DNA of 63,931 nt, the filler included, from Octopus bimaculoides (lineage: Eukaryota): NCBI RefSeq assembly GCF_001194135.2. It is 5 parts of 5 records of this genome, joined end to end, with 100 filler letters (N's around TTAATTAATTAA, not from the genome) between each part and the next. Parts side by side here need not be neighbours in the genome. Positions count along the whole stretch, not along the records: positions 30,097 to 53,995 come from NC_068989.1; 4 more parts are not named here. One strand, written 5' to 3'. Below the pieces are notes generated by a model. It was given only the letters and a program-made list of their open reading frames with translations. It made no database searches and was not told the origin of the DNA. Position numbers and translations under genes: made by a program. Shown here one piece after another: positions 1-63,931 of this stretch; position 1 is the stretch's first letter; each line of letters starts with the position of its first letter.

Positions 1-1749
1 ATACATATACATGTGTGTGTGTGTGTGTGTGTGAAGAGACCGAGACAAAGAGATAAACAGAAAGGGAAGAAACTGGAATACAAAATCAGTTAGGATTATG
101 AAACTATAAGATGAAAACTTTAAGGATGCAGACATGGAAAAAGAGCGCGATTTCAAATTCCTCCTTCACTGTTCACACCCCACCCATTTGATTTCACAAA
201 AAAAATATCTATTATAACGCTTTTATCTCCTGATACGAACATAGAATTAAACACGCTTTATTAAGCGTGTTTAATGATGGATTTTCAAACATACCCTAAA
301 TCTTATACGACGCTTTAAAAAAATATTTGAACATCAGAAATTCTGAGTCAGTAAATTTTGTTGCTGCCGTCAAGATGTACGTCCGATAGCAAAAATAAGA
401 TAATTTGTATTTACTGTTGATATATGTTGCAGTTCAAAGACTAGACCAAGTAAAAAATAAGCTCGTGACAAGCGGGCATTTAATGACGTGGTGTTAACTT
501 TGGCTGCCCTATGCAGTAGCCAATTTGGCAGTCCCTTTTCTTTAAACGTGACATATCTTGGACTACATTAAATACAGTTATATAAAGTGACCATCTTATG
601 TGATCTTCGCATCCTATAAATCCCATACTAAGTGCTGCTAGATTCGATCTTGCTCTGCGGTACCTTACCTTAGGCACGTTATTTCTACCTTTGCCTTCAA
701 TCTACACAAGCACTGTAAGTGAAATTTCGCTGAATCAGGTCGAATCAAATGTAATTGTTCCTTTTTGGAAGACATAATCACAAGAAACATTTCTAGCTTA
801 GACGTTCGTGTTTCGTTATTAATCCGTTTTCGTTTTTAATCTCGTATTATTTTTACCAATACTAACCGCCATGATACTTCTCTGCTGTTTTGCTGATGCC
901 TTCCTAATTATGTGATTTATTCTATTTATATCGGCCTTAGAATGATAGAATCAGAAATAATGAGATTAATCTCCTTGAGTTCTGTTTAAGATATTCAGAT
1001 CAAATAATTTTCAATGATTTAAGCGTCCTCTAAATTTTTAATACAATTATTTTGTTTTGTTTTTTGTCAGGTTATTCACTTCATATTTACAGATGAAAGA
1101 ATTTTTATATTTTCGTATATATTTCCATATCATTTCGATATATGCACTACTCCTGTAATTATTCTTTTATAAAGCCCAAACAATATAAGTTCTTAAAAAT
1201 AATACAGGCCAATAGTTAATACTTTTGGCCTTGTATTTCAATATTTCGTGGTTAGGACCTCTTTTTCGGGGACTTGAAACACAAGATAAAAATACTAACC
1301 TTCGACCTGTAATATTTCATATAACTTGCAATATTTTGTCTTTATTTTAAAAAATAATATTAAAATCATTTTTGTATGTCAGACAATATCTTGCAAACCA
1401 TACTACTCATTTTTTTTTCTTCATATTTTTAAGTTTCCATTCTAGCTTCTTTTGACATATGAACATTCCGTTCAGGATCGGTATGGGATATCGCTTTTTG
1501 TTTTGCGTAATGTATTTTCAACCATCCCTGATAAACCTTCCTCAGGTCTCTCTCTTCTCATATTTAGAAGCTTTTCAGTTTGTCCTTTGTCCGACACTCC
1601 GTAGATGCAGGATTCCGTTAGTGTAGTTATGCCTTTGAAAAATATCTGTGATGCTGTATTGTGTGGCGATTCCTCAGAATTTCAACGCTCACTCACTTGC
1701 AGTTAGGTGTTGCTAGAACTGAATTTGGTTTGACCTCTACATTTTCTTT

Positions 1750-2040
1750 AGCGTTTCTGTGACACTTTGAACGCTAATTGTTCTTCGACAATGTGTTTTT
1801 TTCTGGATAAGCAGACTATATCCATGCGAACAAATCCTGTCTTTACACAGTATGGATGGTGAAATTCATAGTTTAAGTAGAGTTCACTGGTACTTTTTTT
1901 TTTTCGATAACTTGAAGCTCTGCCATTATCTCCGTTATTGATATAAATGGCAGTTAGTTTCTGCTTTGTTTTTAGAGTAAATGGGATGGATGTACCTATC
2001 ATTCAGTTTATTCTTCAAGAAGGTGTACGTCCACAAGTTA
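1750..2040 (-). mobile_element. Degenerate Penelope-like element, RT C-terminal/thumb region
   Basis: SSYRKKKSTSELYLNYEFHHPYCVKTGFVR resembles the PLE motif VYRKPTHTxxYLNFxSHHPxSVKxGIV. Confidence 0.6.
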
Positions 2041-2167
2041 TTAATAAAGAAAAAAAGTTACCATTCTTGTATTTTAACCATTTTATATCATTCTAGCTAT
2101 CAATTATGACTGGGATAGCTAAACCCTATTTCACTGACTTTTACCATCAATATTTTGGATATAGAAA

Positions 2168-2450
2168 GGCGGCGAGCTAGCAGAATCGTTAGCACGCCGG
2201 GCGAAATGCTTAGCGGTATTTCGCCCATCGCTACTGTTCTGAGTTCAAATTCCACCGAGATCGAGTAGTAATATATAAAGGCGGTGAACTGGCAGAAACG
2301 TTAGCATGTCGGGTGAAATGCTTAGAGGTATTTCGTCTGTCTTTACGTTTTGTGTTCAAATTCCACCGAGGCCGACTTTGCCTTTCATCCCTTCGGGGTC
2401 GACAAATTAAGTACCAGTTTTGGGCCTTGTGCCTAGAGTAGAAAAGAATA
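2168..2450 (+). mobile_element. tRNA-derived SINE family A (Meta-like core), tandem head + fuller copy
   Basis: GGCGGCGAGCTAGCAGAATCGTTAGC head twice; GCCTTTCATCCCTTCGGGGTCGAC..AAGTACCAG core. Confidence 0.85.
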
Positions 2451-2939
2451 TTTTGGATATGAAAATGAATCTCCTGTTATAGTATTTTATGTTATCCCGT
2501 GTTTTTGTATATTGTTCATTTTAGGTGCACGAACATCTAAGCTTATATCGTTCTGGTCTAATTATTTGATTTCGCTGTTGAAATCTAAATTTGTAGTATG
2601 AGTTTTACTTTTGACGTTTCATGTACGGTTGTTATATTTGTGAAACTTCATATTCATTTTGATATCAACGTTATATCTCTGTATCTCAATATTATTTTCT
2701 GCACGGTATCCAGCAGATCTGAAGCCATATATATATATATATAATTTTAATTATCGACCATTTACTATCGAGATCAATTTGTAATCAGAATCAGGTATTC
2801 TATTGTTATCAAGTAGAGACTGATGTGGTGTTGATAATACTGCGATATTGTAACTATCTTATATTATCATACTATCTTCGATATCGAGGGCTTTTGTACA
2901 CTTTAAAAGGATTTTCGGTAATCAATCCACACTTTTCTA

Positions 2940-3200
2940 AGATATTCATTTTATCATTGTCTTCAGTAACTGTCCCCGTGACCAATGGGTTTATAGCTAT
3001 ACATCCCATTGAAACATCCTTTATGATCCTCTAATCGGATATCATTATCTTCGATGTGAGACTCAGCGCATCAGCGGCCATAGGTATCAGGGTATTATAC
3101 AATTTTACGCTGATACTGCAAAAGTTGAAGAGATTGTAAATTGCAGAGAAGTCTTAATTGCATACGAAATTCCTTGATAAATGTTCTACTGTATAGGCAG
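2940..3200 (+). mobile_element. Possible ancient CR1/L2 RT relic
   Basis: Weak remnants VPVTNG...FMIL (cf. PVTSGVPQGS..LFLIY) and IQFYAD-TAKV (cf. LFADDAK); heavily disrupted. Confidence 0.25.
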
Positions 3201-3267
3201 AACCATTCTTTTCTCATTATTACATTTTTCTCTCAATTGTCTTTTGTATTTATTACATCTTATCTAG

Positions 3268-3415
3268 GTATGACTATAGACTACATCCGGAAGTAGGACC
3301 CTGGGGCTCTGCTTTCAGGGTTTGAGGAATGTGGAGCCATCTCTTAGCCACTATTGTTCCCAGGTCTTCTCTGGTCCGGAGTGGTAGCATCTGTAAGGAT
3401 CCCAGCTATGGGGTT
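3268..3415 (+). repeat. Dispersed SINE-like repeat (family F), copy 1
   Basis: GACTACATCCGG...CCCAGGTC..CTCTGGTCCGGAGTGGTAGCA..TG..GGATCCCAGCTATGGG; diverged second copy at about 6640-6790. Confidence 0.6.
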
Positions 3416-3420
3416 AGCTA

Positions 3421-5420
3421 GCACACCCCGCTGCAACCGGGAGGAGGGTCGGTAGAATGCAGTCTCCATATTCCCCGTCTGACGTAAGAGACAACTATAA
3501 GGGCTGAGGAGAGGGGACTGGGAATCCTCTCCTCTAAGTAAATCCATATTCCTAAAAAGACAGCAAGAAAAAGACAAGGGGATGGGGAAAAGATTAACAC
3601 CAAATCTCACCCTAGTACTAGGGTATGGAATGTGTGTGGGTGTAGTACAAGTGAGGTAAAGAGGAGAGAGATAGGGAGTGTGAGGAGGAGAAGGATAGAT
3701 GTGCTGGCACTGAGCGAGACTAAGATGAAAGGTAAGGGAGAATACCAGTTTAGGGGTGTAACTGGACGAGTGTCGGGCGTTGGAGCAGGAGGGCTCGTCG
3801 GGGAGTGGCATTGCTGGTGCGTGAGCGTGTGACGAAGAGCGTGGGGGGAGAGGTGTGGGTGTTTTTAGTGGATATGGTCCAGGGATGAAAGGAATGAGGA
3901 AGAAGTAGAGGAGTTCTGGAGCGAACTGACAGAATGTGTGGATGGGGTGGGGAAAAGTGGGTATGTGATGGCGTTGGGTAATTTGAATACGCGAATGAGA
4001 AATGAGGAAGTAGAAAATGTAGTAGGAAAATATGGAGTTCCTCACTGGAATGAGAGTGGAAGGAAGTTGGAAATGTGTATGGAGCTGGAGTTGGTGGTGG
4101 GGAATAGTTTTTTTTTTAATTGGGAGAAAAACAAGGCGGAGAGAGGACCAGTAGTGGATAGGGCCTTGATGGATTATATATTAATTGATAAGATTGTAGT
4201 AGGAAGGCTTGAGGATGTGCATGTAATGAGAGGTGAAGGTGGAGTGTCTTAGTACAGGGTAAGTTGAAGGTATGCTAGACAAGTGACAGGGAGGAGAGAA
4301 GTTACGAGTGTGAGTAAACTGGATAGGAGAGAGAAGAAGCAGGAGTATGTAGAGAAACTAAGAGATGAATATGAACAGGTTAAGAAAAGGGTGTCAGAAG
4401 ATGTGGAGGTGGAGTGGGAGGCTTTAAGACAGACAGTAATTAAATATGCGATTGAGGTATGTGGTACACGAATGGTTGGAATGGGTGAGGTAAGGTAGTG
4501 AGTATTGGAATGAGCAGGTAAAAAATGCGGTGGCAGAGAAAAACAGGCCTTTGAAGAGTGGTCACAGAAAGGCGATGGAGAGGCTTATGATCGCTATAGA
4601 GAAGTGAAGAGGTGAATAAAGGGAGTTGTGAGTGTGGCGAAATGGGAGGCGAGTGAAAGGTTCGGGAAAAAGCTCAGTGAAAATTTTTTAAGAGCTAAAA
4701 AGATGTTTTGAAAAGAGGTACAGAGGTAAGAAAGGTGGTTGGATGAAGGGAAGAAAGGGTGACGGATGTAAATGGAAATTTGTTGAAAGGAAGTGAGGAT
4801 GTACAAAGGAGATGGGAAGAGTATTTTAGTGAGCTGTTAAATGTGGAGGATGTTATGGAGGCAAGTATATTGGCTGTAGGAGGAGAGAGGAGAATGCCTG
4901 TTGTTGGTGAATGGAACTATAGTGCATTTGGAAGAGAGGAGGTGATAGAATCCTTGCGGAATATGTCAAACCGGAAGGCACCAGGTATAGATGGGTGTAC
5001 AGTGGAATGCCTAAAGAAAAGAGGAGTGACAGTGATTGAATGGTTAGTGAGGGTCATGAATGTTTTTTTATATGGTTGGAAGAGTACCAAAGGACTGGTG
5101 CAGGGTCTGTATAGTGCCATTGTATAAGGGGAAAGGGGATAAATGTGAGTGTGGAAATTTTAGGAGTATAAGTCTTTTGTATGTGGTTGGTAAACTGTAT
5201 GGGAGAATACTGAATGTTAGGGTGAGGAACCAGACAGAGAGTGTACTAGGGGTGGAGCAGTATGGTTTTAGGAGTGGAAGCGGGTGCGCAGATGAAATAT
5301 TTGTAGTAAGGCAGTTGTGTAAGACGTTTTTGGCGAAAGGGAAGTATATTGGGCCATTATGGACCTAGAGAAGGCATATGACAGTGTAGGTAGGGATGCA
5401 ATGTGATAGGTGTTGTGGCC
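3421..5420 (+). mobile_element. RTE-clade LINE, 5' UTR + APE endonuclease + N-terminal half of RT; frameshifted and 3'-truncated
   Basis: Broken frames give IDVLALSETKMKGKGE, LGNLN, LMDYILIDK, RRWEEYFSELLN, KAPGIDG, CIVPLYKGKGDK, ISLLYVVGKLYGRIL, EQYGFRSG and DLEKAYDSV. Strong G-rich strand skew. Confidence 0.93.
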
Positions 5421-5485
5421 ATCCAAAGCCATGTAAGTGGATTTGGTAGACAGAAAGTGAAAGAAGCCCGTCGTATGTATATACA
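5420..5485 (+). mobile_element. SINE family B internal fragment fused to the truncated RTE
   Basis: CCAAAGCCATGTAAGTGGATTTGGTAGACAGAAAGTGAAAGAAGCCCGTCGTA. Confidence 0.8.
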
Positions 5486-5660
5486 TACACACATATATAT
5501 ATACATACATACATATATATATATATATACACACACANNNNNNNNNNNNNNNNNNNNNNNNNNNNNNNNNNNNNNNNNNNNNNNNNNNNNNNNNNNNNNN
5601 NNNNNNNNNNNNNNNNNNNNNNNNNNNNNNNNNNNNNNNNNNNNNNTATATATATATACA

Positions 5661-5905
5661 TATGGGAGAATTTACGAAAAAAACAACAGACGAAGAGAGG
5701 TGGTGTAAACAACATAATATATATGCATGATATATATATATACATAATTCTCTCTCTGTTTATTTCCTCGTGTTCCTTCCTGTTGAAGAGCGTAGGCTCG
5801 AAACGTAAAAGACTTCCTCACCTTCCCGAGCGTCAAACTAATACACCTGATTATTGTTTATACACCTGTCTTCGTCTTTTGTTTATCTATAAATTTCAAC
5901 TACAC
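5661..5905. mobile_element. Penelope-like element terminal repeats: an inverted tail copy (5661-5713) and a sense copy with hammerhead-like core (5745-5905)
   Basis: CTGTTGAAGAGCGTAGGCTCGAAACGTAAAAGAC followed by a ...ACACCTGTCTTCGTC.. tail. 5661-5713 is a diverged reverse complement of the tail. Homologous to 25690-25845. Confidence 0.7.
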
Positions 5906-6326
5906 ACACACACGCACATGACCGTCGTTCTGGAAGTAAAGCAAGAGTGGGTCAAATGTCCTTTATTAACTGACATAAATCATTGGCGTTGCACTTGTTG
6001 ATAGATTAACTTTTATTCTATACAAAGGTACTGCCCAACATAGTTTGCATTACAAGCCATGTATTTACATCACCGTTGAAGCCAACTCTTGAATCCTCTT
6101 TGAAACAGCTCAGGTGGACACAATTGCACCCACTTCTTCACGACCAATGTCCCTCTCCTGAGCCACCAAAGCAATGACCCGAAGATCGAAGGGGTAAAAG
6201 TTGCAAGGTTCTAGATTCTGGCCGTANNNNNNNNNNNNNNNNNNNNNNNNNNNNNNNNNNNNNNNNNNNNNNNNNNNNNNNNNNNNNNNNNNNNNNNNNN
6301 NNNNNNNNNNNNNNNNNNNNNNNNNN

Positions 6327-6369
<43 letters not shown>

Positions 6370-6639
6370 TGTAATAAGCGGAGCAAGGGTGCACACGAAG
6401 ACGGAAAGTGTCACTGAAGAGCTTACAGATGTGTGACGAATGATTTTCTGACAATGGACATGAGTTAGAATAAGAACAGTAATAAACGAGTGACGAATGA
6501 ATGTATAGAGCATGCGTTTACTTGGCAAAACAAAATGACCATTCCTAAATGAAACTATATCTCTATATCTGTTTCAACACACGGTTTCACGCCAGGAAAC
6601 TTGCAAGACAAATTCATATATATATATATATATATACTT

Positions 6640-6790
6640 CAAACTACATCCGGTAATAAGGGTCTTGTTTGGGATTTCTATTTCTTTGAAGAGTGTGAAA
6701 CCACCTCTTCACCATTATTGTTGCCAGCTCTACTCCTATCTTCCAACCAGGAGTAGTATCACAGGGTAGGGTACCAGCTATGGGTTTACT
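6640..6790 (+). repeat. Dispersed SINE-like repeat (family F), copy 2
   Basis: AACTACATCCGG...GGAGTAGTATC...GGTACCAGCTATGGG, collinear with 3268-3415. Confidence 0.5.
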
Positions 6791-6902
6791 AGCATATGAA
6801 AGTCCCCTACTTCTCTCGGCAGTATTTTGGCAATGTTTTGAATGCTATTTTGATATTGAAGGAATGAATTAAGTGGTTAGCTAGTATGAAAATGGTCCCC
6901 GT

Positions 6903-7036
6903 TGGTATATAAATATATGTATGTATGTGTGTGAGAGAGAGAGAGAGAGAGACAGAGAGACAGACAGACAGACAGAGAGAGAGAGAGAGACAGACAGAGA
7001 GAGAGAGAGAGAGACAGAGAGAGAGAGAGACAGAGA
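6903..7036. repeat. Compound (AT)/(GT)/(GA)/(GACA) microsatellite
   Basis: Directly visible. Confidence 0.95.
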
Positions 7037-8141
7037 GAAAAGGTTGATTTCGATTGCATCCTTTACTTTGGGGATTCCAAAGTTAGATTTCTAATAAAGA
7101 TTTTTCATATTAAGCTTACTATTGTATTTTTTTAAATATGAATATGTTACAAGTATAAGGTGTGTTTTGAGCATTCATATTTGTTTTTATATATGTGTGT
7201 GTGTGTGTGTGTATAAACATATGATAAATGCTTTATATGGAATGTATATCACTATATTACTTACCTTCATATAGAGAGACTGTTTCTTAAACATTTTCCG
7301 CTTATATTTCAAAATATCCTTTAGCCACATCAGTTTTAGTTCATACACAGCTAGACTCAACTCTACCTAAGTATGTTTTTATCTATCATCTTTGATAATC
7401 ATATTATGAACATCCAAATATTTTATATGACACTCACTCCATCTAGTATTCTGTAACGATATAATACTCTTCTGATGTATTCTTTTTGATGTATTTTTCT
7501 TTCACACTGAGGAGAACAGTAATATGTAATTAATTTAATTATAATTATAATTTAATTAATTTTAAATTTTTTCTGTCTCTTACATGTTTATATTACCATT
7601 CGAAAGCATGAATTAAAATTTTATAAAACTTTTAACATCTTCTCTTCTCCATCTTTAATTTTTTATGGAGTTTCTAAAGGATATGTGTTTTATAAATGCT
7701 CATAGCACACATTATATATATGTGTGTGTGTGTTAGTGTGTGTGTGTATAAACAAAAACAACAGATGGATTGTAGTTTACTGACTACAGCTATTTCAGAC
7801 GCTTTTCTGTTCTTTTTATTGATGAACAGAACTTTAACATGGTGCGAGAATAACGTTTTCATCACGTGAATACATGTAGGAATTTAATATTTCAAAACAT
7901 CTCAAATTCGCAAGTAGGTGTCATTTCACGACTCTCCGACGAAATTCGGTCAAAGAGTGATTACACTCCTCGAATTTGCAGTTTATAAACAGGAAGCATT
8001 TAGGTGACTAAAATGTGTATATCATGTTCTACCTCACTAAAAAAAATAAGAAATAAGATAAGGTTTTTTTTATTATATTTTAACCGATATATAACTAGAC
8101 GACAGATTTCCGGCCCAAAAGTCATAAATATATATATATAA

Positions 8142-8340
8142 GGCGAACTGGCTGAATCGCTAGCACATCGGACAAAAGTTCTTAGCGACATTTTTTCCGG
8201 CTCTTATTCCAATTCCACCGAATTAGACTTTACCGTTCATCCATTCGAAGTCGATAAATTAAGTACCCATTAAGTATGAGGCTCAATACAACTGTCCTTC
8301 TCACTATAGTATTATTTGTTTGTCCACAAAACTTGAAACG
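8142..8340 (+). mobile_element. SINE family A copy
   Basis: Head and TCATCC..GTCGATAAATTAAGTACC core. Confidence 0.75.
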
Positions 8341-8346
8341 ATTAGA

Positions 8347-8380
<34 letters not shown>

Positions 8381-9046
8381 GCAATCTCTATACCATAAGT
8401 AAAACAGACTGCTAGCATGTACTTGCTAATTGATACTTGCTACTGACGAATCTCAAGGAGATAGAAATGCGTATTAAGTTATGTCTTCATTGCTTTTCTG
8501 CCGGACGATTTTCGTCTGTTACTTATATATCTGCGTTTCGTTAATACTGGACGTCTTTAAGGGATGCGTATCTGAGACAATTACCGCAGTTTAACAGAAA
8601 CTAACAGTATATATATTTTCAGCCATTGGACTGTGACCATTGGAACTCCTCGCGAATATGAGTGCGTTCCTATTTCATTAAGTATATATACTACCAATTT
8701 TAGAATATGTACTGCCGAAAATAACCGATATTCTAATATGTGGCTGCGTGTGCGAGTGTGTGCGAGTGTGTGCGAGTGTGCGAGTGTATGCGAACATGCG
8801 TATGTGTGCAAGTGTGTATGTGTGTGTTTGTGCGCGTGCGTGCGTTTATTTAAATGTGCTTTTAAAATATTTATTGCTATATAGTTATTAGTGCTCGACA
8901 AACAAGAACTGAAGCACGCAAAATGGTATTAATTTTATGCTGAAATGATTTTAATCTTTACCTGAAGAATTGTATTGTTTTTGGGTTTTTTTTGTTTTTG
9001 TGGTTCTGTCTTTTTTTTTGCTTTTTGTTCTGTTGCTTATATTACA

Positions 9047-9849
9047 CTAGCTATTTTTCCCGGTTTCACTCGGGCAGTGTGGTGGATTTGGTTAAAGGCT
9101 ATTTCCTATGTATATTTTGAATAATAAAAAGAACTAAAACTAAAAAATTTTTAAAAATCCAAAAACAAAAAAACGTAAGAACAACCCAAAAACAATACGA
9201 TGCTAAGGATTTTGCGGGTCGATATTGTAAAACTAACTTCACATGCGTACCCATAGCTCCATGTAGTCACGGAACCTTATTTGTGGTATNNNNNNNNNNN
9301 NNNNNNNNNNNNNNNNNNNNNNNNNNNNNNNNNNNNNNNNNNNNNNNNNNNNNNNNNNNNNNNNNNNNNNNNNNNNNNNNNNNNNNNNNNNNNNNNNNNN
9401 NNNNNNNNNNNNNNNNNNNNNNNNNNNNNNNNNNNNNNNNNNNNNNNNNNNNNNNNNNNNNNNNNNNNNNNNNNNNNNNNNNNNNNNNNNNNNNNNNNNN
9501 NNNNNNNNNNNNNNNNNNNNNNNNNNNNNNNNNNNNNNNNNNNNNNNNNNNNNNNNNNNNNNNNNNNNNNNNNNNNNNNNNNNNNNNNNNNNNNNNNNNN
9601 NNNNNNNNNNNNNNNNNNNNNNNNNNNNNNNNNNNNNNNNNNNNNNNNNNNNNNTGTACAAAAAATTGAAATTATTTTTTTTCTGTGCCTCTGATTAAAA
9701 TTTTCGAAAAACAAAGCCAGCCACATTACTTGGAAAAAAATAATCTTTATTGTGCTGGTTTTTCGTAAAATTTCGCCCATGGGAAAGGCAACAAAATCGC
9801 CCCTCCCCACTTTGAATGGGATATTCCTATCTTAAAAAGTAATAATAGA
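9047..9849 (-). mobile_element. Non-autonomous Helitron with both termini intact (centre in N gap)
   Basis: Minus strand reads A|TCTATTATTACTTTTTAAG...CCCGAGTGAAACCGGG-AAAAATAG-CTAG|T: 5' TC, subterminal hairpin, 3' CTAG, AT target. Confidence 0.8.
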
Positions 9850-9977
9850 TTATCTCGGTAACCATGGGAGTTGGAGGGCAATAAAAACCTCCTGAACATG
9901 AGCGGACCATGCTGCCGCTCTGTGCTGAATTTCACGCAAGTCCACTGCACCGTTCTCGAGTGAATTTGCCGACACTC

Positions 9978-10020
9978 AATAAATCAAGCAATCAAGCAAT
10001 CAAGCAATCAAGCAATCAAG
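9978..10020 (+). repeat. (AATCAAGC)n tandem repeat, about 5 units
   Basis: Directly visible after AATAA; resembles a LINE-type 3' tail. Confidence 0.8.
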
Positions 10021-10699
10021 AACACTGCAATTTATAGTATAGATAAAATACAGAAAAACTTCCTCCTGGTTCAGAAACAGACCCACGATAACTTTTGGCA
10101 ATATAGTATTAGAAATTTCACCGACAAACCTGCTGCCAAACTGTGCCATTAAACAACTTGGTCTTTGTTATAGAAACCTCTCTCTTTTGCGATATACTTC
10201 ACCTATTTCTGGCAGCTGACCAATATTTCTTTGAAACTCGCAATGTTACAAAAAAACATTCTTTCCTATATATTGGCTGTCGTTGTCACTACCGAAGCTC
10301 TCTTTGGTGTTACCACAGTTATCCTGGGTGATATTGTTAATGGCATCGATAATGACACTAACAATGTAAACGCAGTTATATTTCTGTCACACGGCTCTCA
10401 CTATTTATGTTTTATTCACGCGTGAATACTCAACATTTCCTACAAATCACTTGTTTTAAGAGACATTTAAATAAAACAACTGAATTATGTCGTTCCTGTA
10501 CTTAAAGTTTCAAAACGGTGTGATGCTGTGCTTACAATCGACTGTTACACGCAGCAATAACATTTATAAGTAAATATTACATTAACATGTAGTTGAAGTT
10601 CTCTTATGAGACTCGGAAAAATAGTGAGGATTTTCACTTCTGAATAAGCTCAAAATGATTTTTCGAAATGCTCACTGAAGGACTTCTAGACTCAATTAT

Positions 10700-11170
10700 G
10701 CTATAGGAGCACATAAATCTCACATTTTTTAGTACACTTAAACAGTTACGGTTTCAAAGAAGAGTATTAATACTGTTAGTGGAAAGCCTTCCATTTTTCA
10801 AAAGTAAAACATAGTATTGTAAAGACTCTATGCCAGTCAGGGATAAGCATCATTTCGAATTACACTTTAGTGGAAGGTGAAATAATTTATTCCGAATAAA
10901 TTTCGTTTATTTCAGTTGTTTATGACAGCAATTCATTGCAAACTTTAGCATTATATAACTGTATCGAGGACCATAAAGAACAAATCAATGATATTACGTA
11001 GTAAGTTAAGACTTAATATTAAGCTACTCCGATGCTAAAGGTATCCAAGACACCGAACTAACGAAACTAAAGATAAAAATGTCATTAATTCTCCGATATG
11101 CAATCGGAGACAGTTCGCATAAATATTGGAGATAGCATACAGAGTTAAAATTGTTTCATTCACAAGAAGT
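10700..11170 (+). mobile_element. Possible very old Penelope-like relic
   Basis: Scattered FLVHLNS, KVKHSIVKTL and NIGDS remnants in the expected RT-to-GIY-YIG order; many stops. Confidence 0.25.
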
Positions 11171-11446
11171 TTAATGTGACGCATTCATTGATGTGCTTAA
11201 GAAATACAGGTACGATGCAAAACGTAATAGATATAAACGGATTACCATAGTTGATCAATAAGGCCATCTCTAAAGGAAGAAAGAAAGCTGTTCGAAATAA
11301 AATAAAAACATTCAACAAATGAGAATTTAATCTGAGCTGATTTAGAACAGTATGAGAAGTAATTCAATAGATATCTCACCAAGATTACTATTACAGATAA
11401 ACATGAAATAAATATTGACACGATTCCAATAACAAATAACAACAAC

Positions 11447-11477
11447 CATAATAATGATAATGATGATGATGATGATG

Positions 11478-11533
<56 letters not shown>

Positions 11534-11548
11534 TATAATAATAATAAC
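11447..11548. repeat. (GAT)n-(AAT)n microsatellite
   Basis: Directly visible. Confidence 0.95.
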
Positions 11549-12089
11549 AGCTACAACATTTGTATTATGTCACAAAGCTTTGGAGGAAAGCATTTGGCTG
11601 ATTACCTATGATGTCTCACCGATTCCAGATAATACGAACAACGATCAATTAGATGTAAAGTTTTCTTCCTTCTTCCTCGCAAACAGCCATTATCTTCGGT
11701 AAAACATGATTTCTTCACACATCCACCCCCAACTAACATGCAAAGTACACTTCGCCTTCCTCTCTGAGACACAAATCTGTTTTTCTATCTCAAGCTCATG
11801 TACGGATAGAGGAGGGCTGAATATGTAGCACCACCAGCCAGATTTGAACACCGCTTCTATTGTTCTAACCATTACAATAAAGCAACATTACGACCCTTGA
11901 TCTCTCAAAATTAGTTGACTTAAGCTAAGTAGACCTGAGGATATATTAGTGTGGCCTTGAGCAGGGCTCTCAGTCTAAAATGTACCATCATATAATATTA
12001 TGTGTATGTATATTATTATTTAACTTTATTTTTAGATTTTTTTGCCAATCTAAAAATAGCTGGCTTATATGTATTGTATACTCTTTTAT

Positions 12090-12300
12090 TCTTTTACTTG
12101 TTTCAGTCATATGAGTGCGGCCATGCTGGGGCACCGCCTTAAAGGGTTTTAATCGAAGAAATCGATCACAAGACTTATTCTTTGTAAGCCTTGTACTTAT
12201 TCTATCGGATATTTTTGCCGACTGCTAATGTTACGGACGTGAACATACCAACATCAGTCGTCAAACAAGGGAGTGGAGAAAACACAGATACTAAACCACA
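12090..12300 (-). mobile_element. SINE family B 3' half
   Basis: TTTTACTTGTTTCAGTCAT..GCGGCCATGCTGGGGCACCGCC..GTACTTATTCTATCGG. Confidence 0.85.
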
Positions 12301-13791
12301 GTATATAAGTGTATATTTGTATCAGGGGTGGTTTTCTACTCATAGTTCACAGAAATGTAGGCACAATGTTACGCTTGATATCTGCCTATATTTCTGGGGA
12401 CTACAAGTATGTCACAATTTATACGTACATATATGAAGAGTACCTCTTTGTGTCAGATGATGGCCGTTTCACATTTAGCCTGGTTGTTCTGATATATGTG
12501 CATGGATATAACTTACCACGTGACATATGCATGGCCATAGAACAAAATACAATATGGCTCCAGAAATGAAATGATAGTGAAACATTTGTACGGCATTGAA
12601 TTTAAGTAACAAAAACTTGTACAACATTTCTGCCATTCTTTCGGTCGCCATAGTAGAATCCAGTACATACATACATCACACATACATACAAACAAGAATG
12701 ATGGAGCTTTGGATCGAGGTTAGAAACCAATTCTTTCTCTATTGGCAATAAATCTTGAAGCAAACTGAATAATGACATACATACATACAGACATATATAC
12801 ATACACACATACATGTATACATACATACATACATACATACATACTTACATACATACATACATACATACACACATGTCTGTATAAATGCGTGCGATTGCAT
12901 CTATAGTTAAACGACAAGAATTTCTTTAAAGTTTGAAGAATGAAGGTAATAAATTTATGAAACCAAAATTCGAAAAAAGAATCCAATCTATCAATAATTA
13001 AATACAGTTCTTCAATTATGCATAACTTATGCTTCAGGTATTTCGCACAAATCGAATTATTTCGATGTTATGTTATACAATACGCCATGAAGACATTGAT
13101 AAAAAATATCATATATCACATGAAAAAGAAACAATAATATTGAAGATATCAATGATAAGATATCACCGAATCGGAAGAGTCGTACTAGATAGTATCAATA
13201 TGTCGATATTATAATGAAGAAACACCAGCTGAAGAAATGGTAAGTGAAAAGCTGTCCATTTGTTGGTATGTTTGTACCAGCAAATAAAACACTCGTGTCA
13301 CGTGTTTATATGTTCTTTCTATCTCTACCCTTCACTATGCTCTCTCTTTCTTTCTCTCTTGTTCAGTCTCTCTCACTGTGTATACACACACCCGCACATA
13401 CACACACACACACATATGTTTATATACATACGTATTTGTTAAGTAAAATATAAGTTAGAGGTTGTGCAATTATCTCAGGGATAGATGTATCCGTAGGGAC
13501 TCCTGGTATATTACCTCAGTATGTATGGACCTCGTTAAAAGGTATAGGGTAATAGGTAATTTAAAGGTAAAACCGTGGTTTAATATAGATGGAGACGATA
13601 TATAGAGCAATAATTAACAATGACAAATGGATCATTGGCGTTTTAAAGTCATTGCTTAATTTAATTAGGAGACTGTTTACAGCTGTTTCTGTTTATTAAA
13701 ATGGGGTAAATTTAAATTTACCTCGTTACATTTAATAAACATCTTCAGAACGATTATATGGAAAAGAAAGGCAACATACACATACATACAC

Positions 13792-13830
<39 letters not shown>

Positions 13831-13960
13831 NNNNNNNNNNNNNNNNNNNNNNNNNNNNNNNNNNNNNNNNNNNNNNNNNNNNNNNNNNNNNNNNNNNNNN
13901 NNNNNNNNNNNNNNNNNNNNNNNNNNNNNNNNNNNNNNNNNNNNNNNNNNNNNNNNAGAC

Positions 13961-13991
<31 letters not shown>

Positions 13992-14034
13992 TATTCACAT
14001 AAATATACATGTATACAAACATACATATATAAGG

Positions 14035-14067
<33 letters not shown>

Positions 14068-14087
14068 CGTGCGTGTGTGTGTGTGTG

Positions 14088-14254
14088 TAGGCGCAGCATG
14101 GGTGTGTGGTAAGAAGCTTGTTTCCCAACCACATGCTTTTGGGTTCAGTCCCACCGCATGTCACCTTGGCCGAGTGTCTTCTACTATAGCGTCGAGCCGA
14201 CCAAAGCCTTGTGAGTGGATTTGGTAGGCGGAAACTGAAAGAAACCCGTTGTGT

Positions 14255-14291
<37 letters not shown>

Positions 14292-14410
14292 TGTGTTTGT
14301 CCGCCTCCACCATCGCTTGACAACCGATGTTGGTGTGTTTACGTTCCCGTAACATTACTGATTCGACAAAACAGACCGATAGAATAAGTACAAGGCTTAC
14401 AAAGAATATG
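14088..14410 (+). mobile_element. SINE family B (tRNA head, CORE-like CACCTTGG box, internal GT microsatellite)
   Basis: GTGTGGTAAGAAGCTTG..GGGTTCAGTCCCA..CACCTTGGCCGAGTGTCTTCTACTATAGC..GACCGATAGAATAAGTAC. Confidence 0.88.
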
Positions 14411-14589
14411 TCGTGTAGTGCATGCGCGCTGTAGCACCTTCCTTCGAGAACATCTTCGTCTCACGCAATGCTGAATAAAATTGGGGATTCATGTTGTGTA
14501 AAAACCCTGGCTGCCTATAATATCGCTGTTTCCGCTGTTTTAGCTACCAAATGCTAGCAGAAATGCGATACTCAATGTAAATTCCACAG

Positions 14590-14830
14590 GTTCAAGACAA
14601 CGCGGTGCGTTGTGTCCTTGAGCAAGGCATTTTTGCCTCCCGTTGTTCCAGTTAACTCAGCAGTAATAAATACTACCCGGGTGTTTAGGTAACCCTCTCT
14701 ATCTCCATCTGGCACATCCTGCATGTTCCACCGGTTCAAGGTTTGGAAAAGTTGAGAGGGTGTTTAGGTCTAATTGCGATTATACAGGCACCGAAAAGCA
14801 ATTATGAATAGCGTTGGCACCAAGCTATCT
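14590..14830 (+). mobile_element. SINE family D (TTGTGTCCTTGAGCAAGGCA core)
   Basis: GGTTCAAGAC..GCGTTGTGTCCTTGAGCAAGGCA..GTTGTTCCAGTTAACTCAGCAG. Confidence 0.6.
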
Positions 14831-14975
14831 TCAACCGCGGCTGTCGGCTTCTTGTATTCTATTTACTACTACCCTTACTTTATGGACCTTCGGAGGGATG
14901 AAAACCTAAATTCGTTTCAGAGAGGTTTGAACTCACAAAATATCGGATGACATTTTGTGCGACGCTCAACCGTCT

Positions 14976-15042
<67 letters not shown>

Positions 15043-15070
15043 TGTTGTTGTTGTTGTTGTTGTTGTTGTA
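14976..15070. repeat. (TAG)n-(TTG)n microsatellite
   Basis: Directly visible. Confidence 0.95.
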
Positions 15071-15937
15071 GGTTCTTTTATTTGCCACAGATGCATCAGA
15101 TGAGAACAGCTCAAATGTGTGTGGAGGGGGAGGGGGGGAGGTACCTAAAATCGTTAAGAAAAAACTTAAGGGGTTGTTATTAGGGAGAAATGAGAAGAAA
15201 ACGTATGCATAATATACAAAATATGTGAGTCCATGGATGATGTAATCCTCTTGATACATCAGATCCTCCAACTGGGGCCGATCAATGAGCCCCACAGATC
15301 CAAGACGACCCTGACTACCAAGACTTAGAACACTCACCCCACTGTTCTCCTCCGATTTATATGGTTTGGTGTAGTCCCATTCAGCCTCACCATTTTCGCC
15401 ATTGACACCGATCTCTTGCTTTCGTATGTTTTCTTGTCAAATTGTTTTGTTTCGTTGTTTTATTGTTTCTAAACATTGTTGCTTTCGTCGAGATTAGAGG
15501 ATTTTTAATGGTATGCATGTTTGGGAGTGAATTGAACAGTAAAGCTAATTAAGGGTTTATAATTTATTGTCAGAGTTTATTTGGTTCAGATGTGTGCATA
15601 TAGATTGTGTCGGTTAAACTAATTAAAGATCTTTGTTTAATTCATTGCTGGTATATTTTAATCATGGTTCTGCAGTGTCGGTTTCTGTCTGTTTTGATTC
15701 TAGTAAAACGCTGCGTATATTTCCTGTGCATTTAATTATCTCCTCTTGATTTCTCCCTGTCCTTATCTAAATGCGCATGCTCACTTAATCCTCAGTTACA
15801 TCACACGCAGTTACTAAAACGTTTCAGTGATTTTATCAGCTCAATATATGACGAAATAAATATTTCGACGAGAAAACCTTGGCGTGATGTGTGTCTATGT
15901 GTGTGCGCGCGATTGTGTGTGTGTGTGTGAGAGTGTG

Positions 15938-15969
<32 letters not shown>

Positions 15970-16249
15970 CGTGTGTGTGCGTGTGTGCGTGTGTGTGTGT
16001 GTATGTAGTTAAAGTATGTTCTATTCTTGTAAGCACTACATCACATTTCATAAATACGTAACCTGTAAAACTAAAACTCTATTTGATAATGTTACATATC
16101 TATTAGATCTTGTTAAGTACAATTGCCATTTTGCATTGTGGTACCCTGGGTTAGATTTTTGTTCCATCCCTAGTTACTAAAACGATCACATTTTCACCCT
16201 ATAGGATAGTTATTTCATATCCCGTCTTCATATTTGGTATGAAACAAAA

Positions 16250-16465
16250 GGCGGTGAGCTGGTAGAAGCGTTAGCACACAGCGCAAAATGCTTAGTGGCA
16301 TCTCGTCCGTTTTCACATTCTGAGTTCAAATTCCGTCGAAGTCGATTTCGCCTTTTGTCCTTTTGGTAGACGATAAAAGAAGTTCCAGCTAAACATTGAG
16401 GTCGATGACTCGACTTAGGCCCTTCCTCTTATATTGCTGTCCTTGTGCCAACATTTTTGAGACCA
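16250..16465 (+). mobile_element. SINE family A copy
   Basis: GGCGGTGAGCTGGTAGAAGCGTTAGC head and TTCTGAGTTCAAATTCCG. Confidence 0.8.
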
Positions 16466-17516
16466 ATATTTAGTATGAAACGTTGGGTTGTTTTGACGAG
16501 ACACATACTTTAATTTGAAGTGAAAGACAATAGAATTTCATGTTGTTGTTGATAGATTTAAATTCGATGTTAGAGAAAAATAAATTCACTGACATCTTTG
16601 AAACCACCTTTGCAAAGTGAGATTACTTACTCCATTGGGTTGTGGAATACTGGTATAGTTGACAAGGCAGAATATTTTAATATTTTCTGGGAAAGAAAAT
16701 ATAAGAAGATTAAGCTGCATTTTTAGTTCTCACGTGAAGAACATGAAGAAGAAAATGATGAAAAATGTGAATTCGAAACGAGGTTCTTACATCTTGTTTT
16801 ATTCTATATATTATAATCGAATTATTTAATAAAACTTGTTCTTGTGGTGTGAAGAATACAAAATCATGTTTATCATTATTTTGTAGCATATCTATAGACA
16901 CATCTACACCATAGGTTTACGAAACAATACTGACATTTTTCTATTATTTTAGAGATCTAATCATTTTGTTTAACATTATGTCGTTTTTGTGACGATATCT
17001 ATAAAATCTTTGAAACGTTGCGAAAAGAAAATAATTCACAATCAAAAGGAGAGAAAAAATAGAAGAGAAATGTTAGCAAGTTTTATTTCTGTTGTCGTTG
17101 TTGTTCTTGATGTTGTTGTTGTTGTTTGTATTTTTCAGTGTGAATATCGGAAACTGATTTCTTTGAAGTAATTTGTAGGACACTGCACATGTCAATTACT
17201 GTGGATAATGCGCACAATCATGCATGCATGCATAGACACATACATACATTCATATACGTATGTGTATATGTATACATATANNNNNNNNNNNNNNNNNNNN
17301 NNNNNNNNNNNNNNNNNNNNNNNNNNNNNNNNNNNNNNNNNNNNNNNNNNNNNNNNNNNNNNNNNNNNNNNNNNNNNNNNNNNNNNNNNNNNNNNNNNNN
17401 NNNNNNNNNNNNNNNNNNNNNNNNNNNNNNNNNNNNNNNNNNNNNNNNNNNNNNNNNNNNNNNNNNNNNNNNNNNNNNNNNNNNNNNNNNNNNNNNNNNN
17501 NNNNNNNNNNNNNNNN

Positions 17517-17565
<49 letters not shown>

Positions 17566-17573
17566 TAGATAGG

Positions 17574-17635
<62 letters not shown>

Positions 17636-17745
17636 TACATACATATATATAAATATATACGTATATGTGTGTGTGCGCACACAAATATACATACATACAT
17701 ACATACATACATACATACATACATACATACATACATACATACATA
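17517..17745. repeat. Compound (AT)/(TATG)/(GATA)/(CATA) microsatellite
   Basis: Directly visible. Confidence 0.95.
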
Positions 17746-18328
17746 AAGCTCAACCACAAACAAGAAGTAAATTTAGTTTTTGCGCACATTGCATGCGTCT
17801 TAATTATGTTTACTAAATCAATTATGTGATTGCAGAAATAATTTTATTGTGAAGTTGTTTGGTTACACAAATTAAATTATATTTGTAATCAGGAAAGCAA
17901 AATCCACAAAGAGAAAGTTAGGAAGAAGTTTGATTTTTGTGGTAAAAGGTTATTACAATGACATTTTAACTAGTTTTCTCTCGTTCTCTAGTATTGGACC
18001 AATATGTTTAAAGTTTGCCTATATTCTGTTCGACAGCAAAGATATATTTTACGATGTGTATCTAATAAACAGCTTCTAATAGGTATTTCTTGTGAGAATA
18101 TTAACAAATTAAACCAGTTGATAATCGCATAAGATATAATAGTGATACTTTAAAAATTTCGAGATTAGGATTAATAAAAACGAATAATGATTATTTTATG
18201 GTTAATGTTAAGATTAAAAGTTGTTTCATTATGAAACGGTTCTGATATTTTAACAAAATTTTATCAGATGTATTCGCATTAAATTCTGTATCTAAGCATT
18301 GCTGTTGTATTCTGATAAATGATTTTAA

Positions 18329-18700
18329 GGTAGCCAACTGGCAAAATCGTTAGCACTCAGCACAGGAGTGTTTATCGCCATTTCGTCAGTCCTTACATTG
18401 TGAGTTCAAATGCTACTGAGGTCGACTTTGCTTTTCATCTGTTTCTGAGTTGGTAACATAAGTACCCGGCTAAGCCCTAAAACTACTTACTTTGTGCCAA
18501 AAGTTGAATCCGTTATGATTAATAACTCTCTCTACTAAAAGCACAAGGCCAGTGATTTGTGGGGAGGCGTTAAGTCGATTATTTCGACCGCAGTGCATCA
18601 ACTGGTACTTATTAGGGGTTACCCCGAAAGGATGAAAGCCAAAGTCGAAATCAATGGAATTTGAACTCAGAACGCAAAACCGGGAGAAATACCACCGCCT
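18329..18700. mobile_element. Two SINE family A copies, tail-to-tail (plus about 18329-18510, minus about 18530-18700)
   Basis: Plus core GTCGACTTTGCTTTTCATC; minus core GGATGAAAGCCAAAGTCGA..GAATTTGAACTCAGAAC. Confidence 0.8.
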
Positions 18701-19192
18701 TGTGTTACGACTAATATCCATTACACTTTTAGTACCCCAGGCAAAATGCTTAGCAGCATTTCGTCCGGCTTTGATTTCTCAATGTGGCAGCCCCAGGAAA
18801 GGGAAGAATGTTACTGCTATTTAGCCCGAAGAAACACCGTTTCTAGTTGGCTACGCCACACAAACATTCTGTGTCCTTAAGTTTTCAAACAGTGGAGAGA
18901 TTTTGTCTGGGGTGCTAAAAGTGTAATAGATATAAGCCGTAACACAAGACGGTAGTATTCCTTTCGGGATCAATAAAATAATTACCAGTTGATGCACTTA
19001 AGAAAATTTAAGGATACATTTCGCTTGGGTCGCGTAGCCAACTAGACAGGGTGTTTCTTGGGGCTAAATAGCAGCAGTATTCTTCCCTTTCCTGTGACTG
19101 TCACATTAAGTTGACAAGCCATCTCTTTATCGTGCTGCTACTGCATAACTCTCTCTGAGAGATTTAGAAATGCAATATTTCTAATTTAATTT

Positions 19193-19568
19193 CTCAGTTC
19201 AAATTCCGCCGATTTCGACTTTGCCTGTCATCTTATCGGGATTGCTAAAATGTGTACCAGTTGTGTGCTGGGGTTGTTGTAATCTACTTACCCCTTCCTC
19301 CGAAATTACGGGCCTTGTGCCAATATTCGAAATGAATAAGGTGTTACGCGGCAAGCAAGCAGAATCGTTGGCACGGCGGATACAATATTTAACAGCATTT
19401 TGTATACTTTTACGTTCTGAGTTCAAATTTTGCTGAGGTCGTCTTTGCCCTTCATCTTTTTGGGATCGATTAGATAAGTACCAGTTGAGCTCTGAGGTTG
19501 ATGTAATCGGCTAGAGCCCCTACCCCAAAATTTCAGGCCTTGTGCTTATAGTAGAAAGGATTATTATT
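19193..19568 (+). mobile_element. Two tandem SINE family A copies
   Basis: TTCAAATTCCGCCG..CGACTTTGCC core twice, each with a GGCCTTGTGC tail. Confidence 0.8.
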
Positions 19569-20336
19569 AATATCGTATCCTTACTCTATATACTGTTATA
19601 AAAGAGCCAACTGTCACCCCTGAACCAAGATGGGTTGGTTACATGTGCCATGCTTTCTTTAATGGTTTTAGATATGTATAAAGTCGTGAGTAGACATAGG
19701 TATCCTCTCGACCCTCCTACCCATTGTCCCAGCGATACATCCATGGGATGAAAGTTCCAAGGAGAAAGAGAGAGAGGGGAGAGAGAGTGAGAGAAAGAGA
19801 TATCTGTACCAGCACTTGGTAGTGTAAACTGAAACAGCATGACAAAGTTTCTTGTTAAACGAGACAACACAACATCCTCTCTGAGAATTGAACCCAGGTT
19901 ATTATGATTCTGAGCGGAATACCCTTGTGATAAGGCCACGCATCTTAAATATACTATCGTAAAGTTTGTGTAACGCTTGTTATTCCAACTTACGTGCTAG
20001 GATATAACAGCATTTACGTTATAAATATGATAGTAATTTTAAATAAACTTAGTACATGTGTTTACTAATGTACAGGAATAATTAAAAACTGTTAGAAGCG
20101 AGCATACACAGAATGACAAACACATAAAGAACGACCTGTTAGCAATTTCAGTTAATATTATTTAGAGATCGAATATAATATGATTCTAGTGGGTATTAGG
20201 TCGGTGTGTCTATACGTTGTTCACGGCAATGTGAGAGAAAAAACAAACAGAAAAGATGGTCAAGTGATATAACAAACAATAGATGCATTGTGGTTAGTTT
20301 AAGTTCTTACGCTTAACCGAGCAGACGGATGGAGTG

Positions 20337-20397
<61 letters not shown>

Positions 20398-20415
20398 CAT
20401 ACATACATACATACA

Positions 20416-20449
<34 letters not shown>

Positions 20450-20548
20450 GATAAAGCAGACAGACAGACACAACACACTGACACACAGATAGATTGATAG
20501 ACAGACAGGCAGATATATAGATAGATATATAGATAGAGAGAGAGAGAG
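20337..20548. repeat. Compound (GATA)/(CATA)/(GACA)/(GA) microsatellite
   Basis: Directly visible. Confidence 0.95.
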
Positions 20549-21123
20549 ATTTTGATGAAAATGAAATTATATTAGAATCATTTAGTTAATCCTTATGTAT
20601 ACAGTATTTATCGACCGCAGTTCAGAATGACATGGTACTGTTAATATTTGTTACTCTGTTTTGTCGTCTAGATCGATAACTGATAATCGATCTAAAAGGA
20701 GGATAATTAGGAAATAAGCGTTGCTGTCAACACTTCAAAGTTACCAAACTTTTCCCAAATCACTCTCAATGTCTTTGCTTTAGTTCTGAGATTATCAGGG
20801 AAGTATTCTTATTGAATTTCCGATAGACCATTTCAAACAACCATTCTCTGTTAAAATTATTTATACAAAAGCGATTAGTATATTAATGGAGTAGCGAATG
20901 TTTGCTAACCTTTACTTCAATAATGGCGTTCTATGGGAAATATACGGAAGTGTTTTAAGCGCTTCGCAAACCGAAACATCTCTTGTTTTGAATTATGCTA
21001 TTTCCACAATATATATTATATGTAGCGTTCGAATTCCAACAGACTAAATTATTCTCGAGACAGTAAACAGGAAAAAAAAAAAGGATATTCATTTATGATT
21101 CTTTGACATTCATATTAAAAAAT

Positions 21124-21375
21124 GGTGCAGTTCTTTTAGTGAAATAAACTAGGAAGAACTGACAATTTGAATGACACAAGAACATGGAATCTGTTCCATG
21201 GGGGTGACTGGGGTCTAAAATAACAAGAAAACCATTTTAGTAATGATTCAGATAAAAAATCTTACAAAATTTATATAATTTTTTCAATTTTTTCTTTCCA
21301 CTCAAAGAATAAATATAACTTCATGTATCTCAAATGAAACAAGAAATTTCGCAATAATATAAAATGACTGTACCC
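21124..21375. mobile_element. Possible old Tc1/mariner-type MITE
   Basis: Imperfect terminal match GGTGCAGTTCTTTT / AAAATGACTGTACC. Confidence 0.3.
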
Positions 21376-22156
21376 TTTTTATTTACAGACATATCATGGG
21401 TTAAATAGGATCATTTGCAGAATAAATATTTGGATGGTGCCAAAGAGCCATCCACTATTATTAATTATAAAATTATATTTGTGTTATTCAAAAGACTGGT
21501 TGCCTTATCTCTGGATTACTCAACAATGTTGCCTGAAAGCAATCTCAATTATATGTATTGAAATACGAAATTATTGTTTTGATGACGATAATTATTATGC
21601 ATTTCAGTAAATGGACTCGAAAATATTTCCTACCATTTTAAACATAAGCTATTCAAAGGTCCTGGCTTTCTCTGCTTATCAAATACGCTTAATATTAGTA
21701 TTATTCTTACACATAGAGTAGAAAAAAAGATAAGAAAGGTCCTTGTCATCAACGATGGACTGTAAGGTACGTGACTAAGAATCAAACATTCGTAAATACT
21801 TTTAATTTACCATGTTTCGAAATAATCTCCTTAATGTATGTTTAGATAAACATGCACTTATTGCCAGTTTGTGGAAATATAACGAACTTAGCAGCGTTCT
21901 TCGGCTAATAATATACTTCGGCGACGAAGGAATATGGCCGCGGTTCTTTTAGTTACGATCTACAATTGAAATAGCATATGGAGAGTCATGTGCGATGGGA
22001 ATTAAGCTTAGTGATGCGGTATTAAATGAAGAGGATAAGAGGAAGAGCAGGGAATACGGTGGCAGAGAGAAAAAAAGAGAGAGGGAATGCGACATAGACA
22101 AATAGAGCTTGTACATACATACATATACATTTGTATATATATATATATATATACAT

Positions 22157-22211
<55 letters not shown>

Positions 22212-22389
22212 NNNNNNNNNNNNNNNNNNNNNNNNNNNNNNNNNNNNNNNNNNNNNNNNNNNNNNNNNNNNNNNNNNNNNNNNNNNNNNNNNNNNNNNNN
22301 NNNNNNNNNNNNNNNNNNNNNNNNNNNNNNNNNNNNNNNNNNNNNNNNNNNNNNNNNNNNNNNNNNNNNNNNNNNNNNNNNNNNNNNNN

Positions 22390-22427
<38 letters not shown>

Positions 22428-22769
22428 TGAGGGAGAGCGAGAAAAGCCAGAGAGAAGCATTTGGTGTGTTTTTCAACGGCAGATTATGTAAATATCTTTA
22501 TTGAACAAAAACTTTGCACTCGCTAAAAGTAGCCGAAGAAATGCGGTCAAGTGCTACGTTGCAAGTTAAAAGGATTTGATTTATTTGGTGGGAGAAACTC
22601 ATTGTTGGACCGTTAGAGCTTTGATCCAGATGCCATGCGGCATGTACATCGGCTCTTTTTGTTTTAAGTTCAAATCCTGTTGTTATCGATATAATCAACA
22701 GTGCTTTTTTCCCTAAGTCTCTAATCCTCTGCTGATTCTACAACTGCACCACATTTTAAAAGTTAAATA

Positions 22770-22950
22770 CGCCAAACTGGCAGAATAGTTGCCGCATCGG
22801 ACAAAATGCTTAGAGGCATTTTTGTTCTGGTTGCTAACATTCTGCGTTCAAATACTGACGTTGCCTCTCGGGGTCGAGATAATAAGTGCCACTCTACTAC
22901 TGGTGTAATGGCAATCGAGTTCGTCTGCTGATTTTGTGTCGAAATTAGAA
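22770..22950 (+). mobile_element. SINE family A copy (decayed)
   Basis: AACTGGCAGAATAGTT..CAAAATGCTTAG..GGGGTCGAGATAATAAGT. Confidence 0.7.
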
Positions 22951-23280
22951 AGAAATTATTCAAACAGAAGAAAAGAGAAAAGTAGATGTGAGGGAAAGGG
23001 AAAACAAAGAAATCGAAATATATACTGAAAAAATTCAGTAGTAGTAGTAGTAGCAGCAGCTGTAGGAGTAGTAGTAGTAGTAGTAGTAGTTGTTGTTGTT
23101 GTTGTTATTGTTGCTCTTGTTGCCTAGTTTTGCTTTTTTGTCGTGGGATTTCAAGTTCCTCCGATGTCAAACCCTCCTCTGTCATTATTTTTTCAGGAAA
23201 CGAAGAAATTAAGACTGTTTTTCTCGCGCGCACGCGCTTTCTTCTTCTTTTACTCTCTCTTCATTCTTCTCTCTCTGTCT

Positions 23281-23283
<3 letters not shown>

Positions 23284-23317
<34 letters not shown>

Positions 23318-23321
23318 GTCT

Positions 23322-23356
<35 letters not shown>

Positions 23357-23552
23357 NNNNNNNNNNNNNNNNNNNNNNNNNNNNNNNNNNNNNNNNNNNN
23401 NNNNNNNNNNNNNNNNNNNNNNNNNNNNNNNNNNNNNNNNNNNNNNNNNNNNNNNNNNNNNNNNNNNNNNNNNNNNNNNNNNNNNNNNAAGAAGAAGAAG
23501 AAGAAGAAGAAGAAGAAGAAGAAGAAGAAGAAGAAGAAGAAGAAGAAGAAGA
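23284..23552. repeat. (CT)n and (GAA)n microsatellites flanking an N gap
   Basis: Directly visible. Confidence 0.95.
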
Positions 23553-23939
23553 GCAGCTGCGTATGTGAGTAATGTATGCCTATCTCTTTCAATTCAACTG
23601 TGGACAATATTCTTATTTGGATCACCATAATAACTTATTGAAACAATATGGAGAATAATATGAAATTTGGTGGCATAGAAACCCGAATTAAATATATTGG
23701 AATATGATTGCCATTTGTCTCAATATGAATGTATAAAATGTATTGTTACTATCGTTAATTAGTTTCATGTTTTATTTGAGGGTCTGTTCTTCTTCTTCAT
23801 GTTGTTGACGGCCATCATCGTCGTGTTGAATTAATGTTGTTGTGACTGATGTTGCGCATCGAGGTGTCCAGTTGTGGTTTGTTAAATTCAGAGATAGAAT
23901 TCTGTAGAGTTCAGCTCTACCAATTATTCTTCTGGGATG

Positions 23940-24170
23940 AGGCGACTACTTAGCAGAACCTTTAGCAAGCTTGAAAATATAAAGGCTTAGCAGTATTTCT
24001 TCTAGGTCTACGTTTCGAGTTCAAATACCACTGGAGTCGGCTTTGCCTGTCATCCGTTTGGTGTTGATAAAATATATACCAGGGGATCACTGAGGTCGAT
24101 GTTATTGATTTCCTCTAAGATTGCTAGCCATTCCTCTAAGATTTCCTGTCTTGTGCTAAAATTAGAAAGA
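23940..24170 (+). mobile_element. SINE family A copy (decayed)
   Basis: GAGTTCAAATAC..GTCGGCTTTGCCTGTCATCC..GATAAAATATATACCAG. Confidence 0.7.
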
Positions 24171-24887
24171 ATTACTCTCTGGGGTCAGAGAAACGCAGAA
24201 AACCCCTATGTAGCATAGCTAAGATTTGGGGTAGGCGGTCCTCCCCGGATGTGGCTTTATGGGAACGGCGCTTTTTAGTCTGGTGTGTAAGCCTGTAATG
24301 GGGGCTGAAGAGGTGAGTGACGGGAAATTCATAGACTGACCCCAGCGGTACACGCTCTAGTGATACCATAAACCCGCCTATAAAATATGTGGGGGTTTGC
24401 CTATGATTGCAAAAACTAATATTTATCGTATCGATAATCATTATAATTACGCTGTCGTTAATTATCTGTTTTTATGATAAGCAATATTTTTCGATATCTT
24501 TTGATTATATCGATCCACATAAATGGCTGATAAGTATTTTATCGAACTGATTGTTTATATGACAAAAATTATTGAATCGTATCGATCACTTTTAAGTTGT
24601 ACAATCATTGAGAATCCCATAATGCATTCTTGTACAATATTTTATTTCCTTTTAATGCGAGATCTAAAAACAACTCTATTTAATAGCTTCAAATAATATT
24701 TTATAAATGTAACTTAAAATACAACACAATTTATTTGCCGTATGCAAGGCTGCGTTCATACGACGTTTTCTTTGCAATCTCGTGATTACGGACTTTGAAC
24801 AAGTACATGTCTTTTACTATGACTCTGAACCGACCAAAGCTTTTTATGAATGAATTTGGTAGATATAATCTGTGTGGAATCCCGTGT

Positions 24888-24918
<31 letters not shown>

Positions 24919-25524
24919 AAGGTGGCTAGACATAATAAAAAACACCCACAAAAATTCACCTGTTAGTGACTGAGGGTACATGGTAGCACTTACATTACTA
25001 GAAATAAGAGTCAAAGACTCTTATAGCTACAGAGACCCTTATAACCATAACACAATTTTAACAGGAGAGTTAACCGCCATATACCAAGCAAGGGTACTAA
25101 ATTAGCAAGCCAATTTTGCATGAAATTAAAGCTCATCAGTGATACTACTCCATCGCTCATAGTTAAGTCAAATCCAGCCTGTCAGTATATAGATTGTAGC
25201 ATAAGAATCAATATATATAATGTAGTTAGGGTACATCTTAAATGCTTTTTCTTGAAGCACATCTGCTTCTTCCATTATTGCGACCCAATATGTAGTCTGA
25301 TTTCCTGCTTTGTGTTAGTGCAAAATACATTTTAAAATTGAAAATTATGGAAGTATTATAACAAAGCAAGAAGTTGGAAAATTTGGGGGTTATTATTCAC
25401 CATTACACATGTTTCATTTGCTAATAGAAATTACAAAGTTTTTCAAGTTAGATAAACATGTAAGGAATTTCCTATAAGAAATTATTGAGACAGAGAAATT
25501 AAATACTACAAATTTTACATCTGG

Positions 25525-25620
25525 ATGAAGCGATGGCTCTGGTGAAGGATCGACAATCAAATATGAGATTACAGAGACGAAAAGAGAGAAACGTATACAC
25601 ATGGCGAATAAATAATACCA
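25525..25620 (+). mobile_element. Possible Penelope terminal relic of a second family
   Basis: CTCTGGTGAAGGAT..ATC-AAAT, a decayed CTGATGA-A-stem-GAAA pattern just upstream of the 25690 repeat. Confidence 0.35.
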
Positions 25621-25689
25621 AAAACTTTTCTAGATTCCTGTTTTGTTTTATATATATATTTATATATATATTCTCCGAATTTTTTTTCT

Positions 25690-25840
25690 CCGTGTTTTTC
25701 TCCTTGTCTCCGTATTCTTTCTGTTGAAGAGCGTAGCTCGAAACGTCAAAGACTTTCCGTATTCCCGAGCGTCATACTAATATATCCTTTTGTTATTTAC
25801 ACCACCTGTCCTCGTCTGTTGTTATTATTTGTATATTCTC

Positions 25841-25845
<5 letters not shown>
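25690..25845 (+). mobile_element. Penelope-like element terminal repeat with minimal hammerhead-like motif
   Basis: TCTTT-CTGTTGA-A-GAGC-GTA-GCTC-GAAAC-GTC-AAAGA, then the same tail as 5745-5905. Confidence 0.75.
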
Positions 25846-25875
<30 letters not shown>

Positions 25876-26143
25876 NNNNNNNNNNTATATAATATATATG
25901 TATGTATAGATGTTAGGGAGAATTTCAGATAGGTTCAACAATTTAATTATATGTATATTCTGCTATAGATCAATGCATATCAGTCTTTAAAATATACCAA
26001 TGTATCGGTCTTTAAAATATTGAAAAATATTAAAAATTCAGTTCTATATTTAAGAGATGAGGAATTATGTACATTATTTACATTATTTACATTTGACGGA
26101 TATTTGTCCTCATATTTGTTTGTATTATGGAAGGATAGGAAAA

Positions 26144-26246
26144 TATTAGATTTATAATCTATTAGATCTATAATCTATTAGATTATTAGATAATCTATTA
26201 GATTTATAAGCTATTAGATTATTAGATAATCTATTAGATTTATAAG
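26144..26246. repeat. Minisatellite of 16/20-bp units (CTATTAGATTTATAAT / CTATTAGATTATTAGATAAT)
   Basis: About six units directly visible. Confidence 0.85.
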
Positions 26247-26271
26247 CCCTAAAATTCACTCTATAATTGCC

Positions 26272-26330
26272 CACGGGCATATGGCGTAGTGGTTAACAGC
26301 GCGGGCTACTAACCCCAAGATTCCGAGTTA
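26272..26330 (+). mobile_element. tRNA-derived SINE head fragment
   Basis: GGGCATATGGCGTAGTGGTTAACAGCGCGGGCTACTAACCCCAAGATTCCGAGTT (A box, truncated B box). Confidence 0.6.
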
Positions 26331-26926
26331 ATAATAATAATAACATCGAAAAATACCTTAGGAATGAGAACCCAGGTTCGAAATTTCCCCAAGGGTATAT
26401 CAGCTGAAACGTTGTGCTAACAACAAACAAGATAAGGACAAATATCCGTCAAATGTAAATAACGTATATTAAAAATTCATGAATACACAAATATATAAAA
26501 ATCGAATATACATATATATATGGAGAAGGGCTTCCATATCTGCACCCCTAAAAGGTATCGGGATACGTTAAATTGATTGGTACTTCCTATATTAAGTGCT
26601 CCAGGGAGCCAATTGTATATATAGTAAAGTTTCTTTGTTTATTGTATAGGCAGGAGTCAGAAGTGCTCAGATAAAAGACTAGGAACCAATACGCCAATGA
26701 AACCGGGAAACCTACCCCTATGAGCCAGGCATCGCTTGGGAAGGAACAAACAACAATATCTTATATATATATATATAGCCCAAGTGGTTTTATTTGTTTA
26801 TGTCCACGCGGATTCCTCTTATAGCCACTCTTTAACCCGCGGACTTAGTCTTCGGTTAACATTTCGGAGTGTAAGTTCAAACCATGTGAACGCTACAAAG
26901 AGTCTCTGGATTTCATCTGTTGACTA

Positions 26927-26977
26927 GACAGACAGACAGACAGACAGGCAGACAGACAGACAGACAGATAGACAGAC

Positions 26978-27050
<73 letters not shown>

Positions 27051-27052
27051 TA
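26927..27052. repeat. (GACA)n-(GATA)n microsatellite
   Basis: Directly visible. Confidence 0.95.
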
Positions 27053-27489
27053 TCTCACACATGCGCCTGTGTATTTCCTTCCACACCGACTGACAAGCAA
27101 TGTTGGTTTGTTTCCGCCACTGTAACTTCATGGTTGGGAAAAGGGACAGATATACTAATTATCATTTAACAATTTTATTAAAAAAAGGCATTGACGCCGC
27201 TTTGTTCGACTCACCCTGCTGTGTAACAATTAACAATAACTGTTAGAACATATAATAGAAACACATCCCATATTATGTAAATGCTCAATGTCGGACCACG
27301 CAATTAAAACCTTTTAGCTGTTTGTTGCAGTGTTTTACTGTAGATGCAGCGCTCTTGTACGTCATATGCTTTTTTCATATATTCCTTGGACTTAGGTTGG
27401 TTATTCGGTTTCCATGGCATCGAGATCCCGTCGCCCTTCAGAATACGATGCTGATCTGTTGCAGGGTCCAAGGACAGTTATTTTGAGGG

Positions 27490-27670
27490 AAGCAGGAACA
27501 AGTCAAAGTTGATTACATCGACCCCAGCCTTTCACTGATACTTTGCTTTGTCCACTCCGTAAAGACAAAGTTGATTTCGGCAGGACTTGAACTCAGAATA
27601 TAAAGAGCCGGAAAAAACGTCAGTAAGCATTTTTTCCGTCGCACTGACGATTCTTCCAGCTCGCTGCCAT
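27490..27670 (-). mobile_element. SINE family A copy
   Basis: CAAAGTTGATTTCGGCAGGACTTGAACTCAGAA..TTCCAGCTCGCTGCC on the plus strand. Confidence 0.75.
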
Positions 27671-27922
27671 ATGATCACTTAATCTCACTAATTATGAATT
27701 GTTACCACAGCTCCGCACTAAAAGGGAACAGTACCTACGCGTCTACGATATCTATTTACAACTAGTTTAACATACTGTTAGCTGAAAGAATCGCGTGGGT
27801 TTATTATTAAAAGCTATTCCAACACAGAATCATAGGAAACTGCTTCCTACAGCGATAACATATGCTGTTATCTATTCCCAGCTCGTCCAGCTGGATCTTT
27901 GGTGGTACTGGTGTGTGTTTGC

Positions 27923-27986
<64 letters not shown>

Positions 27987-28010
27987 GTGTGTGTGTGTGT
28001 GTGTGTGTGT
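27923..28010. repeat. (GA)n-(GT)n microsatellite
   Basis: Directly visible. Confidence 0.95.
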
Positions 28011-29379
28011 TTGATTCCGGACTACGTTGCTCGGTTCCACGATTGGGAAACCGGTTCTGAATAACCTGAGCCACCTGCTAGCCTTATGATATCTGGAATA
28101 AAACAGATAATAGTGTGACCGTATAGGTATGGCAATTATATAGCCATGTCTTATCTCTCTTTCTGGAAGATATTGTATTTTTAGTTATCTTTTTATTATG
28201 AAGCATATTAAAACTATCTCTTCATCTTATTATTAATTTATTGTCATCGGTGAGTTTATCTCTATATTCAAACATAATTATAGGTTGAGTATTAAAGATA
28301 TATGTTCTGTAATATCCAATTTATATTTGCTTCTGTAGAACATTCAATGTATTCTTAATACTTTAATTACTTTTCGTTGTGTTTTCTTTTTTCCCCCCAT
28401 TTCAAAAGTTTACATTACAGTCTTATTATTTATTCATATACCATTCCACACGATAATTGATTTTCTATAAGCATTGAACGAAAACCATTTTATCTTGATT
28501 CTAGCAATCTAGTTTAATATTCAACAACTTTTCAAACAAATAGCAAGAGAAATCAATGGTAAAAGCAAATGGCATATATTAGTCGCTTAATATATTCCGT
28601 TCAAATTGATTCATCGCTAAGACCCGGCTGCGAAAATATTTTTAAGGTTGGCGCCATTATGTTTGCATCTCCTATTCCTCTATTGTTTTCATTAAAATAC
28701 ATTTGCTGGCACGATATAACTATCATTTTAGTTTAGGTTCAATATTTATTTTGAATCAATAAATATTGCAGCTGGTGTTTAATTATTCCCAGATACTCAT
28801 GCACATCTTTAAAAAAATAAATTCATTAAGCCATAATCATTGTAAATATTATCATGTCTTCAAATGAATACTAAATGATGTGACCTTCGGGAGATACAGG
28901 TTAAAGCAGGTGAATGTTACGTAATTCACACGTGTGTCAGTAACGACAGGAATAATTTAACATTAATCTTCAACCAGTTAAGTTGTTAATAACCATTGGA
29001 TAACTTTGCTACTATTGTGAAGATTAATTAAAATGCATTCATGCTGATAATTCTGAGTCATTAGCCACGAGTCAAATTTATCGTTAATGAAAACATTCCT
29101 GTATTTTTCTGTAAAACATCTTATAGTTTCAGACGTTCTGTGGGTCGGGGCTTTGCATTAAAGTACACTTTGCATATAAACAACAGTATATTGTATTCTC
29201 TAGTTATATCTAACCGCACAAAATATCGGTTGTAAGTCGGATCCAACGCGTAACTACATTCGTTCTTAACTTCTGAGTTCAAATCCTGCCGAGACCCACC
29301 TTGCCTTTTTTCCCTTTTCGACTAGATAAAGCACCAGTAATTCTCACTATCTCTTTTCCCTCACAATGTATATATTTAT

Positions 29380-29433
<54 letters not shown>

Positions 29434-29457
29434 GTGCGTGCGTGTGTGTGTGTAAAG

Positions 29458-29996
29458 GCATAGGCGTGGCTGTGTGGTAAGAAGCTTGCTTCGTAACAAC
29501 ATGGATCCGGACTCAGTTCCACTGCGTGGCAACTTAGACATGTGTCTTCTACTATTGCCTCGAGCCGATCAAAGTCTTGTGAGTGGAGTTGGTAGACGAA
29601 AACTGAAAGAAGCCCGTCGTTTATATATATATATATATATATATACGCATTTGTTTTATAGGCGATATATTTTTATATTCTTTTTTCGACGGTACTCTTT
29701 TATTCTTTTACTTGTTTCAGTCATTTGACTGCAGCCATGCAGAACTCATTCTTTGTAAGCCTAGGACTTATTCCATCGGTCACTTTTTGCCGAGTCACTA
29801 AGCTACAGGGACGTAAACACACCAACATCTGTCGTATATATATACATATATACGACAGGCTTCTTTCAGTTTCAGTCTACCAAATCAACTCGCAAGGCTT
29901 TGGTCGGGACGAGGCTATAGAAGAAGACATTTGTCTAAGGTGCCACGCAATGGAACTGAACCTGGAACCATGTGGTTGGGAAGCAAGCTTCTTACC
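29458..29996. mobile_element. Two SINE family B copies, tail-to-tail (plus about 29458-29640, minus about 29700-29996)
   Basis: Head GGCGTGGCTGTGTGGTAAGAAGCTTGCTTC, and its reverse complement GAAGCAAGCTTCTTACC at the piece end. Confidence 0.88.
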
Positions 29997-30096
29997 NNNN
30001 NNNNNNNNNNNNNNNNNNNNNNNNNNNNNNNNNNNNNNNNTTAATTAATTAANNNNNNNNNNNNNNNNNNNNNNNNNNNNNNNNNNNNNNNNNNNN
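29997..30096. other. Artificial contig-joining spacer
   Basis: 44 N + TTAATTAATTAA (30041-30052; stops in all six frames) + 44 N. Confidence 0.95.
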
Positions 30097-30121
30097 AAAA
30101 AAAAAAAAAAAAAAAAAAAAC

Positions 30122-31353
30122 ATGGCAAAAGAGACAAACAATACTGTGTTGGAGTGGGAGATTGTCCCACCCAAACAGTGGATGAAAGACTTTGAAGAGA
30201 GGACAATGGTGTTAAGGATTTACTCAAAGTCGCTCAACACCATCGCCCTCTTTCAAAAGACTCAAATTAAAAAAGAGTTGGCAGAGTATTTGCCAACTAT
30301 TGAATTCATCTCCAGGGGAGATCAAATATGCAACGGTGTGGTTGCTATTTGACACTCCTGAGGAGGTTCGCAAATTTGCAAGCCAGCCCTTAGAAGGCAA
30401 AGAGATTTTGTTTCTTACCACGTATTGTGGGAAGAAGCTGAAAGAGCTTGGGTCTGCAGGTTGCCACCCGAGATAGAACCCAAGTGGATAGAGGACACTA
30501 TCCGCTGGGGTCTGGGTGGCAGCAGATCCAAGCTGCTTAATGTTAAAATTTTGCTGGCAGCTGATTGGGTTGGGTCAAAAGCTGTTTTGACTCTGTGGAC
30601 CCAATCAGCCAAGAATCTGGTTTTACCAGATTTTTTGAAAATGGCCGGTTGCAGATACCTGGTGATACTTGAAGGATGCCCCCCAAGCGTCACCTATACC
30701 TGGAACCGGGCCACATTAAAAAGAACTGTCCCCAGGACCATAGTAGAGTCCTGGAGCAGTTGGTTGTGGAAGAGCCCCCACCNNNNNNNNNNNNNNNNNN
30801 NNNNNNNNNNNNNNNNNNNNNNNNNNNNNNNNNNTGGAGGTAGAGACCTCTCCGAAAAAAGGGGGGAAAAAAGGTAGAAGGTGGGAAACAATGGTTGCTC
30901 ACCGAAGGATCCTAAAGCTGCGGGAGGGAAGGATGATCTTCCGGTTAAAGCAGAGAAACCACCCCCTCCTGTATCAAAGGCAAGAAAAATAATGGGACAG
31001 CGCCGGTAGGTAGCAGTACACTGCCGGCATGTCCCGAAACCTCATCGGTAGGAATTGTGCCACCAACAGAGGAAACTGTGGCCCCTCCCAGTATAATAAA
31101 TGAGGAATTTGTGATCTTTCTTAAGGGAGGGGCCATAGAGAACTTTGTGAGAAGTCTGGAAGGTCGGGAACAGGTGGTCCTGACCTGCATTGAAAGCCTG
31201 GATTGGCCTCCGCAGGTAGCTGCGGAGGTCATGGAGGAAAATTATTTCTACAGGGTGATGGATTCTTTTACTAAGGAAGAATATAATTATCTCTTATGGG
31301 ACCCCGGCTTGCGACTGCAGGCGGCAAGAGACTTAATTGGGGAGGCAGAGTAA
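30122..31353 (+). mobile_element. Decayed gag-like ORF1 of a non-LTR retrotransposon (Tx1/L1-like); no ORF2 follows
   Basis: GC-rich frameshifted ORFs (RLPPEIEPKWI, LVILEG). An alternative frame near 30678-30732 reads RHLYLEPGHIKKNCP, a degenerate C-x2-C-x4-H-x4-C knuckle. Confidence 0.6.
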
Positions 31354-31500
31354 GAGGTCTTAGCACTTCAATTCGAACTTGGAGATTGGTAAGAGGCTTA
31401 GTGCCTCAAGTTGAACATATTTGCTGAACTTTTTTTTGATTGGTAAGAGGCTCAACGCCTCAATTTGTAATTATTGTAAGAGGTTCAATACCTCATTTGT
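31351..31500 (+). repeat. Four GTAAGAGGY-N5/6-RCYTCA stem-loop units directly after the ORF1 stop
   Basis: Stems GAGGT/ACTTC, GAGGC/GCCTC, GAGGC/GCCTC and GAGGT/ACCTC at 31354, 31393, 31447 and 31480. Confidence 0.85.
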
Positions 31501-31584
31501 GTTTTCGGCGGGTGTTGGCTGCTTCCCCCACCAACCATCTCTTTATCATTCCATCATCATCATTGTGTCTGTGTCCAGCCCGCA

Positions 31585-31765
31585 GAAATGCTTAGCAGTA
31601 TTTCGTCTGTCTTTATGTTCTGAGATCAAATTTCAGCGAGGTCGACTTTACCTTTCATCCTTTCGGGATCGAAAAATTAAGTACCAGTTGCATACTGAGG
31701 CCGATCTAATCGACTACCCCCTCCCCAAAAATTTTGAGCCTTGTGCCTAGAGTAGAAAAGAATAT
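31585..31765 (+). mobile_element. SINE family A copy
   Basis: GAAATGCTTAGC..GTCGACTTTACCTTTCATCCTTTCGGGATCGAAAAATTAAGTACCAG. Confidence 0.85.
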
Positions 31766-32129
31766 TAGTTGTTGGCTGAAGTATTTTCCCTATGTGAAAT
31801 ATTTCCATTACTTCACATAAAAGAAGGCCACCACTTTCAGTCAACAAAGGGCACTATAAGGCTTATTTGACCTGCTAGAAATAGCAACAAAAAACTTCCA
31901 TCAAATCATACCTTATCTTAAGAAATGGAATATACAATGGTTAATATAATTCCTAAATATATTTCTGAAAATAAGATTGGGTGATTGCAGCAAGAATGTT
32001 CGTTTTTTTTTTGGTTTTTTTATATATAGGTCTTCTGGATTAGAGTTGATCCAAGAATTAAGTGACTCTTCATATTTCACTCCTTCAGCAGAGTTCGCAC
32101 TAGTTACCAATATTCACACAAGACCCTCT

Positions 32130-32215
32130 CCAGTTCTCATTTTACCAACGTCTTTCCCTTCATATATCCAAACTGGACACCAACTGTATCAATCTCACCC
32201 GTCTTAGAGAGATTA
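32130..32215 (-). mobile_element. Small RTE RT relic
   Basis: GEIDTVGVQFGYMKGK (cf. EIDEMQFGFMPGK). Confidence 0.35.
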
Positions 32216-32869
32216 CAATAGTTATGGGCATGTTCCTTCTTCTCTGACATCATATATATTGCACATACACCCAAAATACAGCATTAGTTTTATCAGGGGG
32301 GGGGGGGGTTAAGACCAAATGATTAGGTCTGATATTTCAGAAAGTCATACAAGATACCTTTCTTAAGTGATCTCCAATACCGTTTGACTCCAGCATCAAG
32401 ATACTTCACACTTACAATCAGGATAAAAGCTATCTATGTTCACAGCATTTAGAATTATACTTGGTTAGATTAACATTCAATGAAGAGAGGGAAGGGTCTT
32501 CCTGTTTCACTTTTTAGGAGATAGGTTTTAAGTAAGATTATAGGTGTATCAGAAAGCAAACTGGAAAAAGTATGCGATGAAGAAGAAAAAAAAAATGACA
32601 AAATACGAATCAACACTCTCCCGCAAAATCTGAGGCTTTAGTGCCGGTGTTAGATTATTATGAGGCTTTCTATACATTCGGGAAACAATAGTGGACATGT
32701 TTTGGTTATATTAGACCTCCTTAGCGAAACACAGGCTATACTGTACTGTATTTCAGTAAATTCAATCAGGTAAATCGTCTTAAATTATAACAACGGTCCC
32801 ACGACGAAGAAATAATTTAAATACACTTCTGGCATAATTTACTGAAAAAAACTGTAATCATTGAAGTTA

Positions 32870-33150
32870 ATACTTCAGATGTAAGGTGTATTGTTTGAAA
32901 AGTATTGTTTCTAAACAGATCTGTAAAACCACGTACCGAAATTTTTGTGAGTATAACAGTTCGGCCTTAGAAAAAGATTTTAGAAATCGATTATACACAT
33001 ACGCTGTCATGGTAACAAGATTCTTTCATAAAATTATTTCTAGTAGTTACTTTTTCAGTCATTCATACTTAAAAAAAAACTTAACTAGTGCAATTTTTGT
33101 GGAGTAAGATGTCCCAAACATTCAAAGTGTGACCATGGAAAAAAAAAGCT
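32870..33150 (+). mobile_element. Penelope-like (Neptune-type) GIY-YIG endonuclease relic in ASF1 intron 1
   Basis: CLKSIVSK...YNSSALEKDFRNRLY and a downstream CNFC resemble CLxxxIVY...YIGSTExxFKxRYxNH...CNLC. Confidence 0.45.
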
Positions 33151-33854
33151 AAGAAACTGGACACACTTTAAATAACTTGGTCGACACAACTAACTCAGAA
33201 ACCCTCACCAACATTTTTTTTTTTTCTTTTGCAGAGACTTAGTATAAAAAGTCAAATGAAATAACTTTCTGTACCTTTTAAGAGTTTCTCGTTAAAAAAA
33301 GCATTATTAGAAAGAATCACTACAAACCAGATATAAAGTGTGCGACGTTATATATATATATATATACATATATGAGAACTCCGGGTACACTCAATACAAT
33401 GCAATAAGCTAAGAAAAATTTCCTTCCCACAGAAGTTAAATAGGCTTATGATTTGAAAACTATTTAAAAGCTATATTCAATTTAAATACATATAGTTACT
33501 CCTAATTTTAAAATACTAATGAAGTTTACAAGTATCTTCTCGGAAGAAATATAACAATTTCGGACTGAAAGAAAGAAGTTTCATTACATACCAAGTTATA
33601 TTTAATCAGTTGAGAACATCAAACATTTAAAGACGGATATTAAATAGAATACAGAATAGACAGTCGAGGAAAAAAAAATCAAACTTTAAGTATCTTTAAA
33701 AACAACAACTGTTATTCCTTTCCTTGCTTCTTTCGCTTTAAAAAAATCGATTTCAGGTAAAGTGGAACTCAATACAAATAGGGTGAACATCGATAATTTC
33801 GCTGAACAAAGGAATTTGTAAAGGATGAAGAAGAAATAGTAATTCCATTCTCAC

Positions 33855-33963
33855 CTTCTGGCAAGTCTTCCAAACACTCAAACGTGATTTCGAATTGGAA
33901 CGGATTCAAAAAAGGTGAAGGATTATCTAGGACGACCACATTGCTAATGTTAACTTTGGCCAT
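33855..33963 (-). CDS. ASF1: Histone chaperone ASF1, first coding exon (109 nt); later exons not found in this piece
   Basis: Translates MAKVNISNVVVLDNPSPFLNPFQFEITFECLEDLPE, near-identical to the ASF1 N-terminus. Ends GAAG|GTGAG (phase 1); as I recall, the 109-nt length matches vertebrate ASF1A coding exon 1. Confidence 0.97.
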
Positions 33964-35330
33964 GATGAATTTGTGGTGAGACTGGAGCAATTAGAAACCT
34001 CGCCGACACAATGGTGGTGAGAAAGAAAGGAAGAAAAAAAAGGCAACAATATTCGATAGACTATATTTACATAAAGACTTGGTGGAGAGGAAAATAACTC
34101 ATCAACTCCGTAAAATAGGGGGGAATGCGCCGCTTTGAAGAAAATGGCGCGAAAAGATGATCCAAAGCTTCTCCCCCTCCTCCTCTTCTCACTAGAAGAA
34201 GGAAAAAACAAGAGGAAAAGCAAAACATCCTAAGTGATATGTATATATATATAAACTGTTGTTTCATTGGTTGATAGTGCTAGAAGTGAAACTAAAATTC
34301 ATTCTGATTGGATGGTAGTTTTGCCACTGTGTTAAGAAGAAATATATAAATTTTACTTATAATTGTTTCAAATTTGGCACAAGACCAGTAATTTTCGAGG
34401 GAGAGGGCTTGCCGATTATATCGATCCCAGTACTTGACTGGGACTTTATTTTGTCAACAGAGAAAAGATAAGAGATACAGTTGACTTCGACGGTACATCA
34501 ACTCAGAATGTAATGAGCCGGGAGAAATGTTACTAAGTATTTCGTCCGATGTGTTTAATAGTTTTTAAACATATGCAAAGTGATAAAAAAAAAAAAATTT
34601 GGTGGGAGGTGTACGAGTGCTTATTGACTCTATACTTTACTAGTCCTTATTTTATCGAGCCAAGAAAAATGAAAGATAAAGTCATCTTCGGTGAGGTTTG
34701 AACTGAGAATGGAAAGGGACATAATTTAAATACCGCAAGGCATTTTTGATAATAATAATAATAATTCATGAAATAGCAAAAAACCTGTTTGTTTTTTTTT
34801 TATGTGTGTGTAGTGGAAGAGGGTTGATATTGTGTGTGTGTGTATTATTGACGTCAGAGAACGCCTGTCTGATGACAGATGTGGGTTCGAGTCCCAAGTG
34901 GAACCTTCGACTTTTTCTATCCAAAATGTTTTTTTAACCCAATATTTACACGTTACTTTTTATAGTTTATCAGCTTCAAATATCCAACGTTCCAAGCAAG
35001 AATTATATGTATATCGGTTGATCCAGATGACTGGAGTTTCTCCGGCGTCTGGTCGGTTCATCAGACAGACTAAATTGGATCAGTTACATAAGGACATTGA
35101 CACACGCGCGCGCACACATCTACATATGTATGTTGGTAGTGCGTGTATGTGTTACGATACCATGTCAATTTCCGCTATGTCAGCACCATTGGAAATTGAC
35201 AAGTTACTATGTATCAACTTCCGCTTCGTCGTCATCACAGGAAGTTGATATAGTAGACTTGGTTGTTGTTGCTTTTTAAATACATTCTCTTTTCCTTCGC
35301 TAACGTTTGGAAATCGTTCCGACTAACTTC
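33964..35330. promoter_or_regulatory. Putative divergent promoter / 5' UTR region of ASF1 and the VMAC-like gene
   Basis: CpG-retaining interval upstream of the ASF1 ATG. Contains YY1-like AAAATGGCG (34141), CRE TGACGTCA (34849-34856) and ETS-like ACTTCCG / CAGGAAGT cores (35217-35245). TSS positions are inferred, not observed. Confidence 0.55.
34370..34745 (-). mobile_element. Two decayed SINE family A copies between the ASF1 5' region and the palindrome pair
   Basis: GCACAAGACC..CGATCCCAGTACTTGACTG..AACTCAGAATGTAA and TTTTATCGA..GAAAGATAAAGTC..TTTGAACTGAGAA. Confidence 0.7.
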
Positions 35331-36339
35331 ATTGCATCTATAAACGAATTTTGCCCCCCAAAACAACCAGATCCATTGTAAAGGTGTTGCTATCACTATA
35401 ATGATATTCCTTTGCTTGTGCCGTCTCTTGAACATAAATTGAAGTTCGTTGCTGGATTTAAAAGTGAAAGCAAACCATTCTACAAACCGCATCAGTTTCA
35501 GATCTCTTTCAGGTTGGTTCTCCATGCTTCCTTTCGAAATATCTTTATATTCTTCTGTAATTGAAGTTGGGGTTGCCTCCCAATTTTTTCTTTCATAGTT
35601 CTCTTTCTGTGGATTTTTTCAGAGTAAAATTACCGTTTTCAGTACTAACAAAATGGTTTTCCAAACAAGAACACCTGAGGTCATAACACCTGTTAGAAAT
35701 AACAGTCAAATCACCCTCAAACGACTCCCTACGGTCTTTAAAAATAAAAATAGCCCGTTGTATAATGAACCCATACTGTCTTAAATTAATACACCGATGG
35801 GCATGATTAGGAGATATTGTGTTGCTCGCTTCCACCCAACGAGAACAGAGCTGCCCTTGGACTAAACTAGAGGTATATTCTGTATTATATATTTGTTATA
35901 GATAGCATAAGCCAATGAATGGGTCCCTACGCAATTATATGATCTTACTACTAGATATAACAGCCAAATCACCCTCAGGTCTTTAAAAGGAAGAGCTTTT
36001 TCAATAATGTGGATTGTCACGGTGGGAAACGTTTGATCATATATCTGCTGGATCAGAGCTGACCCGGAACCAAACAACACTAGCAACAACAAAATAGACT
36101 ATTATAAATTAGAATTCAACCCAGAAAAGCTTTATTTTGAAGGTGTTACCAGTGAACTATATTCTTGCCTTTTATATCATATTTACATAATTATTGCTGT
36201 CGAGAATTTCCTTTGCAACTTCTGTTCATTATGCTGCTTCGTTTTTCTTTTGATATGTTTTATCGCTTTAAAATTTAAATAAATCCTCAAAAAGAAATAC
36301 GCTTCATTATTAATTCTATGAGTACTAAGCTATGAATTT

Positions 36340-36480
36340 TGCTGGGAGTGTGTGAACCCCTTCCAGTACTTGATTGGTACTTTATCTCCCGCTCCTAGGA
36401 ATATGAAAACTAAAGTCGATACCGTTGGGATTTGAACTCAGACTGTAGGGACTAAAAATATACTGCAAGTTAGATTTATC
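36340..36480 (-). mobile_element. SINE family A copy (decayed)
   Basis: CCAGTACTTGATTGGTACTT..AAAGTCGA..GATTTGAACTCAGA. Confidence 0.65.
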
Positions 36481-36922
36481 AATCGCTGTGTCGATTCTAT
36501 CAACCGGCCGTCACTAAAATGGCCCCAGCTCGGTAGAAATAACTCTAAAACACCCCCACTCGCTTTCTCTGTTTTCATTTTTCTGACCCGGGTTCTCACT
36601 TGTTCGGTCACTTTGTTTACAGTGACCGAACAACAAGTGAGAACCGTGTAGTGTCAAATGCTTAGGTGTACAGCAACATTTTTTGTCTTTCAATGTGCTT
36701 GGGATATTCAAAATCCAACAAGAAAGAAAAGAAGCTTCCAAATTTCTCCCAAAGATAAGTAAACACGGTGGAATTGTGGATAACCCAGAGACATGTCTGA
36801 GGGATGGAGAAGCTTACTTCCCAAACATACTGAGTTCGACCCCGCTATGCCATAGCTTTTTTGATTTACAGATTTTTTTCGTCATTTGTCTAAGAGGAAC
36901 TTCCCGGTAGTCTGTTACGTGC

Positions 36923-36960
<38 letters not shown>

Positions 36961-36965
36961 ACACT

Positions 36966-37166
36966 CAAGGGCTTACTGAAATGTTCCTGGCTTTAAGGGT
37001 GTCGCGAAAGGCCTGGTTGGAAGCCCAACCTTCCGAGTTCGTTTACAGGGCTTGGAAAAACTGAAGGCCCGCTCCTATAAGTTTGTGAATTTGAGAGGGA
37101 AATATGTTGAATTAATTCTCCTGTATTTTCTGTTACTCAAAGCCAAGAACTTTTCAGCACCCCTTG
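36966..37166 (+). mobile_element. mariner-derived MITE / internal deletion derivative
   Basis: About 28-bp TIRs (CAAGGGCTTACTGAAATGTTCCTGGCTTT / AAAGCCAAGAACTTTTCAGCACCCCTTG). Internal GLEKLKARSYKFVNLRGKYVE matches the mariner transposase C-terminus. Confidence 0.85.
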
Positions 37167-37564
37167 TGTTTGTGTATGTATATATATATACACACACGCG
37201 GGATACATATCTCCTACTTTATGATATTCTATCTAAGTTTCTATTTCACGTGCCATTGAAAATACCGTGAACCAGTGAAAACCTCTCTCCCACCTCGTTA
37301 CTGTAACCCCCTCCCCTATTATGTATATCCCGAAATCAGACATTTAATGACACTACAAATGCTTTGCAGGTAGCTCTTCTCTCTTTAACAGCAAATTGAG
37401 GATTTCCTTTCACTGGACAGAGTTACAAAGTTGAGGGGACTTAATTCTTTTGATGCATGAAAAATAAAACCAACTTTGGCAGGATTTGAACTTAGGATGT
37501 ATAGGAATGCAGGATCTTTTCAATCTGCTAGGCGTTTTGTCCAACACTCTGTTGATTCTTTTCT

Positions 37565-37770
37565 TCTCTAGGCACAAGACCTGAAATTATGGGGGAGGGG
37601 GACCAGTCGATTAGATCGGCCCAGTACGCAACTGGTACTTAATTTATCGATCCCGAAAGGATGAAAGGCAAAGTCGAGCTCGCTGGAATTTGATCTCAGA
37701 ACATAAAGACAGACGAAATACTGCTAAGCATTTCGCCCGGCGTGCTAACGTTTCTGCAAGCTCGCCTTTA
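37565..37770 (-). mobile_element. SINE family A copy, young and CpG-rich
   Basis: CTGGTACTTAATTTATCGATCCCGAAAGGATGAAAGGCAAAGTCGA...GCCCGGCGTGCTAACGTTTCTGC. Confidence 0.9.
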
Positions 37771-37984
37771 CGCTCTATTAATTCTACCAATCCACTGCTT
37801 TTTCAGATGAATGAATGAATCATTTTTTTTAATGACAAGGAATTCTCTTGTTGGATGGGAGAAAAAAAATTCATGTTGCATATTAATTAGTTTATTTTTT
37901 TACTAAATATTGTTTTGGGTTTTTTTTAAAATTCCATTATGTATTCAAATTCTGGGAAAACAGTTTTTCTATATTATTTTACTT

Positions 37985-38150
37985 GTTTCAGTCATCGCAG
38001 CGTTACTCATTTTTGCCAGCTGAGTGGACTGGAGCAACGTGAAATAAAGTGTTTTGCTCAAGAACACAACGCATTGCCTGGTCCAGGAATCGAAACCACA
38101 ATCTTACGATCATGGTGCTGACACCCTAACCACTAAGCCACGCGCCTCCA
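37985..38150 (-). mobile_element. SINE family D with tRNA head
   Basis: Minus strand GGAGGCGCGTGGCTTAGTGGTTAGGGTG..GGTTTCGATTCC..GCGTTGTGTTCTTGAGCAAAACACTTTATTTCACGTTGCTCCAG. Confidence 0.85.
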
Positions 38151-38174
38151 CACACACACACATATATATAAATA

Positions 38175-38352
38175 AGGCGAGCTGGCAGAATCATTATCAT
38201 GCTGAGCAAAATGATCAGCAGCATTTGTTCCATCTTTACTTTGTGAGTTCAAATTCTGCCGAGGTCAATTTTACCTTTCATTTTTTCAGGGTTAATGTCA
38301 TCAACTTAACCGCTCCCCCAGAATAGCTGGCCTTGTGCCAAAATTTGAAACT
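38175..38352 (+). mobile_element. SINE family A copy
   Basis: GGCGAGCTGGCAGAATC head, core and GGCCTTGTGCCAAAATTTGAAAC tail. Confidence 0.8.
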
Positions 38353-38399
38353 CATATATATATATATACATGCATACATTATTAGGATTGTATTATGGC

Positions 38400-38690
38400 G
38401 TCTTTGAACATTTTGGCACTTACAACATACACCTTCACCCAGGCAACCCAACTGAGGCTGCTTAAATCTCAGCCTGTTTCCTCATAGCTTTCTCCTGACC
38501 CTACCAGTTTACTCATTCTTAACCAGAGCTGCCTAGATGCCTTCTTTGTTGCTTCCACATTGTTCTTGAAGGTTCTTCTCCTGCTCACTCTTGTAATGCT
38601 ATCCTTGAGTCTGTTTGTCTGAGGTGAACAGCCTCCTGTCTTCTCGGACACCCCTACAGGTACCTTTTCCTCTTGCTTGGGTAATCCTAG
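38400..38690 (-). mobile_element. 3' end of a HERO/NeSL-type (RLE) non-LTR retrotransposon
   Basis: SRRRTFKNNVEATKKASRQLWLR resembles the recalled family terminus RRRAIKNITDAAEKASRWLWIKR, followed by a UTR CAGTTGGGTTGCCTGGGTGAAGGTGT. Confidence 0.6.
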
Positions 38691-38758
38691 TTACAGAATC
38701 CAAACTCTGGATAAACAAATACCTATTGTCATCAGACATGGAGGAATACCCTTGAGGC

Positions 38759-38968
38759 TTCAGCATTCAGATTAGTTTGTCAAATGTAATGCTTATTTAT
38801 TCACATTGTTTTGAATAAATTATTATTTTGTAACTTTGAGATTTTGATTACGGGATTGTTTACTTTTAATTTGACATTTTAGGGTAAGTGTAAGAGACTA
38901 TTTTGCCAGTTTAAACTTAAAACAAATAGGACATTTTGGCCATATATGACCAGTTTAAATGCTAAATT
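38759..38968. mobile_element. Probable piggyBac-like MITE with eroded ends
   Basis: AGCATT..AATGCTA terminal remnants around a roughly 210-bp body that I recognise from memory as an abundant octopus MITE. Confidence 0.45.
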
Positions 38969-39074
38969 GTCAAGTCATTTTTAATTATACATTTCCCATA
39001 TGTTAAAGAATAAAATACATTTAACATATTAGAATATATTTCTTATATGTGTATATTGTGTATATCTCTGACAA

Positions 39075-39450
39075 GTGGCGGTGCAGTGGTTAGAGCAGCG
39101 GACTCATGGTCATAGGATCGCGGTTTCGATTCCCAGACCGGGCGTTATGAGTGTTTATTGAGCGAAAACACCTAAATCTCCACGAAGCTCCATCAGGGAA
39201 TAGTGGCGAACCCTGCTGTACTCTTTCACCACAACTTTCTCTCACTTTTACTTCCTGTTTCTGTTGTGCCTGTAATTCAAAGGGTCAGTCTTGTCACACT
39301 GTGTCACGCTGAATATCCCCGAGAACTACGTTAAGGGTACACGTGTCTGTGGAGTGCTCAGCCACTTGCACGTTAATTTCACGAGCAGGCTGTTCCGTTG
39401 ATCGGATCAACTGGAACCCTCGACGTCGTAAGGGACAGTGTGCCAACAAT
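39075..39450 (+). mobile_element. Near full-length tRNA-derived SINE (family E)
   Basis: A box GGTGCAGTGGTTAGAGC, B box GGTTTCGATTCC, about 370-bp body ending GGAACCCTCGACGTCGTAA..GTGCCAACAA. Confidence 0.85.
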
Positions 39451-39969
39451 ATCTCTGACAGCTGATGTAATTACATAACAGCTGGATAGATTTGACCTGC
39501 TTATGTTGATTTTAGTGTGNNNNNNNNNNNNNNNNNNNNNNNNNNNNNNNNNNNNNNNNNNNNNNNNNNNNNNNNNNNNNNNNNNNNNNNNNNNNNNNNN
39601 NNNNNNNNNNNNNNNNNNNNNNNNNNNNNNNNNNNNNNNNNNNNNNNNNNNNNNNNNNNNNNNNNNNNNNNNNNNNNNNNNNNNNNNNNNNNNNNNNNNN
39701 NNNNNNNNNNNNNNNNNNNNNNNNNNNNNNNNNNNNNNNNNNNNNNNNNNNNNNNNNNNNNNNNNNNNNNNNNNNNNNNNNNNNNNNNNNNNNNNNNNNN
39801 NNNNNNNNNNNNNNNNNNNNNNNNNNNNNNNNNNNNNAGAATTCACTTTGATTCACCACTGTTTTGAGTTCACTTTGTGCTAGAGTTAGTCTTGCCATTC
39901 ATCCTTGCACAATTGGAAACATAACCCCAATAATATACTTTAGAATAATTCAAAGAACTTAAAATTTTT

Positions 39970-40555
39970 ACTCTTTTACTTGTTTCAGTCATTTGACTGC
40001 AGCCATGCTGGAGCACCGCCTTTAGTCGAGCAAATCGACCCCGGGACTTATTCTTTGTAAGCCTAGTACTTATTCTATCGATCTCTTTTGCTGAACCGCT
40101 AAGTTACGGGGACGTAAACACACCAGCATCGGTTGTCAAGTGATGTTGGGGGAACAAACACAAATATATACATATACATATATATACGACATGCTTCTTT
40201 CAGTTTCCGTCTACCAAATCCACTCACAAGACTTTGGTCGGCCCGAGGCTATAGTAGAAGACACTTGCCTAAGGTGCCACACAGTGGGACTGAACCCAGA
40301 ACCATGTGGTTGGTAAGCAAGCTACTTTATTTCATATAAATTAGCCATAAGGGTTCAGTCCCACTGCGTGGCACCTTGGGCAAGTGTCTTCTACTATAGC
40401 CTCGGGCTGACCAAAACCTTGTGAGTGGATTTGGTAGATGGAAACTGAAAGAAACCCGTCGTATATATGTATATGTATAAATATGTGTTTGTGTTTACGT
40501 CCCCATAACTTAGTGGCTCCGCAAAAGAGACCGATAGAATAAGTACTAGGCTAAG
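39970..40555. mobile_element. Two SINE family B copies, head-to-head (minus about 39970-40325, plus about 40345-40555)
   Basis: Reverse-complement arms sharing CACCTTRGGCAAGTGTCTTCTACTATAGCCTCGGGC. Confidence 0.92.
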
Positions 40556-41224
40556 CTACTTACCACACAGCCACCCCTGCACCTATGTGTAGAGTTAAAC
40601 AATAATTTTTTTTTTAAACGAAAAATTCTTTGCTATTAGGACAGGGAAGATTATTAAAATAATTAGGAGTCGGCTTGCTGTTACCTCAAGGTGGTTGTTT
40701 GTTTTGTTAAAAACAGTAACTGGAATGTCTTTGCTCATGGCCCCAGGTCAGTCACCTTAAACGGGGCTGACCTGAGGCTAAACAATAACATCAAACCTGA
40801 TAACAAAATATCATGGGGCAATTAAATAGGGACATACAGCATTTTTCACCCTGGATCAGCCCTGATGACGCAAGCTTATGAACAAGGACATTTCAGCCAT
40901 GACCATCCTGTCATTTTTCCAAGATGATAGATTGTGATTAGAAAAACATCTGGCACCTATTTCTAGCAAATCAAGCATCCACACAAAGACACTTGTTGGT
41001 TTATAAATATTTGGTAAGAGCAGGGAGTTGGCAGGTTGGTTAGCACTATGAACAAAATGGTCTGTGGAATTTAGTTAGATCATTTTATGTTCTGAATTGA
41101 AATCCTATCAAGTATTGGGATCCACATATTGAACCCTACCCTTCACCCCAAATTTGTGCCCTTATTTCTGTCATAAGTGAATATTTTATTGATAGAAGAA
41201 CCAAAGGAGGAATTTTATTGATTC

Positions 41225-41480
41225 CATCATCGTTTTAATGTCCTTTTTTTCCATACTTGCATGGATCAGACAGAATTCTTTGAAGTAGATTTTCTACAGT
41301 TGGATGTTCTCCCTATCACCAACCCGGACCCGTTTCTAAGTAAGGTAATTTTTCCGCATGGCTGAACATGATTTCACAGAAGATTGAAGCAAAAGACACC
41401 ACTTGTATCATGGTGGTACTCGTTTACAGCAATCACATGATCTCATGATCAACAAGTCAAGGAGATACCAACATGTATGT
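41225..41480 (-). mobile_element. RTE-tail repeat (family C)
   Basis: CATCATCGTTTTAATGTCC..TTCCATACTTGCATGG..TTCTACAGTTGGATG. Confidence 0.7.
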
Positions 41481-41499
41481 ACACATGCATATGTGCACA

Positions 41500-41625
41500 T
41501 GACTGGCTACTTTCAGTTTCTGTCTGACAAGGTTTTGGTCAGCTCAATACAGTAAAAAACACTTACCCAAGGTACCACATAGTAGGACTGAACCCAGAAG
41601 CAAGCTTCTTAACCACTCAGTCACA
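41500..41625 (-). mobile_element. SINE family B 5' part (decayed)
   Basis: TTTCAGTTTC..AACACTTACCCAAGGTACCAC..GGACTGAACCCAG. Confidence 0.75.
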
Positions 41626-42344
41626 TTTGCACTTTGACTTTGAAAATACTTTCGTTGATTTTTTAAAACTCTACAAGCTGCCCCAGATATAAAAGATCTA
41701 TAATTAAAGGCACTATTTCCATGATTTTCCCCATTTTTTTTCAGACATATTGTATCTAAGACTACATTATCTAATATGTCTTTTCTTTTAAAGATGCTAG
41801 TTATGAAATTAAGCTACTATTTCTAGTGGGTCAAGATGTCCTATTGAGGTTCCAACTTTGTATTGGTGGTGGCGTGTTGGATGTCTTCCAAAAGGCATTT
41901 GAAAAAACAAAGAACAAGTGATGGAATTGGTTTTCATTAGAACATTTGGACATTGGCTTCCCAAGAGAATATCAACAACAATAAATTGATGGTGCATTGA
42001 ATATAATCAATGATTAAAAGCTCTGCTACTACTAATAATAATAATAACTGGTGGTAGTTAGTAGAAGTAGTAGTAGTTGTTCATTGTCTTTACCACGTCT
42101 GTGCTTTCCACAAACCCCATATTACACATTTTGCTCTATTATTCTACCCCATAACCACAATTCTCTGGAGTTCCACCTCTCCCTCCACGGGCATCATCAA
42201 CCTGCTAGACATAGCAACCAAATCTATCTGAAATTGTATCCTAGTGTCTTAAGTAAGGAAAAGACATATTAGTCTTACATACCCCTGAAAAGACAGGATG
42301 GTCATGGGTAAAATGCCTTTGAGCATATGTCAGTGCCACATCAG

Positions 42345-42495
42345 AACTAAACAACAACAACACCATTGTTTTAACATGCACTTTTCCATGTTTGCATAAC
42401 TTTGATGGAGTCCACTGAGGCAGATTTTCTACAATCAAATGCCCTCCCTGCCACCAAACCTTACTCGTTTCCAAGCAAGGTAATATTTTCTTATG
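42345..42495 (-). mobile_element. RTE-tail repeat (family C)
   Basis: TTTTCCATGTTTGCAT..GATTTTCTACAATCAAATGCCCTCCCTG. Confidence 0.65.
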
Positions 42496-42730
42496 GCCAG
42501 ACGGAAACTGAAAGAAGCCTGTCGTATATGTGTTTGTGTGTCCGTGTTTGTCCCCCCATCGCTTGACAACCGATGGTGGTGTGTTTACGTCCCCGTAACT
42601 TAGCGGTTCAGCAAAAGAGACCGATAGAATAAGTACTAGGATTACAAAGAATAAGTCCTGAGGTCGATTTGCTCGACTAAAGGCAGTGCTCCAGCATGAC
42701 CGCAGTCAAATGACTGAAATAAGTAAATAA
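42495..42730 (+). mobile_element. SINE family B 3' half
   Basis: GGAAACTGAAAGAAG..GAGACCGATAGAATAAGTACTAGG..CCAGCATGACCGCAGTCAAATGACTGAAA. Confidence 0.88.
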
Positions 42731-42811
42731 AAGACATGATTCCACAGAATATTGGAATGAATGACATTCACTTACAGCAATCATGCAATATCAAGACAAA
42801 GCGATACAAAC

Positions 42812-42940
<129 letters not shown>

Positions 42941-43407
42941 ATAATTTAGGAGATAAGTAATAGCCTAACAATCACCTCAGCAGCACTTCATGCAGGAACC
43001 TGGCTTGCAGTATTCAAATAGTAGTGTAAAGGTTATAATTTTTAATTAACCAAAGAATGATTAGTTATACTTTGGCCAATAATTAAAGGAACATTTTTGC
43101 CAATCCAAGGCATGTATATTGAATAAGTATGTTACAACCCTCACAAAATGAAAAACAATAACTTTGATAGAGGAAAAAACAAGTCAAATCAATGTTTCAT
43201 ATATTTCATTGAATGGCAACCATTTTTTTTCATATTGCATACAAATTTATGCAGTTTTATGCATAAGTTGTATGCTCCTGTCTACTAAATCTGCCCAGAA
43301 GGTTTTGGTTAGATTAGGGTTATAGTAGATGACACTTACCCAAGGTGCCGCACAATGTCTGTTTCAGCCATGAGCACTGGACTTCTTCCTTTTCTAAACC
43401 ATCATCA

Positions 43408-43665
43408 CCATTGAGGCAGATTCTCTATAGCCAGATGCCCTTCCTGTTACCAACTCTTACCTGTTTCCAAGTAAAGTAATATTCCTCCATGACCACCATT
43501 GAAGCAGATTCTCTATAGCCAGATGCCCTTCNNNNNNNNNNTTACCTGTTTCCAAGTAAAGTAATATTCCTCCATGACCACCATTGAAGCAGATTCTCTA
43601 TAGCCAGATGCCCTTCCTGTTACCAACTCTTACCTGTTTCCAAGTAAAGTAATATTTCTCCATGA
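43408..43665. repeat. About 88-bp tandem triplication of a family C segment, spanning a 10-N gap
   Basis: ACCATTGARGCAGATTCTCTATAGCCAGATGCCCTTCC..TTACCTGTTTCCAAGTAAAGTAATATT three times. Confidence 0.85.
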
Positions 43666-43671
43666 TTAAGA

Positions 43672-43890
43672 TGGCGAACTGCCAGAATTGTTAGCGTGAC
43701 AGGCAAAATGCTTTGTAGCATTTCATCTGTTTTTTTATATCCTGAGTTCAAATTCCACCAAGGCCAACTTTGCCTTTCAGCCTTTCGGAGTCAACAAAGT
43801 AAGTACCAGATGAACACTGGGGGTCAATGTCACTAACTACGCCCCCCCCCAAAAAAAATTACTGGCCTTGTGCTAAAATTTGAAACCAAT
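43672..43890 (+). mobile_element. SINE family A copy, CpG-depleted
   Basis: GGCGAACTGCCAGAATTGTTAGC...GCCTTTCAGCCTTTCGGAGTCAACAAAGTAAGTACCAG. Confidence 0.8.
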
Positions 43891-44358
43891 ATTTCTCCTA
43901 GAGAAGATTGGAAGCAAAGAACACCACTTGTATGATGGTGACGCTCTTTTGTAGCTTTCACAATATCAAAGCAAGGCTAAAGGAACATGCTAGCATACAT
44001 ATGCATATATATATACATATGTGATAGACAAAGTAACAGCAGAAATTTTGCATCATTACTCAGCTCATTATACCAGATGTAGCAGTAGCAGTTTTGTGTA
44101 TATGTACAATGAGAATGATTCATTTGAATCATAGATATTGAGTGACATTTTACAAAATGTCAGTGGAAAATAATGCCTGTATTTCTCAATTTGATACATA
44201 AAATCATTTCACTGATTAGTGTTATTACTTTATTACTTTCCATTAGTAATGTATCTGAGGGAGGGGAGAGGTGTATTCCGTTACTTTGCAAAAGAACGCT
44301 GAAATATCTAGATTTTATGTCATGAAATGTTCAAGTACATTTTGTGTGTGTGTGTGTG

Positions 44359-44406
<48 letters not shown>

Positions 44407-44538
44407 AGATAATAAGAGTGGAAAAACTACAGAAGGCTTGTGTTACATGGTTAAAGTATATATTTAAATTATGTCAGAAAAATGTTATAAAATCTTTTTG
44501 GTATATAAACATTGTATTTTGATATATATATATATATA

Positions 44539-44651
44539 CAGGATGTCCACAGGAGTAAATAAAATCATAACAAAAACAATTAAATATAAGAAATAATAAT
44601 TTCTTAAAGTATGTGTTAATCCCCATGTACCCAGACTTTGTGGACACCCTG
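44539..44651. mobile_element. Tc1/mariner-type MITE (113 bp)
   Basis: TIRs CAGGATGTCCACA / TGTGGACACCCTG (one mismatch) with TA on both sides. Confidence 0.85.
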
Positions 44652-46469
44652 TATATNNNNNNNNNNNNNNNNNNNNNNNNNNNNNNNNNNNNNNNNNNNN
44701 NNNNNNNNNNNNNNNNNNNNNNNNNNNNNNNNNNNNNNNNNNNNNNNNNNNNNNNNNNNNNNNNNNNNNNNNNNNNNNNNNNNNNNNNNNNNNNNNNNNN
44801 NNNNNNNNNNNNNNNNNNNNNNNNNNNNNNNNNNNNNNNNNNNNNNNNNNNNNNNNNNNNNNNNNNNNNNNNNNNNNNNNNNNNNNNNNNNNNNNNNNNN
44901 NNNNNNNNNNNNNNNNNNNNNNNNNNNNNNNNNNNNNNNNNNNNNNNNNNNNNNNNNNNNNNNNNNNNNNNATATATATATATATATATATAATATGAGG
45001 GGTTTAGTTCACTGGTGATCTAAACGATTAGGTACACTGAGTAAGTGCTATAATTGGTCATCTGTTATTTGGCTTTTGTGTTAGCAGGTACACAGGAAAA
45101 GGACGTCAAAACCAAGTCATAATAATTTAATTAGGACAAGGTTAATTTGAAGTCTTACAGCTGTTTCTGGGATATCCCAAGTGATAGGCTAGCATGTCTG
45201 TACACTGGGTATTCCATCATCAGAGACAAAGTGAATATGTATGAAAGTTCTAGACAGGGAAATTCACAGTTTGTAAGGAATAAAATAGAAGAATAAAGAG
45301 TAAAAGTAGATATAAGAATACAGACAGGATAATAAAAGTTCACATTTCATCTTTTTCCAAAGGGTTTGGAGGTTGGTCTATACTTCCATCCTTAAGAGTT
45401 ACATAGGCTTTGCATTTAGCTAAACACAATATAGTGGAACTTCAGTTTACAAATGTAATTTATTCCTGAAGGCTGTTCATCACCAGAAATGTTCATAAAC
45501 CGAAATTGTTTTTTCCCATAGGAAATTGAAGAGAAGGCATGGCAAATCCAAACAGGGATGTACATTGAGCAGCAACTAACACTTTCTCCTGCTGATAGCC
45601 TCAGTTTATGCCAACCTTTGTTGCTGGCTGCATGTTCTTTACTTGAGACACTGTTTGTCACCCAAGAGGTTTTATGCTAAAAAAATTGTTCATAAACTGA
45701 TTTCTGCATGCTGAGAGAGATTTAGAAACTGAGGTTCCACCATATTTTCTTTTTCTTTAATTAATGCTGATTATTTTCTTTAGTTTGAAATGTGTAAATT
45801 TTTGTTAAAGTCCTTAATAGCCATGACATCAGATTTCAAATTATGTTCAAAATTATTACTTTATTTTTAAAAATTTTACCAGTTATCTCTAGGAATTCCT
45901 GAGTCCTTTAATTTGGTGGACAGCTCTGGATCTTCTGTATATCTTTGGATTATTTAAAGCTTTTTTTTAATGTTAATTAAATATTAACAGTTGTTTGATT
46001 TTAATCAATATTCCTATGTAAGCCACAGGGTGATTGATGACTTGAGTCAATAGGTTAACAGACAACCAGTCTAAGATTAGCAGTTTGTCTCCTCACCAAT
46101 GCTGTACTACCTTTATGAGCAAGATACTTAACAAAAGTAACATTGTATACTGTTCTGAACATGAATAGCAATGTAGTTCATTAATTTGTAATGCTGAGTT
46201 TAGTCAGAGAAGGTGTTGAATCAAACTTGTCACAGCTGTGTGGCCGATTGTACTTAGTAACAATGATCTTTAAATGACAGTTATACAAATGGAAAAGGTT
46301 TCTTTGTGTTTAATACACTTATACAATAATGGGTGGTAGACCTAATATACTGCCTAGTTTAATATTCTATTGCTACTTGTATTATTTTACTGGTTTCAGC
46401 TATTGGATTCTGGCCATAATGGAGCACCACTTTCAGTGGCTTAATCAATTATACCAACTCTGTATTTTT

Positions 46470-47105
46470 ATTGCTATTGTGGAGGGAACTTGTGGAAGAG
46501 GTAGACCCAGGAAGACATGGGGTGAGATGGTGAAGCATGATCTTTGGACATTAGGTCTCATTGAGATAATTTGCTGTGTTTGAGAAGACATGTCAAGCCA
46601 AGCGAAATCGTAGTTGTAGCCAGTGCTAGTGACACCTAAAAGCACTCACTACACTCTTGGAGTGGTTGGCATTAGGAAGGGCATCCAGCTGTAGAAATCA
46701 AACCAAATCAGACTGGAGCCTAGTACAGGTCTCCAGCTTACCAGTCCCAAGCAAGCCATCTAACCCATGCCAGCATGGAAAACAGATGCACCCATGCTGG
46801 TGGCATGTAAAAAGCACCATTCAAGTGTTGGGCCTCACAAAGGTAATGACAAATGACCAAGACCTCTGACAATATGCTGTGCTTGAGAAGAAGACCCATC
46901 AAGCCAAGTGAAATCGTAGTTGTGGCAGATATTGGTGTCATACAAAAGCACCCATTACACTGTGGCTGGTGATTGATGTTAGGAAGGGCATCCAGCCATA
47001 GAAACCATGCCAAATCAGACTGAAGTTTGGTGCAGCCCTTCAGCTTACCACCTCTGGTCAAGCCGTCCAACTTATGCCAGAATGGACAACGGATGTTAAA
47101 TGAGG
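46470..47105 (+). mobile_element. RTE LINE 3' fragments (two tandem tail modules)
   Basis: VEGTCGRGRPRKTWGEMVKHDL, then twice the tail ..GGAAGGGCATCCAGC..TAGAAA..CCATGCCAG(C/A)ATGG. Confidence 0.85.
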
Positions 47106-47169
47106 ATGATATAGTGGTTAGGATTCCTAGCTTTCAGCCAGGTAGTCTGGGTTCAATTCTTGGCATGGG

Positions 47170-47282
47170 AACAATTATAGGTGCAGGTAAAGCTGAGTGG
47201 TAAGAAGTATGCTTCCCAACCATATGGTTCTGAGTTCAGTCCCACTGCGTGGCATCTTGGGCATGTGTCTTCTACCATAGCT
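47170..47282 (+). mobile_element. SINE family B head
   Basis: GTGGTAAGAAGTATGCTTCCCAACCATATGGTTCTGAGTTCAGTCCCACTGCGTGGCATCTTGGGC. Confidence 0.82.
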
Positions 47283-47722
47283 GTTAAAAATGAATATTTC
47301 AATATATTGTTCATACTGTGTAATGTGTAGGTGGAAAATTATAAAAGTTTGATAAATTTGCCAATATGCAAATTAGCTTACTTTTTTGTGTTTTAAACAA
47401 TGTTTTCTCTGTAGGTAGCTATAAGTTATGGTCTTTTGCCAGAACAGGCAGGTTAAGTCAAGCCTGACAATGGTGAACACATTTTAAAACCAGTTATTTC
47501 AGTAACCTTGCTGTTTAGCTGTAACCATTTGTGTGTATCTCTAAAGATGCATTCCACACACACGCACACACACGAACAAAGTTAAGAGTCTTTGTGTGTT
47601 TTTGAATAGCTAATATGTGTCTTCCATACTGTTATTGTTATAGTTTCAACACATTTGTCTCAGATCTAATCACTTGCCAAACAAGTACACCTCTGAAATA
47701 TATATGGATATCTCTCTATTTC

Positions 47723-47757
<35 letters not shown>

Positions 47758-48216
47758 TTCTTTCTCTATCTATCTACCTATCTATCTCTATCTATCTGTC
47801 AATGTACCTATCTATTTATCTATCTGTGTGTTTGTGTGTATTTGTTTAAACATTGACAGCTATATGATTGTATTGAATAGTTTAAAGTATAGCAATAAAT
47901 ACAATATAGTCCTGATATATCATTTGATTATGCCCAAACCTTGTTGGCCTAAATTATAGCATTAAAAAAAAATCAATAAACTGAAAATTAGTATCTGTGT
48001 TTTGGTTGATAGTTATTGAGATTATTGACAAAAGTGGAGGAGGTTGAAATTTCTGTCATAATTGTGGCTTTAATAATTGTAGGTTAGTGGAGAGGGCATT
48101 ACTGGTCGTGAGCCTGTTAGGCAAATACTTTGCTATTCATATGCCATACTGTTTTGTATTATAACCTTACTAGGCTGGGACTCTACCCATCATCCTTCAG
48201 TCATTCTAATAAATAC

Positions 48217-48268
<52 letters not shown>

Positions 48269-48464
48269 TCAGTAAATAGTGGGGTTGTGTTAACCGCACA
48301 TATATAAGGGAACTCCATTATCTATACTGGCTCTCTCTTTCTATCTCTCTCCCTCCTCCTCTCTCCTCATCTCTTCAAGCATTCACTCTGTTTAGTCAAG
48401 AGATAATTGCAATATTATTATTATTATTATTAGTAGTAGTAGTAGTAGTAGAAGTAGTAGTATG

Positions 48465-48680
48465 ATAGCGAGCTGGCTGAATCATTAACACGCTGGACAA
48501 AATGCTTAACAGCATTTTGTCCTTGTTTGCGTTCTGAGCTAAACTTTTGCCAAGGTCAACTTTACCTTCTGTTCTTCTGGGGTTGATAAAATAAGCACCT
48601 GTCAAGCATTGGGGTTGATGTAATTGACTTACTCCCACCCCCAAAATTACTGGTATTGTGCCAAAATTTGAAACGAATAT
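48465..48680 (+). mobile_element. SINE family A copy, CpG-depleted
   Basis: GCGAGCTGGCTGAATCATTAAC...GGGGTTGATAAAATAAGCACC. Confidence 0.8.
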
Positions 48681-49185
48681 TAGTAGTAAATATCATTCCA
48701 GTTTTCAGCTCTATGTCCTTCTAAAACTTCAGGTTAGTTCAAATATGCTTGTGAAATATTTTAACTTCTAAAGACAAATTCACTGCAGTTACAGTGGAGA
48801 TGTTCCTTCTTACAATAGAAATCACCATATACAAGTTAATTTTTTGACCAGATATCAATATTGGGACAGTTTCTTCCAGATTAACACTATTTGGAAGCCA
48901 TTTTTGTCATGCACGTCACACCAGGCAAATGAGAACTGTAACCACAGATATTGTTACCCAGCAAATTCATTAGCATTTTTTTGAAATTTCAATGTCATTG
49001 TAAATAAACAACATTAGGCTTTTTATGTTGCTCTGAAGCAGCTCAAAATAATTAGCAGTTAATATTTTCTATTGATAAAAGTTATTTTGTGCAATGTCAT
49101 GTATGTAACAGAGAAAATCATCTCTGTGTGTAGCAGGTGTATAGGTACAATAAACACTAGAAATGTACAGAAAATAGACTCCATC

Positions 49186-49930
49186 ATAAGCCAGGGAGGA
49201 TACTTAGAAGTAGTGGATAGCTTCCGTTATCTATCTTGACCAACTCAACAGTGGTGGTGGATGCTCTGAGAGCATAGCTGCTAGAATAAGAATAGGCTGA
49301 GTTCAGAGAAGTTCTACCTTTGTTGGTAACAAAGGGCCCCTCCCTCAGAATGAAAGACAGATTGTATGATGCCTGTGAAACATGGGCTATGACTGCAGAG
49401 GACATGTGAAGGCTTGAAAGAAACTAAGCCAGTATGCTTCACTGGATGTGCAATGTCAGTGTGCATGTACAACAGAGTTTAAGCATCTTCAGAGAAAAAT
49501 TGGATATGAGATGCATCAGATGTGGTGTGCAGGAGAGAAGACTGCGCAGGTATGGTCATGTGATATATATGGATGTGGACAGATGTGTAGAGAAGTGCCG
49601 ATTGCTAACTGTGGAGGGGATCTGCAGAGGCAGTAGACCCAAGGTGTTGAAGCATAATATTCAGATGTTGGGTCTCATGGAGGCAATGAGAAGTGATCAA
49701 AACCTTTGGTGATTTGCTGTGCTTGAGAAGACATGTCAAGCTAAGTGAAATCATAGTCATTGCAAGTGCCAGTGACACATAGAAGAGACTCACTGCACTC
49801 TTGCAGTGATTGGCATTTGGAAGGGCATCCAGCCGTAGAAACCATCCAAACCAGACTGGAGCCTGGTACAGCTCTCTAGCTTACCAGTTCCTGTCAAACC
49901 ATCTAAGTCATGCTAGCATGGAAAATGGAC
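49186..49930 (+). mobile_element. RTE LINE 3' portion (RT thumb, C-terminus and tail), decayed
   Basis: EVVDSFRYL, KDRLYDAC, MLHWMCNVSVH, RRLRRYGHV, VEGICRGSRPK, DQNLW, plus a GGAAGGGCATCCAGCCGTAGAAAC tail. Confidence 0.9.
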
Positions 49931-50244
49931 ACTAAAGGATCCTCTTCAAAATATTCAACATAAATTCCAGATAAAAATATTTTTGTGTAATACTTGCCTG
50001 AGTTGTCAAATTTTACTGTGAAAATTAAATCAATAAAATCTTTGTAAATGTTTAAGATTTACAGCTTAGAGCTTTCGTGATTTGCCTCTCTGACTGTCAC
50101 ATACATCATACAAGATTGGCCCTCAAGTAAGTTTGACAGGAAGAAAAAAATTATTTAAAAAAAAGAATCTCTTTTATTGATTTAATCTCTCTAGGTTGTA
50201 ACAGATTTATCACTATTTCCTTCTTTTTCAGACTGACATCATCC

Positions 50245-50472
50245 ATGTCTGAGGGGAAAGATATGTTTCCCCGATCAACAATCCAAGAAGCCAACCGGCA
50301 CTTGCAGGCACTCTACCACAGAGTTGACGAACTGGAAAGCATCATAAATGAGCAACAGTTGAAGCAGTTGGCTGCCGATGAAGCCTTTAAAGAAAAAATA
50401 AATGAAATCAATCGCAACCATGAAGCTGAAGGGAAGGTGTTGGACATGAGATTAAGAGATTTAGAAAAAGAT
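50245..50472 (+). CDS. VMAC: VMAC-like (vimentin-type intermediate filament-associated coiled-coil) protein, first coding exon; exon starts at 50232
   Basis: Acceptor ttccttctttttcag| at 50231, ATG at 50245, donor GAT|GTCAGT after 50472. Peptide STIQEANRHLQALYHRVDELE resembles the human VMAC N-terminus (IREANAHLAAVHRRAAELE), followed by coiled-coil heptads. Confidence 0.8.
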
Positions 50473-50599
50473 GTCAGTATAAATTTATTTTATTGTTATA
50501 ATCATTGTAATCTTGACTACTAGAGCCATTAGCATCATCATAACAGCTGTTTTTTTTAATACTATAACAATAAGCAAAATCATAATAGTTGTTGTTTCT

Positions 50600-50765
50600 A
50601 TCACATACAGCCATGTCTGCAAGGTTAAGAAGCTTGCTCTCCAACCATGTGGTCTTTGGTTCAGTCCTACTGTCCAGCACCTTGGGTGTCTTGTTCTATA
50701 GTTCTACTTTAGCTCCAGGCCAAGCAAAACTTTCTGAGTAGATTTGGTAGATAGAAACTGCAAAA
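50600..50765 (+). mobile_element. SINE family B 5' part
   Basis: GGTTAAGAAGCTTGCTCTCCAACC..CACCTTGGGTGTCTT..GATTTGGTAGATAGAAACTG. Confidence 0.78.
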
Positions 50766-50769
50766 TGAC

Positions 50770-50930
50770 TTCATATCATCATCGTCATTATCATTTAATA
50801 TCTGTCTTCCATGATGATGTGAGTTGGATAGTTTGGCAGGAGCTGATGAGTCCAGAGGATTGCACCAAGCTCTACTGTCTGTTTTAGCATGGAATCTATA
50901 GCTGGATGTCCTTTCCAACCCCATATACAT

Positions 50931-50983
<53 letters not shown>

Positions 50984-51290
50984 TATCATCATTTAACATA
51001 TGGTTCAACATGAACTGGCAAACCTGTGGACTGTGCTAAGCTTCACATGTTTGTGTGCACCTTTATCCTGACATCACATGATGGTTGTAAACTGCATCAT
51101 CATCATCATAAAAGCAATGTTATTAATTTCCCATCTTCTCTGAAAAACACGTCTAGCCATGGGGAAATATTACCTTGTTTGAAAAGAGCTGAATATTAGC
51201 AACAGGAAGAGCATCTGACCATAGAAAAATCTGCCTCAACAAATTCCATTTGACCTATACAAGCATGGAAAAGTGGACATTAAATGATGA
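50770..51290. mobile_element. Family C fragments (minus about 50770-50925, plus about 51070-51290)
   Basis: CTATAGCTGGATGTCCTTTCC; GGAAGAGCATCTGACCATAGAAAA..AGCATGGAAAAGTGGACATTAAATGATGATG. Confidence 0.7.
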
Positions 51291-51299
51291 TGGTGATAA

Positions 51300-52225
51300 C
51301 CTTTAGTGTCATCGAGCGAGATCGTTGCCAGTGCTCCTGGACTGGCTCTTGTGCGGGTGGCACATAAAATACACCATTTTGAGCGTGGCCGTTGCCAGTA
51401 CCGCCTGATTGGCCTTCGTGCGGGTGACACGTAAAAGCACCCACTACACTCTCTGAGTGGTTGGCGTTAGGAAGGGCATCCAGCTGTAGAAACTCTGCCA
51501 AATCAGATTGGAGGCTGATGTTGCCATCCGATTTCACCAGTCCTCAGTCAAATCATCCAACCCATGCTAGCATGGAAGGTGGACGTTAAACGATGATGAT
51601 GATGATAATATCTGTTATTTCTATTTCTATACTTGCATAAAAAAGTGCTGATCACATAAAGTGGAGTGAAGTTGTTGGAGACGGAGACGCAGGAAAACAT
51701 GGGATAAAGTATTGAAGGCTGATCTCAAAACTCTAAGCCTTACGAAAGACGACAGGGGACAGAGATATGTGGTGCATTGCTGTATTCAAAGAGACCTGCC
51801 CACTACAACAGAATTGGTATCCTAAAATCAAGGGGCCTCATAAAAAGCATTGGGATTAGTACTGGTGCCACACAAAAAGCACTGGTGCTGGTGTCACATA
51901 AAGAGCACTAGTGCTGGTGTCACTTAAAAAGCACTAATGATCATCATCATCATCATTTAATGTCTGCTTTCCATGCTAGCATGGGTTGGACAATTTGACT
52001 GAGGACTGGCGAACCAGATGGCTGCACCAGGCTCCAATCTGATCTGGCAGAGTTTCTACAGCTGGATGCCCTTCCTAATTCCAACCACTCCAAGAGTGTA
52101 GTGGGTGCTTTTATGTGCCAGCGGCACGAGGGCCAGTCAGGCGATACTGGCAACAGCCACGCTCAAATGGTGTTTTTTACGTGCCACCTGTACAGGAGCC
52201 AGTCCAGCGGCACTGGCAACGACCT
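51300..52225. mobile_element. Inverted pair of long RTE-tail repeats (plus about 51300-51605, minus about 51940-52225)
   Basis: About 290-bp reverse-complement arms including GAGTGGTTGG..TAGGAAGGGCATCCAGCTGTAGAAACTCTGCCA, each ending in (GAT)n. Confidence 0.9.
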
Positions 52226-52420
52226 GTGCTGGTGTCACTTAAAAAGCAGTGGTGATGGTACCACATAAAAAAAGCACTGGTGATGGCACCACTTAAAAAG
52301 CGCCCAGTACATTCTGTAAAGTGGTTGGTGTTAGGAAGGGCATCCGGCTGTAGAAACCAAGCAAAAACAGACTATGGCTCCTGTCAAGCCATCCAACCCA
52401 TGCCAGCATAGAAAACAGAA
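52225..52420 (+). mobile_element. RTE-tail repeat preceded by about 25-bp GTGCTGGTGTCACTTAAAAAGCA tandem units (same units at 51860-51935)
   Basis: Tandem units followed by GTGGTTGGTGTTAGGAAGGGCATCCGGCTGTAGAAAC. Confidence 0.8.
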
Positions 52421-53127
52421 GCTAGCATCATCATTAGCATCATCATTAGTAGCTGTTGCCTCAGCTACCATACTCATTAGCATTGTTATTGTAACTGTTA
52501 TTTCTATTGTCATAGCATTAGAATAATCGTCATGATTGTTATCTCTTACTATTGTATGTAGCCTTTAGCATCTTTAAAAGAGCTTTTACCTCTATTACCA
52601 TAGCTATCAGCATTATCATCATCATTATTCTATTATCATCATGATCACCATACTTACAATCATCCATTATCATCATCATCATCATTGCCATTACCTATCA
52701 CTGTCATTTTTTTTTTTTATTACTGTCATTATTTTCGCTATCACCACCATTGTATTTCCCTGTCTCGGTTATCATAATCACCACCACCATCGCTGTCATC
52801 ATTACTACCTTTACTGCTACAATCACTCCTACCGCCACTAGTACTTCACCATGAAGATCATCGTATAAACTATTGAGAGAGCCTCTACATGATAACTCTA
52901 AATGCTAGATATAGCAGCCAGATGCCTTTCAAGTTGCTTCTACTGCTTGAATTAAGAAAAGGGTACTTTAGATAATGAAGTCCTGCACATACCTACGAAG
53001 TAAAGGTGTTCTAAAATGCCTCTGATCATAAGTCTACTTGATCAGGGCTGACCTACATCTAAATAATAACAGTATTATCATATATTTTGTGTAAAATTAT
53101 TTACGCACGCACACACATACACACATA

Positions 53128-53139
<12 letters not shown>

Positions 53140-53177
<38 letters not shown>

Positions 53178-53955
53178 AATTATTGTGTATAGTGCTTGGG
53201 TGCACTACAATTCATCAAAGGTGCATGTACAGTACATTGAATTATGTACAAAAGTCAGGAAAAGTGAACAGTGTACGAGCCATGATATACATGTGTGTGT
53301 GCATGTGTATAGAGTGGGGATATCAGGTGTAGTGTTGGCGAATTTCAGGAAGCATGGAGGTTTTAAACGGTGCGATGTCTTGGCAGCTAACAACTGATGC
53401 AGGTAGTTTGTTCCAAACTTCAGCAACTTTGAGTGTGAAAAAAATGTTTCCTAAACTAATGGGGGCTGTGCTGTTTTCTGACTTTGAAGGCATGCCCACA
53501 TGTGTTAGACACATGGAGTTCAAAAATGTGCTCACGGTGATTGTTGGTACAATGGTTAATAATTTTGTGGGTGTTTACTAAGTCAGTTGCCAGACATTGG
53601 AGCTTCAGTGTATCCATGCCCAGGGAAGCAAGGCGTTCAGAGTATGGTAGATGCCCGATGGAGGGTATTCACTTGGTTGCACGTCTCTGAACAGTTTCTA
53701 GGAGGTCAGTATCCTGAGCAAGATAGGGGTTCCAAGCTGGTGATGCAAATTCCAAGTGTGGCCACACCACAGCCATATACAGCCTTAAATGATAGCTGGA
53801 GAGCAGCTGACAAAGGCCTTGCTGAGTGATGCCAAGACACCCTCAGCCTTCTTGACAATTTTAGAGATGTGCTTTGTCCAGTGCAAATCGCTGCTGACAG
53901 TAATGCCCAGGTCGTGTTCACAAGAAGACTTCTTAATATTAGTTTTGTGGAGAGA
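53140..53955 (-). mobile_element. CR1-clade LINE, 5'-truncated 3' fragment with (ATT)n tail
   Basis: HDLGITVSSDLHWTKHI, PHLEFASP and FFTLKVAEVWNKLPASVV, then a 3' UTR and an ATT-repeat tail. Confidence 0.92.
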
Positions 53956-53995
<40 letters not shown>

Positions 53996-54095
53996 NNNNN
54001 NNNNNNNNNNNNNNNNNNNNNNNNNNNNNNNNNNNNNNNTTAATTAATTAANNNNNNNNNNNNNNNNNNNNNNNNNNNNNNNNNNNNNNNNNNNN
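53996..54095. other. Artificial contig-joining spacer
   Basis: 44 N + TTAATTAATTAA (54040-54051) + 44 N. Confidence 0.95.
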
Positions 54096-54313
54096 TACAC
54101 GAGAACATTACTGTGTGATACACGATCCCTATTGATCGGCCTTTCCATTTTTTTTTTCAGATCCCTTTTGATCGAACTCCCCCTTTTTCCCTTCCTACGA
54201 TCCCTTTTGATCGACACCACCACTTTTTTTTTTCCTTCCCCCTCCCAAAAAGAAAAGCTCTACATTGTATTTGTCCCATCTTCGTTGAGCCCTGTGTGGC
54301 TAATAAAAGAAAT
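54096..54313 (+). mobile_element. Probable 3' UTR of an L1/Tx1-like element with three CGATC-N6-GATCG hairpins
   Basis: Pyrimidine-rich UTR ending GAGCCCTGTGTGGCTAATAAAAGAAAT and then a microsatellite; hairpins at 54123, 54160 and 54198. Confidence 0.5.
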
Positions 54314-54334
54314 GTATGTATGTAAGTATGTATG

Positions 54335-54396
<62 letters not shown>

Positions 54397-54540
54397 CCTG
54401 TCTGTATATATTACTAGAGTACATATTAATTTTTACAAGGAAAAAGTTTCGATGTTTCGACTTGACACTCTAATCAAGGAGAGCAAACCGAAATTTCGAA
54501 GTCACCGTCAGCCTTTTCTTTTTAATACTTATATATCGAA

Positions 54541-54755
54541 AGGCGGCGGGCAGGCAGAATCGTTAGTACACCAGCGAAATGCTTAGCACTGTTTCGTCCG
54601 ACTTTACGTTTTGAGTTCAAATTCCGCCGAGGTTAACTTTGACTTAAATCTTTCCGGGATCGATAAAATAAGTACCAGTTGGACACTGGAGTCGATCTAA
54701 CCGACTTAGCCTCTTCGCCGAAATTGCTAGCCTTGTGCCAAAATTTGAAACCAAT
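54541..54755 (+). mobile_element. SINE family A copy, CpG-rich
   Basis: GGCGGCGGGCAGGCAGAATCGTTAG...GGATCGATAAAATAAGTACCAG. Confidence 0.88.
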
Positions 54756-54892
54756 ATTTATATATCCACTCTTATGGACTATAGGAACATACACACATGC
54801 ATGTGTGTGAGTGTGTTTGTATCTATGTTTATATATGTGTGTGCATATTTATACATTTGTACGTATATGCACGTGATGTATGTGTGTGTGTT

Positions 54893-54930
<38 letters not shown>

Positions 54931-55015
54931 CATATACACACATCACACACACATATCCGCATGCATATACATACATATATACATACATACATACATACAT
55001 ACATACATAAATACA

Positions 55016-55049
<34 letters not shown>

Positions 55050-55689
55050 TAGATAGATAGATAGATATACACGCGCACATATATATATTACTCTTTTTGA
55101 AATCTGGAAATTCATAGCGGAACCCCCTGGATATTACGTGACGCTACTGTTTATGTTTGTTTACTTAAATATTCGAAAAGTTGCATTATAGTATTATTCC
55201 AAAGTATGTTTAAATGTTTGGGGAATGGTTAGCATATATATATATAAATAAACACATTTGAAATAAAACACCGTTACAAAACTCAATGAATAAACAAAAT
55301 ATACACTTAAAACAATATGCGTAGATATAATGAACAAACTGACTCACATGCACATGTGTGTTTATGTGTGAGTGTGGATTTGTGTGTGTATGTCTGTATG
55401 TGTGTACTTGTGTGTGTGTGTGTGTGTGTATTTTTGTGTAATCGTTGTGTGCATGTTGGGCAAATTGTTTTCCGATTAAAAATATAATAGATTTGTTTTT
55501 TCGTGAATGTTTTCATACAAAAGAAATCCTACACCAAGTGTAAATATAAATATTTACAATTGAAATATATATATTTATACATACATACATATGGATATGT
55601 AGATACATTTTCATGTGTTTGTGTGAATGTACGTGTGTGTGCCTGTGTATAAATGCATGTATATATATGTGCGTGTAATAATAATAATA

Positions 55690-56110
55690 GTCCTTTCTAC
55701 AGTAGGCACAGGGACAGGAATTTTGGAGGAGGTGGCTAGTTGATTACATCGATCCTGTGCTCAACTGGCACTTATTTTATCGACCCTGAAAGAATGAAGA
55801 CCAAAGTTGACCTCGGCGGAATTCGAACTCAGAACGTAAAGACGGACGGAATGCTGCTAAGCATTTTCCCGGCGTGCTAAGAATTCTGCCAGCTCGCAGC
55901 ATGAATAATGATAATGATAATGATTTCAAAGTTTGGCACAAGGCCAGCAGTTTGTAAGGGAGAGAGTTAGTCGATTACATGGGTCCCACTGCTCCACTGA
56001 TACGCATTTTATTGACCTCGATATGACTGAAAAGCAAAGCTGAGCTTGACAGAATTTGAAACTCAGAACGTAAGGACGGACAAAATACCGCAAAGCATTT
56101 TGTACGGTTG
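55690..56110 (-). mobile_element. Two tandem SINE family A copies
   Basis: TTTTATCGACCCTGAAAGAATGAA..GAACTCAGAACGTAAA twice. Confidence 0.82.
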
Positions 56111-57159
56111 GCGAATATAATAAAAACAATAATGATAATAATTTACGAAGATTGACGTAACTCTTCGCGAAGGTAAATACACAATGTGTAGAGCGCGATA
56201 TGATTTATAATAGAGATTGACTATTTTATGAATTGGACAATCTTTCGAGAGTGTGTTTGCCTTCCTCGGGTTCAATATGTAGAAATAAAAAGAAAAAAAA
56301 TGAAAATGCACCGAAATTAAGAAGTTCAAAATTTGAACTGGAATATCTTGCGTTTCGCGTTTTTTTTTTATGATAAGTAACAAAGAATATGGAGAAAAAA
56401 AAAACAAGAAAGAAGGACAATAAAGAAAACAAGAAAGAGAACACATTGTCAAAAAATTTGTGCAAGTGTGATGGAGTTCTGTCATTACCCCTCTTAACTC
56501 TCTTGCGGCAGTTTTCGGAATCAAATTTTCATACCTAATTTTAGCTGTCAAAGTAAAATTAATGACCGAATTCCTTTAGTGATTAATTGGCACCAAAGTC
56601 AATTTGATTTATGTTAGCTGCACAACGGAATAAATAAATGACAGATTCAATGGGCAGAGGTACGACGTCAGGTGCAATATCAGTTCGACGGAACTTGCCG
56701 AACATTTTATATCAAATGCCTGTAAATTTGAAGAACGCCTGAAAGTACACATTCTCAGAACATTCTCACAATATTCTCTCCTTTGTTTCTTTCTTCTTCT
56801 TCCTTGTTACCAGTTATGAAAAAACGAAAATTGATAACGTACGTGGAGCTACACTCACTTTTCTTTTCAGATAGAACAAATGTCTTCTCGGTGCCCATCT
56901 ATACATGGAAGAAGCACAAGTCGAACAATAATCCTGGGCTTTTATTTTGGAATATCTTATTCTTAAACTGACTCTTTTTAATTCCTGGACATTTTTGACA
57001 GTAACCTTGAGAACTTAGTCACTTACTTTTAATTTACTACCTACCCTTCTGATAAATGATGATACTGGTTTTACCAAAGTCACGTGTGCCGAAAACAGAT
57101 TGATAAAATCGGCTGAAATGAGTTTAAAGTACTGCATTGCTTACATTATTATTACATAT

Positions 57160-57247
57160 TAATACAGACATACATGCACATACACAGATTCACACACATG
57201 CGTACAAACACACACACGCAGGCACACACATACAAACATCTATATCC

Positions 57248-57286
<39 letters not shown>

Positions 57287-57605
57287 TATATGTGTATATG
57301 TAAATATGTAAATATGTGTATTTATATATTTACATAAATGTGTGTATTTATATGTGTATTTATATATTTACATAAATGTATACACATATATGTTTATGTA
57401 CACACACACACACACATATACATATATACATACATACACACACATATATATTTATATATATATACATACACATATATGTGGATATATAGATATATCTACT
57501 TATATAAGTGCACATATTTATATATGCATATACAGACACAAGCATATATACTTACATACATGCATACATACATACATACATACATACATACATACATACA
57601 TACAG
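57160..57605. repeat. Long degenerate (AT)/(AC)/(CATA) low-complexity block
   Basis: Directly visible. Confidence 0.9.
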
Positions 57606-57639
57606 AGGAGTGAGAGAGATGTGTATGTACATGTATGTG

Positions 57640-57963
57640 GCCAAGATTCAATCGCCTGAGAAGGCCTTTATGGATGACTTGCCCCTCTTCTTTGTAGTTC
57701 AACAGATCATGGCGAATGTCCTTTCAATGCAAGATGAAATGATAACGTGGTCAAGGATGCGGTTGAAAGCAGAAAAGTCACAAAGTCTGACATTTGTTAA
57801 GGGTTTACTGAAGGGAGTAAAATAGGAGGCGGCGGGTATATACTAACAGTGAAGGAGAAATCTGTTAAGTGCTTGCAGCAAGAATACTCTGAAACCTTAT
57901 CAGATTGTGAGCAGAGGATGGAGATTATGAAGGATACTGACGATGGATTAAAGGCTATTAATA
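57640..57963 (+). mobile_element. HERO/NeSL-type RT fragment (catalytic FMDD through thumb), frameshifted
   Basis: KAFMDDL...WSRMRLKAEKSQSLTFVKG...TVKEKSVKCL, matching the recalled pattern AFMDDL...WARMSFKPAKSRSLVLKKG...TITEKPVKSLG. Confidence 0.75.
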
Positions 57964-57964
57964 C

Positions 57965-58071
57965 TCTTCTTCTTCTTCTTCTTCTTCTTCTTCTTCTTCT
58001 TCTTCTTCTTCTTCTTCTTCTTCTTCTTCTTCTTCTTCTTCTTCTTCTTCTTCTTCTTCTTCTTCTTCTTC
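57965..58071. repeat. (CTT)n microsatellite at the piece end
   Basis: Directly visible. Confidence 0.97.
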
Positions 58072-58171
58072 NNNNNNNNNNNNNNNNNNNNNNNNNNNNN
58101 NNNNNNNNNNNNNNNTTAATTAATTAANNNNNNNNNNNNNNNNNNNNNNNNNNNNNNNNNNNNNNNNNNNN
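58072..58171. other. Artificial contig-joining spacer
   Basis: 44 N + TTAATTAATTAA (58116-58127) + 44 N. Confidence 0.95.
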
Positions 58172-58815
58172 AATCCTAACAGTATGGGTGTTGGGGGTGT
58201 GGGCCTGTAGCCTGAGAAGGGAAGAAGCAGTGTCGTGAACCGGAAAAGAAAACTTGCAATTGGAAGAATTCATAAGCAAAACAGTACCTACAACCTGCAA
58301 ACATTACTCAAACTTTATGCGCTACCCAAAGGTAGGGGAGAGGATGGTCAAGGCCACTAGATGGGTTCCGGGAGACAGCCGAGGATGACAGAGGAATGAA
58401 CTTCCGGTGGAGGGAGTGGGAGGGCGGGTGTACCATCAGCCAGGAGATAGGCCTCTTAATCGTAGATTTTAAATATTTGAGAGACAACAATGCATAAATC
58501 GTAATTTTTAAAAGAGCAGTGAAACCTAGGTGAATAGAATATATAAGTAGCATGAATTTAGGAAGCTTAGAAAATGAATAAGTATGAATTTAAGACAAAA
58601 ACTGAATTCAATTGAATTTCATGGAGAGAAACAAGATAAATAATAGAGTGCAGACTAAAGCGCAAAAGGTATGAGATGTTGAGGCCGTAAATAAATAAAA
58701 ATCTCTATCTTATCTGCATCTTGGAGACTTCGTCGTAGTATGTCAGCGGAGAAGAGATTGAGATAATTTAGAATGGATTTCTCATTTATATATACCCAGA
58801 ACCTGAAAACTTTAA

Positions 58816-58861
<46 letters not shown>

Positions 58862-59581
58862 NNNNNNNNNNNNNNNNNNNNNNNNNNNNNNNNNNNNNNN
58901 NNNNNNNNNNNNNNNNNNNNNNNNNNNNNNNNNNNNNNNNNNNNNNNNNNNNNNNNNNNNNNNNNNNNNNNNNNNNNNNNNNNNNNNNNNNNNNNNNNNN
59001 NNNNNNNNNNNNNNNNNNNNNNNNNNNNNNNNNNNNNNNNNNNNNNNNNNNNNNNNNNNNNNNNNNNNNNNNNNNNNNNNNNNNNNNNNNNNNNNNNNNN
59101 NNNNNNNNNNNNNNNNNNNNNNNNNNNNNNNNNNNNNNNNNNNNNNNNNNNNNNNNNNNNNNNNNNNNNNNNNNNNNNNNNNNNNNNNNNNNNNNNNNNN
59201 NNNNNNNNNNNNNNNNNNNNNNNNNNNNNNNNNNNNNNNNNNNNNNNNNNNNNNNNNNNNNNNNNNNNNNNNNNNNNNNNNNNNNNNNNNNNNNNNNNNN
59301 NNNNNNNNNNNNNNNNNNNNNNNNNNNNNNNNNNNNNNNNNNNNNNNNNNNNNNNNNNNNNNNNNNNNNNNNNNNNNNNNNNNNNNNNNNNNNNNNNNNN
59401 NNNNNNNNNNNNNNNNNNNNNNNNNNNNNNNNNNNNNNNNNNNNNNNNNNNNNNNNNNNNNNNNNNNNNNNNNNNNNNNNNNNNNNNNNNNNNNNNNNNN
59501 NNNNNNNNNNNNNNNNNNNNNNNNNNNNNNNNNNNNNNNNNNNNNNNNNNNNNNNNNNNNNNNNNNNNNNNNNNNNNNNNN

Positions 59582-59624
<43 letters not shown>

Positions 59625-59626
<2 letters not shown>

Positions 59627-59790
59627 AAAGGCAGGTTGCATGATGCCTGTGTGTGAACAGCCATGCTCCATGGCAATGAAACATGGGCTGTGACTGCAGA
59701 GGACATGAGAAGGCTTAATAGAAACGATGCTAGTAGGCTTTGCTAATGGACAGATGTGAGTGTACATCAGAGTTATTAAGTGTAGTGATA
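59625..59790 (+). mobile_element. RTE LINE fragment
   Basis: KGRLHDACV..AMLHGNETWAVTAEDMRRL; homologous to about 49350-49460. Confidence 0.85.
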
Positions 59791-60324
59791 AGATGTGAAG
59801 GGTCACCATATGTAAATAGTCAAAGGCAAAATGAAGCAGCATAATAACAACATCGGAAAGAAAAGAATAATATTCACAAATTTATTTGCTGGCTGTGGTT
59901 AGTAAAATATACATAGTAGTAATTGACAATAGTAATAATGTGTTGGTAGTGTGCAAGCCGTGTGTTCTGCTGACAGGGAGAAAGAAAGGGTAGGGATTAT
60001 GTTGTCCTTTTCTAATTGGCTGATGTTATTGTTTCTGATTAACAGCTGACACAAATAGAGATGTATGCTCTCTATTAGCCGGTTGAACCAAAAAGAGCAA
60101 GAGAGAGATGATCTTAGTTATTTAGGGTATGGCCAGGAAGTAGTTCAAACCTAAAACAATGGACCGACCCTTCAGTGACCAACAAACGTTCTAGGAGGTC
60201 AGATGTTTCTCATTAATCTCCCAGCATGGAGATAAACCACAATGGGATCAGACAGTCATTTGACAAGCAGCAAGTGTGTAGATATGGTTTCGAATCTCAG
60301 TTAGGCAGGGCTAAGCGATCTCCT

Positions 60325-60430
60325 ACACTAGTATGCTTCACTGGATGTGCAATGTCATGTACAACAGAGTGTAAGTGTCTTGAGAGAGAAATTGGGCATA
60401 AGAGGCATCAGGTGTGGAGTGCAAGAGAGA
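60325..60430 (+). mobile_element. RTE LINE fragment
   Basis: AGTATGCTTCACTGGATGTGCAATGTCA...; homologous to about 49430-49540. Confidence 0.8.
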
Positions 60431-60570
60431 TTCAAATTCAGTCGAGGTCGGCTTTTTCTTTTCATCCTTTCGGGGTTGATAAATTAAGTACCAGTTGTGT
60501 ACTGGGGTCAATCTAATCGACTGGTCCCGTCACCAAACATTTTGGACCTTGTGCCTAGAGTAGAAAAAAA
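60430..60570 (+). mobile_element. SINE family A 3' half
   Basis: TTTCATCCTTTCGGGGTTGATAAATTAAGTACCAG..CTTGTGCCTAGAGTAGAAA. Confidence 0.82.
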
Positions 60571-61239
60571 ATATATATATACAAGGTTATAGTTTTAACT
60601 TTCAGTATCTCTTTACTCAGGGTTTCATGTCCCTGTTCTTGGACAAAGTTAGGGCTACTTGATGGACAGAAACCTCTTGAATCAGCATGGTTCATCTTTT
60701 GTTGATTTCCAGTTTGTGTTACCTGTAGAACGGTAGTTCAAACACTTCTAGTTGATCAATTCTTTACATTCAGTCTGGTTGATATTCATATGATAGCACT
60801 AATACTCATTACTACATGTAGAATAGAACTTAAATCTATTTGTCTCTTGTTGTGATGATGACCAAATATTTCTAATCATTGCAGAGACTGCTATAATTTA
60901 TGCAAGGCATGAAATTTTTGTTGAAATGCAGTTCAGATCAAGCGTTGTTAAAGTGGTCACTATTCTTATATAGCTTGGTAATGGTATGATATTTCTTTTG
61001 TTTGTGTGTTCAAAGACATAATTATGGCTTCATTTATTACTGTCCCAATTACCAATTCTGCCATCCATACGCTATGTACAGGGTAGGGGTGGTATTTATT
61101 ACTAATATAGTATTAGTGCTTATGTTATAAGCCTCAAGTCAATTGTCTTCTATTATCATCATCATCATCATGCTACATTCAAAATGTGACCACTCATATG
61201 GTCATTATACTTCAATCACTCTTTATACTCTATGGTCAT

Positions 61240-61612
61240 TATACTTCAATCACTCCGAAGAAGCCGTACTGAATAAAGGTCTCAACTTTGCGACAACCAT
61301 CAAGCGCATTCCATACTTGGACATAATAGCCCCTATTGAAGAGATAGCGGTAAAGATACCGAAAGCTCAGGGAGATGAACTAAGGTGGAAGGTGAGACAG
61401 GTACTGGAGAAAGCGAAACTTCCCAAACCAAACATCACTAAGGAAGAAAAGTTCGCTATCAAAAGGCTACAAGGAGACAATTCCATCATAGTTCTCCCAG
61501 CGGACAAGGGAAATGCTACAGTGGTGATGAACAAGTCTGACTACTCCGAAAAATTGGCAAGTCTTATAAGTGATGGTAGCTACAGTAGAGTAAAGAAAGA
61601 CCCAACTCTGAA
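61240..61612 (+). mobile_element. Penelope-like element RT N-terminal fragment, uninterrupted until the piece end
   Basis: EEAVLNKGLNF...KPNITKEEKFAIKRLQGDNSIIVLPADKGNATVVMNKSDYSEK...YSRVKKDPT, with the diagnostic ADKG motif. Confidence 0.93.
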
Positions 61613-61712
61613 NNNNNNNNNNNNNNNNNNNNNNNNNNNNNNNNNNNNNNNNNNNNTTAATTAATTAANNNNNNNNNNNNNNNNNNNNNNNNNNNNNNNN
61701 NNNNNNNNNNNN
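61613..61712. other. Artificial contig-joining spacer
   Basis: 44 N + TTAATTAATTAA (61657-61668) + 44 N. Confidence 0.95.
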
Positions 61713-61839
61713 CATACAAAAAGACATATTAGCGAGACTTGACAACAAACAAATGAAAGTGAATGAATGCTGGGAAGAAAGTAAAAATGAAAGAAATTGA
61801 AAGAATCATGAAAGAAAATTAGGTAGAGAGAGAAAGGAT

Positions 61840-61937
61840 GAATGAAAGGAAGACAGACAGACAGGAAGAAAGAAAGAAAGAAAGAAAGAAGGAAGGAAAG
61901 AAAGAATGGAAGAAAGTAAGAAAGGAAGAAAGAATGA

Positions 61938-61969
<32 letters not shown>

Positions 61970-62061
61970 AACAAACAAACAAACAAATTGAGAATCATCG
62001 ATCGAAAGAGAAAAAGAAACAATGAAATCTAGAAACATAGGGATAATAAATATAATGGGGT

Positions 62062-62127
<66 letters not shown>
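61840..62127. repeat. (GAAA)/(CAAA) and (GATA)n microsatellites
   Basis: Directly visible. Confidence 0.93.
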
Positions 62128-62818
62128 GTGAAGAGAATAAGAGAAGGACATAAAGAGATTTACTATGAACGCAAGAGGTAAGGCGTGTGGAGGCGAAAAT
62201 ATTCGGGCAGTGAAAAAGAGAAATGTGAATTTTAAATTTCCAATATATAATCAAATTTTCAAACATTAAGTTTTCTTTTAGAAATATTTCAATTGAAGAA
62301 ATCGAGACTTGTGATAATTTATGACTTCTTACATCAGATATTGATTACAAATAACAGATCTAATTCACAAAAACAGGAGATTCATCTTTCATCACGTTTT
62401 ATTCGTTCGTCATACACATATCAACATTATTGCGTTGAACCGACGTGGATGAAATCTTTACGTTGTTGATCGACGTTTCAGAAATAACAGCTACAAAATC
62501 ATGCTGCTCTCTTATATCAATGAAGAAGAAAAGAAAGCAGACATTCGAGGATGTGGTTCTGATTACACCACAGATTATAAGTATAATATTTCATTAAGGT
62601 TATTTCAACAGATACTTTATAGAGATTATAGCCAGCACTGCTTCTTTGCTATAACGTTTCGTATCTAAACGTCAGATTTAAACAATGAGATCGAAGACAA
62701 AAATGGGTAATGAGTGTATATGCCATATTTCAAGGTGTTTTCCCTTCATCAGCACCCATCTAACCCATTCTCGCCCCCGAACACATTGCTTATACAACCA
62801 CCGTATACAGCGATGTTA

Positions 62819-63156
62819 TGTTATTGGATATACTAATTTACATATTAAACGCATTCCTGGAGCTGGTACGTAAATAATAATGATTTGTAGAGGTTTGGTA
62901 TTTCGTTATGAAACCGTAATATACTACAAAGTATATTAAATGTTTTAATAAGTTAATACAACGTTCTACTGCGTTAGCAGTGCTTTCTACATTATTTTGC
63001 AACGCAGTAGAACGTGGTATTGACTTATAAAACATTTGATACGTTTTATAGTATACTATGCTTCCATAACAAAATACCACGTACCTACAAATCATTTGTC
63101 TTTAAGTACCAGCTCCAGGAATGCGTTTAATATGTAAATTGGTAAATCTAATAACA
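62819..63156. repeat. Long imperfect inverted repeat (about 155-bp arms, 25-nt loop); partial third arm at about 63185-63275
   Basis: Left arm 62819-62975 versus right arm 63001-63156, including a perfect block AATTTACATATTAAACGCATTCCTGGAGCTGGTAC. Confidence 0.92.
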
Positions 63157-63614
63157 AAATGTTACTATCATACAAAATAATGTTAAAAGTACTGCTAACG
63201 CATTAAAAGCAATTAATATACCTTATAGTATATTATGGTTGCATAATGAAATACCACGTCCCTATAAGTCATAAGAATAATAGATCTTTGTGGCTACAAT
63301 GCTTTTGATCATGTCTTCCATACCTTGACTCTACCTAGGTCGAAGTGAAACTAAAAGCAACTACAAAAATAAAAGCAATCGCAAGAAATGCTATTTACTT
63401 GCTCGGTGGGCTCTATGTATCAGATAAATATTAATAAAAAAATAAATAAACTTTAATTAGACTTATTCATTTTAAAGAGTTTAGATATTTTTTTTCTTGA
63501 AACCTAAGACACATAAGGCTGGTTATCCGGTCTACACACTGTGTCAGTGTATAGGATGATAATATTCCCAATGAACGGGACAAAGAACCGTTGTAATGTT
63601 TCAGGTTAGAAAAG

Positions 63615-63780
63615 TTTTAGCGGAGGGAACAAACAGGTCGATTACATCAACCCCTGTATTTTATTGGTATTTTATTTCAGCGAACCGAAGAAATGAAAAG
63701 TGAATTTGACCTCAACGGGGTTTGAGCTCAAAACATAAACAATCAGGAGAAATACCGCTCAGTATTTTGTCCGCTGAGCT
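63615..63780 (-). mobile_element. SINE family A copy (decayed)
   Basis: GTCGATTACATCAACCCC..TTTGACCTC..TTTGAGCTCAAAAC. Confidence 0.65.
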
Positions 63781-63931
63781 CATCATATTGACAGGTAAGC
63801 AGTCCAAAGCCCGAAAACGGATGAACTTGACACTACCCTGGTGCTCATAGATCTGCTCATTGAGGTTTTTACCTGTAGAAAAGATTATTATTATTATTCA
63901 GTAGTTTTATTTTTATAACGTGCTTTCACTT

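What the first reader, a model, noticed from the sequence alone, without database searches (positions are those of the whole stretch)
35163..35250. Twin 11-17-11 palindromes at 49-bp spacing between the ASF1 and VMAC-like genes
Seen: TGTCAATTTCC-N17-GGAAATTGACA (35163-35201) and TATCAACTTCC-N17-GGAAGTTGATA (35212-35250). Both arms are perfect 11-bp inverted repeats and both spacers are exactly 17 nt starting GCT. The two arm differences between units (G/A and T/C) are mirrored in the partner arms, while the rest of the spacer diverges. A neutral tandem duplication would not be expected to keep symmetry and spacing while the spacers drift. Arms carry ETS-like cores (ATTTCCG, ACTTCCG, CAGGAAGT). 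Inference: a symmetric site for a dimeric DNA-binding protein or a conserved RNA hairpin pair (or a transposon-end relic) in a housekeeping promoter. I know no description of this architecture.
Basis: partly seen in the sequence, partly recalled or inferred. Interest (0 to 1): 0.7.

Follow-up and report, generated by a model that had tools for sequence, protein, structure and literature searches.

The report
Paired ETS-type sites in an octopus promoter
The two perfect palindromes are real, but they are the octopus version of an old, conserved promoter module made of inverted ETS-type binding sites just upstream of a small coiled-coil gene, so this is an ordinary kind of regulatory element in an unusually tidy form.

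Summary
Two perfect 11-17-11 inverted repeats lie at 35163-35201 and 35212-35250, with none expected by chance. They are about 1.2 kb from the ASF1 start codon and about 850 bp beyond ASF1's own conserved E2F/CCAAT promoter.

Orthologous loci show what is conserved:
- Octopus vulgaris has both units, but unit 1 is imperfect (a T·G in the arms) and unit 2 is 12-15-12.
- Argonauta hians has unit 2 as 10-8-10, built from two consensus ETS sites (ACCGGAAGTT), and only a decayed unit 1.
- More distant cephalopod-like loci have ACTTCC-N11-GGAAAT followed by a full CRE.

The conserved parts are the inverted GGAA cores, a YGTCA half-site in each spacer, and the linker TTGACAAGTTACTA. The 11-bp symmetry and the 17-nt spacing are not conserved.

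Best reading: a tandemly duplicated proximal-promoter module bound by ETS-family factors (GABP-type), perhaps with CREB/ATF. The perfect arms are lineage-specific. Shared extended half-sites, template-switch homogenisation, or both could explain them.

A hairpin function is not excluded, because every near-miss in the arms is a G·T on the + strand. It is the minority reading. The element is not a transposon relic.

The parts
35163..35173 (.). Unit 1 left arm, TGTCAATTTCC. Its reverse complement, GCGGAAATTGACA with the inner flank, is a weak ETS-type site.
   Evidence: Identical in O. vulgaris. In Argonauta only a decayed TTCACTTTT remains.
35174..35190 (.). Unit 1 spacer, 17 nt, holding TGTCAGC (35178-35184), a CRE-like half-site.
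   Evidence: Argonauta has GCGTCAGC at the matching place.
35191..35201 (.). Unit 1 right arm, GGAAATTGACA.
   Evidence: O. vulgaris has GGAAGTTGACA and Argonauta GAAAGTTGACA, so the A that makes the arm perfect is derived in the window's lineage.
35196..35209 (.). TTGACAAGTTACTA, made of the outer half of the unit 1 right arm plus the linker. This is the longest stretch identical in the window, O. vulgaris and Argonauta.
   Evidence: Alignment A1 and the blastn block 35190-35251 against L011 6447-6387, E = 3e-4.
35212..35222 (.). Unit 2 left arm, TATCAACTTCC. Its reverse complement GCGGAAGT is a strong ETS-type site.
   Evidence: AACTTCCG is kept in O. vulgaris, Argonauta and L007-L010; L001 has TACTTCCG. 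GCGGAAGT is the second most enriched ETS 8-mer at human promoters (PMC2787013, Table 2).
35223..35239 (.). Unit 2 spacer, 17 nt, holding CGTCA (35230-35234), a CRE half-site, inside TCGTCGTCATCA.
   Evidence: Argonauta's spacer is ACGTCACA.
35240..35250 (.). Unit 2 right arm, GGAAGTTGATA. With its inner flank it reads CAGGAAGT, a strong ETS-type site.
   Evidence: O. vulgaris and Argonauta have CCGGAAGT, the ETS family consensus (PMC2787013).
35276..35283 (+). TATA-like TTTAAATA, followed by the conserved TTCGCTAAC (35296-35304). This is the inferred core promoter and start region of the + strand gene.
   Evidence: Read. Identical in O. vulgaris; Argonauta has AATACATT and TTCGCTAA. The start site itself is inferred, not shown.
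35305..35512 (+). Exon 1 of the small coiled-coil gene. The 5' end is uncertain. The splice donor is CAG|GTTGGT after 35512.
   Evidence: O. vulgaris protein P0244 (CAI9727892.1) joins the orthologous exon (L012 11412-11486) to the coding exon. Argonauta's annotated 5' end at L011 6200 maps by eye on alignment A1 to about window 35453.
50232..50472 (+). Exon 2 of the coiled-coil gene, with the ATG at 50245 (MSEGKDMFPRSTIQEANRHLQALY...).
   Evidence: It is 95% identical to the O. vulgaris protein P0121.
33855..33963 (-). Coding part of ASF1 exon 1 (MAKVNISNVVVLDNPSPFLNPFQFEITFECLEDLPE).
   Evidence: Pfam PF04729 is recorded on the homologues.
34127..34326 (-). ASF1's own promoter. It holds the E2F-like GGCGCGAAAA (34146-34155) and two CCAAT boxes (34266-34270 and 34307-34311).
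   Evidence: Conserved in Argonauta and in L001 and L010.

Best explanation
The twin palindromes are the Octopus-lineage form of an old proximal-promoter module of the small coiled-coil gene that is transcribed rightwards, divergently from ASF1.

Each unit is a pair of inverted ETS-family binding sites (GGAA cores) around a CRE-like half-site (YGTCA). Unit 2 carries near-consensus ETS sites (GCGGAAGT and CAGGAAGT). Unit 1 is a weaker, older tandem duplicate.

Inferred mechanism: ETS-family activators of the GABP/ETS1 type bind the inverted sites, perhaps together with a CREB/ATF factor in between. They drive constitutive transcription starting some tens of bases downstream, near a conserved TATA-like box, and possibly in both directions.

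The perfect 11-bp arms and the equal 17-nt spacers are lineage-specific detail, not the constrained feature. All four arms match one extended half-site, GGAARTTGAYA. In addition, or instead, template switching at quasi-palindromes may have homogenised the arms.

Shown: position, conservation and motif content. Inferred: which proteins bind, and where the start site lies.
For: The repeats are real and non-random.

Position:
- The O. vulgaris gene model splices the exon ending at window 35512 to the coding exon at 50232.
- In Argonauta the annotated 5' end of the neighbouring gene lies 192 bp downstream of the palindrome.
- ASF1 has its own conserved E2F/CCAAT promoter 850 bp away.

Conservation:
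- Window 35190-35251 is the only block upstream of the coiled-coil gene that aligns with Argonauta (E = 3e-4).
- The region is 96.6% identical to O. vulgaris, against 87-94% in the flanks.

What is kept:
- Argonauta unit 2 is ACCGGAAGTT in both orientations, a 10-8-10 palindrome.
- L001 and L007-L010 keep ACTTCCG-N-CAGGAAATGACGTCA, an inverted ETS pair plus a full CRE.
- Every spacer holds YGTCA.

What is not kept: arm length, perfection and spacing. TTCC-to-GGAA distances are 17, 14, 11 and 10.

Literature:
- CCGGAAGT, GCGGAAGT and CAGGAAGT are the ETS 8-mers most enriched at human housekeeping promoters (PMC2787013).
- GABP sites are linked to bidirectional promoter activity (PMC2077898).
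- Palindromic ETS sites bind Ets-1 cooperatively (PMC2715226, PMC3101357).
Against: - There is no binding, accessibility or start-site data for any cephalopod here, so the factor identity is inferred from motif resemblance to vertebrate data.
- In Argonauta unit 1, both GGAA cores are lost while TTGACAAGTTACTA stays perfect. Something other than an ETS core is therefore constrained in that part.
- The outer TGAYA extension of the arms is not part of any ETS consensus that I can cite.
- All near-misses in the arms are G·T on the + strand and none are A·C. A pure protein-site model does not predict this.
- In the non-cephalopod mollusc-like loci, only the left ACTTCC is kept in all four.
Confidence: 0.6

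Rival explanations
1. The palindromes act as structures. They would be either two hairpins in a + strand transcript (a 5' leader or an upstream RNA of the coiled-coil gene) or cruciform/hairpin DNA at the promoter. Selection would then act on arm pairing rather than on the half-site sequence.
For: - Across six units from three species, 96.9% of arm cells pair. The departures are 5 T·G or G·T on the + strand, 2 non-pairs and no A·C.
- Both arm differences between the units can be traced through a T·G or G·T intermediate. One path is C-G (Argonauta) to T·G (O. vulgaris) to T-A (window). The other is G-C, G·T (Argonauta unit 2), A-T.
- Argonauta unit 1 changed TTCC/GGAA to TTTT/GAAA on both sides.
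- The region folds better than shuffles, with z = -3.8 on + and -4.1 on -.
Against: - Arm length, loop length (8 to 17) and arm register differ between species. One substitution in the window shortened the unit 2 stem from 12 to 11.
- The folding z-scores follow trivially from the inverted repeats.
- The counts come from 6 related sequences and a MAFFT alignment. 8 of 500 shuffles reach the observed values. I estimate about a 0.1 chance for the decayed Argonauta unit 1 arm arising at random.
- Argonauta's annotated transcript starts downstream of the palindrome.
- There is no Rfam match.
- The conserved cores are exactly ETS consensus sites.
Confidence: 0.15
2. The element is a mutational by-product without its own function. 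An old tandem duplication was followed by template-switch (quasi-palindrome) correction, which keeps the arms complementary. The apparent conservation would reflect the neighbouring promoter.
For: - Perfect short inverted repeats are about 8 times over-represented in this 24-kb piece, 6 against 0.78 expected. The genome therefore makes them readily.
- Template switching can create and repair perfect stems in a single event (PMC8794818, PMC5453318).
- The unit 1 left arm falls in a 13-nt gap relative to Argonauta.
- Changes run both towards and away from symmetry.
Against: - Apart from ASF1's exon 1 and promoter, nothing else in the intergenic region aligns between Octopus and Argonauta, yet this block does.
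- The parts that are kept are consensus ETS sites and a CRE half-site. These recur in more distant loci without extended palindromy.
Confidence: 0.15
3. The element is a site for an unknown symmetric dimeric factor that reads the whole 11-17-11 unit (half-site GGAARTTGAYA at fixed spacing). The ETS-like cores would be incidental.
For: - Four arms in the window and four in O. vulgaris fit GGAARTTGAYA with equal 17-nt TTCC-to-GGAA distances.
- TTGACA of the unit 1 right arm is invariant to Argonauta.
Against: - Spacing is 14 in Argonauta and 11 or 10 further out. The outer four bases of unit 2 are not symmetric in Argonauta (TGTT versus GTTA).
- There is no other copy of the half-site pair in about 97 kb of cephalopod sequence held here.
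Confidence: 0.07
4. The element is a transposon-end relic or a member of a high-copy repeat family.
For: The surroundings are repeat-rich. There is a tRNA-SINE-like B box near 34884-34894, and dispersed repeat ORFs.
Against: - The element sits at the orthologous position, with conserved flanks, in O. vulgaris and Argonauta.
- There is no second copy in the window or in the fetched loci.
- All JGI metagenome contigs gave one chance-level hit.
- The tandem-repeat finder reports nothing.
Confidence: 0.03

Closest known systems
Palindromic (head-to-head) ETS-binding sites in promoters, such as human stromelysin-1 (MMP3) and TP53, bound cooperatively by Ets-1 (PMC2715226, PMC3101357)
   Same: Two GGAA cores lie in inverted orientation close to a start site. 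The flanks match the ETS family consensus (CCGGAAGT, GCGGAAGT, CAGGAAGT).
   Different: As I recall, those sites are about 4 bp apart. Here the cores are 17 nt apart (14, 11 or 10 in relatives), the unit is tandemly duplicated, the arms extend to 11 bp with a non-ETS TGAYA tail, and binding is untested.
GABP/ETS sites of housekeeping and bidirectional promoters (PMC2077898, PMC2787013) and duplicated GGAA motifs near start sites (PMC3101357)
   Same: Several consensus ETS sites lie between two divergently transcribed genes. One of them, ASF1, is a cell-cycle and housekeeping gene. A CRE-type element accompanies them.
   Different: The two core promoters here are about 1 kb apart, with a repeat-rich stretch between them. 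Whether the sites serve ASF1 at all is unknown. The GABP beta requirement and the start sites are untested in cephalopods.
ETS-CRE composite element (GGAAGTGACGTCA type), from my memory of work by Hollenhorst and colleagues; not retrieved here
   Same: L001 and L007-L010 carry CAGGAAATGACGTCA at the orthologous place.
   Different: In the window the CRE is reduced to a half-site inside the spacer. The arm reads GGAAGTTGAYA, one base longer and without the second CRE half.
Quasi-palindromes perfected by template-switch mutation (PMC5453318, PMC8794818, PMC3820800)
   Same: Short inverted repeats whose arms change together. A whole arm (unit 1 left) is missing in an outgroup. Perfect short inverted repeats are in local excess.
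   Different: That is a mutational mechanism, not a function. No event could be polarised here with only three octopod sequences.

Membership tests
Paired or palindromic ETS-binding sites in a promoter | GGAA core with flanks matching the ETS family consensus (C/G)(C/A)GGAAGT | tested here: met
   Unit 2 reads GCGGAAGT and CAGGAAGT. O. vulgaris and Argonauta read CCGGAAGT. Compared with Table 2 of PMC2787013. Unit 1 is weaker (GCGGAAAT, TTGGAAAT).
Paired or palindromic ETS-binding sites in a promoter | Two sites in inverted orientation near a transcription start | tested here: met
   The orientation is read directly. Exon 1 of the + strand gene ends 262 bp downstream. Argonauta's annotated 5' end lies 192 bp downstream of its palindrome.
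Paired or palindromic ETS-binding sites in a promoter | Close spacing (about 4 bp) that allows the Ets-1 ternary complex, as in stromelysin-1 | tested here: not met
   The cores are separated by 17 nt here, and by 14, 11 or 10 in relatives.
Paired or palindromic ETS-binding sites in a promoter | Occupancy by an ETS-family protein | not testable with these tools
   No ChIP, DAP-seq or EMSA data are available.
GABP-type bidirectional promoter | Divergent start sites less than 1 kb apart that share the ETS sites | tested here: inconclusive
   ASF1's conserved E2F/CCAAT promoter ends at 34326 and the palindromes start at 35163. No start sites are mapped.
ETS-CRE composite element | GGAA(G/A)TGACGTCA, with the ETS core abutting a full CRE | tested here: not met
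   The window has only a CGTCA or TGTCA half-site in each spacer. The full composite is present in L001 and L007-L010.
Structured RNA family (Rfam) | A match to a curated covariance model | tested here: not met
   There is no match at 35163-35250, even at E <= 1.
MITE or transposon terminal inverted repeat | Multiple dispersed copies, not fixed at an orthologous site | tested here: not met
   A single locus, orthologous in O. vulgaris and Argonauta, and one chance-level metagenome hit. A whole-genome copy count could not be made.

The most novel reading that the evidence does not exclude
Arm complementarity itself is maintained in octopods. The two units would form hairpins in a + strand transcript or in promoter DNA, and the ETS-like cores would be only part of the story. 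The support is that every imperfect arm position in three species is a G·T on the + strand, and that both unit-specific arm differences appear to have passed through G·T intermediates. If so, this would be a conserved structured element at the 5' end of a small coiled-coil gene with no described counterpart.
Probability: 0.15. Interest if true: 0.6.

Novelty: new member of a known kind. Interest (0 to 1): 0.3.

Why it matters
Almost nothing is known about the promoter grammar of cephalopods. This locus gives a concrete conserved module that can be tested directly: inverted ETS-type sites with a CRE half-site, beside an ASF1/coiled-coil gene pair that is kept head-to-head across molluscs. It is also a small natural example of how perfect palindromes arise and decay around binding sites. 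That example separates what selection keeps (cores, half-site, linker) from what mutation may tidy (arm perfection). It does not point to a new class of element.

Tried and rejected
A chimeric 55-aa query returned only short read-through ORFs.
- My exact look-up of the window's ASF1 exon ORF used 33960 instead of 33963 as the start. It is therefore an invalid negative.
- Look-ups of P0121 (O. vulgaris, short isoform) and P0131 (O. sinensis ASF1 isoform X2) were not on record. O. sinensis could therefore not be compared. O. vulgaris was reached through the longer isoform P0244.
- An inverted duplicate of ASF1 exon 1 at 35466-35512 was suggested by weak tblastn hits (E = 0.04 and 0.07). No DNA similarity supports it, so it is left as a curiosity.
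- No tRNA, no Rfam family and no tandem-repeat call fall on the element.
- Pfam gives no family above cut-off for the coiled-coil protein, so the label "VMAC-like" is unverified.
- The metagenome-wide pattern scan gave one hit in a 1.95-Mb contig. My rough expectation by chance was about 0.5.
- A fifth half-site, GGACATTGACA at 35092-35102, is not conserved in O. vulgaris, so I dropped it.
- Deep conservation of the inverted pair outside cephalopods holds in L002 and L003 but not in L013 or L016, where only ACTTCC remains. I make no claim there.
- A literature search for cephalopod promoter-motif data found nothing relevant.

Full report
**Observation.** TGTCAATTTCC-N17-GGAAATTGACA lies at 35163-35201 and TATCAACTTCC-N17-GGAAGTTGATA at 35212-35250, with perfect 11-bp arms and a 49-bp period. 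The degenerate pattern, allowing up to three mismatches, occurs only at these two places in the window and never in 100 shuffles.

There are two caveats. The spacers match at 10 of 17 positions and each holds a YGTCA, so they are not freely drifting. Perfect short inverted repeats are also common in this piece. There are six non-simple ones (arm >=10, spacer 3-30) in 23.9 kb, against 0.78 in dinucleotide shuffles.

**Genomic setting.**
- ASF1 exon 1 is on the minus strand, with its ATG at 33963.
- ASF1's own promoter is an E2F-like GGCGCGAAAA (34146-34155) plus two CCAAT boxes (34266-34270, 34307-34311). It is conserved in Argonauta and in more distant cephalopod-like loci.
- The palindromes lie about 850 bp beyond that promoter.
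- To their right are a TATA-like TTTAAATA (35276-35283) and an exon ending at the donor CAG|GTTGGT after 35512.
- The O. vulgaris model CAI9727892.1 (P0244) splices the orthologous exon to the coding exon. In the window that coding exon starts at 50232, with its ATG at 50245.
- The palindromes therefore sit in the proximal promoter of this small coiled-coil gene.
- Pfam does not confirm the label "VMAC-like".

**Relatives.**
- By non-coding identity (89.6% over 3.5 kb) the window is an Octopus species about 10% diverged from O. vulgaris.
- I reached the orthologous loci through read-through ORFs and annotated proteins:
  - O. vulgaris is L012.
  - Argonauta hians is L011.
  - Three unidentified cephalopod-like sources are L001, L007-L009 and L010.
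  - Four non-cephalopod mollusc-like sources are L002, L003-L006, L013-L015 and L016.
- All of them keep ASF1 and the coiled-coil gene head to head.

**What is conserved.**
- *O. vulgaris.* It has both units. Unit 1 is imperfect: left arm TGTCAATTTCC against right arm GGAAGTTGACA, which gives a T·G. Unit 2 is a 12-15-12 palindrome, because its inner flank is CCGG.
- *Argonauta, unit 2.* It is AACTTCCGGT-ACGTCACA-ACCGGAAGTT. This is a 10-8-10 palindrome made of two consensus ETS sites. It lies 192 bp upstream of the annotated 5' end of the neighbouring gene.
- *Argonauta, unit 1.* It survives as GCGTCAGC-TCT-GAAAGTTGACA with a decayed left arm (TTCACTTTT). Both GGAA cores are gone, yet TTGACAAGTTACTA is identical in all three species.
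- *Alignability.* Window 35190-35251 is the only block upstream of the coiled-coil gene that still aligns with Argonauta (E = 3e-4). The rest of the intergenic region, apart from ASF1's exon and promoter, does not align.
- *More distant cephalopod-like loci.* They carry ACTTCCG-N-CAGGAAATGACGTCA, an inverted ETS pair with an 11-nt gap abutting a full CRE.
- *Non-cephalopod mollusc-like loci.* They keep AAACTTCC-N10, followed by GGAA in two sources but not in the other two.

The durable features are therefore the inverted GGAA cores with ETS-consensus flanks, a CRE-type half-site and the linker. Arm length, arm perfection and spacing (17, 14, 11, 10) vary.

**Direction of change.** The window and O. 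vulgaris differ at three positions in the 88 bp, and Argonauta serves as outgroup. One change (G to A in the unit 1 right arm) made unit 1 perfect in the window. One (C to A in the unit 2 inner flank) shortened the unit 2 palindrome from 12 to 11 while keeping a good ETS site (CAGGAAGT). One falls in the unit 1 spacer. This gives no net drive towards symmetry. The region is 96.6% identical to O. vulgaris, against 87-94% in the flanks. That is suggestive only.

**Interpretation.**
- The most economical reading is a tandemly duplicated promoter module of inverted ETS-family sites with a CRE-like half-site.
- It would be bound by GABP/ETS-type activators and possibly CREB/ATF. It would drive the coiled-coil gene and perhaps contribute to divergent transcription.
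- CCGGAAGT, GCGGAAGT and CAGGAAGT are the ETS 8-mers most enriched at human housekeeping promoters (PMC2787013).
- GABP sites are linked to bidirectional activity (PMC2077898).
- Palindromic ETS sites are known in the stromelysin-1, TP53 and CRYAB promoters (PMC2715226, PMC3101357).
- Factor identity and start site are inferred, not shown.

**Why the arms are perfect.** Two explanations are compatible with each other. All arms may fit one extended half-site, GGAARTTGAYA. If two positions are two-fold degenerate, mirrored differences in both units would arise by chance about 1 time in 16, and O. vulgaris already breaks one of them. Alternatively, template switching at quasi-palindromes can create or repair perfect arms in one event (PMC8794818, PMC5453318, PMC3820800). 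This fits the local excess of perfect inverted repeats and the 13-nt gap covering the unit 1 left arm in Argonauta.

**The reading I cannot exclude.**
- Across six units, 96.9% of arm cells pair. The seven departures are five T·G or G·T on the + strand and two non-pairs, with no A·C.
- Both unit-specific arm differences appear to have passed through G·T intermediates.
- Argonauta unit 1 changed TTCC/GGAA to TTTT/GAAA on both sides.
- This is what a + strand hairpin under selection would look like.
- The evidence is thin. It rests on six related sequences and a MAFFT alignment, and 8 of 500 shuffles reach the observed values.
- Loop and stem lengths differ between species. Argonauta's annotated transcript starts downstream. 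There is no Rfam match.
- The favourable folding energies follow trivially from the repeats.

**Rejected.** A transposon relic or high-copy repeat is not supported. The element has an orthologous position, no second copy in about 97 kb of cephalopod sequence held here, one chance-level hit in all JGI metagenome contigs, and no tandem-repeat call.

**Verdict.**
- The feature is real, conserved and probably functional.
- It is a new example of a known kind of promoter architecture, not a new kind of element.
- Interest is modest.
- The open point worth a cheap follow-up is whether the region is transcribed, and whether the G·T-only pattern holds in more octopods.

Noticed in passing
window 33855-35512; L001, L002-L006, L010, L011, L012, L013-L016: ASF1 and a small coiled-coil protein gene (N-terminus M..RSTIQEANRHLQALY or MLSRSSIDEANRHLYAM) are arranged head to head in every mollusc-like locus fetched. 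ATG-to-ATG distances range from about 0.45 kb in the compact loci to about 16 kb here, where an intron separates exon 1 from the ATG. This looks like a deeply conserved divergent gene pair.
   Followed up: partly
window 34127-34326: ASF1's own promoter holds the E2F-like GGCGCGAAAA and two CCAAT boxes 41 bp apart. It is conserved to Argonauta and to the L001 and L010 loci. This is a typical layout for a cell-cycle gene promoter.
   Followed up: partly
window 35466-35512 (+) compared with 33880-33930 (-): Read in frame, exon 1 of the coiled-coil gene (KPFYKPHQFQISF) weakly resembles the ASF1 exon-1 peptide SPFLNPFQFEITF. The tblastn E-values are 0.04 and 0.07 in two species. There is no detectable DNA similarity. 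It is either chance or a very old inverted duplication.
   Followed up: partly
window 30560-30609, 36591-36645, 38998-39029, 48495-48522: Four further non-simple perfect inverted repeats (arms 10-14 bp) lie in the same 24-kb piece. With the two studied here, that is about 8 times the shuffled expectation. The one at 38998 is also present in O. vulgaris (L012 15185).
   Followed up: partly
window 36436-37044: About 600 bp does not align with O. vulgaris. It holds a nested perfect palindrome (14-27-14 and 13-8-13) at 36591-36645. This may be a lineage-specific insertion of a small mobile element.
   Followed up: no
window ~34850-34910; ~31560-31700 (+) and ~37650-37790 (-): A tRNA-like B box (GGTTCGAGTCC, 34884-34894) suggests a SINE fragment between the two promoters. 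Nearly identical ORF peptides (CLAVFRLSLCSEIKFQR...) on opposite strands mark a dispersed repeat.
   Followed up: no
L012 10001-10006: The O. vulgaris gene model CAI9727892.1 begins with a 6-nt coding exon (ATGGTG|GTGAG) only 48 bp from the ASF1 ATG. This is probably a prediction artefact. The likely true start codon is the MSEGKD methionine in the next coding exon.
   Followed up: partly
L011 6480-6545 (Argonauta): Just upstream of the Argonauta palindrome lie a CCAAT box, GCGCATG, a full CRE (TGACGTCA) and a further CGTCA-AGTTGGATA that looks like a third degenerate unit. This hints at an ancestral array of more than two units.
   Followed up: no
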